Made by a program: the position numbers and the translations under genes. From the NCBI GenBank assembly GCA_903909555.1, contig CAIVWG010000006.1, forward strand, positions 1 to 56,073: a DNA stretch of 56,073 nt, in the 5' to 3' direction. Every line of letters starts with the position of its first letter. Position 1 is the first letter of the stretch. Source of the DNA: an uncultured bacterium. Lineage in GTDB: Bacteria; Actinomycetota; Actinomycetes; S36-B12. Shown here in pieces: positions 1-56,073 of this stretch. The notes beneath the pieces were generated by a model. The model was not told where the DNA came from and did no database searches. It saw only the letters and a list, made by a program, of their open reading frames with translations.

Positions 1-84
1 AATGCCCTCGAGACACTGCGCTCCGACCGCTCAGCGCACAAGGTCGTGGTGGTTCCCGACTAGGAGCCCGACGCCGCCTAGCGC

Positions 85-150
85 TCAGGTGAAGCGAAAC
101 GGGTCTATCGCGTCGAATTCGGCCGAATAGACCCGTTTGCCTTCACCTCA
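85..150 (+). terminator. Long imperfect hairpin directly after an open frame that enters from the left edge and stops at TAG 61-63
   Basis: Arms are 85-108 (tcaggtgaagcgaaacgggtctat) and 127-150 (atagacccgtttgccttcacctca), pairing at 21 of 24 positions. The 18-nt spacer is centred on the palindrome cgaattcg. There is no T-tract, so terminator function is only a guess. Confidence 0.3.
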
Positions 151-190
151 GCGAGGGTTGGCGCGTGCTGATCCTCGTCGTCGACGCAAC

Positions 191-207
191 GTGTCCGAGG
201 GGGGACT
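191..207. repeat. Exact 17-nt copy of the tRNA-Leu 3' end (att-like direct repeat, distal copy)
   Basis: gtgtccgaggggggact at 191-207 is identical to 2120-2136 and in the same orientation. Confidence 0.6.
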
Positions 208-288
208 GAGACACGCGAACCTGGGTCGAGGCCCATCCCTCGACTGGCCGCTGCCCCGATTGACAGGCGCCCGATGACAGGGACTCGG

Positions 289-1038
289 TCAGCGCTCCAG
301 GTGTGGGGGCTTGCGCCAGACGGATATGTGCTTGTCGCTGTCGGCGGTGAAGGGACTGCGGTCCCAGTCACCAAAGCGGGCGACGAGTTCCATGCCGGCC
401 ATGCGTGCCATCAGATCGCACTCGGTGGGCCAGGCGTATCGGAAGTTGCCGACGTTGTAGCGGAATGAGCCGTCCGCCTGCCGGATGTAGTGGTGTGAGC
501 GGCACTCCTGGCTGACGGTGTCGAGGGTGTCGAAGCCCAGGTGGTCGTCATCCAGTGCGAATGGCACGGTGAACTGGCCAGGTGGCAGGCGACGGAGTTG
601 CGGCACGAAGAGCTCGACAACGAAGTGGCCACCGTCCCGCAGATGGCGGGCGGCGTTGCGGAAGCATGCAACCTGCTCGTCCTGGGTCCGCAAGTTCGAG
701 AGGCTATTGAAGGGCAGGAATACCAGGGTGAACTGGCCGGGCACGACGGTGGTGGCCATGTCTCCGGTGACAGCAGGTATCTCGTCGGCCGATGCCTTGG
801 TTCGCAGTTGGGCCACCATGGCCGGCGATAGGTCGATTCCGGTGACCGGGATGCCAAGACGAGCAAGGGGGATGGCCAGACGTCCGGTGCCGATCGCGAA
901 GGCCAGTGCGGGGCCGGACCCCGCGTAGTCGCTGAGGAGTTGAACCGCGGGCTCGACCACCTCGGGTCGGAACATGTCCGCGCTGATTTGGTCGTACGTC
1001 GCGGCAGTGTCGTCATCCCACACGTCGCTGCTCACCAC
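289..1038 (-). CDS. Class I SAM-dependent methyltransferase
   Basis: 249-aa ORF. It has a glycine-rich motif I (LAFAIGTGRLAIPLARLG) followed by VTGIDLS. The GTG start has TACCCT 7 nt upstream and no SD. Confidence 0.8.
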   Translation of the reverse strand: MVSSDVWDDDTAATYDQISADMFRPEVVEPAVQLLSDYAGSGPALAFAIGTGRLAIPLARLGIPVTGIDLSPAMVAQLRTKASADEIPAVTGDMATTVVPGQFTLVFLPFNSLSNLRTQDEQVACFRNAARHLRDGGHFVVELFVPQLRRLPPGQFTVPFALDDDHLGFDTLDTVSQECRSHHYIRQADGSFRYNVGNFRYAWPTECDLMARMAGMELVARFGDWDRSPFTADSDKHISVWRKPPHLER

Positions 1039-1084
1039 GCCCAGAAGGGTAGTCGACCGGCGCAGGGGCCCTGCGTGCGCAAAA

Positions 1085-1106
1085 GTGTCCGAGGGACGAC
1101 TTGAAC
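1085..1106. repeat. Degenerate 22-nt copy of the tRNA-Leu 3' end (att-like direct repeat, middle copy)
   Basis: gtgtccgagggacgacttgaac compared with tRNA 2120-2141 gtgtccgaggggggacttgaac has 2 mismatches, in the same orientation. Confidence 0.5.
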
Positions 1107-1494
1107 GGGTCGAATCGCCTCAGGATCGTGCGGCGTATGGGCCTTGCGGCAGCAGGCTAGTAACGTGCGGGTCGGCCGGGAAGTCCAGATTCGCGACTAT
1201 TGGGGCCATCGGGGCTACAACAATCGCTCGACTGTGGTGCGCGTCCCGGCGGAGCGTGGTCGCGTCACGCGCCTCGAACCGGTAACGGCGCTGGAGCGGC
1301 CAATCCTTGTGTCATCAGTGCTGCTGTGCTGGCCGCCGCGCTCGACGGCGTTCAGCGCAAGCTCACGCCGCCTGATGCGCTCGAGGGCTGGACGTGTGAG
1401 GATCTTGCGGCCGATGTGCTTCCGATGACGCTGGAGGACCCGACCAGGCCACCCCCGCGGTCACGCCGTGGAAGGTGCGGGAAGGCCTCCTGCA

Positions 1495-1926
1495 CTACTG
1501 AGGGGTGGCCGTGGTGACGCTGTCTCGGACGGTGGAGACGGCGTAGGCCAGCGCCTGCCGCCACTTGTCGGCCATCGGGCCTTTCTGCGGCGCTCCGGCA
1601 TAGGTGATGGGCCGGATGTATTCGGCATGCACCTCGAGCTGCGTCGACGCTTCGGTCGCGGAGGCAAACGTGACGTTCACCGTGATGGGGTAGGCGGACC
1701 AGTCGCTCGCCACCAGGGCGAGGCTGATGTCTTCGGAGACCGTGCCGTAGACGAAGGCTTCCTGCCCGTGCTTGGCGTGGATCGTCGCGCCGGTGTCAGT
1801 GAAGTCGAAGAACCCGGCCTGCTGCAGCGCGGCCAGCACCTGATTGTGCGCTTGCTGCAGCGGCATGTGCACGGTGAGGGAATCGTTCTGCTCGAGTCCC
1901 TTGAACCATCCGCTGAAGAGTCCCAC
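1495..1926 (-). CDS. Hypothetical protein (143 aa)
   Basis: The ORF has a GTG start preceded by an AAGGGGA SD 4 nt upstream. I recognised no family by eye. Confidence 0.5.
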   Translation of the reverse strand: MGLFSGWFKGLEQNDSLTVHMPLQQAHNQVLAALQQAGFFDFTDTGATIHAKHGQEAFVYGTVSEDISLALVASDWSAYPITVNVTFASATEASTQLEVHAEYIRPITYAGAPQKGPMADKWRQALAYAVSTVRDSVTTATPQ

Positions 1927-2120
1927 AGCGTCCCCTTATGTCTCGCGGGCGAAGTCTATACCGGCTGGGAGCGCCCGCGGGCAGTGTGGCGCCGACGAAG
2001 ATCGTGCCGACGAGGCACGGGAGGTCACGGCCCCACGGTAGGGATAGACCGCTCGCGTCGTGAGGCGGGGCGGCAGTGGAAGCCCGATCAGGCTCATCCG
2101 GGCGAGCAGGAGGACGACTG

Positions 2121-2204
2121 TGTCCGAGGGGGGACTTGAACCCCCATGCCCTTGCGGGCACTAGCACCTCAAGCTAGCGCGTCTGCCAATTCCGCCACCC
2201 GGAC
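2121..2204 (-). tRNA. tRNA-Leu (anticodon GAG)
   Basis: The reverse complement folds as a cloverleaf. The acceptor is GTCCGGG/CTCGGAC. The anticodon stem is CTAGC/GCTAG with loop TTGAGGT. It has a long variable arm, a T-arm GGGGG-TTCAAGT-CCCCC and discriminator A. CCA is not encoded. Confidence 0.9.
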
Positions 2205-2322
2205 GTGGAGCGAGCCGATTCGCAGGGGACCGCGATCCGAAACGCCGTCCCGAAGGATAACAACCTCGCCGGGACGGCGGTGATCCCGTCCCCTGGCGAC
2301 CGGATGGGGGCAGGATGGGCGC

Positions 2323-3657
2323 ATGTCCGCCACGCCTGGTTCAAGTCCCGAGGCTGTCGCCGCCGAGACCGAGGTGGTGGGAATCCTGCGCGATCTCATC
2401 CGGATCGACACGTCCAACGACGGCACCGATGCGGGACTGGGGGAGGCCGAGGCGGCGGAGTACGTCGAGTCCGCCCTGGTCGACGCGGGGCTCGCCGCAG
2501 AGAGGTTCAGCACGACGTCATCGCGCCGGCAGGCGGTAGTGGCCCGCATCCCGGGCTCGGATCCGACGCTTCCGCGCCTTCTGGTGCACGGCCACCTGGA
2601 TGTGGTGCCCGCCTTGGCAGAGGACTGGTCCGTCCCGCCCTTCGCCGCCGAGGTCCTCGATGGCATGGTCTGGGGACGCGGCGCGGTCGACATGAAGGAC
2701 ATGGACGCCATGGTGATCAGCCTCGCGCGAGCCTGGACCCGCGCGGGCGTCAGGCCGCGGCGCGACATCGTCGTCATGTTCCTCCCGGACGAGGAGGCCG
2801 GTGGACACCATGGCTCGCACTGGATCGTGGACCATCGCCCGGAACTCCTCGAGGGGGTGACCGAGGGCGTGAGCGAGGTCGGCGGATTCTCGATGACCAC
2901 GCCCGACCAGCGCCGGATGTACCTCATCCAGACCGCGGAGAAGGGCATCGCGTGGATGCGCCTGATCGCCGAGGGCACGGCCGGCCACGGCTCCATGATC
3001 CAGCCTGACAACGCGGTGACCGAGGTCGCCGAGGCCGTGAGTCGCGTCGGACGCCAGCGCTGGCCCGTCGAGCTGTCCGCAACGGCGCAGCGCATGGTGG
3101 CCGCACTCGAAGAGGCCTTCGGGCTCGAACTCGAACTCGAGGACCCTGATGCGCTGATGCGCCAACTCGGTCCCTTCGCCCGACTCATCGGAGCCGGCAT
3201 GCGCCACGTGGCCAACCCGACGATGCTCGCGGCCGGCTACAAGGCCAACGTGATCCCCGGCGAGGCCAGCGCGACCATCGACGGTCGCTTCGTCCCCGGA
3301 CGCGAGGCGGAATTCCTCACCGAGATCGATCGGCTCATCGGTCCTCAGGTCCGCCGCGAGTTCGTCAACCACGACGTCGCTCTCGAGTCGCCGTACGACG
3401 TGCCCCTCGTCGATGCCATGCGGGTGGCGCTCGAAGCAGAGGACCCGGGCTGCCTCATGACCCCCTACGTCCTGTCCGCAGGCACGGACGCGAAGGCCTT
3501 CTCCCGCCTGGGCGTCGCCGGATACGGCTTCGCTCCGCTGAGGCTGCCGCCCGAGTTGGACTTCCCCACGCTCTTCCACGGCGTCGACGAGCGCGTGCCG
3601 ATCGACTCCCTCACCTTCGGGGTCCGGGTGCTCGATCGCTTCCTGCGGCTGGCCTGA
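2323..3657 (+). CDS. M20/M25/M40 family metallopeptidase (ArgE/DapE/dipeptidase-like)
   Basis: 444 aa with the motifs HGHLDVVPA, GAVDMKD and PDEEAGGHHG. Confidence 0.85.
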   Translation: MSATPGSSPEAVAAETEVVGILRDLIRIDTSNDGTDAGLGEAEAAEYVESALVDAGLAAERFSTTSSRRQAVVARIPGSDPTLPRLLVHGHLDVVPALAEDWSVPPFAAEVLDGMVWGRGAVDMKDMDAMVISLARAWTRAGVRPRRDIVVMFLPDEEAGGHHGSHWIVDHRPELLEGVTEGVSEVGGFSMTTPDQRRMYLIQTAEKGIAWMRLIAEGTAGHGSMIQPDNAVTEVAEAVSRVGRQRWPVELSATAQRMVAALEEAFGLELELEDPDALMRQLGPFARLIGAGMRHVANPTMLAAGYKANVIPGEASATIDGRFVPGREAEFLTEIDRLIGPQVRREFVNHDVALESPYDVPLVDAMRVALEAEDPGCLMTPYVLSAGTDAKAFSRLGVAGYGFAPLRLPPELDFPTLFHGVDERVPIDSLTFGVRVLDRFLRLA

Positions 3658-3663
3658 AGCCCG

Positions 3664-3852
3664 CTACGCCGTGCGGGCCACGCGCATGATGCGGCGGCGC
3701 AGCCACGCGCGGCGACGTCCGTCGGGGTAGATGCGCAGCCGAGCGAGCTCCCACGTGCCGTACTCCGCGAGCTCGGTGAGCACGGCGCAGGCAGCCGCGC
3801 GCGACAGGCTGCGGGGGAGCGCGATCTCGCGGTACTCGTACGTCGCCGCCAT
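3664..3852 (-). CDS. Small conserved actinobacterial protein (DUF5703-like)
   Basis: 62 aa (MAATYEYREIALPR...YGTWELARLRIYPDGRR). The family name is from memory. Confidence 0.55.
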   Translation of the reverse strand: MAATYEYREIALPRSLSRAAACAVLTELAEYGTWELARLRIYPDGRRRAWLRRRIMRVARTA

Positions 3853-3867
3853 CTGCTCCCTCCGCGA

Positions 3868-4920
3868 CTACCCGGGCGTGGGCCGAGCCTGGTGCCAGCC
3901 GTGGTCCGGGTACCCCAGGATAGGCGCGGACACATCGTCCAGGGCCCGGCGAATCTCCTCCGGTAGCTCGAGCGACTCGCTGGCGAGCGCCGCGCCGAGC
4001 TGCTGCGCGGTGCGCGCCCCGACGATGGGGGCCACCACCCCGGGCTGGTCGCGCACCCAGGCGAGCGTGACCTCGGTGGGCGTCACCCCGAGCCCCTCGG
4101 CGGCGAGCACGACGGCATCGACGACGCGCCGGTGGCCGGCATCGAGGTACTCGCGCACCGTCGCCCCGAGAGTCTCGCTCGCGCCCCGCGACACCGGGGG
4201 AGTCCCATGCCGGTACTTCCCGGTGAGGACACCGCGTCCCAGCGGGGCCCACGGGAGGACGCCGACCCCGAGTGCCTCCGCGCCGGGCACCACCTCGCGC
4301 TCCGCTCCGCGCTGGAGCAGCGAGTACTCCACCTGGATCGTCGCGACGGTGAGGGATCGCGCGCGGGCTTCGGACACCGCGGACCCGAGTTGCCATCCGC
4401 AGAAGTTGGACACGCCCACGTAGCGGGCCCGGCCGGAGTCCACGGCCCACTGCAGGACCGCCAGGGTCTCGTCCAGGGGAGTGCGCGGATCCCAGACGTG
4501 GGCCTGCCAGAGGTCGACATGCCCCACCCCCAGCCGCTGGAGCGACTCGTCCAGGGCGGTGACGAGGTGACGGCGAGAGAGGTCCTGGGGCCGGCCGTCG
4601 TCGGTCCGGCGCAGCCCGGCCTTGGTCGCGACCACGAGGTCCCGACGCAGGCCGGGGTCCTTGAGCAAGGAGCCCAGGATCTCCTCGGCGGCGCCGTCGC
4701 CGTAGACATCGGCGGTGTCGACGAGGGTCCCTCCGGCGTCCGCGAAGTCCAGGACCTGTCGCTCGGCCTCGGCGGGATCGGTGGCGCGCCCCCACGTCAT
4801 CGTGCCCAGGGCGAGGCGGCCCACCGAGGTTCCCGTCGGACCCAGCGGCCGCGCCTGCACGATGCCCAACCTATCCGGACGCGGGGCCGGATAGGCTCGC
4901 CGGACACGCGAGGATGCCAT
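3868..4920 (-). CDS. Aldo/keto reductase
   Basis: 350-aa ORF with the motifs LALGTMTWG, DTADVYGDG and YVGVSNF. The exact start is uncertain. Confidence 0.85.
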   Translation of the reverse strand: MASSRVRRAYPAPRPDRLGIVQARPLGPTGTSVGRLALGTMTWGRATDPAEAERQVLDFADAGGTLVDTADVYGDGAAEEILGSLLKDPGLRRDLVVATKAGLRRTDDGRPQDLSRRHLVTALDESLQRLGVGHVDLWQAHVWDPRTPLDETLAVLQWAVDSGRARYVGVSNFCGWQLGSAVSEARARSLTVATIQVEYSLLQRGAEREVVPGAEALGVGVLPWAPLGRGVLTGKYRHGTPPVSRGASETLGATVREYLDAGHRRVVDAVVLAAEGLGVTPTEVTLAWVRDQPGVVAPIVGARTAQQLGAALASESLELPEEIRRALDDVSAPILGYPDHGWHQARPTPG

Positions 4921-5000
4921 GACAGCGTCCCGTGCGGAACCCGCGGAGTTCGCCGAGCGGGACGGCTCGTCGGGCCGAGCCGCGAGAGAAGGGGAGCGCC

Positions 5001-6050
5001 GTGCGACTGGGACTCAACCTCGGCTACTGGGGCGCCGGCAACGATGCCGACAATCTCGCGCTGGCGCGCGAGGCTGATCGGCTCGGCTATTCCGTCGTCT
5101 GGGCCGCGGAGGCCTATGGCTCCGATGCTGCCACCGTCCTCGCCTGGGTCGCCGCCCAGACGGAGTCGATCGACGTCGGATCGGCGGTCTTCCAGATACC
5201 CGGGCGCACGCCGGCCAACACCGCGATGACCGCGGCCACGCTGGACACGCTCTCCGGCGGCCGCTTCCGGCTCGGCCTGGGAGTCTCGGGCCCGCAGGTA
5301 TCCGAGGGGTGGCACGGCGTGCGCTTCGCGAAGCCGCTGCAGAGGACACGGGAGTACGTCGACATCGTGCGCAAGGCCCTCGCGCGCGAGCGCCTCACCT
5401 ACGAGGGCGAGTTCTTCACCCTCCCCCTGCCCGATGGCCCCGGGAAGGCGCTCACGCTCACCGTGCATCCGGCACGGGAGCGCATCCCCCTCTACCTCGC
5501 CGCCGTGGGTCCCAAGAACCTCGAGCTTGCGGGCGAGATCGCGGACGGCTGGCTTGCCATCTTCTACGCGCCCGAGTTCGCCGCCGAGCTCCTGGCGTCG
5601 GTGGCCGCGGGACGCGCCAAGGCGGGCAAGGACATGACCGGCTTCGACGTGGTGCCGACCGTGCCCGTCGTCATCGGCGACGACGTCGAGGCCTGTGCGG
5701 CCCCCGTGCGGGCCTACGCCGCCCTCTACATCGGCGGCATGGGCTCACGGGAGCAGAACTTCTACAACGCCCTGGCCGTGCGCATGGGCTACGACGAGGC
5801 CGCCGGCCAGGTGCAGGACCTCTACCTCGCTCGGGACTACGCCGGGGCTGCGACGGCCGTTCCCTTCGAGTTCATCGACCGGACCTCCCTCATCGGTCCG
5901 CCCGACCGGATCCGGGAGCGCCTGCACGCGTACGCGGACTCGGGGGCGACCACGCTCACCATCGCGGTGTACGCCGGAGACCTTCAGCAGCGACTGGACA
6001 CGGTGCGGGCGATGCGCGAGATCCTCGCCGACACCGGCCTGGACGCGTGA
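5001..6050 (+). CDS. LLM-class (luciferase-like) F420-dependent oxidoreductase
   Basis: The GTG at 5001 is preceded by GAAGGGGAG. The sequence LGLNLGYWGAG...LGLGVSGPQVSEGWHG is typical of this class. The ORF track starts further upstream at 4932. Confidence 0.8.
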   Translation: MRLGLNLGYWGAGNDADNLALAREADRLGYSVVWAAEAYGSDAATVLAWVAAQTESIDVGSAVFQIPGRTPANTAMTAATLDTLSGGRFRLGLGVSGPQVSEGWHGVRFAKPLQRTREYVDIVRKALARERLTYEGEFFTLPLPDGPGKALTLTVHPARERIPLYLAAVGPKNLELAGEIADGWLAIFYAPEFAAELLASVAAGRAKAGKDMTGFDVVPTVPVVIGDDVEACAAPVRAYAALYIGGMGSREQNFYNALAVRMGYDEAAGQVQDLYLARDYAGAATAVPFEFIDRTSLIGPPDRIRERLHAYADSGATTLTIAVYAGDLQQRLDTVRAMREILADTGLDA

Positions 6051-6072
6051 CCCCGAGCCCCGGAGCCCTGCC

Positions 6073-6891
6073 GTGAGCTGGTTCGAGGCGGTCATCCTGG
6101 GGCTGATCCAGGGCCTCACCGAGTTCCTTCCCATCTCCTCGAGCGCGCACATCCTCGTGCTGTCCCAGATCTTCGGCTGGGGCGATCCCGGTGCGGCGTT
6201 CACGGCGGTCACCCAGATCGGCACGGAGTTGGCCGTCATCGTCTACTTCCGTCACGACCTGGCACGCATCATCTCGACGTGGTGCCGGTCCCTGTTCCGG
6301 CCGGAGCTGCGCCGCGAGTTCGATGCGCGCATGGGCTGGTACGTCATCCTCGGGAGCATTCCCATCGGGGTCCTCGGCCTGCTCTTCGCCACCCAGATCG
6401 AGACCGTGGCGCGCAATCTGTGGATCACCGCCACCATGCTCGCCGTCTTCGGCGTCATCCTCGGCCTCGCCGACAGATTCGGGAGGAAGGATCGCGCGCT
6501 CGACACCCTGAGGGCGCGTGACGCGGCATTGCTCGGCCTCGCGCAGGCGGCCGCCCTCATCCCCGGCGTATCCCGATCGGGCGCCACGATCTCCATGGGC
6601 CTGGCGCTGGGCCTCACCCGGGAGGCGGCCGCGCGCTATGCCTTCCTGCTCGCGATCCCCGCGGTGCTGGCCTCCGGGCTCTACGAGGCCACCAAGATCG
6701 ACGGGGAGAGCACTCCGCCATGGGCCCAGACGATCCTCGCCACCGTGATCGCGTTCGGCGTGGGCTATGCCGTCATCGCCTGGCTGTTGCGCTACCTCGC
6801 GACGAACTCCTACCTGCCGTTCGTGGTGTACCGCCTCGTGCTCGCGGCGATCATCGTCGGAATGCTCTGGGCCGGCTGGCTGACGGCCTAG
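6073..6891 (+). CDS. uppP: Undecaprenyl-diphosphate phosphatase
   Basis: The motifs EFLPISSSAH and PGVSRSGATI are present, and the protein is polytopic. I chose the GTG at 6073 inside the longer 5695 ORF. Confidence 0.9.
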   Translation: MSWFEAVILGLIQGLTEFLPISSSAHILVLSQIFGWGDPGAAFTAVTQIGTELAVIVYFRHDLARIISTWCRSLFRPELRREFDARMGWYVILGSIPIGVLGLLFATQIETVARNLWITATMLAVFGVILGLADRFGRKDRALDTLRARDAALLGLAQAAALIPGVSRSGATISMGLALGLTREAAARYAFLLAIPAVLASGLYEATKIDGESTPPWAQTILATVIAFGVGYAVIAWLLRYLATNSYLPFVVYRLVLAAIIVGMLWAGWLTA

Positions 6892-6897
6892 TCAGCA

Positions 6898-7914
6898 CTA
6901 CAGCCAGCCTGACTTCTTGAAGCCCCGGTAGAGGAACAGGCAGATCGTCCCCATGAGCACGAGGACCGCCGGGTAGCCGAACGCCCAGTGCAACTCGGGC
7001 ATGTCATCGAAGTTCATGCCATAGATCCCGGCGATGGCCGTCGGCACCGCGATGATGGCGGCCCAAGCCGAGATCTTGCGCATGTCGCGGTTCTGCATGA
7101 GGTCCTGGCGGGCAGTGCTGGCCATAAGCATGGTCATCAGCGTGCTGTCGAAGCCGTCCACCATGTCGTTCGCGCGAAGCACGTGATCCCCGATATCCCG
7201 GAAGTACGGTCGCATGCCGGTCGGAATGCCCGGCGTGTCGTCGCGCGACAGCCGAGACGCCTCCCCGACGAGGGGCCGCACCGCCCGGCGCATCTCGATG
7301 TTCTCCCGATTGAGGCGGTAGATGCGCGTGGCCGCGCCCGCGGGCTTCGGGGAGAAGACCTGCTGCTCGATCTCCTCGATGTCGTCCTGGATGGCCTCGC
7401 CCACGATGAGGTAGCCGTCCACCACGCAGTCGGTCACGGCCCAGAGCACCGACATGGGGCCCTCCGCCGCGAGCTCGGGGCTCTGGGCCATTCTCCGACG
7501 TGCCTCCTCGATGTCGAGGCTGGAGCCCTGGTGGAGGGTCACGGCGTATCCCGGACCGATGAAGCAGGCCACCTGGCCGGTCTCCACGTCGGAGGACTCA
7601 TCGACCCACTCGAGCACCTTGAGCAGGACGAAGACCTGGGCTCCGGAGGTCTCGAGTTTTGCGCGCTGCTGGCGGGACAGCGAGTCATCGACGAGCAACG
7701 GGTCGAGCCCGAGCGTCTTGGCCAGCGAGGCCACGGTCTCGTGAGCAGGGTTGTCGAGGGCGAGCCAGACGAAGTCCGTCGACTCCGGCCGCACTCGGTC
7801 TCGCAACTGCTTGATGTCGCTCCCGATGTCCGCCGTCGCGGAGGGGGCGAGGTCAAGGTCGCGGGTGTCGGGCAGCGGCTCTCCGTCGCAGTACACGCCG
7901 AAGCAGCGGATCAC
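6898..7914 (-). CDS. corA: Magnesium/cobalt transporter CorA
   Basis: A GMNF motif is followed by two C-terminal TM helices. The GTG at 7914 has a GGAGGG SD 7 nt upstream. ATG 7950 is an alternative start. Confidence 0.85.
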   Translation of the reverse strand: MIRCFGVYCDGEPLPDTRDLDLAPSATADIGSDIKQLRDRVRPESTDFVWLALDNPAHETVASLAKTLGLDPLLVDDSLSRQQRAKLETSGAQVFVLLKVLEWVDESSDVETGQVACFIGPGYAVTLHQGSSLDIEEARRRMAQSPELAAEGPMSVLWAVTDCVVDGYLIVGEAIQDDIEEIEQQVFSPKPAGAATRIYRLNRENIEMRRAVRPLVGEASRLSRDDTPGIPTGMRPYFRDIGDHVLRANDMVDGFDSTLMTMLMASTARQDLMQNRDMRKISAWAAIIAVPTAIAGIYGMNFDDMPELHWAFGYPAVLVLMGTICLFLYRGFKKSGWL

Positions 7915-7977
7915 GTGGTTCTCCCTCCGCGCCTCCTGCGCCCCGCCCATTGTGCCCCATGCCCGTACCCTCATCGC

Positions 7978-8685
7978 ATGACCACGGTGCTCCTCGTGCG
8001 CCACGGGCGCACCGCGTCCAACGCCACCGGCGTCCTCGCCGGACGATCGCCGGGCGTGGGTCTCGATGACACCGGCGTCGACCAGGCCATGAAGGCGGCC
8101 GAGCGCCTGGCGGCCCTGCGCTTGGAGGCCATCGTGTCGAGCCCCCTGGAGCGCACCCGGGAGACGGCGGAGGCGATCCTCGCGGGACAGCGCCGACAGG
8201 GCGCTCGCGGGCGGTCCCGGCCCGAGATCCACCTCGACGAGCGCCTCATCGAGTGCGACTACGGTGCCTGGACCGGCCGGGAACTCAAGGACCTCGCCCG
8301 CGATCCCCTCTGGAAGGTGGTGCAATCCCACCCCAGCGCCGTCGTGTTCCCGGAGGGCGAGTCGATGTCGCAGATGCAGGCCAGGGCCGTGGCCGCGATC
8401 CGAGCGTGGAACGCGCGCCTCGGTGACCGTGCGGTCTACGCGGTCGTGAGCCACGGCGACGTGATCAAGGCGATCCTCGCGGACGCCCTCGGAATGCATC
8501 TCGACCAGTTCCAGCGCATCCAGGTGGATCCGGCCTCCGTCTCGGTCATCTCCTACACCGAGACCCGCCCCTTCGTCGTGCGTTCGAACGACATCGGTGG
8601 GGATCTCAGCGGCCTGGCGCCCTCCTCCCGCCGGCGGCGACGCTCTTCCGACGCGCCCGTCGGAGGCGGGAACGGCTCCCGCTAG
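7978..8685 (+). CDS. Histidine phosphatase superfamily protein (MSMEG_4193-type putative phosphomutase)
   Basis: It has the RHG motif (LLVRHGRTASN) and SHGDVIKA. The ATG is 6 nt after TACCCT, with no SD. Confidence 0.8.
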   Translation: MTTVLLVRHGRTASNATGVLAGRSPGVGLDDTGVDQAMKAAERLAALRLEAIVSSPLERTRETAEAILAGQRRQGARGRSRPEIHLDERLIECDYGAWTGRELKDLARDPLWKVVQSHPSAVVFPEGESMSQMQARAVAAIRAWNARLGDRAVYAVVSHGDVIKAILADALGMHLDQFQRIQVDPASVSVISYTETRPFVVRSNDIGGDLSGLAPSSRRRRRSSDAPVGGGNGSR

Positions 8686-8698
8686 GTACGGTGCTGGA

Positions 8699-9241
8699 GT
8701 GCCCCGCCGCATCCACGAGCACCCGTCCCCGCGTCGCTTCGTCGCGGGGACCGTCGGCCTGCCGGGCGAACGCGCCTTCTACCTCCAGGCACAGTCAGAG
8801 CACGACCTGACGACGGTCCTTCTCGAGAAAGCCCAGGTGGCCATGCTCGCGGATCGCATCGCGGATCTCCTCGACCGCGTCAGCGCGGACGAGGAGCTTG
8901 CCGATCCTGCGTCCGACGACAACGATCCCCTCACGGTGCCCCTGGAGGAGCAGTTCCGCGTGGGAGTGCTCGCCCTGGGCTGGGAGGAGGATCGAGGCGA
9001 GGTCGTCGTCGAGGCGCACGCCCTCGGCGAGGAGGGCATCACGGCCGAGATCGGGGACAACGACCCCGAGGCCTCGGACACGCTGCGGGTCAGCCTCGCC
9101 CCCGCTGCTGCCCGGGCCTTCGTCAGGCGGGCTCGGGCGCTGGTGGCCGCCGGACGGCCGCCCTGTCCCTTCTGCCTGCAGCCGCTGGACCCGACCGGGC
9201 ACGTGTGCCCGCGCGCGAACGGATACCGGCGGCGCCCGTGA
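8699..9241 (+). CDS. DUF3090 family protein
   Basis: It has a C-terminal CPFCLQPLDPTGHVCPRANG zinc-knuckle-like motif and lies in the conserved position upstream of SCO1664-family/mshC. The GTG at 8699 is inside the 8597 ORF. Confidence 0.7.
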   Translation: MPRRIHEHPSPRRFVAGTVGLPGERAFYLQAQSEHDLTTVLLEKAQVAMLADRIADLLDRVSADEELADPASDDNDPLTVPLEEQFRVGVLALGWEEDRGEVVVEAHALGEEGITAEIGDNDPEASDTLRVSLAPAAARAFVRRARALVAAGRPPCPFCLQPLDPTGHVCPRANGYRRRP

Positions 9242-10044
9242 TGCCCGACGCTGACGAGAAGACCGTGCTGCAGCTCGGAGAACTGAACGTCGAGGGCCGG
9301 CTTCGGGCGGCCTCCAACACGACGCTGCTGTGCACTGCGACGCTCGACGGGGTGAGCGTCCGCTGCGTCTACAAGCCGCGCAAGGGCGAACGACCCCTGT
9401 GGGACTTCCCCTCGGGGACCCTGGGATACCGGGAGGTCGCGACCTTCGACCTTGCGGTGGCGATGGGCTGGGACCTCATCCCCACGACGCTGTGGCGAGA
9501 GGACGCACCCCTGGGACCCGGGATGTGCCAGGCGTGGCGGGACGCCGGCGAGCGTGACCCGGTGGAGGTCCTGCCCGCTGTAGAGGTGCCGCACGGCTGG
9601 CGCGTCGTCGCGGAGGGCGAGGGCACCGAAGGCGCGTCCGTATGCCTGGCACACGAGGACTCGGACGACCTGCGAAAGCTCGCGCTCTTCGATCTCATCG
9701 TGAACAACACCGACCGCAAGGGCGGCCACATCCTGCGCGACGAGTCGGGTCGCCTCGCGGGTATCGACCACGGCCTGACCTTCCACGTGGAGGACAAGGT
9801 GCGCACGGTGCTCTGGGGATGGGCGGGGGAGGAGATCACGGGCGAGGAGCGCGACGCCCTGGAGCGTCTCCGCCACGGTCCCGCCGCGGACGCGGAGAGC
9901 CTCGTCGAGGCGGCTCCCGGGCTGGCGCGCCTGAGTCGCCTCGAGGTCCGATCAGCCGTCGAGCGCCTCGACCAGGTGCTGGCCGCGGGCGCGTATCCCG
10001 TCCCCTACGGCGGTTGGCCGGCGCTGCCCTGGCCGGCGATGTAG
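9241..10044 (+). CDS. SCO1664 family protein (PI3/PI4-kinase-like fold)
   Basis: It has a catalytic-loop-like NNTDRKGGHIL and DHGLTFH. Its ATG overlaps the DUF3090 stop codon (ATGA). Confidence 0.7.
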   Translation: MPDADEKTVLQLGELNVEGRLRAASNTTLLCTATLDGVSVRCVYKPRKGERPLWDFPSGTLGYREVATFDLAVAMGWDLIPTTLWREDAPLGPGMCQAWRDAGERDPVEVLPAVEVPHGWRVVAEGEGTEGASVCLAHEDSDDLRKLALFDLIVNNTDRKGGHILRDESGRLAGIDHGLTFHVEDKVRTVLWGWAGEEITGEERDALERLRHGPAADAESLVEAAPGLARLSRLEVRSAVERLDQVLAAGAYPVPYGGWPALPWPAM

Positions 10045-10075
10045 GGAGGCGGGCCCGGTCGCCTAGGCTGCCGGG

Positions 10076-11311
10076 ATGCACGCGTGGCCCGCGCCTTCGA
10101 TCCCCCGGCTACCGGGCCGCGGTCCCGCATTGCGCCTCTTCGACTCGGCAACGCGTCAGGTGCGCCCGACGTCGCCGGGTCCTGAGGCCCGCCTGTACGT
10201 CTGTGGGATCACCCCGTATGACGCCACCCACATGGGCCACGCTGCGACCTACGTCTTCTTTGACATCGTCCAGCGCTGCTGGCTCGACGCGGGACACAGC
10301 GTGCACTACGTCCAGAACGTCACCGACATCGACGATCCGCTCCTCGAACGAGCGATCGCCACCGGACAGGACTGGAGGGAGATCGCGCGCCGCGAGACCG
10401 AGTTGTTCGCTCGGGACATGGAGGCCCTTCGGGTGCTGCCGCCGCGCGACTTCATCGGGGCGGTGGAGTCGATTCCCTCCGTGGTCGCTTGCATTGAGCG
10501 CCTTCAGGACCGTGGCTGCGTCTACGACCTCGAGGGCGACCTGTACTTCGATATCACCGCGGACCGGCTCTTCGGCGAGGTCTCCCATCTCGACGAGGAC
10601 GACATGCTGCGCCTCTTCGCCGAGCGCGGGGGCGATCCCGGTCGTCCCGGCAAGCGGCATCCGCTCGACCCCCTGCTGTGGCGGGCCGAGCGTCCGGACG
10701 AGCCCGCCTGGGACACCTCCCTGGGACACGGCCGTCCGGGCTGGCACATCGAATGCGTCGCCATCGCCCTGGACTGCATCGGCATGGGCTTCGACGTCCA
10801 GGGAGGTGGCCGAGACCTGGTCTTCCCGCATCATGAGATGGGGGCCTCGCACGCGGAGGTCATGACCGCGGAGTGGCCCTTTGCCCGCCACTACGTTCAC
10901 GTCGGCATGGTCGGTCTCGACGGCGAGAAGATGAGCAAGTCGCGCGGCAACCTCGTCTTCGTCTCCCGACTGCGCGAGGACGGAGTCGACCCGCGGGCGA
11001 TCCGACTCGCCCTGCTGGCCCAGCACTATCGCACCGACTGGGAGTGGACCCCGCTCACTCTGTCGGAGGCACAGGAAAGGCTGGCGTCCTGGCGAGCGGC
11101 GGCTGCCGCGTCCGCGGTGCCGACCGCGGGCGAGGCCGACGCGACCGTCGAGCGCATTCGCGAACGCCTGTCGGACGATCTCGACACCCCGGGCGCACTG
11201 GCGGCGGTGGACCGCTGGGCCGAGGGCGTGCGACTGCGCGGCGGATCGGCGGAAGGCGCACGAGCGGTGGCCCAGGCGTGCGATGCCCTCCTGGGGATCG
11301 ACCTGACCTGA
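10076..11311 (+). CDS. mshC: Cysteine:1-D-myo-inosityl 2-amino-2-deoxy-alpha-D-glucopyranoside ligase (mycothiol ligase)
   Basis: 411-aa CysRS paralogue with a HIGH-type motif (THMGH) and KMSKS ([10 protein letters not shown]). Confidence 0.9.
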
Positions 11312-11382
11312 GTGCGCTGCCCCAGGGCATCCGCTCGTGCGTACGGGGTCCTCCCGGCTCGCTGGCGTGCTCCCGAGTGAGG

Positions 11383-12417
11383 TCAGGACTTCTTCTCGTC
11401 GTGCCCGCCGAACTCCTTGCGCTGCGCCGACAGCACGCGGTTCGCGAAGTCGCCCATGCCCTGCGACTCGAACCGCTCGTAGACGGCTGCGGTGAGCACG
11501 GGCGCGGGCACGCCCTCCTCGATCGCGGCGATGGAGGTCCAACGCCCTTCGCCGGAGTCGGAGACGCGACCGCTGAACTCGTCGAGGCCGGGGGACTTGC
11601 TCAGCGCGAGTGCCGTGAGGTCCAGCAGCCACGAGCCGATCACGCTGCCCCGGCGCCACACCTCGGTGATCGCGGGCAGGTCGAATTGATACTGGTAAAA
11701 CTCTGGGTGCTCCAGGGGCGCGGTCTCGGCGTCCTGCTCGCGCGAGCGCAGCCCGGTGTCGGCATGCTTGAGGATGTTGAGGCCCTCCGCGAACGCGGCC
11801 ATGATGCCGTACTCGATCCCGTTGTGCACCATCTTCACGAAGTGCCCGGCACCGCTGGGGCCGCAGTGCAGCCAGCCGGCCTCGCCCGCCACCAGCGGAC
11901 CCGTGCGGTCGCCGGTGCGCTCCGCGGCGTCGACCCCGGGCGCAATAGACGCCCAGATGGGCTCGAGACGGCCCACGGGCTCGTCCTCGCCGCCGATCAT
12001 GAGCGAGTAGCCGCGGTCGAGCCCCCACACGCCGCCGGACGTGCCGCAGTCGATGTAGTGCAGCCCTAGCGGCGCGACCTTCGCGGCGCGCCTGATGTCG
12101 TCGCGGTAGTAGGAGTTGCCCCCGTCGATGATGGAGTCACCGGAGGACAGGACCTGGGCGAGATCGTCCACGACCGCCTCGGTGATCGCCCCGGCCGGCA
12201 CCATGGCCCAGACCGCCCGGGGCGGAGTCATCGCCGCAGCGAGCTCCTCGAGGCTGGCCGCCCCGATCGCCCCCTCGGCGACGAGAGCCGCGACGGCCGC
12301 CGGATCACGGTCGTAGACCACGGCCTTATGTCCGTCACGCATGATGCGGCGCACGATGTTGGCACCCATGCGGCCGAGACCGACCATGCCCAGTTGCATC
12401 GGCTTCGACGTGGCCAT
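11383..12417 (-). CDS. gnd: 6-phosphogluconate dehydrogenase, decarboxylating (short form)
   Basis: It has a Rossmann motif (MVGLGRMGANI) and a GNSYYRDD...HFVKMVHNGIEYG core. Confidence 0.85.
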   Translation of the reverse strand: MATSKPMQLGMVGLGRMGANIVRRIMRDGHKAVVYDRDPAAVAALVAEGAIGAASLEELAAAMTPPRAVWAMVPAGAITEAVVDDLAQVLSSGDSIIDGGNSYYRDDIRRAAKVAPLGLHYIDCGTSGGVWGLDRGYSLMIGGEDEPVGRLEPIWASIAPGVDAAERTGDRTGPLVAGEAGWLHCGPSGAGHFVKMVHNGIEYGIMAAFAEGLNILKHADTGLRSREQDAETAPLEHPEFYQYQFDLPAITEVWRRGSVIGSWLLDLTALALSKSPGLDEFSGRVSDSGEGRWTSIAAIEEGVPAPVLTAAVYERFESQGMGDFANRVLSAQRKEFGGHDEKKS

Positions 12418-12511
12418 CCCGGCCCCCTCCCTGTGACGGCGGCCGGGATGGCCGCCCGCGAATCGCGTCGAGCGCTGTACGAGCCACCCAACCTAGTGCA
12501 AGGCTGCCCGC

Positions 12512-14173
12512 ATGAGCCTGACGGAATCCGGCAATCCCACCCAGGCGCCCGCGTGGGGGCGCCTGTCCGCCCTCGCGGACCCGCTGCGGGAGCGACACCT
12601 GCGCGACATCTTCGCCGCCGAGCCGGGCCGGGGCCCCGAGTGGACGCGCGAGGGAGCGGGTCTGAGGGTGGACTTCAGCAAGCAGCGGCTCACATCCGAG
12701 GTGTTGGAGGCACTCCTCGATCTCGCCCGGGAGCGCGGCGTCCTCGCACGCAGGGACGCGATGTTCGCGGGCGAGCACATCAACGTGACCGAGGATCGCG
12801 CGGTCCTCCACACGGCGCTGAGACTGCCGGCCGGCACCGCCCTCGTCGTGGACGGGGCCGATGTGGGGGCGGCGGTGCACGAGGTGCTCGACCGCATGGG
12901 CGACTTCGCGACCCGCGTGCGCGACGGCCGGTGGACCGGCGCGACGGGCCAGCGCATCGTCAACGTCGTCAATATCGGGATCGGAGGATCTGACCTGGGA
13001 CCGGCCATGGCCTACACGGCTTTGCGCTACTACTCAGATCGCGCCATGGTGTTCCGCTTCGTGTCCAACGTGGATCCCACGGACATCAGCGAGGCACTGC
13101 GCGGACTGGATCCCGCGGAGACCCTCTTCATCGTGGCATCGAAGACCTTCGGCACCCAGGAGACGCTCACCAATGCCCGGGCCGCACGCGACTGGATCGT
13201 CGAAGCCCTGGGGGAGGAGGCCGTCGAGCGCCACTTCGTCGCGGTGTCGACGAACGCGGAGCGGGTCGCGGCGTTCGGCATCGACACCGCCAACATGTTC
13301 GGCTTCTGGGACTGGGTGGGCGGACGGTACTCGATGGACAGCGCCATCGGGCTCAGCACGATGATCGCGATCGGCCCGGAGGGCTTCGGACGGATGCTTG
13401 CGGGCTTCCGCGACATGGACGAGCACTTCCGCAGTGCGGCGCCCGCCGACAACATACCGCTGCTCATGGGTCTCATCGCCGTGTGGAACCGCGACTTCCT
13501 CGACATCCCGACCAACGCGGTCCTGCCCTACGCCCAGTTCCTCTCGCGATTCCCGGCCTACCTGCAGCAGCTCACCATGGAGAGCAACGGGAAGTCCGTG
13601 CGCATCGATGGCGCTCACGTCGACTACAACACCGGCGCGATCTACTGGGGAGAGCCCGGGACGAACGGGCAGCATTCCTTCTACCAGCTCCTCCACCAGG
13701 GCACCGAGATCGTGTCCTGCGACTTCATCCTCTTCGCCCAGGCACTGGAGCCGGTCTTCGACATGCAGGACATGCTCGCGGCCAACGCCCTGGCCCAGGC
13801 GGCGGTCCTGGCGTTCGGGCGCACTCCCGAGGAGGTCCGCGCCGAGGGCACCCCGGAGGACCTCATCCCGCACAAGGTCATGCCGGGCAACCGGCCGTCC
13901 ACCTTCGTGCTCGTCGAGCGGCTCGACCCTCAGGTGCTGGGGGCGCTCATCGCGCTCTACGAGCACAGCGTCTTCGTACAGGGCGCCGTGTGGGGGATCG
14001 ACAGCTTCGATCAGTGGGGGGTGGAGCTCGGCAAGGCCATGGCCAACTCGATCCTGCCCGATCTGCAGGACCCCGATCGCCCTCTCGACCGCGACTCGTC
14101 CACGGACGCCCTCATCGAGGCCTACCGGAGCATGCGGGTGCCACCCCACCCGCAGCGCGACCAGCCGGGCTAG
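12512..14173 (+). CDS. pgi: Glucose-6-phosphate isomerase
   Basis: 553 aa with [15 protein letters not shown] and DQWGVELGK motifs. Confidence 0.92.
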
Positions 14174-15021
14174 GGGCCGTCGACACCGCGACGGCGCAGA
14201 TAGCGCTCGAACTCCCGGGCGATCGCCTCGCCGCTCGCCTCCGGAAGGTCGGTGGTGTCCCGCGCCTCCTCCAGCTGACGCACGTAGTCCGCGACCTCCT
14301 CGTCCTCCGCGGCCAGCTCGTCGACCCCGATCTCCCAGGCGCGAGCATCCTCGACGAGGTCGCCCAGGGGCACGGGGACATCAAGGAGGTCCTCGACACG
14401 GCGCACGAGGGCGAGCGTCGCCTTGGGCGAGGGTGCCTGAGCGACATAGTGAGGGACGGCCGCCCACAGGGACACGGCCGGGAGCCCACGGCGGGCGCAG
14501 GCCTCCTGGAGCACTCCGACGATGCCGGTGGGTCCCTCGTAGCGGGAGGACTCCACGCCCAGTTGCCGCGCCAGCCCGGGCTCCGTCGCGGTCCCGGTGA
14601 TGGGGACGGGGCGGGTGTGAGGGCTGTCGGACAGCAGCGCGCCCAGCGTGACCACCATGGTGATGCCGAGGTCGGCACTGACGCCGAGGAGCTCGTCGGT
14701 GAACTGTCGCCACCGCATGTTGGGCTCCACGCCGTGGACGAGCACGATGTCGCGGGTCGCGAGGGGCAGACGCGCGACGTGGAGTCGGGTCGAGGGCCAG
14801 GTCAGGCGCCGTACGCCGCTGTCGTCGAAGGAGATGGTGGGGCGGTTCACCTGGTAGTCGTAGTAATCCTCGGAGTCCATCTCCCCGAGGGGCTGAGCGC
14901 TCCACGCGTCGCCGAGATGGTCGATGGCGTCGCTGGCCGCGTCGCCCGCGTCATTCCAGCCCTCGAAGGCCGCCACGAGTACCGGGTCGACCAACTCGGG
15001 CAGCGACTCGAACTCGATCAT
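14170..15021 (-). CDS. PAC2 (proteasome assembly chaperone-like) family protein
   Basis: The sequence [30 protein letters not shown] is typical of actinobacterial PAC2 proteins. An SD (GAGGAG) precedes ATG 15021. Confidence 0.7.
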
Positions 15022-15107
15022 GCAGGCTCCTCGTGCGGCCCCGGACCCCGGTGACTCCGCGGACGTCGCCACCCTACGACAGGGCGGCGCCCTAGGCTGG
15101 CGCCACC

Positions 15108-15809
15108 ATGACAACCCCGGTCCGGACGCCCGCGGCGGTCCTCTTCGATATGGACGGCACCCTCGTGGACACCGAGGAGCTGTGGTGGCGGGGCGAGTGC
15201 GAGGTGATGAGGGCGCTGGGGACCGAGTGGACCCGGGAGGACCAGGCGGTGTGCCTGGGGGGCCCTCTCGAGCGCGTCACGGCCTACATGCGCGAGCGCA
15301 CCGGGGGTGCCGCATCGGAGGACCAGATCGGCGAGACGCTCCTGGCCGCGGTGGAGCGGCTCATGCGCACCGAGCCGCTCGCCTGGCGCCCGGGAGCGCC
15401 GGAGCTCCTGCAGGAGTGCCGCGAGGCCGGCTGCCCCACCGCCCTCGTCTCCGCGTCGCACCGACCACTCGTGCTCGCCATCGCCGAGGCCGTGGCCCGT
15501 GACCTCGATCTCCCCGCGGAGCTGATCTTCGACGCCACCGTCGCGGGGGACGAGGTGAGCGACTCCAAGCCGCACCCAGAGCCGTATCTCGCCGCGGCGC
15601 GGGCGCTGGGCGTGCCCATCGAGAGGTGCGTGGTGATCGAGGACTCACCGACCGGCGTGGAGTCCGGCCAGGCGAGCGGCGCGCTCGTCGTGGCAGTACC
15701 GCACATCGTCGACATCCCCGCGGCTCCTCGACGCAGGGTCGTGGCCACTCTCGAGGGCGTGACGCTCGAGGTACTCGGGGACTGGGTGAGCCAGGCAGCC
15801 GTTGGGTAG
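15108..15809 (+). CDS. HAD-superfamily hydrolase (phosphatase, subfamily IA-like)
   Basis: It has the DxDxT motif (LFDMDGTLVDT), a SASHR motif and a distal EDSPTG motif. Confidence 0.8.
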   Translation: MTTPVRTPAAVLFDMDGTLVDTEELWWRGECEVMRALGTEWTREDQAVCLGGPLERVTAYMRERTGGAASEDQIGETLLAAVERLMRTEPLAWRPGAPELLQECREAGCPTALVSASHRPLVLAIAEAVARDLDLPAELIFDATVAGDEVSDSKPHPEPYLAAARALGVPIERCVVIEDSPTGVESGQASGALVVAVPHIVDIPAAPRRRVVATLEGVTLEVLGDWVSQAAVG

Positions 15810-16755
15810 CCTCGGCGCGGTGAACGGTGACGGCGAGCCGACGGCGGAATCCCTCCGGGAGCCCGAGCCCCCCGAGGCCCCCCTGCGACCGCTGGCTCCC
15901 GGCGACGTCTGCCAGCTCACCGACCCGCGCGGTCATCACCACACGCTGGTGCTCGAGAGTGGCAAGGTCTTCCATACCCACAGGGGCGGTATCGCCCACG
16001 ACGACATCATCGGCAGCCCGGACGGCTGCGTGGCGACGTCCACCGGGGGCACGACGTACGTCGTCCTCCGATCCCTGCTCGAGGACTTCATCCTGTCCAT
16101 GCCCCGCGGCGCAGCGGTGATCTACCCCAAGGACGCGGCCCGCATCGTCATGGCCGCCGACCTGCGCCCGGGATCGCGGGTGCTCGAGGCTGGAGGCGGC
16201 TCCGGCGCGCTCACCTGCGCCCTGCTCACCGCCGTCGGTCCGGAGGGCCAGGTCGTATCGTGGGAACGACGCGAAGACTTCGCCGAGGTGGCGCGCTCGA
16301 ACGTCACGCGATGGTTCGGGGCCGCGCCCGGCAACTGGCATCTCGGCATCGGCGACGTGCGCGACGCCGTGTCCGACGGGAGCGTCGCGCACGGTGCCTT
16401 CGACGCGGTGATCTGGGACATGCTCGATCCGTGGGAGTGCCTCCGGGCGGCGGCCAATGCGCTTCGGCCGGGAGGAGTCCTGGTGACGTACGTCGCGACC
16501 ACGACGCAGCTGTCGCGCGTGGCGGAGGACGTGCGCGCCATGGGCGGGTGGACCGAGCCTCGGGCGGAGGAGTCGCTGGTGCGGACCTGGCACCTGGAAG
16601 GCCTGGCGGTGCGCCCGGACCACCGCATGATCGGTCACACCGGCTTCCTCCTCACGACGCGACGGCTCGCCCCCGGGACCGTGCCCCCCGCTCGCCGTCG
16701 CCGCCCTGCCAAGGGCGCCTACCCGACTCCCGCGGAGCCCGACCGCTCGTCGTAG
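15802..16755 (+). CDS. trmI: tRNA (adenine58-N1)-methyltransferase
   Basis: It has FHTHRGGIAHDDIIG and a SAM motif (LEAGGGSGALT). The start may instead be the GTG at 15820. Confidence 0.8.
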   Translation: MGSLGAVNGDGEPTAESLREPEPPEAPLRPLAPGDVCQLTDPRGHHHTLVLESGKVFHTHRGGIAHDDIIGSPDGCVATSTGGTTYVVLRSLLEDFILSMPRGAAVIYPKDAARIVMAADLRPGSRVLEAGGGSGALTCALLTAVGPEGQVVSWERREDFAEVARSNVTRWFGAAPGNWHLGIGDVRDAVSDGSVAHGAFDAVIWDMLDPWECLRAAANALRPGGVLVTYVATTTQLSRVAEDVRAMGGWTEPRAEESLVRTWHLEGLAVRPDHRMIGHTGFLLTTRRLAPGTVPPARRRRPAKGAYPTPAEPDRSS

Positions 16756-16803
16756 CGCGCCCCGAACCTCCCGCCTGGGTAGGGTCGGGGGAGGAGGTGA
16801 GCG

Positions 16804-18498
16804 ATGGCGACCCACGAGCCGACCCGGCCGGACGACACCGGCGCGCGTCCGGGCACGCCCGGCGCGGGACGCAGCGTCGACGAGCGCCTGCGGGTCCTGG
16901 AGTCGGAGCTCGCCTCGGCCCAGGCGCACAACGCCCGCCTCGTGGCGACCCTGCGGGATGCCCGCGAGCAGATCGTCACGCTCAAGTCCGAGGTCGACAA
17001 GCTCGCCGAGCCGCCCGGGAGTTACGGCGTGTTCCTCGCCTCCCTGCCCGACGGATCCCTGGACGTGGCTGTGTCGGGGCGCAAGATGCGACTCGTTCCC
17101 ATGCCCGGGCTCGAGTTGTCGTCGCTGCGCCCCGGCCAGGAGGTCATGCTCAACGAGTCGCTCAATGTCGTGGGCGTCCGGGAGTTCGAGCGCCTGGGCG
17201 AGATCGTCATGTTCAAGGAGCTCCTCACCGACGGGGAGCGAGCCCTCGTCATCGGTCGCGCCGACGAGGAGCGCGTGGTGTGCCTCGCCGAGCCGCTGCG
17301 CGACCGGGTGCTACGGGCAGGGGACTCGCTGCTGATGGAGCCGCGCTCCGGCTACGTGTTCGAAGTCATCCCCAAGTCCGAGGTCGAGGAGCTCGTGCTC
17401 GAGGAGGTTCCCGATGTCGACTACTCCGACATCGGCGGGCTCGGCCGCCAGATCGACCAGATCCGCGACGCGGTGGAGTTGCCCTTCCTCCATCCGGATC
17501 TCTTCCTCGAGCATCAGCTCGCGCCGCCCAAGGGGATCCTGCTCTACGGACCCCCCGGCTGCGGCAAGACGCTCATCGCCAAGGCGGTCGCGCACTCGCT
17601 GGCGAGGAAGGTGGCGGAGCGGACCGGCCGCGAGGAGGGCCGCTCGTACTTCCTCAACATCAAGGGCCCGGAGCTCCTCAACAAGTACGTCGGCGAAACC
17701 GAGCGGCACATCCGCCTGGTGTTCCAGCGTGCGCGCGAAAAGGCCTCCGAGGGGATGCCGGTCATCGTGTTCTTCGACGAGATGGACTCGCTGTTCCGCA
17801 CCCGCGGCTCCGGGGTCTCCAGTGACGTCGAGAACACCATCGTGCCCCAGCTGCTCAGTGAGATCGACGGCGTGGAGAGCCTGGAGAACGTCATCGTCAT
17901 CGGGGCCTCCAACCGCGAGGACATGATCGATCCGGCCATCCTCAGGCCGGGGCGCCTCGACGTGAAGATCAAGATCGAGCGTCCCGATGCGGAGTCCGCG
18001 CGCGACATCCTCAGCAAGTACCTCACCCCCAACCTTCCGCTGCATCCGGAGGACCTCGCCGAGCACGGCGGCTCGCCCGAGGCCACGTGCGCGGCCATGA
18101 TCCAGCGCGCCGTCGAGCGCATGTACGCCGAGAGCGAGGAGAACCGCTTCCTCGAGGTCACCTACGCCAATGGCGACAAGGAGATCCTGTACTTCAAGGA
18201 CTTCAACTCCGGGGCGATGCTGGAGAACATCGTGGCCCGCGCGAAGAAGATGGCGATCAAGGACTTCCTCGACACGGGCCAGAAGGGCCTCCGCGTCCAG
18301 CACATCCTCTCGGCCTGCGTCGACGAGTTCCGCGAGAACGAGGACCTCCCTAACACCACCAACCCCGACGACTGGGCCCGGATCTCCGGCAAGAAGGGCG
18401 AGCGCATCGTGTTCATCCGAACGCTCGTGCAGGGCAAGCAGGGCACGGAGGCCGGCCGCTCGATCGACACGGTCTCCCACACCGGCCAGTACCTCTGA
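16804..18498 (+). CDS. arc: Proteasome-associated AAA ATPase (ARC/Mpa)
   Basis: It has an N-terminal coiled coil, Walker A (GPPGCGKT), Walker B (VIVFFDEMD) and a C-terminal GQYL proteasome-docking motif. Confidence 0.95.
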
Positions 18499-18513
18499 TC
18501 GGCCGGGTGCACC

Positions 18514-20028
18514 GTGTCGGTTCACCGCGTGATGGGCATCGAGACCGAGTACGGCATCTCCGTCCCAGGCCATCCGCACGTCAACGCCATGGCGACGTCG
18601 TCCCAGGTGGTCCTGGCGTACAACGGCATCGCGGTGGGCGACCGCCGCGGCCGGGCGCGCTGGGACTTCGACGACGAGCACCCGCTGCGCGACGCCCGGG
18701 GGTACGACCTCAGCCGGGCCGAGGCGGACCCGACGCAACTCACCGACGAGGATCTCGGCCTCGCCAACCTCATCCTCACCAATGGGGCACGGCTGTACGT
18801 CGACCATGCGCACCCCGAGTACAGCTCGCCCGAGGTCACCAACCCGCGCGATGCGGTCCTGTGGGACCGCGCGGGGCAGGAGATCATGGCGGAGGCAGCC
18901 GCGGCCGCGACCCGCGACGGGCCCTTCACCATCCAGCTCTACAAGAACAACACCGACAACAAGGGCGCGTCCTACGGCACCCATGAGAACTACCTCATGC
19001 GGCGGGGCACCCCCTTCTCCTCGATCGTCCGTGATCTCACGCCCTTCTTCGTGACCCGGCAGGTCTTCACCGGAGCAGGTCGCGTCGGCCTCGGCCAGGA
19101 CGGCCGCGGCCAGGGCTTCCAACTGTCCCAGCGCGCCGACTTCTTCGAGGTCGAGGTCGGACTCGAGACCACGCTCAAGAGGCCGATCATCAATACCCGC
19201 GACGAACCGCATGCCGACCCCGAGCGCTACCGCCGCCTCCACGTCATCGTGGGCGACGCGAACCTCTGCGAGGCGGCGACGTACCTCAAGATGGGCACGA
19301 CGTCCCTGGTCCTGGCGCTCATCGAGGCCGAGGCCCTCGGGGACGACCTCACCCTCGCCGATCCCGTGCGCGAGATGCACGAGGTGTCGCACGATCCCAC
19401 CCTGTCCCACCGCCTCCGGCTGCGCGACGGGCGCGCGATGACGGCGCTCGAGATCCAGCGCGCCTACCTCGACGCAGCGGCGCGCCTGGTGGAGGCGCAG
19501 GCGGTGCCGGGCACCGACCCGCAGACGGCGGACGTCCTCGCCCGATGGGCAGCGGTGCTCGACGACCTGGGGGAGGACCCTCGACGGGCCGCCGACCGGG
19601 TGGACTGGGTGGCGAAGCTGGGCCTGCTCGAGGGGTACCGCCGCCGCGATGGACTCGACTGGGGCGCGGCACGGCTGGAACTCGTGGACCTGCAGTACTC
19701 CGACCTCCGCCCGGACCGCGGGCTGGCGGCGCGCCTCGAGGCCGGGGGGCGCCTGGAGCGGCTCACCAGCGCGGAGGAGGTCGCCCACGCGAAGGTGCAT
19801 CCTCCGGTGGACACCCGCGCCTACTTCCGGGGTGAGTGCCTGCGGCGCTACGGCGACGCCGTCGCGGCGGCGTCCTGGGACTCGGTGATCTTCGACATCC
19901 CGGGCCACGACGCGCTCCAGCGGGTGCCCACGCTCGAGCCGGTGCGGGGCACGCGCGACCATGTCGGGCACTTGCTCGACAGCTCGGCCACCGCGGCCGA
20001 GCTCCTCGACGCCCTGCGCGAAAGGTGA
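18514..20028 (+). CDS. dop: Pup deamidase/depupylase
   Basis: It has the GIETEYG N-terminus of the PafA/Dop family. It lies between arc and pup and is longer than PafA (504 aa). Confidence 0.9.
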
Positions 20029-20187
20029 CCTGCATGCCCCCACGTCTCGTCGACGCGGGGGACTCGACGCGCCTCATGGCCGTGGCGTCTCCTGCCCTCG
20101 CTAGGGCGCGTTCCCCGAGGAGATTTCCCCGAGAGGGCGCGCACCGCCTGGCGGGCCCCGGCCCCGTCCTCGGTCTAGGGTGGGGAC

Positions 20188-20388
20188 ATGAGCACGCAGG
20201 GATCGGAGAGCCAGCGTCACGTCTCGCGCGCCGAGGACGAGGAGATCGAGGTCGCCGCCCCCCAGGCGCGCGAAAGCCGTGACGAACTCGATGCCGACGT
20301 CGACGCGATCCTCGACGAGATCGACGAGGTCCTCGAGGAGAACGCGGAGGACTTCGTGAAGTCCTTCGTGCAGAAGGGCGGGCAGTGA
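20188..20388 (+). CDS. pup: Prokaryotic ubiquitin-like protein
   Basis: 66 aa, acidic, ending in FVQKGGQ. Confidence 0.95.
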
Positions 20389-21227
20389 CGCCGACGCCGG
20401 GCAGCGGACGCCTGCCGGGATCGTTCATGGCCCCGGGATCGGCGTCGTTCGCGGAGTTCCTCGTCGCCCTGCGCGGAGAGTCCCCGCTTCCCGCGACCGG
20501 GACGGTGGGGGAGGTTCCCCACGCGACCACCATCGTGGCGCTCACCTGGCAGGGCGGCGTCCTCATGGCGGGGGATCGACGCGCCACCATGGGCAACGTC
20601 ATCGCCCAGCGCGACATCGAGAAGGTGTTCCCGGCCGACGAGCATTCCGTCGTGGGCATTGCCGGCGCTGCCGGCATCGCGGTCGAGCTGGTGCGGCTGT
20701 TCCAGGTCGAGCTGGAGCACTACGAGAAGATCGAGGGCATTCCACTCTCCCTCGATGGCAAGGCGAACCGCCTCGCGTCCCTCCTGCGCAGCAACCTCGG
20801 CCTCGCCATGCAGGGCCTCGCGGTCGTGCCGCTGTTCGGTGGCTTCGATCTCGACCAGGGCCGCGGGCGGATCTTCTCCTACGACGTCACCGGCGGACGC
20901 TACGAGGAGCGCGACCACCACGCGGTGGGCTCGGGCTCGATGTTCGCGCGGGGATCGCTGAAAAAGCTGTACCGACCGGACATGTCCGCGGACGACGCCC
21001 TCACCGCGGCGATCGAGGCGCTGTACGACGCCGCCGACGACGACTCCGCGACCGGCGGCCCCGATCTCACCCGGCGGATCTTCCCCGTGGTCGCCCTGGT
21101 CGACTCCGACGGCGTGCGCATCATGGCCGAGTCCGATATGCAGCCCGTGGTGGAGCGCGTCGTCCGGGCCCGCTACGCCAACCCGGACGGCCCGGTGGCG
21201 ACGCTGCCGGCGGGTGATGCACGATGA
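20385..21227 (+). CDS. prcB: 20S proteasome beta subunit
   Basis: A propeptide is followed by the TTIVAL active-site threonine. The start overlaps the pup stop codon (GTGA). Confidence 0.95.
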
Positions 21228-21976
21228 CCGTCCCCTTCTACGTCTCGCCCGAGCAGATCATCAAGGACAAGGCCGACTTCGCGCGCAAGGGCATCGCCAA
21301 GGGCCGCAGCGTGGTCGTCCTGCAGTACGACGGTGGAATCCTCTTCGTGGCGGAGAACCCCTCGCGGGCCCTGCACAAGATCTCCGAGATCTACGACCGC
21401 ATCGCCTTCGCGGCGGTGGGCAAGTACAACGAGTTCGAGAACCTCAGGGTGGCCGGCGTTCGGCTCGCCGACCTGCGGGGCTACTCGTACGACCGGCGTG
21501 ACGTCACGGGGCGCAGCCTCGCGAATGCATACGCGCAGACCCTGGGCGCGATCTTCAGCGAGACGCCGAAGCCCTACGAGGTCGAGATCGTCGTCGCGGA
21601 GGTCGGTCGCATCCCGGAGGACGACCAGATGTATCGCCTCACCTTCGACGGGTCCGTGGCCGATGAGCAAGGGTATGTCGCGATGGGCGGGCAGGCCGAG
21701 GAGATCGCCACGGCGCTGGGGGAGTCCTGGGCGCCCGGGCTCTCGCTGCGGGACGCCCTCACCTCGGCGGTCGCTGCCCTCGCGGCCGGCGCCACGGACC
21801 GGGATCCCCCGGGCCCGGCGCAGCTCGAGGCTGCGATTCTCGAGCGCGACAGGCCGCGACGAGCCTTCCGTCGCCTCCCGACCGCGCGGCTCGCCGAACT
21901 CCTCGGAGAGCCGGTCCCGGGTCCGCCCCCTGCCGGGGTCGCCGAGTCGCCCGACTCGCCCGGCGTGGAGGGGTGA
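21224..21976 (+). CDS. prcA: 20S proteasome alpha subunit
   Basis: [24 protein letters not shown] is the typical PrcA N-terminus. It has a 4-nt overlap with prcB. Confidence 0.95.
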
Positions 21977-23352
21977 GACCGGTGGACCGTCGCATCTTCG
22001 GCCTGGAGACCGAGTACGGCGTGACCTGCACCTTCCGGGGACAGCGCCGGCTCAGCCCTGACGAGGTGGCGCGGTATCTCTTCCGGCGCGTCGTGTCCTG
22101 GGGACGCAGCAGCAACGTCTTCCTGCGCAACGGCTCCCGGCTCTACCTCGACGTGGGCAGCCATCCGGAGTACGCCACGGCGGAGTGCGACGACCTCGTC
22201 CAGCTGATCACCCATGATCGCGCGGGGGAGCGGATCCTCGAGGGACTCCTCGTCGACGCGGAGCGGCGCCTCCACGAGGAGGGCATCGCCGGCGACATCT
22301 ACCTGTTCAAGAACAACACCGACAGCGCCGGCAACTCCTACGGCTGTCACGAGAACTACCTGGTGTCCCGGCACGGGGAATTCCAGCGCATGGCCGATGC
22401 CATGCTGCCCTTCCTCGTGTCGCGCCAGATCATCTGCGGCGCCGGGAAGGTTCAGCAGACGCCCCGGGGAGCCGTCTACTGCGTCAGCCAGCGCGCCGAC
22501 CACATCTGGGAGGGCGTCTCGAGCGCCACGACCCGTTCGCGTCCCATCATCAACACCCGGGACGAGCCCCACGCCGACGCCGAGAGGTACCGCCGTCTCC
22601 ACGTCATCGTCGGCGACTCGAACATGAGCGAGACGACGACGCTGCTCAAGGTGGGCTCCGCGGACCTTGTGCTCAGGATGCTCGAGGCCGGCGTCGTCAT
22701 GCGCGACCTGACGCTGGAGAACCCCATCCGCGCCATCCGCGAGATCAGCCACGACCCGTCCGGTCGTCGTACGGTCCGCCTCGTCAACGGCCGCGAGCTC
22801 AGCGCGCTCGAGCTCCAGTCGGAGTACTTCGAGAAGGCGCGCGACTTCACCGATCGCCACGGCTTGTGCGACGACCCCGACTCCACCGTGAGCCGAGTGA
22901 TCTCGCTGTGGGAGCGGACCATCAAGGCCGTCGACACGCAGGACCTCGCCCTCATCGAGACCGACATCGACTGGGTCATCAAGTTGCGACTGGTGGAGCG
23001 CTACATGGCCAAGCACGGCCTGACGCTGTCCGACGCCCGCATCGCCCAGGTGGACCTCGCCTACCACGACATCACGCGCAGTCGCGGGCTCTACTACCTC
23101 CTCGAGCGACACGGTCGAGTCTCGCGCGTGGCACACGAGCCGGAGGTCTTCGAGGCGAAGTCGGTGCCTCCCCAGACGACCCGGGCCCGCCTGCGGGGCG
23201 AGTTCATCCGCCGTGCCCAGGAGCGACGCAGGGACTTCACGGTCGACTGGGTGCACCTCAAGCTCAACGACCAGGCCCAGCGCACGGTGCTGTGCAAGGA
23301 CCCCTTCACCAGCGTCGACGAGCGGGTCGAGCGTCTCATCGCCAGCATGTGA
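21973..23352 (+). CDS. pafA: Pup-protein ligase
   Basis: It has the GLETEYG N-terminus and is 459 aa. It has a 4-nt overlap with prcA. Confidence 0.9.
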
Positions 23353-23398
23353 GGCCGGGGTGCCGCTCGCGGAGCTGTCCAGGCCCTAGGGTGTTCTC

Positions 23399-23977
23399 AT
23401 GACCATGACCCCGCGCTGGGCCGTGCTGCCCGCTCTCGCCCTCGTCCTTGCCGCCTGCGGCGGGACCGACGCCGCGCCTGAGCGGAGCACGCCGTCGCAG
23501 GAGACCTGGGCGGTGTCGAACTGCGCGACCACGGGGGCGCCGGAGAGCGCGGCGGAGCCGCCCTCGGGCTCCGCGGTCGAGGACGGCGTATCCACGACCG
23601 CCGTGGTCGGCGAGGCGCCGTTGGTCGGGGTCTCCGGGACCGCCCAGCCCGCCTCGGGCCTCGTGACGCTGGACGTCGTGGAGGGCACGGGAGACGCCGT
23701 TCAGCCCGGGGCCACGGTCACCGTGGACTACTGCGGCATCGGCCTGGCCACGAAGACGCTCTTCGACTCGTCGTGGATGCGCGGCACCCCGGCGACGTTC
23801 CCGCTCGACGGGGTCATCCCCGGCTGGCAGGAGGGCATCCCGGGGATGAAGCCGGGCGGGCGACGCCTCCTGCTCATCCCCGGCGACCTCGCCTACGGCC
23901 CGAACCCGCCGCCCCAGAGCGGCATCGAACCGAACGAGACGCTCATCTTCGTCGTCGACATGCTCTCCAGCCCCTGA
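23399..23977 (+). CDS. FKBP-type peptidyl-prolyl isomerase, lipoprotein
   Basis: It has a signal peptide with a lipobox (LVLAAC|GG). The FKBP core is IPGWQEGIPGMKPGGRRLLLIPGDLAYG. Confidence 0.85.
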   Translation: MTMTPRWAVLPALALVLAACGGTDAAPERSTPSQETWAVSNCATTGAPESAAEPPSGSAVEDGVSTTAVVGEAPLVGVSGTAQPASGLVTLDVVEGTGDAVQPGATVTVDYCGIGLATKTLFDSSWMRGTPATFPLDGVIPGWQEGIPGMKPGGRRLLLIPGDLAYGPNPPPQSGIEPNETLIFVVDMLSSP

Positions 23978-24050
23978 GCCGACTGGCCCCGACCCCGCAC
24001 CCACCCCTGCGCGGCCCCCGCGGCCGCCGACCCCCGGCGAGAGGACGCAC

Positions 24051-24410
24051 GTGAGCGAGAAGCCCGACATCGACTTCATCGAGGGGCCGCCCCCCGAGGA
24101 GCTCGTCATCACCGACATCGTGGTCGGCGACGGCCCCGTGGCGAATCCCGGGGATCAGGTCCTCGTGCACTACGTGGGCGTCGACTTCGAGACCGGAGAG
24201 CAGTTCGATGCCTCCTGGGATCGCGGCGAGGCAATCCGCTTCCCGCTCGCGGGCCTCATCGCCGGGTGGCAGGAAGGCATCCCCGGCATGCGCGTCGGCG
24301 GGCGGCGTCAGCTCGTGATCCCTCCCGCCCTCGCCTACGGTGAGGCGGGATCTCACCGGCTGGCTGGGCGCACGCTCATCTTCGTCATCGACCTGCTCGA
24401 GGTCGGCTAG
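24051..24410 (+). CDS. FKBP-type peptidyl-prolyl isomerase (cytoplasmic)
   Basis: 119 aa with IAGWQEGIPGMRVGGRRQLVIPPALAYG. Confidence 0.88.
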   Translation: MSEKPDIDFIEGPPPEELVITDIVVGDGPVANPGDQVLVHYVGVDFETGEQFDASWDRGEAIRFPLAGLIAGWQEGIPGMRVGGRRQLVIPPALAYGEAGSHRLAGRTLIFVIDLLEVG

Positions 24411-24421
24411 ACCCCACGACG

Positions 24422-25381
24422 ATGGCCACGGACCGGACCGAGCGGCTGCTCAACCTCGTCCTGTGTCTGCTCGGCGCGCGTCAGCCCGTCGATCGCGGCC
24501 GGATCCGATCCGCCGTTCCCGGCTACTCCGAGTCGGCTTCCGACGAGGCCTTCGAGCGCATGTTCGAGCGCGACAAGGAAGAGCTGCGGGGGATGGGCAT
24601 CCCGCTCGACACGGTGGTCAATGCCCAGGGCGAGGTCGTGGGCTACCGGATCGACAGCCACGCGTACGCGCTGCCCGAGATCCCCGTGACCGCGGAGGAG
24701 ATCGCCGTCCTGGGCCTGGCCGCGCGAGCCTGGACCGAAGGGTCCCTGGAATCCGCCGCTCGATCGGCCGTGCGCAAACTCGAGGCCCTCGGCCCCGCCG
24801 GCGGCGAGGCCCCGGCGGGCTCCGGGCCGGATCTCGTGGGCGCGCCTCGCCCTGGCGATGGGGAGCTCCTCGCGATGTGGCGGGCGGTGCGCGAGCAGCG
24901 ACACGTGCGATTCACGTATCGCGCGCGCGGGCGGGACGTGCCGGAGGAGCGCGAGGTGGAGCCGTGGGGCACCGTCCACGACCGCGGCGCGTGGTACCTC
25001 GTGGGCTGGGACCGCGATCGCGGGGCCGAGCGTGCCTTCCGCCTGTCGCGCATCGAAGGGCGGGTCACCCTGTTGCCCCGCCGCGCCCCGACGGTCGCAC
25101 CGCGCCACGACCTGCCCGCCCCCGCGAGCGGCCTCGCCGACGCGGAACCCCTCGGCCGCGCCCACATCGAAGTGGACCCGGGGGAGGGCGCGCGCCTCCG
25201 CCGCGAGGCGGTCGACCGAAAGGGGGACACCATCGCGGTCGAGTTCTCCGACCTGGCGCTGCTCGCGAGCGATGTCGCGGCCCTGGGCAGTCGCGCGCGC
25301 GTGACCGACCCTCCCGAGGTCGTGGACGCGGTCGTCGCCCGCCTCATCGCCGCGCGCGACGCCCACGCGGAGGCGCCGTGA
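24422..25381 (+). CDS. pafB: HTH/WYL-domain transcriptional regulator PafB
   Basis: It has an N-terminal wHTH (TERLLNLVLCLL) and a WYL-type segment (RGAWYLVGWDRDRG), and lies downstream of pafA. Confidence 0.85.
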   Translation: MATDRTERLLNLVLCLLGARQPVDRGRIRSAVPGYSESASDEAFERMFERDKEELRGMGIPLDTVVNAQGEVVGYRIDSHAYALPEIPVTAEEIAVLGLAARAWTEGSLESAARSAVRKLEALGPAGGEAPAGSGPDLVGAPRPGDGELLAMWRAVREQRHVRFTYRARGRDVPEEREVEPWGTVHDRGAWYLVGWDRDRGAERAFRLSRIEGRVTLLPRRAPTVAPRHDLPAPASGLADAEPLGRAHIEVDPGEGARLRREAVDRKGDTIAVEFSDLALLASDVAALGSRARVTDPPEVVDAVVARLIAARDAHAEAP

Positions 25382-26334
25382 GCGTGTCGGCCCCCGCACG
25401 GCTGTCCCGGCTCCTCGCGCTCGTTCCGTGGCTCCAGCAGCACAGCGGAGTCTCCCTCGATGCCGCGGCCGAGCACTTCGGCGTGACGCCGACCGAGCTC
25501 GAGCGCGACCTGTGGCTGGTCATCTGCTGCGGCCTTCCGGGGCACGGGCCCGACCAGCTCATCGACATCCAGTTCTGGGACGACGGGATCATCCACGTCA
25601 TCGACGCCCAGACGCTCGAGCGGCCCCTCTCGCTCACCGGTGATGAGGTGGCGGCGCTTCTCATCGGCCTGCGCATGCTCGCCCAGGTGCCCGGAGAGCA
25701 CGACCGCGGGGCCCTGGCGTCCGTCACCGCGAAGCTGGAGCACGCGGGCTACGCCGTCCCGACGGGCCAGGCCAAGGTCGTCGACACGGTGGACGACGAC
25801 GTCCGGGCCGCTGTCGATGTGGCCCTCCGCGACGAGCGCGCCCTGCGCATCGAGTACCTCGGTGCCACACGCGATCAATTGACGACGCGCACCATCGACG
25901 TGCGCCGCGTGATCTCGCGCGAAGGCCATGCCTACCTGGACGCCTGGTGCCGCAGCGCGGGGGCTGAGCGCACGTTCCGCCTCGACCGGATCGTGTCCGC
26001 CGAGGTCCTCCTCGAGGCCCGCGCGCTCCCCTCGACGGACGAGACCGGTGAGCGAGGCGCCCGCCTCATCCCCGCGGACGCGTCGACCACGGTGCTCGTG
26101 GACTTCACCCCCGCGGGACGCTGGCTCCTCGACGTCCTGCGGGGCGACCTCGTCATCGACCTCGAGGACGGGGGAGGGACCCTGCGCGCCGACGTGGCCG
26201 ACCCCGCCTGGCTCATCCGGCTGGTCCTGGCCCAGGGAGGGGACCTCGTGGTGCGGGAGCCGGCGGACCTGCGCGCGGCCGTGCACGAGGCGGCCGAGGC
26301 CGCGCTGGCCCGCTACGGGCCCCGGGCTCGTTGA
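25378..26334 (+). CDS. pafC: HTH/WYL-domain transcriptional regulator PafC
   Basis: The GTG overlaps the pafB stop codon (GTGA). It has ARLSRLLALVPWL and a WYL-type segment (GHAYLDAWCRSAG). Confidence 0.85.
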   Translation: MSVSAPARLSRLLALVPWLQQHSGVSLDAAAEHFGVTPTELERDLWLVICCGLPGHGPDQLIDIQFWDDGIIHVIDAQTLERPLSLTGDEVAALLIGLRMLAQVPGEHDRGALASVTAKLEHAGYAVPTGQAKVVDTVDDDVRAAVDVALRDERALRIEYLGATRDQLTTRTIDVRRVISREGHAYLDAWCRSAGAERTFRLDRIVSAEVLLEARALPSTDETGERGARLIPADASTTVLVDFTPAGRWLLDVLRGDLVIDLEDGGGTLRADVADPAWLIRLVLAQGGDLVVREPADLRAAVHEAAEAALARYGPRAR

Positions 26335-26439
26335 CCCCCTGTCCCGTGCGCGGGCGGGGTAGCATGGCGGCGTCGAAGGGTCTCCTGACGACACGGGCGG
26401 GCGCACCGCCCCTTGGCGAACGCGGAAAGGCAGGTCGAG

Positions 26440-26721
26440 ATGCCCTACAACTTCAAGGGCTGGGAGATCCTCATCATCGTCGCCCTGATCGTCCTGCTCT
26501 TCGGGGCGAAGCGCCTGCCGGATGCCGCTCGCGGCCTCGGGCGCTCCCTGCGGATCTTCAAGTCCGAGACGAAAGGCCTCGCCGGCGACGCGTCCGCAGA
26601 GGCAGAGGACGCCACCACCGCGACTGCCCAGGCCGCCCCGGCCGCCCCGCCCGCGGCCCTGCCGGCCGCCGACGCCACGACGAGCGCGCCCCAGCCTCAG
26701 GCGGAGCGCACCGAGACCTGA
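26440..26721 (+). CDS. tatA: Sec-independent translocase TatA/E
   Basis: It has a TM helix plus [14 protein letters not shown]. An SD (GAAAGGCAGG) precedes ATG 26440. Confidence 0.9.
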
Positions 26722-26724
26722 TCG

Positions 26725-27588
26725 GTGGCCGCTCCACCCGACGCGGGACCATCCCGCAAGAAGGGCTCCTCGACCGACGGGGCGATGCCGCTCGTCGATC
26801 ATCTGCGTGAACTTCGCTCCCGGCTGGTCAAGTCCGGCATCGCCATCGCCGCGGGCATGGTCGTGGGCTGGATCTACTATCCGGCGATCTTCGCGTGGCT
26901 CTCGGAGCCCTTCCAGGGAGCGGTGGAGCAGGCCGAAGCCGAGGGACGCGCGGTTACCCTCGCTCTCACCGGCGTCGCCGACCCGTTCGTGCTGCAGATG
27001 CAGGTCGCCGCGGTCACCGGACTGCTCCTCTCGGCTCCCGTGTGGCTCTACCAGCTGTGGCGCTTCGTCACCCCCGGCCTCCACAAGCACGAGAAGCGCT
27101 GGGCCCTGGGATTCGTCGCGGTGGCCTTCCCGCTGTTCCTGGCCGGCGTCTACCTCGCCTACCGCGTCCTTCCGTTCGGCCTGGAGATCCTCCTCGGCTT
27201 CACGCCCGAGAACGTCGAGAACATCGTGTCGGTCGACCGCTACCTGTCGTTCTTCATTCGCACCGTCATCGTGTTCGGGGTGGGGTTCCTGCTGCCCCTC
27301 ATGCTGGTCCTGCTCAACTTCGCGGGCGTCCTCACCGGCAAGCGACTGCTGTCGTGGTGGCGATGGATCATCTTCGGCGTCTTCATCTTCGCCGCAATCG
27401 CGACGCCCACCGGGGATCCCATCAACCTGATCCTCCTCGCTGGGCCCATCCTGCTCCTCATGTGCATCGCCATCGGCGTGTGCATGCTCAATGATCGGCG
27501 CCGCGCCCGGCGGCGGGGTATCGAGCCTGACTACGACGACTGGAGCGATGACGAGGTCTCGCCCCTTCCGGAGGACGAGCAGGCGTGA
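26725..27588 (+). CDS. tatC: Sec-independent translocase TatC
   Basis: It has PLVDHLRELRSRL and six TM segments. The start may be a downstream ATG. Confidence 0.9.
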   Translation: MAAPPDAGPSRKKGSSTDGAMPLVDHLRELRSRLVKSGIAIAAGMVVGWIYYPAIFAWLSEPFQGAVEQAEAEGRAVTLALTGVADPFVLQMQVAAVTGLLLSAPVWLYQLWRFVTPGLHKHEKRWALGFVAVAFPLFLAGVYLAYRVLPFGLEILLGFTPENVENIVSVDRYLSFFIRTVIVFGVGFLLPLMLVLLNFAGVLTGKRLLSWWRWIIFGVFIFAAIATPTGDPINLILLAGPILLLMCIAIGVCMLNDRRRARRRGIEPDYDDWSDDEVSPLPEDEQA

Positions 27589-28532
27589 CAGCACCCGACG
27601 GTGCAGGGACGCCAGCGACATCCCCGGACCGCGTCACCCTGGTGGTCAATCCTGCGTCCGGCGCCGGCCGTGCGCGCCGGGTCGCCCCGGCATTCCTGGG
27701 ACGCCTGGCCGAGCACGGCATCCGCACCACGGTCGAGGTGAGCTCGAGCGCCGACGACCTTCGCGCCCGAGTGCGCCGCCTGCGCGAGGACGGCGCTCCC
27801 GTCGTCGCCGTCGCCGGAGGGGATGGCACCGTGCACCTGGCCATCCAGGAGCTCGCCGGCAGTGCCACGTCGTTCGCGCTGCTGCCGACCGGCACCGGTG
27901 ACGACAACGCCCGCACCCTCGGCCTGCCCCTGGGCGACCCGCGGGCGGCGGCCGACGTGGTGGCGCACGGCATTGACCGTGAGGTCGACCTCGCCCATGT
28001 GACCGCGGCCGACGGGACCCAGCGCTACTTCCTCGGGGTGCTCTCGGCGGGATTCGACTCGTTCGTGAACGAGCGCGCCAACGCCATGACGTGGCCCCGG
28101 GGGAAGGCGAAGTACGCCGCCGCCATCGTGGGAGAACTCAGGGTCTTCCGCCCGGTGAGATACGACGCCGACATCGACGGGAGGACGGTCGCCGACGGGG
28201 CCATGCTTGTCGCGGTGGGCAACGGACGCTCCTACGGCGGCGGGATGCTCATCTGCCCCGAGGCGGACGTGCACGACGGTGTCCTCGACGTGACCTGGCT
28301 GCAGGCGGTCGGCATCCCCACGTTCCTGCGAGCCTTCCCATCGGTCTTCCGCGGCACCCATGTCCAGCGTGGCGATGTCGCGACGTACCGGGGACGCAGC
28401 ATCCGCCTCAGCGCGGAGGGCCAGTTGGCGTACGCCGACGGCGAGCGCGTCGGGCCCCTGCCCATCGACATCCACGCCCTCCCCGCCGCGCTGCGGGTGA
28501 GGCTGCCGGGAGGCGCGCGTACCCTGGGCTGA
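27585..28532 (+). CDS. Diacylglycerol kinase catalytic-domain lipid kinase
   Basis: It has the GGDGT motif (VAGGDGTVH). It overlaps tatC by 4 nt (GTGA) and its TGA stop shares one nucleotide with the helY ATG (TGATG). Confidence 0.8.
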   Translation: MTAPDGAGTPATSPDRVTLVVNPASGAGRARRVAPAFLGRLAEHGIRTTVEVSSSADDLRARVRRLREDGAPVVAVAGGDGTVHLAIQELAGSATSFALLPTGTGDDNARTLGLPLGDPRAAADVVAHGIDREVDLAHVTAADGTQRYFLGVLSAGFDSFVNERANAMTWPRGKAKYAAAIVGELRVFRPVRYDADIDGRTVADGAMLVAVGNGRSYGGGMLICPEADVHDGVLDVTWLQAVGIPTFLRAFPSVFRGTHVQRGDVATYRGRSIRLSAEGQLAYADGERVGPLPIDIHALPAALRVRLPGGARTLG

Positions 28533-31234
28533 TGTCCACTCCCGCCGAGCGGTACGCGGCGGCACGCGAGCGGGCCGCCCAGCCGGCGGCGTGGGCCTCC
28601 TTCCAGGAGGGCTACGACTTCCCCCTCGACGACTTCCAGGTTCGCGCCTGCCGGGCCCTGCAGCAGGGCAAGGGGGTGCTCGTGGCCGCCCCCACGGGCG
28701 CAGGCAAGACCGTGGTGGGGGAGTTCGCCGTTCACCTCGCCCTCGAGTCGGGACGCAAGTGCTTCTACACGACTCCCATCAAGGCGCTGTCGAACCAGAA
28801 GTATCACGACCTGGTGGCCCGCTACGGCGCCGATCAGATCGGCCTTCTCACGGGAGACAACTCCGTCAACGGCGAAGCGCCGGTGGTCGTCATGACCACG
28901 GAAGTCCTGCGCAACATGCTGTACTCGTCGTCCTCGACGCTCTCCGGCCTGGGCTACGTCGTCATGGACGAGGTTCACTACCTCGCCGACAGGTTCCGCG
29001 GCGGTGTGTGGGAGGAAGTCATCATTCACCTACCCGAGGACGTGCTCCTCGTGGCGCTCTCGGCCACCGTGAGCAACGCCGAGGAGTTCGGCGACTGGCT
29101 GCGCGCGGTCCGCGGGACGAACGAGATCGTGGTGGACGAGCACCGGCCCGTCCCTCTGTGGCAGCAGGTCATGATGGGAGACCGGCTCCTCGACCTCTTC
29201 GTCGACGATGAGCACAGCACCGTCAATCCCGAGCTGGTCCGGCTCGCGCGAGACGCGAGCCGAGGCGAGGCTGAGGGCCGTCGACGCGGGAGGCGGGGCC
29301 GGGATCGCTTCACCCCGTGGCGCACGGATGTCGTGGAGAAGCTGCATCACGAGCACCTGCTGCCGGGCATCACCTTCATCTTCAGCCGCGCCGGGTGCGA
29401 TGCCGCCGTTCAGCAGTGCCTGGCGAGCGGAGTTCGCCTCACCACCCCGGAGGAGCGGGCCCGCATCGAGGAGGTGGTCGAGGCACGCACCGCCGACCTG
29501 CCCCACGACGACCTCGCTGTCCTCGGCTTCGACACCTGGGTCGAGGGCCTGCGCCGGGGTGTTGCCGCGCACCATGCCGGACTCCTGCCCCTGTTCAAGG
29601 AGGTCGTGGAGGAACTCTTCCAGGAGGGCCTGGTCAAGGTGGTGTTCGCGACCGAGACGCTGGCCCTGGGCATCAACATGCCCGCGCGCAGCGTGGTCCT
29701 GGAGCGCCTCGTCAAGTGGAACGGGGAGGCACACGTCGACATCACCCCCGGGGAGTACACCCAGCTCACCGGGCGAGCCGGACGCCGCGGCATCGACGTC
29801 GAGGGAACGGCCATCACGGTCTGGCATCCCGGGCTCGATCCCAAGATGCTCGCCGGTCTGGCTTCGACGCGGACCTATCCGCTGCGGTCGAGCTTCCGCC
29901 CGTCCTACACGATGGCCGTGAACCTCGTCGAGCAGATGGGGCGGGTCCTCGCGCGCGACGTCCTGGAGACCTCGTTCGCGCAATTCCAGGCGGATCGGGC
30001 CGTGGTCGGCCTCGCCGCGCAGATTCGTCGCAATGAGGAGGCACTCGCCGGGTATCTCGCGGCCATGACGTGTCACCTCGGGGACTTCTCCGAGTACGCC
30101 GCGCTCCGCAGGGAGCTCTCGGACACCGAGAAGGAACTGCGCAGGGATCGGTCCCGCAAGGCGCGCGAGGACTCCGAGCGTGCCTTGGCGGCACTGCGCG
30201 TCGGGGACGTCGTGATCCTCCCGACGGGGCGCCGCTCAGGGCCGGCGGTGGTCGTCGCGGCGGACGAGGGGTCGCTCGGCGCGCCCGCACGCCCCGCGCT
30301 GCTCGGCATCGACCGGCAGGTGCGCCGGGTGTCCGCCGCAGACGTCATCGAGCCCCTCACACCGGTCGGGCGGCTCCGGGTCCCGCGCGACTTCTCCGCG
30401 CGATCGGCCGGTGATCGGCGCTCGCTCGCGGCGGCGTTGCGGGACTATTCCGACGACGCGCCGCGCGGCCGCAGCCGCAGGCGTGCGCGTGAGGAGCCCG
30501 AGCCCCGCATCACCGACCTCCGCGCACGCCTCCGGCAGCATCCCTGCCACGGCTGCGCCGATCGCGAGGCGCACGCCCGCTGGGCCGAGAGGTACGACCG
30601 GCTGCTCGCCGAGACCGCCTCCCTCCAGCAGCGCGTCGATTCCCGCTCGCATTCCATCGCCCGGCAGTTCGACCGCGTGTGCGACGTGCTCGTGGAGCTC
30701 GGCTACCTCGAGGGCGAGGGGGATGCCCTGGCCGTGACCGACGAAGGCCGGCTGCTCGGCCGGCTCTACACCGATCGCGACCTGCTCGTGGCCCAGTGCC
30801 TGCGCGAGGGGATCTGGTCCGCCCTGGATCCCGAGGGCCTGGTGGCCGTCGTGGCCGCCCTCGTGTACGAGGAGCGCCAGCAGGACGAGGCGCCGCGCCT
30901 CCCCGGCGGCGATATCCGTCTCGCCCTCGATGCCACCGTGCGCGCATGGGAGGACCTCCGGGAGGTCGAGGAGCGCCATCGCGTGCGCTTCCAGCGCGAC
31001 GTGCACCTGGGCTTCGTCTGGGCCGCGCACCGGTGGGCCCGGGGCGTCCGGCTGTCCAAGGTGCTCGACGAGTCCGAGCTGTCCGCCGGGGACTTCGTGC
31101 GCTGGATGCGCCAGGTGATCGACCTGCTCGACCAGGTGTCGGACGCGCTTCCGGACCAGGAAGGCCGTGCGCGGGCGCGGGCGGCCATCGCCCTGGTGGA
31201 CCGTGGCGTCATCTCCTACAGCTCGGCGCTCTGA
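28532..31234 (+). CDS. helY: Ski2-like DEAD/DEAH-box RNA helicase
   Basis: It has Walker A (AAPTGAGKT), the DEVH box (VVMDEVHYL) and SAT, and is 900 aa from ATG 28532. Confidence 0.9.
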   Translation: MSTPAERYAAARERAAQPAAWASFQEGYDFPLDDFQVRACRALQQGKGVLVAAPTGAGKTVVGEFAVHLALESGRKCFYTTPIKALSNQKYHDLVARYGADQIGLLTGDNSVNGEAPVVVMTTEVLRNMLYSSSSTLSGLGYVVMDEVHYLADRFRGGVWEEVIIHLPEDVLLVALSATVSNAEEFGDWLRAVRGTNEIVVDEHRPVPLWQQVMMGDRLLDLFVDDEHSTVNPELVRLARDASRGEAEGRRRGRRGRDRFTPWRTDVVEKLHHEHLLPGITFIFSRAGCDAAVQQCLASGVRLTTPEERARIEEVVEARTADLPHDDLAVLGFDTWVEGLRRGVAAHHAGLLPLFKEVVEELFQEGLVKVVFATETLALGINMPARSVVLERLVKWNGEAHVDITPGEYTQLTGRAGRRGIDVEGTAITVWHPGLDPKMLAGLASTRTYPLRSSFRPSYTMAVNLVEQMGRVLARDVLETSFAQFQADRAVVGLAAQIRRNEEALAGYLAAMTCHLGDFSEYAALRRELSDTEKELRRDRSRKAREDSERALAALRVGDVVILPTGRRSGPAVVVAADEGSLGAPARPALLGIDRQVRRVSAADVIEPLTPVGRLRVPRDFSARSAGDRRSLAAALRDYSDDAPRGRSRRRAREEPEPRITDLRARLRQHPCHGCADREAHARWAERYDRLLAETASLQQRVDSRSHSIARQFDRVCDVLVELGYLEGEGDALAVTDEGRLLGRLYTDRDLLVAQCLREGIWSALDPEGLVAVVAALVYEERQQDEAPRLPGGDIRLALDATVRAWEDLREVEERHRVRFQRDVHLGFVWAAHRWARGVRLSKVLDESELSAGDFVRWMRQVIDLLDQVSDALPDQEGRARARAAIALVDRGVISYSSAL

Positions 31235-31247
31235 GGACGCCTTCCGC

Positions 31248-32174
31248 CTAGGAGACAGCGTCGAGGAGCCGGCGCATCGCGGACTCGACGCCGTAGCGTC
31301 GCGCCGCGGCCATGCCACGATCGGGTGAGAGGGCCATCCGGGGCAGGGGCGGCACGCCGGGTCGCACGGCCAGCCGGACGACGCGCTCGAGGTCGCGCAG
31401 GCTCTCCTCGGAGGCCAGGAGCCGCTCGCGCAGCGCGGGAGTCATGGGCTTCGGGGACCCCGGATCCCGAGCGGCATCCAGGATCCCGTCGATGCCCCCG
31501 AAGGCCGCCACGAGCGCGGCCGCGGTCTTCTCGCCGATCCCGCGTACCCCGGGCAGGCCGTCGGAGGGATCGCCGCGGAGGATGGACAGGTCGGCGTACT
31601 GTCCCGGAGGCACCCCGAATCGCTCGCGCACCGTCATCGGATCCATCGGCGTGTAGGGACGACCCCCGCGCGACGCCGAGGTTCCGCCGGTGAAGAGCAA
31701 CGTCACGCGGTCGCTCACCAGCTGCACGAGGTCCCGGTCCCCGGAGGCGATGTCCAGGGGAGAGCGTGACCTTAGCGCCATGGTCGCGATGACATCGTCC
31801 GCCTCGCACTCCAGCGCGCCCACCCGCGGGATTCCCGTCTCGTCGAGCAGGTCGGCGAGGATGTCGACCTGGGGGGCGAGCGTGTCGGGGACTTCCTCTA
31901 CGGCAGGCGCGGCCGGGCCAGCCTCATCCTGAACTCGGTGGGTCTTGTAGGTCGGCACCAGGTCCACGCGCCACTGCGGGCGCCAGTCGTCGTCCCAGCA
32001 GGCCACGATCGACGTCGACCCGCGTTCGCGTGCCAGGGCGCCGACCGTGTCGAGGAAGCCGCGCACGGCATTGACGGGCTGCCCGTCCGGGCCGGTGATG
32101 GACTCCGGCAGCGCGAAGTAGGCCCGGTAGTACAGCGAGGCGGAGTCGAGGAGCAGGGCGCTCACGCCCGCCAT
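31248..32174 (-). CDS. 5'-3' exonuclease (Pol I N-terminal/FEN-like)
   Basis: It has LLLDSASLYYRAYFAL, SGDRDLVQL and GVRGIGEKTA (H3TH). I chose ATG 32174 inside the longer ORF. Confidence 0.85.
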   Translation of the reverse strand: MAGVSALLLDSASLYYRAYFALPESITGPDGQPVNAVRGFLDTVGALARERGSTSIVACWDDDWRPQWRVDLVPTYKTHRVQDEAGPAAPAVEEVPDTLAPQVDILADLLDETGIPRVGALECEADDVIATMALRSRSPLDIASGDRDLVQLVSDRVTLLFTGGTSASRGGRPYTPMDPMTVRERFGVPPGQYADLSILRGDPSDGLPGVRGIGEKTAAALVAAFGGIDGILDAARDPGSPKPMTPALRERLLASEESLRDLERVVRLAVRPGVPPLPRMALSPDRGMAAARRYGVESAMRRLLDAVS

Positions 32175-32220
32175 GGTGCCGTAGCGCGCTCCGCGGCGGG
32201 CGTGGGGGTAGCGTGAGGGA

Positions 32221-33345
32221 ATGAGCCTCGCGCCCGCGCATGCCGACCTGGCCCATCGCCTCGACCAGGCCTCCGTCCGAGCCGACGAACTCGGCCTGAC
32301 CGCTCTCCTCGTCACCCCGGGCGCAGACCTGCGCTACCTCACCGGGTACGACGCGGTCCCGCTCGAGCGGCTGACCTGCCTCGTGGTCCGCGGCCACGGG
32401 GGTAGCGCGGTGCTCGTCGTCCCGGCGCTCGAGCGCCCCGCAGCCGAGGCCAGCCCGGTGTCATCGCTGGGCATCGAGGTGGTGACCTGGGGCGAGACGG
32501 AGGATCCCTACGCGCTCGTGGCCCGGCTCGTCGGCGCCGGAGAGCGCGTGGGCCTCGATGACCGCATGTGGGCGGCGAAGGTGCTAGGCCTCAGGCGCGC
32601 CATGCCCGGTGTCCACCAGGAACTCGCGGGCGCCGCCATCAATGACCTGCGCATGCGCAAGTCAGGCGAGGAGGTGGCCTCGCTGCGGGCGGCTGGCGAA
32701 GCGATCGACCGCGTGCACGCCCAGGTTCCCGCGATGCTGCGCCCCGGGCGGACCGAGGCCGAGGTGGCACGAGACATCGCGGAGGCGATCCTCGCGGAGG
32801 GCCACGCGACCGTGGACTTCACCATCGTGGCCTCGGGCCCCCACAGCGCGAGTCCGCACCACGAGGTCTCGGGCAGGACCCTGCGCGTAGGGGATCCGGT
32901 GGTGGTCGACATCGGGGGCACCATGCCCGACGGATACTGCAGCGACTCGACCCGTACCTATTCGCTCGGCGAGCCCGGGGCCGAGTACGCCGAGCACTAC
33001 GCCGCCCTCCAGGAGGCGCAGTGGTCCGCGGTGGAGTGCGTGCGCCCCGGCATCGCGTGCGAGGACGTCGACGCGGTGGCGCGCGGAGTGCTCGCGGGAA
33101 GCGGGCTCGGGGACTACTTCATCCATCGCACAGGGCACGGGATCGGGCTGGAGACCCATGAGGAGCCCTACATCGTCGCCGGCAATGCCCTGGCGCTGGA
33201 TCCCGGAATGGTCTTCAGCGTGGAGCCGGGCTTCTACGTCGAGGGCCGATTCGGAGCGCGGATCGAGGACATCGTCGCCTGCGGGGACTCCGGACCGCTC
33301 GTGCTCAACAACCGGCCGCGGGACCTCTGCGTCGTGGACGTCTGA
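32221..33345 (+). CDS. M24 family Xaa-Pro dipeptidase/aminopeptidase
   Basis: It has HRTGHGIGLETHE and the VEPGFY...ARIED metal-ligand motifs. Confidence 0.85.
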   Translation: MSLAPAHADLAHRLDQASVRADELGLTALLVTPGADLRYLTGYDAVPLERLTCLVVRGHGGSAVLVVPALERPAAEASPVSSLGIEVVTWGETEDPYALVARLVGAGERVGLDDRMWAAKVLGLRRAMPGVHQELAGAAINDLRMRKSGEEVASLRAAGEAIDRVHAQVPAMLRPGRTEAEVARDIAEAILAEGHATVDFTIVASGPHSASPHHEVSGRTLRVGDPVVVDIGGTMPDGYCSDSTRTYSLGEPGAEYAEHYAALQEAQWSAVECVRPGIACEDVDAVARGVLAGSGLGDYFIHRTGHGIGLETHEEPYIVAGNALALDPGMVFSVEPGFYVEGRFGARIEDIVACGDSGPLVLNNRPRDLCVVDV

Positions 33346-33358
33346 GGGGGCGTGGGGC

Positions 33359-34519
33359 ATGGCCGCAGGAGTGACGGACATCGCGTCGGACTCCCCGGAG
33401 ATCGACGACCTCCTCGCCCTCGTCCGGGACATCGCGGAGAGCGAGCTCGCGCCCCTCGCCGCCGACGCCGAGGAACGCGGGGAGTTCCCTCGGGACTCCT
33501 TGCGCGTCCTGGGCAGGGCGGGCCTCATGTCGCTCACCCAGCCCGAGGAGTACGGCGGCGGAGGCCTGCCCTACGAGCCCTACCTGCGCGTGCTCGAGGA
33601 GGTGTCCCGCCACTGGCTCACGGTGGGCATCAGCGTGAGCGTGCACAGCCTCGCGGTGTTCCCGCTCCTCGAGGCCGGGACGCCGGAGCAGAAGGCCGCA
33701 TGGCTGCCGACGATGCTGTCGGGGGAGACCCTGGGCGCCTACTGCCTCTCCGAGGCGCACTCCGGCTCTGATGCCGCCGCGCTGCGCACCCGGGCGGAGC
33801 GCGATGGCGGCGACTACGTCGTCACCGGTGCCAAGGCCTGGATCACGCACGGCGGGGTCGCGGACTTCTACACCGTCATGGCCCGCACCTCCGACGATGG
33901 CCACCGGGGCATCTCCTGCCTGGTCGTGCCCGCCGACAGTGCCGGGCTGTCCTTCGCCGAGCCGGAGCGCAAGATGGGTGCGACCGCGTCGCGCACCGCC
34001 GGCGTCATCCTCGACGGCGTGCGCGTGCCCGCAGGGCACCGGATCGGACCCGAGGGCGCCGGCTTCCCCATCGCCCTCGCGGCACTCGACGCCGGGAGAC
34101 TCGGAATCGCCGCGTGCGCCGTCGGCCTCGCGCAGGCCGCCCTCGACGCCGCCACGGCGTATGCCTGCGACCGTCGGCAGTTCGGTCGGCCCATCGCGGA
34201 CTTCCAGGGACTGCAGTTCATGCTCGCGGATATGGCCACGCACGTCGAGGCGGCCCGGGCGCTCTATCGCGAGGCAGCACGGCGCAAGGACCGTGGGGAG
34301 TCCTTCAGCCGCCAGGCCGCCATGGCCAAGCTCTTCGCCACGGACACGGCGATGAGGGTGACCACCGACGCGGTCCAGGTCTTCGGCGGCTACGGGTACA
34401 CCCGGGACTTCCCGGTCGAGCGCTACTTCCGCGAGGCCAAGGTGCTCCAGATCGTGGAGGGCACCAACCAGATCCAGCGCATGGTCATCGCTCGAGACCT
34501 CGTCGCGTCGCAGCGATGA
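33359..34519 (+). CDS. Acyl-CoA dehydrogenase
   Basis: It has a GAYCLSEAHSGSDAAAL segment, QVFGGYGYTRDFPVERYFRE, and KVLQIVEGTNQIQ at the C-terminus. Confidence 0.88.
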   Translation: MAAGVTDIASDSPEIDDLLALVRDIAESELAPLAADAEERGEFPRDSLRVLGRAGLMSLTQPEEYGGGGLPYEPYLRVLEEVSRHWLTVGISVSVHSLAVFPLLEAGTPEQKAAWLPTMLSGETLGAYCLSEAHSGSDAAALRTRAERDGGDYVVTGAKAWITHGGVADFYTVMARTSDDGHRGISCLVVPADSAGLSFAEPERKMGATASRTAGVILDGVRVPAGHRIGPEGAGFPIALAALDAGRLGIAACAVGLAQAALDAATAYACDRRQFGRPIADFQGLQFMLADMATHVEAARALYREAARRKDRGESFSRQAAMAKLFATDTAMRVTTDAVQVFGGYGYTRDFPVERYFREAKVLQIVEGTNQIQRMVIARDLVASQR

Positions 34520-36138
34520 GCGCGCAGGGAGACGGCTCCGGGCGGAGCCTCCTCCTGCTGGGCGGGCACATCTACGCGCCGCGGGACCCGTTCGCGACCG
34601 CGATGCTCACCCAGGGCGGCACGATCGCGTGGATCGGCGATGACGATGCCGCGCACGCCTATGCCGATGAGGTCGACGAGGTGGTGCACCTCGACGGCGC
34701 GCTTGTGGCTCCGGCGTTCGTGGACGCCCACGTTCACCTGACGGCACTCGGCCTGGCCCTGAGCAGCCTCGACCTGTCAGGCGTCACCGGAGCCGACGAC
34801 CTGCTTGCGCGCCTTCGGGCCGGATCCGCCGAGAGCTCCGGGGTCATCCTGGGCCGCGGGTGGGACGACTCCGGCTGGGAGGAGCCGCGGATTCCGACGC
34901 GCACCGAGATCGACACAGTCGTCCGCGGGCGCCCGACCTACCTCACCCGGGTCGACGAGCACTCCGCGCTCGCATCGAGCGCGCTCCTCGCCCGGGTTCC
35001 CGGGGTGGAGTCACTCGACGGCTTCGACCCGGACGGCCCACTGCGCCGCGACGCTCACCATGCTGTCCGCGCCATCGCGCTCACCAGCGTGGGGCCGGAC
35101 GAGCGCAGGAATGCCCAGCGGGTGGCTCTCGACCTGGCCGCGCGGCGCGGCATCGCGTGCGTCCACGAGATGGCCGGGCCCTCCCTCAGCAGCGAGGACG
35201 ACCTCCGGGATGCGCTGTCCCTCGGCGCCGAGCCGGGGATGCCCGACGTGATCGGCTACTGGGGCGAGTTGGAGGCCATCGAGCGCGCGCGGGATCTCGG
35301 GGCGCACGGCGCCGCCGGGGACCTGTGCGTCGATGGATCGCTGGGGTCCCACACCGCGTGCCTGCGCGCCGCCTACGAGGACCGACCGGGCACCGTCGGC
35401 GCCGACTATCTCCACGTCGAGCAGGTGGCCCGCCACGTGGTCGCCAGCACGCGCGCCGGAATCCAGGCCGGCTTCCACGTGATCGGGGACCGGGCCGCCG
35501 ACATCGTGGTCGACGGCCTGCTGAGCGCCGCGGACACCGTCGGTGCAGATGCCGTGCGCACATGTCGCCACCGCCTGGAGCACGTGGAGATGCTCGATGA
35601 CCGCCACATCCGGGTGCTCGCCGACCTCGCTGTCGTGGCGAGCGTCCAGCCGGCCTTCGATGCGGAGTGGGGAGGGGAGCACGGCATGTACGCGGCGCGG
35701 CTGGGGCGCGGACGCGCCCTCACCCTCAACCCCTTCGCCGCCATGAGCGCAGCGGGCGTGTGCCTCGCGCTGGGGTCCGACGCGCCGGTGACGCCGCTGG
35801 ACCCCTGGGGCGCCGTGCGGGCCTCCGCCTTCCATCGCAATCCCCACCATCGCGTGAGCGTGCGGGCGGCGTTCGCGGCGCACACCCGCGGCGGCCGACG
35901 CGCCGCGCGGGAGGAGGCCGCGCAGCCGGGGGTCCTGTCGGCCGGTGCGCCCGCGACCTACGCCGTGTGGCAGGTCGATAACCTCGCCGTGCAGGCACCC
36001 GATGAGCGCATCGCGGCCTGGAGCACCGACCCGCGGTCGGGGACACCGGGCCTTCCCGCGCTCGAAGGAGCACGTCCCGACTGTGCCCGCACGGTCGTCT
36101 CCGGGGTCACGATCTACGACCGGGGATCCCTGGCGTGA
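34516..36138 (+). CDS. Amidohydrolase-family metal-dependent hydrolase (amidohydrolase 3-like)
   Basis: It has FVDAHVHL and a late HRLEHVE motif. The ATG overlaps the stop codon of the preceding gene. Confidence 0.8.
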   Translation: MSAQGDGSGRSLLLLGGHIYAPRDPFATAMLTQGGTIAWIGDDDAAHAYADEVDEVVHLDGALVAPAFVDAHVHLTALGLALSSLDLSGVTGADDLLARLRAGSAESSGVILGRGWDDSGWEEPRIPTRTEIDTVVRGRPTYLTRVDEHSALASSALLARVPGVESLDGFDPDGPLRRDAHHAVRAIALTSVGPDERRNAQRVALDLAARRGIACVHEMAGPSLSSEDDLRDALSLGAEPGMPDVIGYWGELEAIERARDLGAHGAAGDLCVDGSLGSHTACLRAAYEDRPGTVGADYLHVEQVARHVVASTRAGIQAGFHVIGDRAADIVVDGLLSAADTVGADAVRTCRHRLEHVEMLDDRHIRVLADLAVVASVQPAFDAEWGGEHGMYAARLGRGRALTLNPFAAMSAAGVCLALGSDAPVTPLDPWGAVRASAFHRNPHHRVSVRAAFAAHTRGGRRAAREEAAQPGVLSAGAPATYAVWQVDNLAVQAPDERIAAWSTDPRSGTPGLPALEGARPDCARTVVSGVTIYDRGSLA

Positions 36139-37730
36139 CCCCCGAGACAGGCCCCGAGCCGAGCACCGAGCCGAGCACCGAGCCGCTGGAGCGCCCGCCT
36201 GCCGTGCACATCCCGGCCTGGATCCGTGCCGCGCTCGCCATCTCGTCCGGGGTGCTGCTGGCGATGGCGTTCCCCCCGGTCGGCGCGTCGCTGCTCGCCC
36301 CCGTCGCGGTGGCCCTGCTCGTGCTCGCGACGTACCGCGTGCGAGCCGGGTGGGGCGCGCTGCTGGGCCTCGTGCAGGGAGCGCTGTGCTTCGCCATCCT
36401 GCTGCGCTGGATGGCGGTCGTGGGCACGGACGCCTGGATCCTCCTCACCGCACTGTGCGCGGGATGGATGGCGCTTCTCGGCTGGGGACAGGCCCTCGTG
36501 ACGCGGCTGCGCTGGTGGCCGCTGTGGGTGGCGTGCCTCTGGGTGGCGCAGGAGGCGCTGCGGGATCGCATTCCCCTGGGCGGATTCACCTGGGGCAGGC
36601 TCGCGTTCGCGCAGACCGCGACCACCCTCACCCCCTGGGCATCGATCGGCGGCGCACCCGCGGTGACGTTCGCGACGGCGCTCGCGGGTGCCGTCTTCGC
36701 GTTCCTCGTCGTCGTGCTGCTCGCCCGGCAGCCCCAGTGGCGGTCCTGGGCGGCGTCGGCGGTCGCGGGCCTGGTGCTGCTGGCACTGGCCGGTCTCGCG
36801 ATCCCGCGACCCACCGAGGGCCAGGACGAGGGCGGCCCGGCCGAGCTCACCGCCGCGGTGATCCAGGGGAGCGTGCCGACCCTGGGCGTCTCCACCACCG
36901 ATGACCGTCAAGAGGTCTTCGACCGGCACGTCACCCAGACGTTCGCCCTGGCGGACGAGGTCGAGGCCGGTGTCGCACCGCAGCCGGACTTCGTGGTGTG
37001 GCCCGAGAACGCCGTGGACTTCGACCCCTACACGACTCCACCGGTGGCCGAGGCCATCAGCGCGGCCGCGGACGCGATCGGGGCCCCCGTCCTCGTGGGC
37101 GCGATCATCGACGCGCCCGGGGACCCGTCCATGATCGCCAACGTGGGCATTGCCTGGGACCCGGTCGGCGGGCCCGCTGATCTCTACCTCAAGCGTCACC
37201 CCGTGCCCTTCGGGGAGTACGTCCCCCTGCGCCCGCTCATCGCGCCCCTGATCGGACGCCTGGACCGCCTGCGCCGCGACATGAAGGCGGGGGAGGAGAC
37301 GGGAGTCCTTCAACTGGGTGACGCGCGCATCGGCAACGTCATCTGCTTCGAGATCGCCTACGACGACATCGTCCACGAGGCCGTCGTCGGGGGCGGGCGC
37401 ATCCTCGTCGTCCAGACCAACAACGCGACCTTCGCCGGACTCGGCCAGCCCGAGCAGCAGTTGGCCATGTCCCGGCTGCGCGCCGTCGAGCACGGCAGGG
37501 CCGTGCTCGTTGCCGCCACATCGGGCATCAGCGCGGTCATCGGACCGGACGGATCGGTCATCACGGAGATTGCCGAGGGCGACGCGGGAGCGCTCGTCGA
37601 GACGGTGCCCCTCCGCGATTCCCTCACGATCGCGGATCGGCTCGGGGCCTTCCCGGAGTGGCTGGCCACCGCCGTGGCCGCGGCTGCCGTCGCGACAGCA
37701 CTCGTGAGGCGCCGGGGGAGTGGCTGGTGA
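36135..37730 (+). CDS. lnt: Apolipoprotein N-acyltransferase
   Basis: It has a polytopic N-terminal domain plus a CN-hydrolase domain (VVWPENA, ICFE). The GTGA start overlaps the amidohydrolase stop codon. Confidence 0.88.
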   Translation: MTPETGPEPSTEPSTEPLERPPAVHIPAWIRAALAISSGVLLAMAFPPVGASLLAPVAVALLVLATYRVRAGWGALLGLVQGALCFAILLRWMAVVGTDAWILLTALCAGWMALLGWGQALVTRLRWWPLWVACLWVAQEALRDRIPLGGFTWGRLAFAQTATTLTPWASIGGAPAVTFATALAGAVFAFLVVVLLARQPQWRSWAASAVAGLVLLALAGLAIPRPTEGQDEGGPAELTAAVIQGSVPTLGVSTTDDRQEVFDRHVTQTFALADEVEAGVAPQPDFVVWPENAVDFDPYTTPPVAEAISAAADAIGAPVLVGAIIDAPGDPSMIANVGIAWDPVGGPADLYLKRHPVPFGEYVPLRPLIAPLIGRLDRLRRDMKAGEETGVLQLGDARIGNVICFEIAYDDIVHEAVVGGGRILVVQTNNATFAGLGQPEQQLAMSRLRAVEHGRAVLVAATSGISAVIGPDGSVITEIAEGDAGALVETVPLRDSLTIADRLGAFPEWLATAVAAAAVATALVRRRGSGW

Positions 37731-37757
37731 CGTCGCGCCTCGCCTAGGCTCGATACC

Positions 37758-38600
37758 GTGATCGAATCGGACGAGGCGGCGAACGGACCGGGTACGGCCC
37801 GGGGCCCGCTGGAGCGCGTCCTTGTCATCATCCCCACCTACAACGAGATCGCCAGCCTGCCGGGAATCCTCGATCGCGTCCGCGCCAGCGTCCCCGGGGC
37901 CGACGTCCTCGTCGTCGACGACGGCTCCCCGGACGGCACCGGCGAACTGGCCGACGACCGGGCGGCCGCCGATGAGCGCATCCACGTCCTGCACCGCGCC
38001 GAGAAGGCCGGCCTGGGGGCGGCCTACCTCGCGGGCTTCGCGTGGGGGCTGGAGCAGGGCTACGACGCCCTCGTCGAGATGGACGCCGACGGATCCCACC
38101 GGCCCGAGGAGCTACCCCGACTCCTCGACGCGCTGGAGGAGGCCGACCTCGTCCTGGGCTCGCGGTGGGTGCCCGGGGGCACGGTGCTCAACTGGCCGGC
38201 CTCCCGCAAGGTCCTCTCGCGCGGAGGCAACCTCTACACGCGCCTCGCGCTCGGCATCCCCCTGCGCGACGCGACCGGCGGCTACCGGGCGTTCCGCGCG
38301 GGGACCCTGCGCGCGCTGGGCCTCCACGACGTGGCGTCGGAGGGCTACTGCTTCCAGGTCGACCTGGCCTGGCGGGCCCTGCAGCAGGGACTAGTCGTGC
38401 GCGAGGTCCCCATCACGTTCGTCGAACGTGCCGCCGGCACCTCGAAGATGAGCCGCGACATCGTGCTCGAGGCACTGTGGCGCGTGACCCAGTGGGGCGC
38501 GGCGCATCGGTGGGCGCAGGCGCGCGGTGCCCTCGACGGCGGGAGGTCGCGCTCCGCGGCCCCCCGAGCGCTGGGCCGAGCCCCCAGCAGCAGGCGCTGA
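37758..38600 (+). CDS. ppm1: Polyprenol-phosphate mannose synthase (GT2)
   Basis: It has [16 protein letters not shown] and EMDADGSH motifs. Confidence 0.88.
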
Positions 38601-38601
38601 C

Positions 38602-39042
38602 GTGTCGACGGGCGCGAAGGTCCTGCTCGTGCTGTTCGGATACCCGATCGCCGAACTCATCGTGGCGATCGGCGTGGCGAGCGTCGTGGGCTGGTGGTGG
38701 GTCCTCGTGGCCTTCGTCGTCTGCATCCCGGCGGGGATCGGCATCATGCGCTACGGGGCGATGGCCACCGGTCGCACCTGGTCGGCGGCCGTGGCGACCC
38801 TGCGCCCCGACGGCGCGGGCGCCTCGCCACCCCTCGCCGTGGAGGCAGGCCCGGGGCGTCCGGCGGCCTCGCCGGCCTCGGCAGCCCAGCGCTCGCTGCT
38901 CATCCCGGCCGGCGCGCTCATCGCGGTCCCGGGCTTCCTCACCGACATCGCCGGCCTCGTGCTCCTGCTGCCGCCGGTGCGTCGCCTCATCGCCCGGCGA
39001 CTCGAGGCGGCGATGCGCCGCTCCCTGCCGCCGTCGGCCTGA
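38602..39042 (+). CDS. fxsA: FxsA family membrane protein
   Basis: It has an N-terminal pair of TM helices and the PGFLTDIAGLVLLLPPVRR signature. The GTG at 38602 is inside the 38527 ORF. Confidence 0.75.
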   Translation: MSTGAKVLLVLFGYPIAELIVAIGVASVVGWWWVLVAFVVCIPAGIGIMRYGAMATGRTWSAAVATLRPDGAGASPPLAVEAGPGRPAASPASAAQRSLLIPAGALIAVPGFLTDIAGLVLLLPPVRRLIARRLEAAMRRSLPPSA

Positions 39043-39070
39043 CGGCGGGGTGCGGGGGAGCCGGTCATGA

Positions 39071-39086
39071 TCGTACAATTGTTCGA
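39071..39086 (+). promoter_or_regulatory. Candidate LexA (SOS) box
   Basis: TCGTAC-AATT-GTTCGA matches the actinobacterial consensus TCGAAC-N4-GTTCGA at 11 of 12 positions. It overlaps a TACAAT -10-like hexamer (39074-39079) in an AT-rich patch. Confidence 0.3.
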
Positions 39087-39120
39087 ATGATCGGTCAAAC
39101 CTCCCGCCGGGGGAACCCGG

Positions 39121-39146
39121 GGAACGTTCCCCGCGTCCACGATGTT
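39121..39146 (+). promoter_or_regulatory. Candidate ECF sigma (SigR/SigH/SigE-type) promoter of rbpA
   Basis: It reads GGAAC-N18-GTT, with GGAAC at 39121-39125 and GTT at 39144-39146. It ends 52 nt upstream of the rbpA ATG. Confidence 0.45.
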
Positions 39147-39198
39147 GAACGACATGGTCGATCGGCCGCGTCGCTTCGACGACAAGGAAGGCGCTGAG

Positions 39199-39540
39199 AT
39201 GTCCGAGGGCACGCTGAGAGGCACCCGACTGGGGGCCACGAGCTACGAGAACGACGAGCACGTTGCTCCCGCGGAGCGCATCCTCGTTTCCTACGACTGC
39301 CCGCGCGGGCACGTCACCGTGGTGCCGTTCTCCACGGAGGCCGAGGAGATCCCGGTCCTGTGGGAGTGCCGCTGCGGGGCCGAGGGCCTGCAGCGCGAAG
39401 CATCACGACCCGAGGCCAAGGCTCAGCGCCCGGCGCGCACCCACTGGGACATGCTCATGGAGCGTCGCACTCTCGATGACCTCGAGGAACTCCTCGTGGA
39501 GCGCCTGGACCTGCTGCGCGACGCGCGCAAGTCCGCCTAA
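39199..39540 (+). CDS. rbpA: RNA polymerase-binding protein RbpA
   Basis: It has the RTHWDMLMERRT sigma-interaction motif and a Cys/His cluster (CPRGH...CRCG). An SD (AAGGAAGG) precedes ATG 39199. Confidence 0.9.
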   Translation: MSEGTLRGTRLGATSYENDEHVAPAERILVSYDCPRGHVTVVPFSTEAEEIPVLWECRCGAEGLQREASRPEAKAQRPARTHWDMLMERRTLDDLEELLVERLDLLRDARKSA

Positions 39541-39572
39541 TCCACAGCGTACTGTCGGCACGGCCGATCGAC

Positions 39573-39625
39573 GAGTGCGGAGAAGCGGGACCCACCCCTA
39601 CGCCGGGTCCTGCTTCTCCGCACTC
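39573..39625 (+). terminator. Strong hairpin after rbpA
   Basis: The arms are 21 bp (39573-39593 and 39605-39625) with 1 mismatch, the loop is 11 nt, and gttcgtt follows. The right arm lies inside the 3' end of the convergent GDPD gene. Confidence 0.55.
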
Positions 39626-40443
39626 GTTCGTTGCGGGTCCCATCGGCCGCGCTCGAGCAGCACCTCGCGGAGCAGGACGGGACGATCGGTCATGATCCCG
39701 TCGACGCCGCGGTCGAGGAGGGTCTCCATCGTCGGGCGGTCGTTGACGGTCCACACGTCGACGGGGATGCCCGCGGCCCGGGCTGCCGAGAGCAGATCCG
39801 TGCGCAGGCGGCCGGGCTCGCCGAGCACCCTCATGGGCACCTGAAGGCGCACCCCGGGTCCGAAAGTCACGGGCCGACCGGCACGCACCAGGAGCATCGC
39901 GCGCAGCACCTCGGGCGGGTGCGCTGCCGTGGCGACGCCGACGGGGAGGCAGCGGCGGGCGGCCCGCAGGCGGGAGCGGCTGAACGACGTGATGCACACG
40001 CGGCGCTCAGCCCCGGCCCGACGCACGGCGTCGGCGAGCGGGGCGATGGCGGCAGACTCCTTGACGTCGAGGTTCACTCGGGCGAGCGGGAAGGCCGCGA
40101 GCAGATCGTCGAGTCGGGGAACGCCCTCGGTGCCGCCCACGCGAGCCCGGGCCACATCGGCCCAGGTCATATCCCGGATGGTCCCGGAGCGGTCGGTCGT
40201 GCGGTCCAGGGTCGCATCGTGCATGACGACGGCGACGCCGTCACGGGTGGCACGCACATCGGTCTCGAGGTCGACGTATCCCAGGGACCACGCGTGGGCG
40301 AAGGACGCCATCGTGTTCTCCGGGGCGACCTCGGTACCCCCGCGGTGGGCGTAGGCGCGAACCCGCCGCGCGGCCTCGGGGTGGTCGGACACCGGTCCAT
40401 CCTCCCAGCCTCGCTGAGGGGTCATGGCGCCGATAAGCGACAT
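39598..40443 (-). CDS. Glycerophosphodiester phosphodiesterase family protein
   Basis: It has AHRGG...PENT and DLETDVRATRDGVAVVMHD motifs. The start is uncertain. Confidence 0.82.
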   Translation of the reverse strand: MSLIGAMTPQRGWEDGPVSDHPEAARRVRAYAHRGGTEVAPENTMASFAHAWSLGYVDLETDVRATRDGVAVVMHDATLDRTTDRSGTIRDMTWADVARARVGGTEGVPRLDDLLAAFPLARVNLDVKESAAIAPLADAVRRAGAERRVCITSFSRSRLRAARRCLPVGVATAAHPPEVLRAMLLVRAGRPVTFGPGVRLQVPMRVLGEPGRLRTDLLSAARAAGIPVDVWTVNDRPTMETLLDRGVDGIMTDRPVLLREVLLERGRWDPQRTSAEKQDPA

Positions 40444-40533
40444 TATGTCATTTCTTGCGACGTCCGCTCACGGGTTCCCGGCCGTACACCCCCCGGCGGG
40501 TTGGCGTGCGCGGACCCCCGGCAGCCTGGGCCC

Positions 40534-41031
40534 ATGTCCGACCGCCTGGCCGTCTTCGACCTCGACGGCGTCCTCGCCGACGTCCGCCATCGGGTCCACC
40601 ACGTCGAGGGCCCCCGGCGGGACTGGGATGCGTTCTTCGCCGAGGCCCTGGCCGACCCGCCGCTGGCCGACGGCCTCGAGGCCGTGGCCGTGGCCGAGGC
40701 CGAGGGGCTCGCGATCGCCTACCTCACCGGGCGTCCCGAGCGCTGCCGCGCGGATACCGAGGCGTGGCTCGATCGGGTGGGGCTGCCGCCCGGTCCCCTG
40801 CTCATGCGCCCGGACCGGGATCGACGTCCCGCGCGGATGTTCAAGGTGGAGGCCCTGCGCGACCTGGCCCGCACGACCTCGATCGCCTACCTCGTCGACG
40901 ACGATGCGGCGGTCGTCCTGGCCGCGTCAGAGGCGGGCTTCCCGGTGATCCACGCCGCCTGGATGGGCGGCGGCACCGAGGGTGTCGATCGGATCCTGTA
41001 CGACGTCCAGGAGACAGAGGGACGCACGTAG
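40534..41031 (+). CDS. HAD-like phosphatase (polynucleotide-kinase-3'-phosphatase-like small HAD)
   Basis: It has DxDxV (VFDLDGVLAD), TGRPE and a distal VDDD motif. I chose ATG 40534 inside a long shadow ORF. Confidence 0.65.
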   Translation: MSDRLAVFDLDGVLADVRHRVHHVEGPRRDWDAFFAEALADPPLADGLEAVAVAEAEGLAIAYLTGRPERCRADTEAWLDRVGLPPGPLLMRPDRDRRPARMFKVEALRDLARTTSIAYLVDDDAAVVLAASEAGFPVIHAAWMGGGTEGVDRILYDVQETEGRT

Positions 41032-41109
41032 CGTCGCCGGGCATCGACGAGTCGGCCAGAGGGCGCCGAACGACGCAGTGCGCGGGGCTCAGGCTCCCGG
41101 GGCGCGCGC

Positions 41110-42690
41110 CTATCCGGACAGCGGCCGCTGGCGCAGCGCGGCGAGTTCGGCGTCGAGGCTGTGCATGATCGGTCGCACGACGGAGTCGGGGATCGCCTCG
41201 GCATCGCGCAGCCGCAGGAGTTCCTCCTGCTGGGACTTGATGATGCCGCGCTGGTATCTGGTCACCTGCGACGCGGCCGTGACGCTCGGGTGCGGCACCC
41301 CTTCCGCGGCCCGCAATTCCGCGATGTACCGGCTGCGCAGGGCGTTGACCACGTCCTCCGGGGCGGGCTGACCGGACTTGATGCCCTCCTCCACCCAGTC
41401 GTCGATCTGCTCCAGCGCCTTGCCCGCGAGGGCGGCGCGGACCCGCCGCACCTCGTCCTCCTCCGGGCCGGCCGTGACTCCCACCCAGCGGGCGACGATC
41501 CCGAGCGTCGGGGCGAGCAGCAGGGTCGCGGTGATCACCATGAACGTCGTGGCCAGCAGGATGGACCGGTCCGGGAACGGCTCCCCGCTGGCGAGCGTGC
41601 TCGGGATCGTGAAGGCAGCCAGGCCCGACACCGGGCCCCGCGCACCGGCCCACGCGAGCACGATCCCGCTGCGCCATCCGATGCGGTCGGCACCGCTCCG
41701 GGTCGTCGCCTTGCCGAGGAGCACCATCGCGCCGACGAACGTCAGGCGTGCGAGGAGCAGCACGATGAGGATGAGCACGACGAGGACGGGGACGATGCTC
41801 CTGCCCCTCGCGTCGAGGTCCATGAACGTCTCGGGAAGCTCCAGCCCCACGAGGAAGAAGGCGAAGGCCTGCAGGATGAACGTGATCTGCCGCCAGGCCG
41901 CCACGGACGCGGGTCTCCCGCGGAAGCCGCTGTCGGTGGTCATCGCATTGGCCGCGATGAGCGCCGTGGTCACCACCGCGAGGATCCCCGACCCCTGGAC
42001 CGCCTCGGCGCCGAAGTAGGCCGGGAACGGCGCGACCAGCACCATGACGTTGACGACGAGCGAGTCCGTCGACCGGCGCATGAGCAGCACGAGGAGGAGG
42101 CCGACGATGGCCCCCACCCCGATCCCGCCGAGCACGGCGAGGGCCAGGATGCCGAGGGCCTGCCCGCCGGTGACGGCCCCCGCGGACGCCGACACGAGGG
42201 CGACCCGCAGCAGCGTGAGGCCGGTGCCGTCGTTGACGAGGCTCTCCCCCTCGAGGATCGTCACGAGGCGGTGCGGAAGCCCCACGCGTCGCGCGATGGC
42301 GGCGACGGAGACCGCATCCGTGGGCGACAGCACGGCGCCGAGGGCAAGGGCGATCGCGAGCGGGATGCCGGGGATCACCGCCGTGGCGACCGCCCCGACC
42401 GCCACGGACGAGACGACGACAAGGCCGACGGCGAGCGCGAGGACGGGTCGAGACACCCGCCGGATGTCGACGTACGACGAGGACAGCGCCTCGCCGAAGA
42501 CCAGGGGCGCGAGGACGAGGAGGAACACCGAACCCGCGTCATTGGGCGCGTTCGGGCCGAACGGGAGGACCCCGAAGAGGATCCCGGCAAAGAGCACCGG
42601 GAGGGCGATCCCCCACCCGCGGCTGCGCGCGAACGCGGCGACGAGGAGGGAGACCACCACCCCGGCGACGATCCCCTCGGTGATCTCCAT
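41110..42690 (-). CDS. Na+/H+ antiporter (CPA1/NhaP-type)
   Basis: 526 aa, with about 12 TM segments plus a cytoplasmic tail. It has ESLVNDGTGL and SPTDAV motifs. Confidence 0.85.
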   Translation of the reverse strand: MEITEGIVAGVVVSLLVAAFARSRGWGIALPVLFAGILFGVLPFGPNAPNDAGSVFLLVLAPLVFGEALSSSYVDIRRVSRPVLALAVGLVVVSSVAVGAVATAVIPGIPLAIALALGAVLSPTDAVSVAAIARRVGLPHRLVTILEGESLVNDGTGLTLLRVALVSASAGAVTGGQALGILALAVLGGIGVGAIVGLLLVLLMRRSTDSLVVNVMVLVAPFPAYFGAEAVQGSGILAVVTTALIAANAMTTDSGFRGRPASVAAWRQITFILQAFAFFLVGLELPETFMDLDARGRSIVPVLVVLILIVLLLARLTFVGAMVLLGKATTRSGADRIGWRSGIVLAWAGARGPVSGLAAFTIPSTLASGEPFPDRSILLATTFMVITATLLLAPTLGIVARWVGVTAGPEEDEVRRVRAALAGKALEQIDDWVEEGIKSGQPAPEDVVNALRSRYIAELRAAEGVPHPSVTAASQVTRYQRGIIKSQQEELLRLRDAEAIPDSVVRPIMHSLDAELAALRQRPLSG

Positions 42691-42713
42691 GGCCTGGCGA
42701 GGCTAGCGCCCCG

Positions 42714-45596
<2,883 letters not shown>

Positions 45597-45650
45597 CGCT
45601 CGCCTCCAGCGATAGGCATCGGAGTACGCCGGCGGTCGCCGGCGCTTCTC

Positions 45651-45870
45651 CCCCTCTGGTCCCGCGGTTCACCGCGACCTGAGAGCTTCACCGCCGGGCC
45701 GTGCCGGTTGCGCACGGACCCGCGGCTTTCACCTTCGGTGGAGCAGCCGCCACGGCGACATGCTCTCTCTCCAGAGTTGCCTACCCGCGCGGTTCGGGTG
45801 CCTGAGAGTTTCCGGGGAGGTTGCTCCTTCGGCGCCGGCCCGGTGGCTCCGGGTCCAGCTCTCCCGCGCG
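45651..45870 (-). promoter_or_regulatory. Tandem glycine riboswitch (two aptamers) in the gcvP leader
   Basis: On the minus strand, aptamer 1 is GGGAGAGC...GCGCCGAAGGAGCAACC...CTCTCAGGC. Aptamer 2 is CTCTGGAGAGAG...CCACCGAAGGTGAAAGC...CTCTCAGGT. A GC hairpin and a GGAGG SD follow, before ATG 45596. Confidence 0.88.
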
Positions 45871-45906
45871 GGGTCGATCAGCGAGGACAGCGTATCCCGG
45901 AATGGG

Positions 45907-46518
45907 CTAGACCGCTGCGTTTCGGGCCGCTCGGCGGGCCGAGAGCTCGTCGTCGACCGGGCCGGAGAACGACCCATCGGTCCGCTCACCGGGCAGGTTC
46001 GCCAGGGAACCCTCGACCTCCTGCCACACGCGTCCCACGGCGATCCCGAAGACACCCTGGCCCCCGCGGACGAGGTCGATGACCTCATCGGGGCTGCGGC
46101 ACTCGTAGATGGAGGCTCCGTCGCTCATGAGGGTGATCCGGGCCAGGTCGTCTCCCCCGCGGTCGGCGAGGTGCCGGACGGCCGCGCGGATGTTGGGCAG
46201 GGAGACGCCTGTGTCGATGAGCCGCTTGACGATGCGCAGGATGAGGATGTCGCGGAAGGCGTAGAGCCGCTGGGTGCCCGACCCGCTCGCGGGCCTGATG
46301 CTGGGCTCCACGAGCCCGGTACGCGCCCAGTAGTCGAGCTGGCGGTAGGTGATCCCGGCCGCGGAGCAGGCGATCGGCCCGCGGTATCCGAGACTGACCG
46401 CTTCGGAGCGCAGGACCCCGTCGTCGAAGAGACCCGGCTGGTCGACCGTCGCCGGGACCGTCACATCCCCTGCGGGGGACGGTGATCCCGACATGCCCGT
46501 CTGCACCCTCACGGTCAC
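45907..46518 (-). CDS. MerR family transcriptional regulator (Rv1830/FtsR-like by context)
   Basis: It has an HTH (ACSAAGITYRQLDYWARTGLVEP) and a wing (GTQRLYAFRDI). The start is uncertain. Confidence 0.8.
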   Translation of the reverse strand: MTVRVQTGMSGSPSPAGDVTVPATVDQPGLFDDGVLRSEAVSLGYRGPIACSAAGITYRQLDYWARTGLVEPSIRPASGSGTQRLYAFRDILILRIVKRLIDTGVSLPNIRAAVRHLADRGGDDLARITLMSDGASIYECRSPDEVIDLVRGGQGVFGIAVGRVWQEVEGSLANLPGERTDGSFSGPVDDELSARRAARNAAV

Positions 46519-46561
46519 CTACCCCTCGCCGACCGGGGCGGCGTGCACGCCCGGAGGAGCA

Positions 46562-46590
46562 ACGCTAGGGCGGCGGGACCCCCGCGTCAA
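46562..46590 (-). promoter_or_regulatory. Candidate housekeeping-sigma promoter for the MerR gene at 45907-46518
   Basis: The minus strand reads TTGACG-N17-TAGCGT, with the -35 at 46585-46590 and the -10 at 46562-46567. Confidence 0.4.
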
Positions 46591-46635
46591 CGCGACCCGC
46601 CGGTAGCGGCCGCGAGTGCCGGGCGCCGGGGTGGG

Positions 46636-47106
46636 TCAGTCGCGCGAGCCGAAGTCCTCCGGGGAAATCTGGTCGAGGAACTCCCGGAAGCGCTCGACCT
46701 CGTCCTCCTCCTCGTCCGGGATGCTGACGCCTGCCTGGTCGAGCACCGTGTCCGCGGCATAGATGCGCGAACCGGTCCTCAGCGCGAGAGCGATTGCATC
46801 CGACGGGCGGGCGCCGACGGTCGTGCCGGACTCGAACACGAGTTCCGCGTAGAAGACGCCGTCCTCCAGGGCCGTGATGCGGATCTCCTTGAGAGGTGCG
46901 GAGAGCGCAGCGATGACATCGCGCATGAGGTCGTGCGTCAATGGCCGCTGGGGGACGACACCCTGCTGCGCGAAGGCGATCGCCGTGGCCTCGACAGCCC
47001 CGATCCAGATGGGGAGGTAGCGGTCGCCCTCCACCTCGCGCAAGAGCACGATGGGCTGGTTGGAGGGCATCTCGACACGCACGCCCACGACGTCCACCTG
47101 GTGCAT
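46636..47106 (-). CDS. Bifunctional nuclease family protein (DUF151)
   Basis: 156 aa. VVGVRVEMPSNQPIVLLREVEGDRYLPIWIG is typical of DUF151. Confidence 0.8.
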   Translation of the reverse strand: MHQVDVVGVRVEMPSNQPIVLLREVEGDRYLPIWIGAVEATAIAFAQQGVVPQRPLTHDLMRDVIAALSAPLKEIRITALEDGVFYAELVFESGTTVGARPSDAIALALRTGSRIYAADTVLDQAGVSIPDEEEDEVERFREFLDQISPEDFGSRD

Positions 47107-47200
47107 GTCCTCAGACTATCCCGGCTCGGGTGGCGCGCCAGGCCCGCGCAGGGCCGGACCCCGGCGCCGCCGATCTCACCGTGAGGAGAAGCGGGGTGCC

Positions 47201-47815
47201 CTAGGGCAGTCCCGAGCGGACGAGCGTGAGGTGGAGCTCGATGCACAGCGCGAGAAGCTGACCGGTCACCTCCCGCTGATGGCTCCTCGAACGCGCCGCC
47301 TGTCGCGACGAGCCCCCGGGGCCATGCGGGGCCAGCGCCTGCTCCACGAGCCCGATCTCGCGGTCCGCGGCGACGCGAAAGGGGCGCAGGTGCCGCGGCT
47401 CGATCCCGAAGCGGCCGAGCTCCGCGACGATCGCGCACACGGCCAGGGCATCGGTGTCGCGGGCCCGGATGAGGCCGTAGCGCTCGAGGTCGGCGATGGT
47501 CTGCCGGTCCAGCCCCGAACGCTCGGAGAGTTCCGGCACGGTCATGGGACGAGCGGCGCGCGGACGGAGGTCTCGCGCACTGACCCCGGGCGCCTCACCC
47601 GAGGGATCGCCGCGGTCGAGCACGTCGCGGATGACGTGAAGAGGCAGGTACTCGTCGCGCTGCAGCCGCAGGATCCTGCGCAGTCGAGCCAGGTCACCCT
47701 CGTCGTAGCGCCGGCTGCCCCTCGTGGTGCGCCCCGGCGACACGAGACCCTGGTCCTCCAGGTAGCGCACCTTCGACACGGTGAGGTCGGGGAACTCCTC
47801 CTGCAGGGCGGCCAC
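47201..47815 (-). CDS. MerR family transcriptional regulator (Rv1828-like by context)
   Basis: It has LTVSKVRYLEDQGLVSPGRTTRGSRRY and QRDEYLPLHVI. The start is GTG. Confidence 0.8.
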   Translation of the reverse strand: MAALQEEFPDLTVSKVRYLEDQGLVSPGRTTRGSRRYDEGDLARLRRILRLQRDEYLPLHVIRDVLDRGDPSGEAPGVSARDLRPRAARPMTVPELSERSGLDRQTIADLERYGLIRARDTDALAVCAIVAELGRFGIEPRHLRPFRVAADREIGLVEQALAPHGPGGSSRQAARSRSHQREVTGQLLALCIELHLTLVRSGLP

Positions 47816-47850
47816 CGCGGCGCCGATGCTGAGAGGCCGGGTCGACGCGC

Positions 47851-48327
47851 TCAGGCCGATCCGCCCACGAGGTAGGCGAAGCGGTACTTGCCGATCTGGA
47901 CTTCATCACCCGGCTCGAGCAGCCGGTCCTCGACGCGCTGCCGGTTGACGTAGGTGCCGTTGAGGCTCTCAGTGTCCTGCAGGCGCCAGCCTTCGGCGGA
48001 GCGGGTGAACTGCGCATGGCGTCGACTCACCGTCACGTCATCGAGGAAGAGATCGGAGTCGGGCTCACGGCCGGCCGTGACGACGTCGCCCGTGAGGAGA
48101 TAGGTGGCTCCCTCGTTGAGTCCGCGCCGGACGACCAGTACGCCGGCACCCTCCGGCACGCCGGCCATGATGCCCGACCCCACGGCGGGCAGGGACCCGG
48201 ACGACACGGGTCCGAAGGCTCCGACGAAGGTCTCCTCCGACTCGGTCGGGAGGGCAGCGCCGCATCGACGGCAGAAGCGGTCGCCCGGGTCGGCGACGTG
48301 CTGGCAGGCGGACGGATCGTCCCCCAC
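47851..48327 (-). CDS. FHA-domain protein, GarA/OdhI-like, with an N-terminal zinc-ribbon-like segment
   Basis: The FHA core is TAGREPDSDLFLDDVTVSRRHAQF...SLNGTYVN. The GTG at 48327 is 1 nt after the gcvH stop codon, with a GGGGAG SD. Confidence 0.8.
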   Translation of the reverse strand: MGDDPSACQHVADPGDRFCRRCGAALPTESEETFVGAFGPVSSGSLPAVGSGIMAGVPEGAGVLVVRRGLNEGATYLLTGDVVTAGREPDSDLFLDDVTVSRRHAQFTRSAEGWRLQDTESLNGTYVNRQRVEDRLLEPGDEVQIGKYRFAYLVGGSA

Positions 48328-48328
48328 G

Positions 48329-48706
48329 TCACTCCCCGCCGGTGAGTTCGCGGTAGGCGGCCGCGTCCATGAGTCCGTCGCGCGGACCCGTGACCGCCAC
48401 CTCGACGAGCCATCCGCCACCGTACGGATCGGAGTTGATCGTCTCGGGGGCCTGACCGAGGACCTCGTTGACCGCGGTGACCTGACCGCTCACCGGTGCG
48501 TAGATCTCGCTCACGCTCTTCGTGGACTCGACCTCGCCGCACGGCTCGTGCGCCACGATGGCATCCCCCACCTTGGGGAGGCTGACGTACACGATGTCTC
48601 CCAGTGCATCCTGGGCGTAGTCGGTAATCCCGAACGTCACCGCATCCCCACCGGCATCACGGACCCACTCGTGGTCCTTCGTGTAGCTGAGCTCGTCGGG
48701 GATCAC
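48329..48706 (-). CDS. gcvH: Glycine cleavage system H protein
   Basis: It has the lipoyl-lysine motif EVESTKSVSE. The GTG at 48706 has a GGAGG SD. The ORF track starts upstream at 48784. Confidence 0.9.
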   Translation of the reverse strand: MIPDELSYTKDHEWVRDAGGDAVTFGITDYAQDALGDIVYVSLPKVGDAIVAHEPCGEVESTKSVSEIYAPVSGQVTAVNEVLGQAPETINSDPYGGGWLVEVAVTGPRDGLMDAAAYRELTGGE

Positions 48707-48780
48707 GTCGCCTCCTCGCGCGGATGGTTGTGGTTCTACCACCGCGAACCTATCCGTGAGGGCCTGCACAGGCAAGGAGA

Positions 48781-51276
48781 TCACTCAGGCACGTCGCCGC
48801 GCCTGGCGGCAGGGGGCCCGGCGGCGGCCCGGATGACGTCGGACCACGTGTCGAGGATGGCGCGGGCCCGGCCCTCCTCGTCGGCCTCGACCCAGAGGCG
48901 GATCCGGGCCTCGCGGGCATCGGGAACCACCAGGCACCAGGCACCGTCGGCCTCGACGATCCGCAGGCCCTCCGTGGCGTCCTGATCGAGACCGGTGGCG
49001 CGGTGCTGGATCGCGGCCATGACCGGCGCCTTGCTGGTCCAGGGGGTCGCCACGGCTGCGCTGAGCATGACCGATCGGGGAATGCGCGCATCGATGGCGC
49101 TGAGCGTGAGCCGGGTGCGGGCGACGAGTCCCACGAGGGCCAGCGTCGTGGCGACGGCATCGGGGTAGGGGCCCGTGCCGCTGATGGCGAAGCCCCCGCG
49201 CCCGTCCGCGGCCAGGATGGCGCCGTCGTCGGGAACGTAGGTGCCGTCCGAGTGCACGCGCCGAACGCCCACGCCATGGAAGTGGGCGACCGACTCCGCC
49301 ACCCGGCTCGCCTGCATGGGGAGGGTCACGTGACCCGAGGAGGATTCCGCCGCGACAAGGTCCATCACCACGAGGAGAGCCCTCTCGTCCGAGAGCACCT
49401 GACCCTTCTCGTCCACGAGGGTGAGCCGTTCGCCGTGCTCGTCGATGCGGACGCCGAGGTCGGCCCCGTGGACCAGCACGCGACCGGCAAGCTCGCCGAG
49501 GGGATCCTCCTGACCGCGACCCTCGCTGGCGCGCAGGCCCAGGGAGACCAGGTCGACCCCGGTCCGCTGGAGAACCTCGGCGATGACGCGTCCCGCTGCT
49601 CCCCCGCCGGAGTCCACGACCACCGTGAGCGTCCCGGGGCCCACGCCGTCCAGGCGAGTCGACTGCACGAGGTGCTCGGCGTACTCCTCGAGCACGCCCG
49701 GGGGCGTCGCGAGCGTGCCGATGAGGCCGGGAACCTGGCGTCGGTAGTCCCGTCGGTCGTGGATCCGCTCCAGGTGCCGAGCCTGTTGCTCGGAGATGTC
49801 GTGTCCCCGGGAGTCGGCCATGAGGAGATCGAGACGTTCGTGGGCGGATCCGCGGACGCGGGCAAGGAGCCCGGCGTCGGCGTGGACGCGGGTGTCGTGC
49901 CGCCAGGTGGGCGTCGGCACGGCCCCGAGGACGCGCACGGCCGTCCCCGACGCCGACACCGCGCCGGCCATGACTGCCGCGTAGGCGCGCCCGGCCGTCG
50001 AGTCGTCATGTCCCACGCTCACGACGGCGTCCTCGGGCAGGCTGCTCACCAGCGCGAGGGCCATGCGAACGACGACCTCGGGCGACAGGTCCACCCCGAT
50101 CGTTCCCGAGGCGCCCCCGCGGGCCAGCAGGCGACGCCGCCCGCGGGTGTCCCAGGCGATGGTGCCCTCGACGATGCTGCCCGACTCGAGCGTCTTGCCG
50201 GGGTAGACGAGCGTTCCGGCGCGCACCTCGACCTCTTGCTCGAGGGTGCTGTCGTCAGACACCACCGCGCCCTCGTCGACCCTGCTGAGCGCCCCCACCT
50301 GGCAGCCTCGGCCGACCACGCAGCCCCGCAGGAGGGCTCCCGAGCCGAGGTAGACGTTGTCGTGGATGACGACCCGGTCGAGATCGGCGGACGCGCGGAC
50401 GATGCACCCCGAGCCGACGACGGAGTGGGCTCCCAGCCGTGCGCCACCCTCGACGGTCGTGCGCGACCCGATGTAGGCGGGACCCTCGATCTCCACGGTG
50501 GCGGCCAGCGAAACTCCCTCGCCGATCCACACGCCGGGGCGCACCTCGTGCCCGGGGATGTCCAGCCGCACGCGACGCTCGAGGGCGTCCACCTGGACCC
50601 GCCGGTAGGCGGGCAGGTCGCCGACGTCCTCCCAGTAGCCATCCGAGACGCGCGCGCACACGGTGGCACCGCGGGCGAGGAGACGCGGGATCACATCGGT
50701 GGACCAGTCCCATTCGCGGTCGGAGGGCATGTCCCGCAGGACGCGCGGGGACACGACGTAGATCCCGGTGCTCACGGTGTCGCCGAAGACCGTGCCCCAG
50801 CCGGGCTTCTCGTGGAATCGGGTCACCCGGCCGTCGCCATCGGTCTCGACGAGCCCGAACTCGCGGGGATCGGCTCTTCTCACCGTGCAGAGGGTGAGGT
50901 CAGCCTGCCGGTCGTGGTGGAACGCCCGCAGTTCCGACAGGTCGAGGTCGGTGACGGCATCGCCCGACACGACGAGGAAGTCGTCCTCCCACTCCCCCGC
51001 CGCCAGGCGGACGCCGCCGGCCGTGCCGAGGGGGCGATGCTCCGTGGCGTAGGCCAGGTCGACGCCGAACTCGGACCCGTCGCCGAAGTAGCGTCGAAGC
51101 GCGGTGGACAGATGCTGGACGGTGAGCACGATCTCGTCGACGCCGTGATGCTGAAGCAGGCGCATCGTGTGCTCGACCATGGGCCGTCCCACGACGGGGA
51201 GGAGCGGCTTGGGCACAGCCGTCGTCAGGGGGCGCAGGCGGCTGCCGAGGCCGCCGGCCATGACCACCGCTCTCAC
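48781..51276 (-). CDS. Fusion protein: sugar-1-phosphate nucleotidyltransferase + left-handed beta-helix + phosphohexomutase (ManC/ManB-like)
   Basis: It has GGLGSRLRPLT and an EKP motif, hexapeptide repeats, and a C-terminal PGM/PMM-like half. The GTG at 51276 has a GGGGAGG SD. The upstream part of the 1096-aa ORF was rejected. Confidence 0.8.
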   Translation of the reverse strand: MRAVVMAGGLGSRLRPLTTAVPKPLLPVVGRPMVEHTMRLLQHHGVDEIVLTVQHLSTALRRYFGDGSEFGVDLAYATEHRPLGTAGGVRLAAGEWEDDFLVVSGDAVTDLDLSELRAFHHDRQADLTLCTVRRADPREFGLVETDGDGRVTRFHEKPGWGTVFGDTVSTGIYVVSPRVLRDMPSDREWDWSTDVIPRLLARGATVCARVSDGYWEDVGDLPAYRRVQVDALERRVRLDIPGHEVRPGVWIGEGVSLAATVEIEGPAYIGSRTTVEGGARLGAHSVVGSGCIVRASADLDRVVIHDNVYLGSGALLRGCVVGRGCQVGALSRVDEGAVVSDDSTLEQEVEVRAGTLVYPGKTLESGSIVEGTIAWDTRGRRRLLARGGASGTIGVDLSPEVVVRMALALVSSLPEDAVVSVGHDDSTAGRAYAAVMAGAVSASGTAVRVLGAVPTPTWRHDTRVHADAGLLARVRGSAHERLDLLMADSRGHDISEQQARHLERIHDRRDYRRQVPGLIGTLATPPGVLEEYAEHLVQSTRLDGVGPGTLTVVVDSGGGAAGRVIAEVLQRTGVDLVSLGLRASEGRGQEDPLGELAGRVLVHGADLGVRIDEHGERLTLVDEKGQVLSDERALLVVMDLVAAESSSGHVTLPMQASRVAESVAHFHGVGVRRVHSDGTYVPDDGAILAADGRGGFAISGTGPYPDAVATTLALVGLVARTRLTLSAIDARIPRSVMLSAAVATPWTSKAPVMAAIQHRATGLDQDATEGLRIVEADGAWCLVVPDAREARIRLWVEADEEGRARAILDTWSDVIRAAAGPPAARRGDVPE

Positions 51277-51872
51277 GGCGAGGGCCTCCCCACCATGGTC
51301 CCGGAGGCCACGATGCGGCGAGTCTGGTCGAGGTAGAGGACGGCGGCGTACCAGTAGAGGCCGAGGCCCCAGAACGCGAACGCCCAGCCGATCGCGGAGA
51401 GAGCGTGCTGGAGCGCACTCGTCCCGGAGCCGGCCAGGATCAGCGGGAAGGCCCAGAAGAGCGCGAAGGTGCCGGCCTTGCCGAGGTAGTGCACGGGAAG
51501 CGCCGTGAGCCCGTGCCTCCTCAGCACGGGGACCAGGCCGAGGAGGACGAGCTCCCGCAAGACGAGCAGCCCGACGAACCACCAGGGCACGAGGTCTCGC
51601 AGCGCCAGGCCCAGGAGCGTGGCCACGATGGTGAGCCGGTCCACGAGGGGGTCGAGCACCTGCCCGAGCCGCGAGACCTGGCCGGTGCGCCGGGCGATCA
51701 CCCCGTCGGCCCAGTCGCTGACCCCGGACACCGTGAGGACGACGGCGGCGGCGAAGTCGGCCTGGCGGACCAGGACGAGCCACAGGAAGAGCGGGATCAG
51801 GAGGAGCCGGAAGAGGCTCAGGGCATTGGGGACCGTGAGGATCCGGTCCGTGTGGACGGTCTCCTCGCTCAC
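51273..51872 (-). CDS. CDP-alcohol phosphatidyltransferase family protein (PgsA2/cardiolipin-synthase-like)
   Basis: It has the signature DWADGVIARRTGQVSRLGQVLDPLVD (D-x2-DG-x2-AR...G-x3-D-x3-D) and is polytopic. It has 4-nt overlaps at both ends. Confidence 0.82.
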   Translation of the reverse strand: MSEETVHTDRILTVPNALSLFRLLLIPLFLWLVLVRQADFAAAVVLTVSGVSDWADGVIARRTGQVSRLGQVLDPLVDRLTIVATLLGLALRDLVPWWFVGLLVLRELVLLGLVPVLRRHGLTALPVHYLGKAGTFALFWAFPLILAGSGTSALQHALSAIGWAFAFWGLGLYWYAAVLYLDQTRRIVASGTMVGRPSP

Positions 51873-52630
51873 GAGTGGCGGCCGGCGGCCCGGCGGCCGC
51901 GCTCCTTCTGTCCGCGGCCCACGATGAGGGCTGCCCCGCCCAGGATGAGCAGCAGTCCGCCCAGGGACCCGGCGACGGCGCTGACCGTCGCCCCCTGGAC
52001 CAGCGGGCGCGCCCCGGGAGACCGGTACTCCAGGCGCAGCGAGGCGGAGACGCCCGGTGAGCCATCGGCATTCATGAGGACGAGGGTGCCCCCACCGAGG
52101 TCGGCGCCGCTCAGCTCCGTGGGGCTGCCGGTGGCGGATGCCCGCCACAGGGACTGCGCCTCGGGAGGGGGAGGCACGCCGCTCCCCGGCACCGAGACGC
52201 CGGTCCATCCGCCACGGTCGCGTTCGGCCACGGTGTAGGGGAAGCCGAAGAGGTACTCGTCCACCTGGGCCGTCTCACCGGTGCCCACGAAGATCGCGGC
52301 GTCGCTCTCGGGGACGACGACGAGGACGAAATCGCCGACGACATCGAGCAGTTCGGTGGGCGAGAGACCCCCCTGGGCCAGCCCATCCGACACGGACGGG
52401 GGGAGGTCTCCGGCCTCCAGGCGGGCGCTCACGCCGTCGATCACGACCGCGGTGTCGGAGTCCGCGGACACCACGTCGCCGAGGGGCTGGTCGACGACGC
52501 CGGAACGGCCCACCACCTCGACGACGCCGAAGGCGGCCACGGCGGCCGGTACCGCCAGCGCCATGGCGAGGCAGCCCAGGCAGGCCAGGATGACCCCGAG
52601 CGAGATGCGGATCACCCGCCACGCCCTCAT
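51869..52630 (-). CDS. Membrane protein of unknown function (TM helices at both termini)
   Basis: 253 aa, with an N-terminal TM (ISLGVILACLGCLAMALAVPAAVAAF) and a C-terminal TM followed by a basic tail. I recognised no family. Confidence 0.55.
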   Translation of the reverse strand: MRAWRVIRISLGVILACLGCLAMALAVPAAVAAFGVVEVVGRSGVVDQPLGDVVSADSDTAVVIDGVSARLEAGDLPPSVSDGLAQGGLSPTELLDVVGDFVLVVVPESDAAIFVGTGETAQVDEYLFGFPYTVAERDRGGWTGVSVPGSGVPPPPEAQSLWRASATGSPTELSGADLGGGTLVLMNADGSPGVSASLRLEYRSPGARPLVQGATVSAVAGSLGGLLLILGGAALIVGRGQKERGRRAAGRHS

Positions 52631-52657
52631 CGCGCCCCCACGTCGCCTCGCATGCGG

Positions 52658-53884
52658 CTAGTCCCGGGCCACGGTGAGAATGCCCAGGCACATCTCGTCG
52701 GTAGTCCCCTCTCCCCAGGTGATGTAGCGCGGCTCGGTCTCCGACAGCGCGGGCAGCTTCGAGCGCAGGCCGGCGTCATGCGTGCACGTCACCTCGAGGG
52801 TGTCGCCAGCCGACAGGGCGAGCGGCTCCTCCAGCGGCACGGCTCCCTGTCGGTCGAAGTCCCAGTTCTTCACGTCGAGCAGGGTGACCTCATCATCGGT
52901 ACCGGGGTTGGCGACGATGCGGATCGTCCGACCGAGCAGGTGCATGTGCCCGGCTGCGGCGTACACCGTGATGTCCTGGTCGACGTCGTGACGGCAGGAC
53001 TGCGTCGGGCCTGACTTCGGCTCGACGAGATCACCGCCGCACAGGAACTGCAGGCCCCAGATGGTGCGCAGCGACTCTCCCCCGAATCGCTCGATGGTGT
53101 TCTCCACCGCGGCTTCGCGGTCGCACAGCGCACCCGACTCGTCCTCGGTGCACGGAAGCTCCACGGGGGCCGGGAGGAGCAGGGTCTCGAGGGCCTTCAG
53201 GTCGCGGGTCCCCGGGACGGTGCGTAGGTCCACCGACGTCACGTCGCCCCCGTCGCCGGCAAGGAGGTTGTAGTGCACCTGAAGGATGACGCTGCTCCCC
53301 GCCGGCAGGAACACGCCCGTGCCCTCCGGGTAGCGCGACTCGCGGCCGCCGGGAGCCCACGCGGCCAGCCAGGGCGCGGAATCGAGCGAGCTGACGCCGC
53401 CGTCGGATCCCGCCGGCGGAGGAAGGTCGGGCCCACCGAAGCACGTCCAGCCCTGGCCGTCCTCCTCGGCATCGCGCTGCTGCGCCGCCTCAACCTGACT
53501 GGGGTCGACCCGGTAGAGGATCGCGTGGTGCACGATCTCGGGATTGCCCGGCGCGAAGCGCACGCCGGTGATGAAGCGGTCGTCCGGGGTCCCCGTCTCG
53601 AGCAGGAAGCAGCGGTAGTCATCGGTCGACGTGCCCTGCGCGCGAGGCGCGTAGGGCTCCCCGAGCGCGACCGTGACGAAGGGCGTGTCGGCCCCTCCCG
53701 CCGGCGCCTCGGCGTCGGGCATGGCGGAGGGAGCGTCGCCCTCCGGCGTGGCCGAGGGCACCGACGAGGGGCTCGAGGAATCGGCCGGGGAGCCCGAGGG
53801 AGCCCCCGCAGCGCATGCGGCGAGGAGCACGGCGCTCACGAGGGCGGGCGCCCAAGCCCAGGTCCGGGCGGAGGAGGGATTCAC
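52658..53884 (-). CDS. Lipoprotein with a PHM/DBH-like copper type II monooxygenase ligand pattern
   Basis: It has a lipobox (VLLAAC). The ligand pattern is HH (119-120), H204 (LQVHYN), HxH (313/315, GHMHLLG) and M398 (TDEMC). Conserved Cys pairs are also present. Confidence 0.65.
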   Translation of the reverse strand: MNPSSARTWAWAPALVSAVLLAACAAGAPSGSPADSSSPSSVPSATPEGDAPSAMPDAEAPAGGADTPFVTVALGEPYAPRAQGTSTDDYRCFLLETGTPDDRFITGVRFAPGNPEIVHHAILYRVDPSQVEAAQQRDAEEDGQGWTCFGGPDLPPPAGSDGGVSSLDSAPWLAAWAPGGRESRYPEGTGVFLPAGSSVILQVHYNLLAGDGGDVTSVDLRTVPGTRDLKALETLLLPAPVELPCTEDESGALCDREAAVENTIERFGGESLRTIWGLQFLCGGDLVEPKSGPTQSCRHDVDQDITVYAAAGHMHLLGRTIRIVANPGTDDEVTLLDVKNWDFDRQGAVPLEEPLALSAGDTLEVTCTHDAGLRSKLPALSETEPRYITWGEGTTDEMCLGILTVARD

Positions 53885-53944
53885 CCCCTCATGCTACGGG
53901 GCAATCCCGCCCAGGGCGCTGCAGGAGCGACAGCGCCGCACGCG

Positions 53945-54547
53945 CTAGGCCCCCGGGAGGTTCCACGCCGAGATGACGTGCTGATCCCGCTCGAACCCCA
54001 GGATGGACACCGCGCCGGCATCGAGGGCCCAGAGCCGTCCATCGCCCGCGGGCAGCCCCAGCCACGTCGCGGTGAGGATTCGCAGCAGGTGCCCGTGCGC
54101 GACCAGGATGCAGTCGCGTCCCGCAGCGATGTCGGGCTCGCACCGCGCGATCACGCGAGCCGCGCGTACGGCGACGTCGTCCGGAGTCTCTCCGGGCGAG
54201 TGCTCTCCGGGGATGATGGGACCCTTCCAGATCGTCCACTCGGGGTCGCCGAGCTCATCGCGGATGTCGGCGGTCGTCTTGCCCTCCCATCCGCCGTAGT
54301 CCCATTCGAGCAGGTCGTCGTCGATCGCGGTGGGTGTCAGGCCTGCCCGCGCGGCGGTGGTCCTCGCGCGAGACAGGGGCGAGCACCGGACCTGCGCGGG
54401 GTGCAGCGTCGCCATCATCGGGGCCAGCGCGCGCGCCCGTGCCTCCCCGTCGGCTGTCAGCGGGATGTCCGTCCGGCCCGTGTGCTGCCCGCTCAGGCTC
54501 CAGGCGGTCTCGCCATGGCGCAGCAGGATCAGTCGGCCGTGCGCCAT
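53945..54547 (-). CDS. Histidine phosphatase family protein (phosphoglycerate-mutase-like)
   Basis: It has the RHG motif (LILLRHGETAWS) and VAHGHLLR. Confidence 0.82.
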   Translation of the reverse strand: MAHGRLILLRHGETAWSLSGQHTGRTDIPLTADGEARARALAPMMATLHPAQVRCSPLSRARTTAARAGLTPTAIDDDLLEWDYGGWEGKTTADIRDELGDPEWTIWKGPIIPGEHSPGETPDDVAVRAARVIARCEPDIAAGRDCILVAHGHLLRILTATWLGLPAGDGRLWALDAGAVSILGFERDQHVISAWNLPGA

Positions 54548-54617
54548 GGTGACCTCCGCATCCGTGTCAGGGCCGGGACGCTACCGCACTCCCCCGGAAC
54601 CTGACCCGCTCCCGATG

Positions 54618-55472
54618 TCAGCGACGCGGCGCCTGGGAGAGCGCGTAGCACGCCACGGCGACCGCGGCGGCGACGTTCAAGGAGTCGATCCCGCCGGACA
54701 TCGGGATCCGCGCCCGGCGCTCGCTCAGGCGGAGGACCTCCGCGGACAGCCCCTCCCCCTCTGTCCCGACGGCGAGGGCCACGCGGGCGCTGCGTCGTGC
54801 CGCCAGCGCCGCGTCGAGCGTCTCGGCCTCCGGATCCGGGGTCAGCGCGAGAAGCGAGATGCCCTGCTGAGCCATGCGGGACAGGTCGGCGTCCCAGTCG
54901 TCGCTGCGCGCCCACGGGAGGTCGAGCACGGCGCCCATCGACGTCTTGACCGCGCGGCGATACAGCGGGTCCGCGCACCTCGGCGACAGCAGGATCCCAC
55001 CGATGCCGAGCGCAGCCGCAGAGCGGAAGGCGAGGCCGACATTCGTGGCATCCACGAGATCCTCGAGCACCAGCAGGTGCGCCGCCGAATCGATGATGCC
55101 GGCCACCGGGCGGGCTGGCGGCCGGCGGACGACAGCGAGTGCCCCCCGGTGGACCCGGAAGCCGGCGATGGCGTCGATCACGTCGCGCGACGCCACGAGC
55201 ACGGGACCGGCGTAGTCAGCCAGGGACAGGGCGAGCGACGGCAGCCACTTGGGCGCCGTGAGCACCGAGGCGACGTCGAGGCGGGCGCGGGCGGTGCGCT
55301 CGATGACGAGGCGGCCCTCGGCGATGAAGTAGCCGCCCTCGGGCTCGACCCGGCGGCGAAGGTCGGTGTCGGTGAGGCCTCGGTAGGGCTGCAGGCGCGG
55401 GTCCTCGGGGTCGAGGACGTCGACGAGCTGCCATCGAGGAGGGAGGGCCTCGGGGACATCAGGGTGGCGCAT
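54618..55472 (-). CDS. TrmH/SpoU family RNA 2'-O-methyltransferase
   Basis: It has SPOUT motifs: LEDLVDATNVGLAFRSAAALG, LAVGTEGEGLS and IPMSGGIDSLNVAAAVAVACY. Confidence 0.85.
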   Translation of the reverse strand: MRHPDVPEALPPRWQLVDVLDPEDPRLQPYRGLTDTDLRRRVEPEGGYFIAEGRLVIERTARARLDVASVLTAPKWLPSLALSLADYAGPVLVASRDVIDAIAGFRVHRGALAVVRRPPARPVAGIIDSAAHLLVLEDLVDATNVGLAFRSAAALGIGGILLSPRCADPLYRRAVKTSMGAVLDLPWARSDDWDADLSRMAQQGISLLALTPDPEAETLDAALAARRSARVALAVGTEGEGLSAEVLRLSERRARIPMSGGIDSLNVAAAVAVACYALSQAPRR

Positions 55473-56073
55473 CGCCCCGGGCGTCCTCCTGCTCGAGCAC
55501 CTCGGCGAGGTCGGACAGTCGATCGAGTCCGCGCAGCGGCTGCGCCATGCGGTGGTTGCCGGCCAGGGCCTCCCTGTTGCGCGCGAGGAACGACCAGTAG
55601 CCGGCCGTCACGGGGCAGCCGCGCGGGCCGACGCGCTGCGTCGGCGCGTAGGCGCAGCCGCGGCACAGGTCGGTCATCCGGTGGATGTACGACCCTCCTC
55701 CGGCGTATGGCTTGGTCGCCATCCGCCCTCCGTCCGCGTACAGCGCCATGCCGACCACGTTCGCGGCCATCACCCAGGGATAGGCGTCGACGTACGACGC
55801 CGTGAACCACTCCGTCGTCTCCCGGGGGTCGTAGCCGTGCTGGAGGGCCCAGTTGCCCAGGACCATGAGCCGCAGTATGTGGTGGTTCCAGCCCCGCTCG
55901 TCGACCTCGCCCAACGCCGTCGCCAGGCAGCGCGCGGTGAGTGCCGATGCGTCCAGGTCCCGCCACCACGCCGGGAGAGGCTCGTGCGCGGACAGGGCAT
56001 TCGAGGACGACACGTAGTCCTCGCCGAAGAACCAGTACAGGTGCCACACGTAGTCGCGCCAGCCCATCACCTG
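55459..56073 (-). CDS. Cryptochrome/photolyase family protein, FeS-BCP ((6-4) photolyase-like), C-terminal part only
   Basis: The frame is open to the right window edge. Four Cys have the spacing C-x87-C-x2-C-x12-C. W-rich motifs are present (WWRDL, WNHHILRLMVLGNW). Confidence 0.75.
   Translation of the reverse strand, partial: QVMGWRDYVWHLYWFFGEDYVSSSNALSAHEPLPAWWRDLDASALTARCLATALGEVDERGWNHHILRLMVLGNWALQHGYDPRETTEWFTASYVDAYPWVMAANVVGMALYADGGRMATKPYAGGGSYIHRMTDLCRGCAYAPTQRVGPRGCPVTAGYWSFLARNREALAGNHRMAQPLRGLDRLSDLAEVLEQEDARGDAPP

Follow-up and report, generated by a model that had tools for sequence, protein, structure and literature searches.

A predicted bacterial lipoprotein of the PHM/DBH two-copper monooxygenase type in an uncultured actinobacterium

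The animal copper enzymes peptidylglycine alpha-hydroxylating monooxygenase (PHM) and dopamine beta-hydroxylase (DBH) make amidated peptides and noradrenaline, and the literature that we searched presents the PHM/DBH class as a small eukaryotic family that depends on ascorbate. The locus studied here raises the question of whether a bacterial lipoprotein with the same apparent set of copper ligands is a working member of this class and, if it is, on what it acts and what reduces it. The window, i.e., the whole stretch of DNA that we analyzed, is the 56,073-nt contig CAIVWG010000006.1 of assembly GCA_903909555.1, from an uncultured freshwater Actinomycetota bacterium (GTDB S36-B12). The gene under study encodes 408 aa on the minus strand at 52658..53884, running from a GTG start codon at 53882-53884 to a stop codon at 52658-52660, and was delimited using the list of open reading frames, Pfam matches, homologues and the predicted fold. 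The window has 71 % GC, and the contrast between a GC3 of 0.89 and a GC2 of 0.55 in this open reading frame is that of a typical coding sequence; we therefore regard it as a real gene.

An exported product and a candidate leaderless promoter

The original prediction described a GTG-start lipoprotein with the signal AVLLAAC followed by AAG, and the translation contains this string, with the cysteine at residue 24. The signal peptide occupies residues 1-24 (53813..53884, minus strand; Cys24 at 53813-53815) and ends in the lipobox L-A-A-C; the stretch VLLAAC24 fits the pattern [LVI][ASTVI][GAS]C, with R7 in the n-region. We take R7, the uncharged h-region and a cysteine at position 24 to accord with the PROSITE-type lipobox rule, and Cys24 is kept in at least 90 % of the aligned homologues. 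Residues 25-66 (53687..53812, minus strand) form the low-complexity Pro/Ser/Ala tether that had been described, as judged from the translation, the model confidence and variability: they differ in both length and sequence between homologues, and appear as a disordered linker in the AlphaFold2 (AF2) model. The product is thus a Sec-type lipoprotein as predicted from its sequence, facing outward and tethered to the membrane, and its eight invariant cysteines are consistent with an oxidising, extracytoplasmic site.

The -10-like hexamer TAGCAT lies at 53891..53896 on the minus strand, 6 nt before the GTG, exactly as in the proposed leaderless-type promoter TAGCAT-N6-GTG. In all 20 of the 20 orthologous loci compared, a TANNNT hexamer is found 6-7 nt before the start codon, and it has kept this position while the remaining intergenic DNA has diverged, a comparison that speaks strongly for the proposed promoter. 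Metatranscriptome contigs from seven runs map to the gene; two of these RNA contigs end 18-24 nt inside it, and a third (X30, 53762-54025) reaches across the start codon as far as the upstream gene; unless X30 derives from DNA, transcription is not exclusively leaderless. Transcription probably starts at the GTG itself from the conserved hexamer, giving a candidate leaderless mRNA, with some read-through from the upstream gene being possible. A scan of positions 51700-54700 for E. coli sigma-70 promoters and terminators returned no match, which is uninformative for an actinobacterium of 71 % GC.

Both copper sites in register with rat PHM

Our analysis resolved the mature protein into two predicted beta-sandwich domains separated by an insert. 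The N-terminal (CuH) domain, residues 67-240 (53165..53686, minus strand), was assigned from PF01082 and hhalign and holds the ligands H119, H120 and H204 together with Y90, C92, C148 and Q202. The C-terminal (CuM) domain, residues 298-408 (52661..52993, minus strand), was assigned from PF03712 and hhalign and holds H313, H315 and M398 together with C367 and C399. The ligand strings on which the original prediction was based all occur in the translation (EIVHHAILY at 116-124, VILQVHYN at 199-206, GHMHLLG at 312-318 and GTTDEMCLG at 393-401), as do the Y-x-C and W-x-C motifs (Y90-R-C92 and W146-T-C148), whose cysteines we take to be the counterparts of the known disulfide pair C81/C126 of PHM.

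Both Pfam families named for these domains reach their gathering scores. PF03712 matches residues 300-400 with 30.6 bits (cut-off 23; E 2.7e-7), and PF01082 matches residues 88-206 with 30.0 bits, which is borderline against its cut-off of 30 (E 6.6e-7), and a precomputed PF01082 match is present in 119 of 120 homologues. No family was matched when the protein was searched against NCBIfam. A profile of the family searched against the PDB matched DBH and PHM, with DBH as the best sequence match (E 5.3e-7). We then aligned this profile by hhalign to the rat PHM core, using a query confirmed to be 100 % identical to 4e4z_A, and obtained a match over residues 84-400 with a probability of 96.8 % and an E value of 2.4e-10. 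In this alignment H119/H120/H204 correspond to H107/H108/H172 at the CuH site of PHM, and H313/H315/M398 to H242/H244/M314 at its CuM site; PHM Y79, Q170, C81 and C126 register with Y90, Q202, C92 and C148, and the columns of PHM C293 and C315 hold C367 and C399. The position of M398 rests on this alignment against the verified PHM sequence. An HMMER alignment to DBH shifted the DEMC motif by about 10 residues and was discarded, and when the last 49 residues were searched against the PDB with phmmer, also to place M398, the result was chance matches to a phage lambda head-decoration protein (E ~0.01).

The six ligands and eight cysteines are found in 120 of 120 close homologues. For a more distant set we used the 150 nearest representatives at 50 % identity, counting at each site only the sequences that cover it; here the CuH ligands are kept in 133/135 (H119), 133/135 (H120) and 141/142 (H204) and the CuM ligands in 130/134 (H313), 131/134 (H315) and 122/124 (M398), i.e., an overall conservation of 97-99 %. 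The proposed PHM/DBH-type six-ligand set thus matches rat PHM column for column, and its conservation among orthologues was borne out at both distances, as far as sequence comparison can show.

The AF2 model of the whole protein is of moderate quality (pTM 0.70, mean pLDDT 73), with pLDDT below 50 at residues 1-66 and 62-83 in the insert. When the model was compared with the PDB by Foldseek, PHM and DBH took every rank from 1 to 31 (probability 1.00, E 9e-14 to 2e-11, target-normalised TM up to 0.65); PHM chains occupied ranks 1-24, DBH reached an E value of 2e-12, and the matches after rank 31 are unrelated (TM <0.2). The model therefore has the two-domain beta-sandwich fold expected from the PHM catalytic core, and its PDB matches are to PHM and DBH alone. 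Membership of the copper type II ascorbate-dependent monooxygenase family is supported by these profile alignments and the predicted fold, and we consider the protein to be a real and probably active two-copper monooxygenase of this known family. This would upgrade the annotation from "hypothetical protein / monooxygenase" to "lipoprotein, PHM/DBH-like two-copper monooxygenase".

Rat PHM (PDB 1PHM, 1OPM, 4E4Z, 6ALA) is the closest structural comparison, having the same two-domain fold with both copper sites in register, the same C81/C126 and C293/C315 cysteine columns, Y79, Q170 and the D-E-M-C motif, at 15-18 % identity in structural alignments. The differences are also clear: PHM is a secretory-granule protein rather than a bacterial lipoprotein, whereas the protein studied here lacks both the C-terminal piece that holds PHM C334 and the PAL domain, carries four additional cysteines in a helical insert of 57 residues, has other residues in place of R240/N316/Y318, and comes from a bacterial host with no sign of ascorbate use. 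DBH, tyramine beta-monooxygenase and MOXD1-2 (PDB 4ZEL) share the catalytic core and ligand set but, unlike them, our protein has neither a dimerisation domain nor a DOMON domain, for which Pfam gave no match at E <= 1.

Substrate pocket, fused relatives and electron supply

In PHM, R240, N316 and Y318 hold the glycine carboxylate and the peptide backbone. The hhalign alignment places A311, L400 and I402 at these positions, and family-wide the three columns hold A/G/L/F or L/F/I/Y or are variable. The replacement of these anchors argues that the protein is a family member and not a PHM orthologue, and that its substrate is not a C-terminal glycine. The insert between the domains (residues 241-297; 52994..53164, minus strand), which is without a PHM counterpart in hhalign, contains the invariant residues C245, C254, C282, C297, E242 and R256 and two helices in the AF2 model (256-267 and 269-281). 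Since it is also present in distant and in fused relatives, this Cys-rich helical insert is, by sequence, a mark of the bacterial clade, and with its invariant E242 and R256 it probably shapes the substrate site. The other four cysteines, C92/C148 and C367/C399, are likewise invariant in the family and occupy the columns of the PHM disulfides C81-C126 and C293-C315.

Clustered at 50 % identity, the bacterial clade amounts to 6,964 clusters or more (E <= 1e-3). Of the 150 nearest representatives, 78 carry a single CxxCH upstream of the core, as do 76 of the 84 representatives of at least 430 aa, and among the CxxCH-bearing relatives that were sampled Pfam identified Cytochrome_CBB3 and/or YceI. 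Roughly one in two of the nearest non-actinobacterial relatives therefore has a mono-haem cytochrome c domain fused upstream of the core, sometimes together with YceI, so that the extra modules of the bacterial relatives are cytochrome c and YceI and not the DOMON of DBH and MOXD. YceI has been reported to bind polyisoprenoids and ubiquinone-8, and YceI and c-type cytochrome modules to feed an extracellular copper monooxygenase in the case of Cbp2D/CjX183 and lytic polysaccharide monooxygenases (LPMOs) (PMC8981238). The LPMO system (AA10), with its donors Cbp2D/Cbp2E (YceI-like X158 and c-type cytochrome X183), is also an extracytoplasmic bacterial copper monooxygenase system, and its donor module types are found fused in cis to the two-copper core in relatives of our protein. 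LPMOs differ in their fold, which is unrelated, and in having only one copper, bound by a histidine brace.

These fusions suggest that reduction in the clade is protein- or quinol-driven rather than ascorbate-driven, and by analogy the reductant of the 408-aa protein is probably not ascorbate. The protein itself contains neither a cytochrome c nor a YceI module, and electrons must therefore reach it from a separate component. Its most probable role, in our reading of the sequence and the model, is that of an extracytoplasmic, lipid-anchored, non-coupled two-copper monooxygenase of the PHM/DBH class. In such an enzyme CuH would take up two single electrons, as in PHM, supplied by a separate protein donor or the quinol pool, and CuM would bind O2 and hydroxylate a C-H bond of the substrate in the interdomain cleft. 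Our full-text search of open-access PMC and bioRxiv returned no paper characterising a bacterial member.

Gene neighbourhood and competing explanations

A bitopic membrane protein of 253 aa is encoded 27 bp downstream of the lipoprotein gene (51869..52630, minus strand), as originally described, and its predicted structure has a TM helix, a beta-sandwich and a second TM helix. Its stop codon overlaps the GTG start (GTGA) of the next gene, which encodes a CDP-alcohol phosphatidyltransferase. The pairing of the lipoprotein with this neighbour had been put forward as a functional hint. The 253-aa gene is confined to one lineage and present in only part of the close clade, and its protein family has no conserved His/Cys, redox or metal motifs, so the partner adds little to the functional argument. 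Searches with the 253-aa protein matched no Pfam or NCBIfam family and found 37 homologues only, and its model has no PDB fold match at E <1e-3; on these grounds we do not regard it as a copper partner or as an electron donor. In distant loci, a search downstream of the monooxygenase gene for bitopic genes unrelated to this one gave no candidate.

The lipoprotein gene lies in conserved synteny across about 30 actinobacterial genomes, in a block of housekeeping genes (NTP-transferase/PMM fusion, gcvH, MerR, gcvP). The CDP-alcohol phosphatidyltransferase gene is found on the same strand within about 1 kb downstream in all 28 close-clade loci with enough sequence, and in 0 of 48 loci below 57 % identity. 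Nocardioides-type loci instead have PhoH-YbeY-CorC downstream and a GerM-like lipoprotein upstream, with no recurrent partner gene, and none recurred around three cytochrome c/YceI-fused or extended relatives. Neither the window nor 80 related loci showed a copper chaperone, a redox protein or a conserved operon partner near the gene, and gene context thus points to neither the substrate nor the donor of the lipoprotein subfamily. Several long open reading frames overlap the locus on the opposite strand of this high-GC DNA.

This silence of the gene context, and the extracytoplasmic location of the lipoprotein, would also fit a non-catalytic protein that uses the PHM scaffold to buffer, store or deliver copper. 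We consider such a role improbable, since both chemically distinct sites are conserved along with the equivalents of PHM Q170 and Y79, the frequent cytochrome c fusion implies redox turnover, and the annotated part of the window contains no cop, cso or sco genes. A true bacterial peptidylglycine alpha-hydroxylating enzyme, amidating secreted peptides, might be expected from the PHM chains that fill the top 24 fold ranks and the alignment to PHM over residues 84-400. The loss of the PHM peptide anchors, here and family-wide, makes this very unlikely, and no PAL or precursor-peptide gene is adjacent to the lipoprotein gene.

The two-copper monooxygenase that we favor could act more specifically on a lipid or isoprenoid of the outer membrane leaflet (a quinone, polyprenol or phospholipid), a refinement that appeals because the lipid anchor tethers the protein to the membrane, relatives fuse the core to YceI, the reported polyisoprenoid and ubiquinone-8 binder (PMC8981238), and the phosphatidyltransferase gene accompanies every close-clade locus with enough sequence. 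We still think it rather unlikely, given that YceI may hold an electron carrier rather than the substrate and that the phosphatidyltransferase adjacency is lost below 57 % identity; it may be inherited synteny only, the locus being a block of housekeeping genes. A broader interpretation, which we offer tentatively, is that the protein is the minimal lipid-anchored form of a very large bacterial clade of PHM type, wired to respiration or quinol through cytochrome c and YceI in place of ascorbate, acting on a non-classical substrate (a membrane lipid, an isoprenoid or a dissolved organic compound) and representing the prokaryotic stock of the animal enzymes. A clade of thousands of clusters that keeps both copper sites, with a different pocket and often a built-in haem donor, could open new extracytoplasmic copper-hydroxylation chemistry and shed light on how the animal enzymes arose, and its members could serve as tractable systems for the long-debated mechanism of inter-copper electron transfer and O2 activation.

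An artefact, through eukaryotic contamination or a spurious frame of the kind that high-GC DNA readily yields, as on the opposite strand here, is effectively refuted by the codon-position contrast, the actinobacterial synteny and the thousands of homologues, together with the RNA contigs that map to the gene and the many freshwater metagenomes in which 88-94 % of the words sampled from the region are present. The reaction could be of ecological importance, given that widespread freshwater Actinomycetota conserve and transcribe the gene.

The PHM/DBH-type core of the lipoprotein

Using Pfam, we find that the product of the minus-strand ORF at 52658..53884 (GTG start, 408 aa) reaches the cut-off for both domains expected from the original prediction, with PF03712 (Cu2_monoox_C) matching residues 300-400 at 30.6 bits (cut-off 23) and PF01082 (Cu2_monooxygen) matching residues 88-206 at 30.0 bits (cut-off 30). 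NCBIfam has no model for this protein. A PDB search with the single sequence only barely detected dopamine beta-hydroxylase (DBH; E 0.11), and a 22-sequence family profile matched DBH at E 5e-7 and a dozen sequences of peptidylglycine alpha-hydroxylating monooxygenase (PHM) at E 1e-5, with nothing else in the PDB significant. Alignment of this profile by hhalign with the rat PHM core, using a reference 100 % identical to residues 25-312 of PDB 4e4z_A, covered 231 columns (residues 84-400) with a probability of 96.8 % and an E of 2.4e-10. This alignment pairs H119, H120 and H204 of the CuH site with PHM H107, H108 and H172, and H313, H315 and M398 of the CuM site with PHM H242, H244 and M314. 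It also pairs C92/C148 and C367/C399 with two PHM disulfides, C81/C126 and C293/C315, and Y90 and Q202 with PHM Y79 and Q170. The proposed ligand motifs EIVHHAILY, VILQVHYN, GHMHLLG and GTTDEMCLG are all found in the translation, as are the flanking Y90-R-C92 and W146-T-C148.

The AlphaFold2 model (mean pLDDT 73, pTM 0.70; residues 1-66 disordered) has PHM and DBH only as its 31 best PDB fold matches (E 9e-14 to 2e-11, probability 1.00), with target-normalised TM-scores of up to 0.65, and these are followed by unrelated jelly-rolls at TM < 0.2. The top TM-scores, at 0.65, belong to chains A and C of 6ALA (H108A-PHM with citrate), which may be a closed-conformer crystal form; wild-type open PHM structures score lower, at ~0.55.

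More than 5,778 homologues came out of a word-indexed search. The top 120 measure ~400 aa at 55-99 % identity and, where any name is attached, go by "monooxygenase" or "hypothetical"; the six ligands and eight cysteines are kept in all 120. Screening 1.84 billion 50 %-identity representatives exhaustively with a profile gave 6,964 clusters at E <= 1e-3, of which 873 reached E <= 1e-30. Among those of the 150 nearest representatives that cover each site, H119 and H120 are each kept in 133 of 135, H204 in 141 of 142, H313 in 130 of 134, H315 in 131 of 134 and M398 in 122 of 124. Because the His and Met ligands are kept in close and distant relatives alike, the ligand assignment withstands the check on orthologue conservation.

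The N-terminus reads as originally described, with the lipobox AVLLAAC24|AAG followed by a Pro/Ser/Ala linker at residues 25-66. R7 in the n-region, an h-region without charge, and the Cys at position 24 satisfy the usual lipobox rule, and 90 % or more of the homologues in the alignment share Cys24. The ORF has a GC3 of 0.89 and a GC2 of 0.55, which is the pattern of a real gene in a window of 71 % GC; long ORFs overlapping it on the opposite strand were rejected as the usual high-GC artefacts.

Gene neighbourhood and the adjacent membrane protein

From 55472 down to 42714 every gene lies on the minus strand, in the order SpoU-type methyltransferase, histidine phosphatase, monooxygenase, 253-aa membrane protein, CDP-alcohol phosphatidyltransferase, an 839-aa fusion (48781-51300) of NTP_transferase, a hexapeptide-repeat region and phosphoglucomutase/phosphomannomutase domains I-II, gcvH (48329-48784), a MerR regulator, a bifunctional nuclease, a second MerR regulator, and gcvP, encoding the glycine cleavage P-protein (42714-45596). 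A 1096-aa ORF listed for the fusion gene was discarded, its N-terminal extension being spurious and overlapping the phosphatidyltransferase gene. Directly upstream of gcvP is a glycine riboswitch aptamer (45780-45876, minus strand; Rfam RF00504, 55.5 bits), and gcvH stands apart from this riboswitch-preceded gene. None of these neighbours is a copper or redox gene, and the neighbourhood is a housekeeping context. In 80 related loci, from Nocardioides species and Actinomycetota MAGs labelled Nanopelagicales and others, the order running from SpoU through the monooxygenase to the phosphatidyltransferase is confined to a close clade (at least 56 % identity); in Nocardioides, the monooxygenase is flanked by PhoH-YbeY-CorC and a GerM-like lipoprotein. 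A partial minus-strand gene running off the window end (55459-56070) is part of a conserved ABC-ATPase/DPRP/SpoU block that precedes the monooxygenase in close-clade loci, and its orthologue in the related locus L001 (2936-4459) matches PF04244, deoxyribodipyrimidine photolyase-related protein. The only tRNA in the window is tRNA-Leu(GAG) (2120-2204, minus strand).

The membrane protein encoded next to the monooxygenase (51869..52630, minus strand) had been offered as a functional hint. Its bitopic character is borne out by the predicted structure (TM helix, beta-sandwich, TM helix), but the pairing is not general: the gene is missing from five close-clade loci (L022, L025, L027, L029 and L031) and, outside that clade, from every one of the 80 loci, and no analogous bitopic gene was found in its place in the distant loci. 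Since the protein has only 37 detectable homologues, with no conserved His or Cys among them, no Pfam family, and no significant fold match in the PDB, it says little about function. The GTG start of the phosphatidyltransferase gene overlaps the preceding stop (GTGA, 51869-51872), an overlap that recurs in L001 and suggests translational coupling, so that the 253-aa protein may go with the phosphatidyltransferase rather than with the monooxygenase.

Substrate site, electron supply and function

In PHM, the glycine carboxylate and peptide backbone are anchored by R240, N316 and Y318. The corresponding hhalign columns hold A311, L400 and I402 in the window protein, and across the bacterial family A/G/L/F, L/F/I/Y and variable residues, respectively. 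With these substrate anchors replaced, the protein is a superfamily member and not a peptidylglycine hydroxylase. Unlike the animal enzymes, it contains neither a DOMON nor a PAL domain by Pfam, and residues 241-297 form an insert without PHM counterpart. This insert, two helices in the AlphaFold2 model, contains four further invariant cysteines (C245, C254, C282 and C297), along with E242 and R256, which are near-invariant, and is retained even in relatives at 31-45 % identity. The insert marks out the bacterial clade and, from its place at the domain junction, could shape the substrate site.

Exactly one CxxCH motif lies upstream of the core in 78 of the 150 nearest representatives, with a single motif in 76 of 84 proteins of at least 430 aa versus 2 of 36 at 330-429 aa, and none in the 120 close homologues. 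Alignment of the relatives shows a conserved "C-x-x-C-H ... M-P-P-W" module immediately preceding the core. Pfam analysis of ten long relatives called Cytochrome_CBB3 in P0176, P0217 and P0228, and N-terminal YceI in P0206, P0211, P0217 and P0228, with the Cu2 domains following in every such protein; distant relatives have a mono-haem cytochrome c domain and/or YceI fused to the core. The loci of these five proteins are L081-L084, and another relative, P0188, has an additional His-rich C-terminal extension (HDHAHGDHAMADHSMDHHHD). Polyisoprenoids and ubiquinone-8 are reported ligands of YceI-like domains, and the cytochrome domain of Cbp2D, a YceI and c-type cytochrome protein, reduces bacterial LPMOs in vitro (PMC8981238). 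By "Rosetta-stone" logic, the fusions suggest that the bacterial core is a redox enzyme that draws its electrons from a haem protein or from the quinol pool, and not from ascorbate. The window protein itself has neither module.

We consider it likely that this protein is a PHM/DBH-type two-copper monooxygenase, catalytically competent, tethered by a lipid anchor and facing outward, whose substrate is not a glycine and whose electrons come from a source other than ascorbate. The catalytic core is kept; what sets the protein apart is the anchoring, the cysteine-rich clade-specific insert and the substrate pocket, and the logic of electron delivery also appears, from the fusions, to differ in its relatives. 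A membrane lipid or isoprenoid as the substrate would fit the membrane tether, the YceI fusions of relatives and the clade-limited adjacency to the phosphatidyltransferase gene, but each of these is explicable otherwise, and we regard this substrate as doubtful. Non-catalytic handling of copper is somewhat less probable still, and a true amidating enzyme, given the replaced glycine anchors, is very improbable; that the gene is an artefact, against its codon pattern and many homologues, is scarcely credible. The domains are already known to databases, and some homologues bear the NCBI label "monooxygenase"; no characterised bacterial member was found in open-access PMC and bioRxiv full text.

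Promoter and expression

The proposed TAGCAT-N6-GTG arrangement is present, with the -10-like hexamer at 53891-53896 (minus strand) exactly 6 nt ahead of the GTG, a spacing that matches the geometry of actinobacterial leaderless promoters. All 20 orthologous loci examined have a TANNNT hexamer 6-7 nt ahead of the start codon, most commonly as CGTAGCAT-N6-ATG, with the variants TACGAT, TAGCCT, TACCCT, TACATT, TAACAT and TAGAAT, and the remainder of the intergenic DNA has diverged. Since TANNNT at a fixed position is expected by chance in ~0.3 % of cases (at about 15 % A and 15 % T), its conservation is a strong footprint, consistent with a candidate leaderless promoter.

Many metagenomes from lakes, ponds, rivers and groundwater contain the monooxygenase region near-intact, and seven metatranscriptomic runs give contigs on the gene (52675-52825, 52790-53046, 52860-53036, 53304-53514, 53681-53860, 53714-53866 and 53762-54025). 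Barring chimeric fragments of 18-35 nt, only the last of these, the riverine contig X30 (3 mismatches), extends into a neighbouring gene. Because X30 crosses the monooxygenase start codon and spans the intergenic DNA into the upstream histidine phosphatase gene, it indicates read-through transcription or DNA carry-over.
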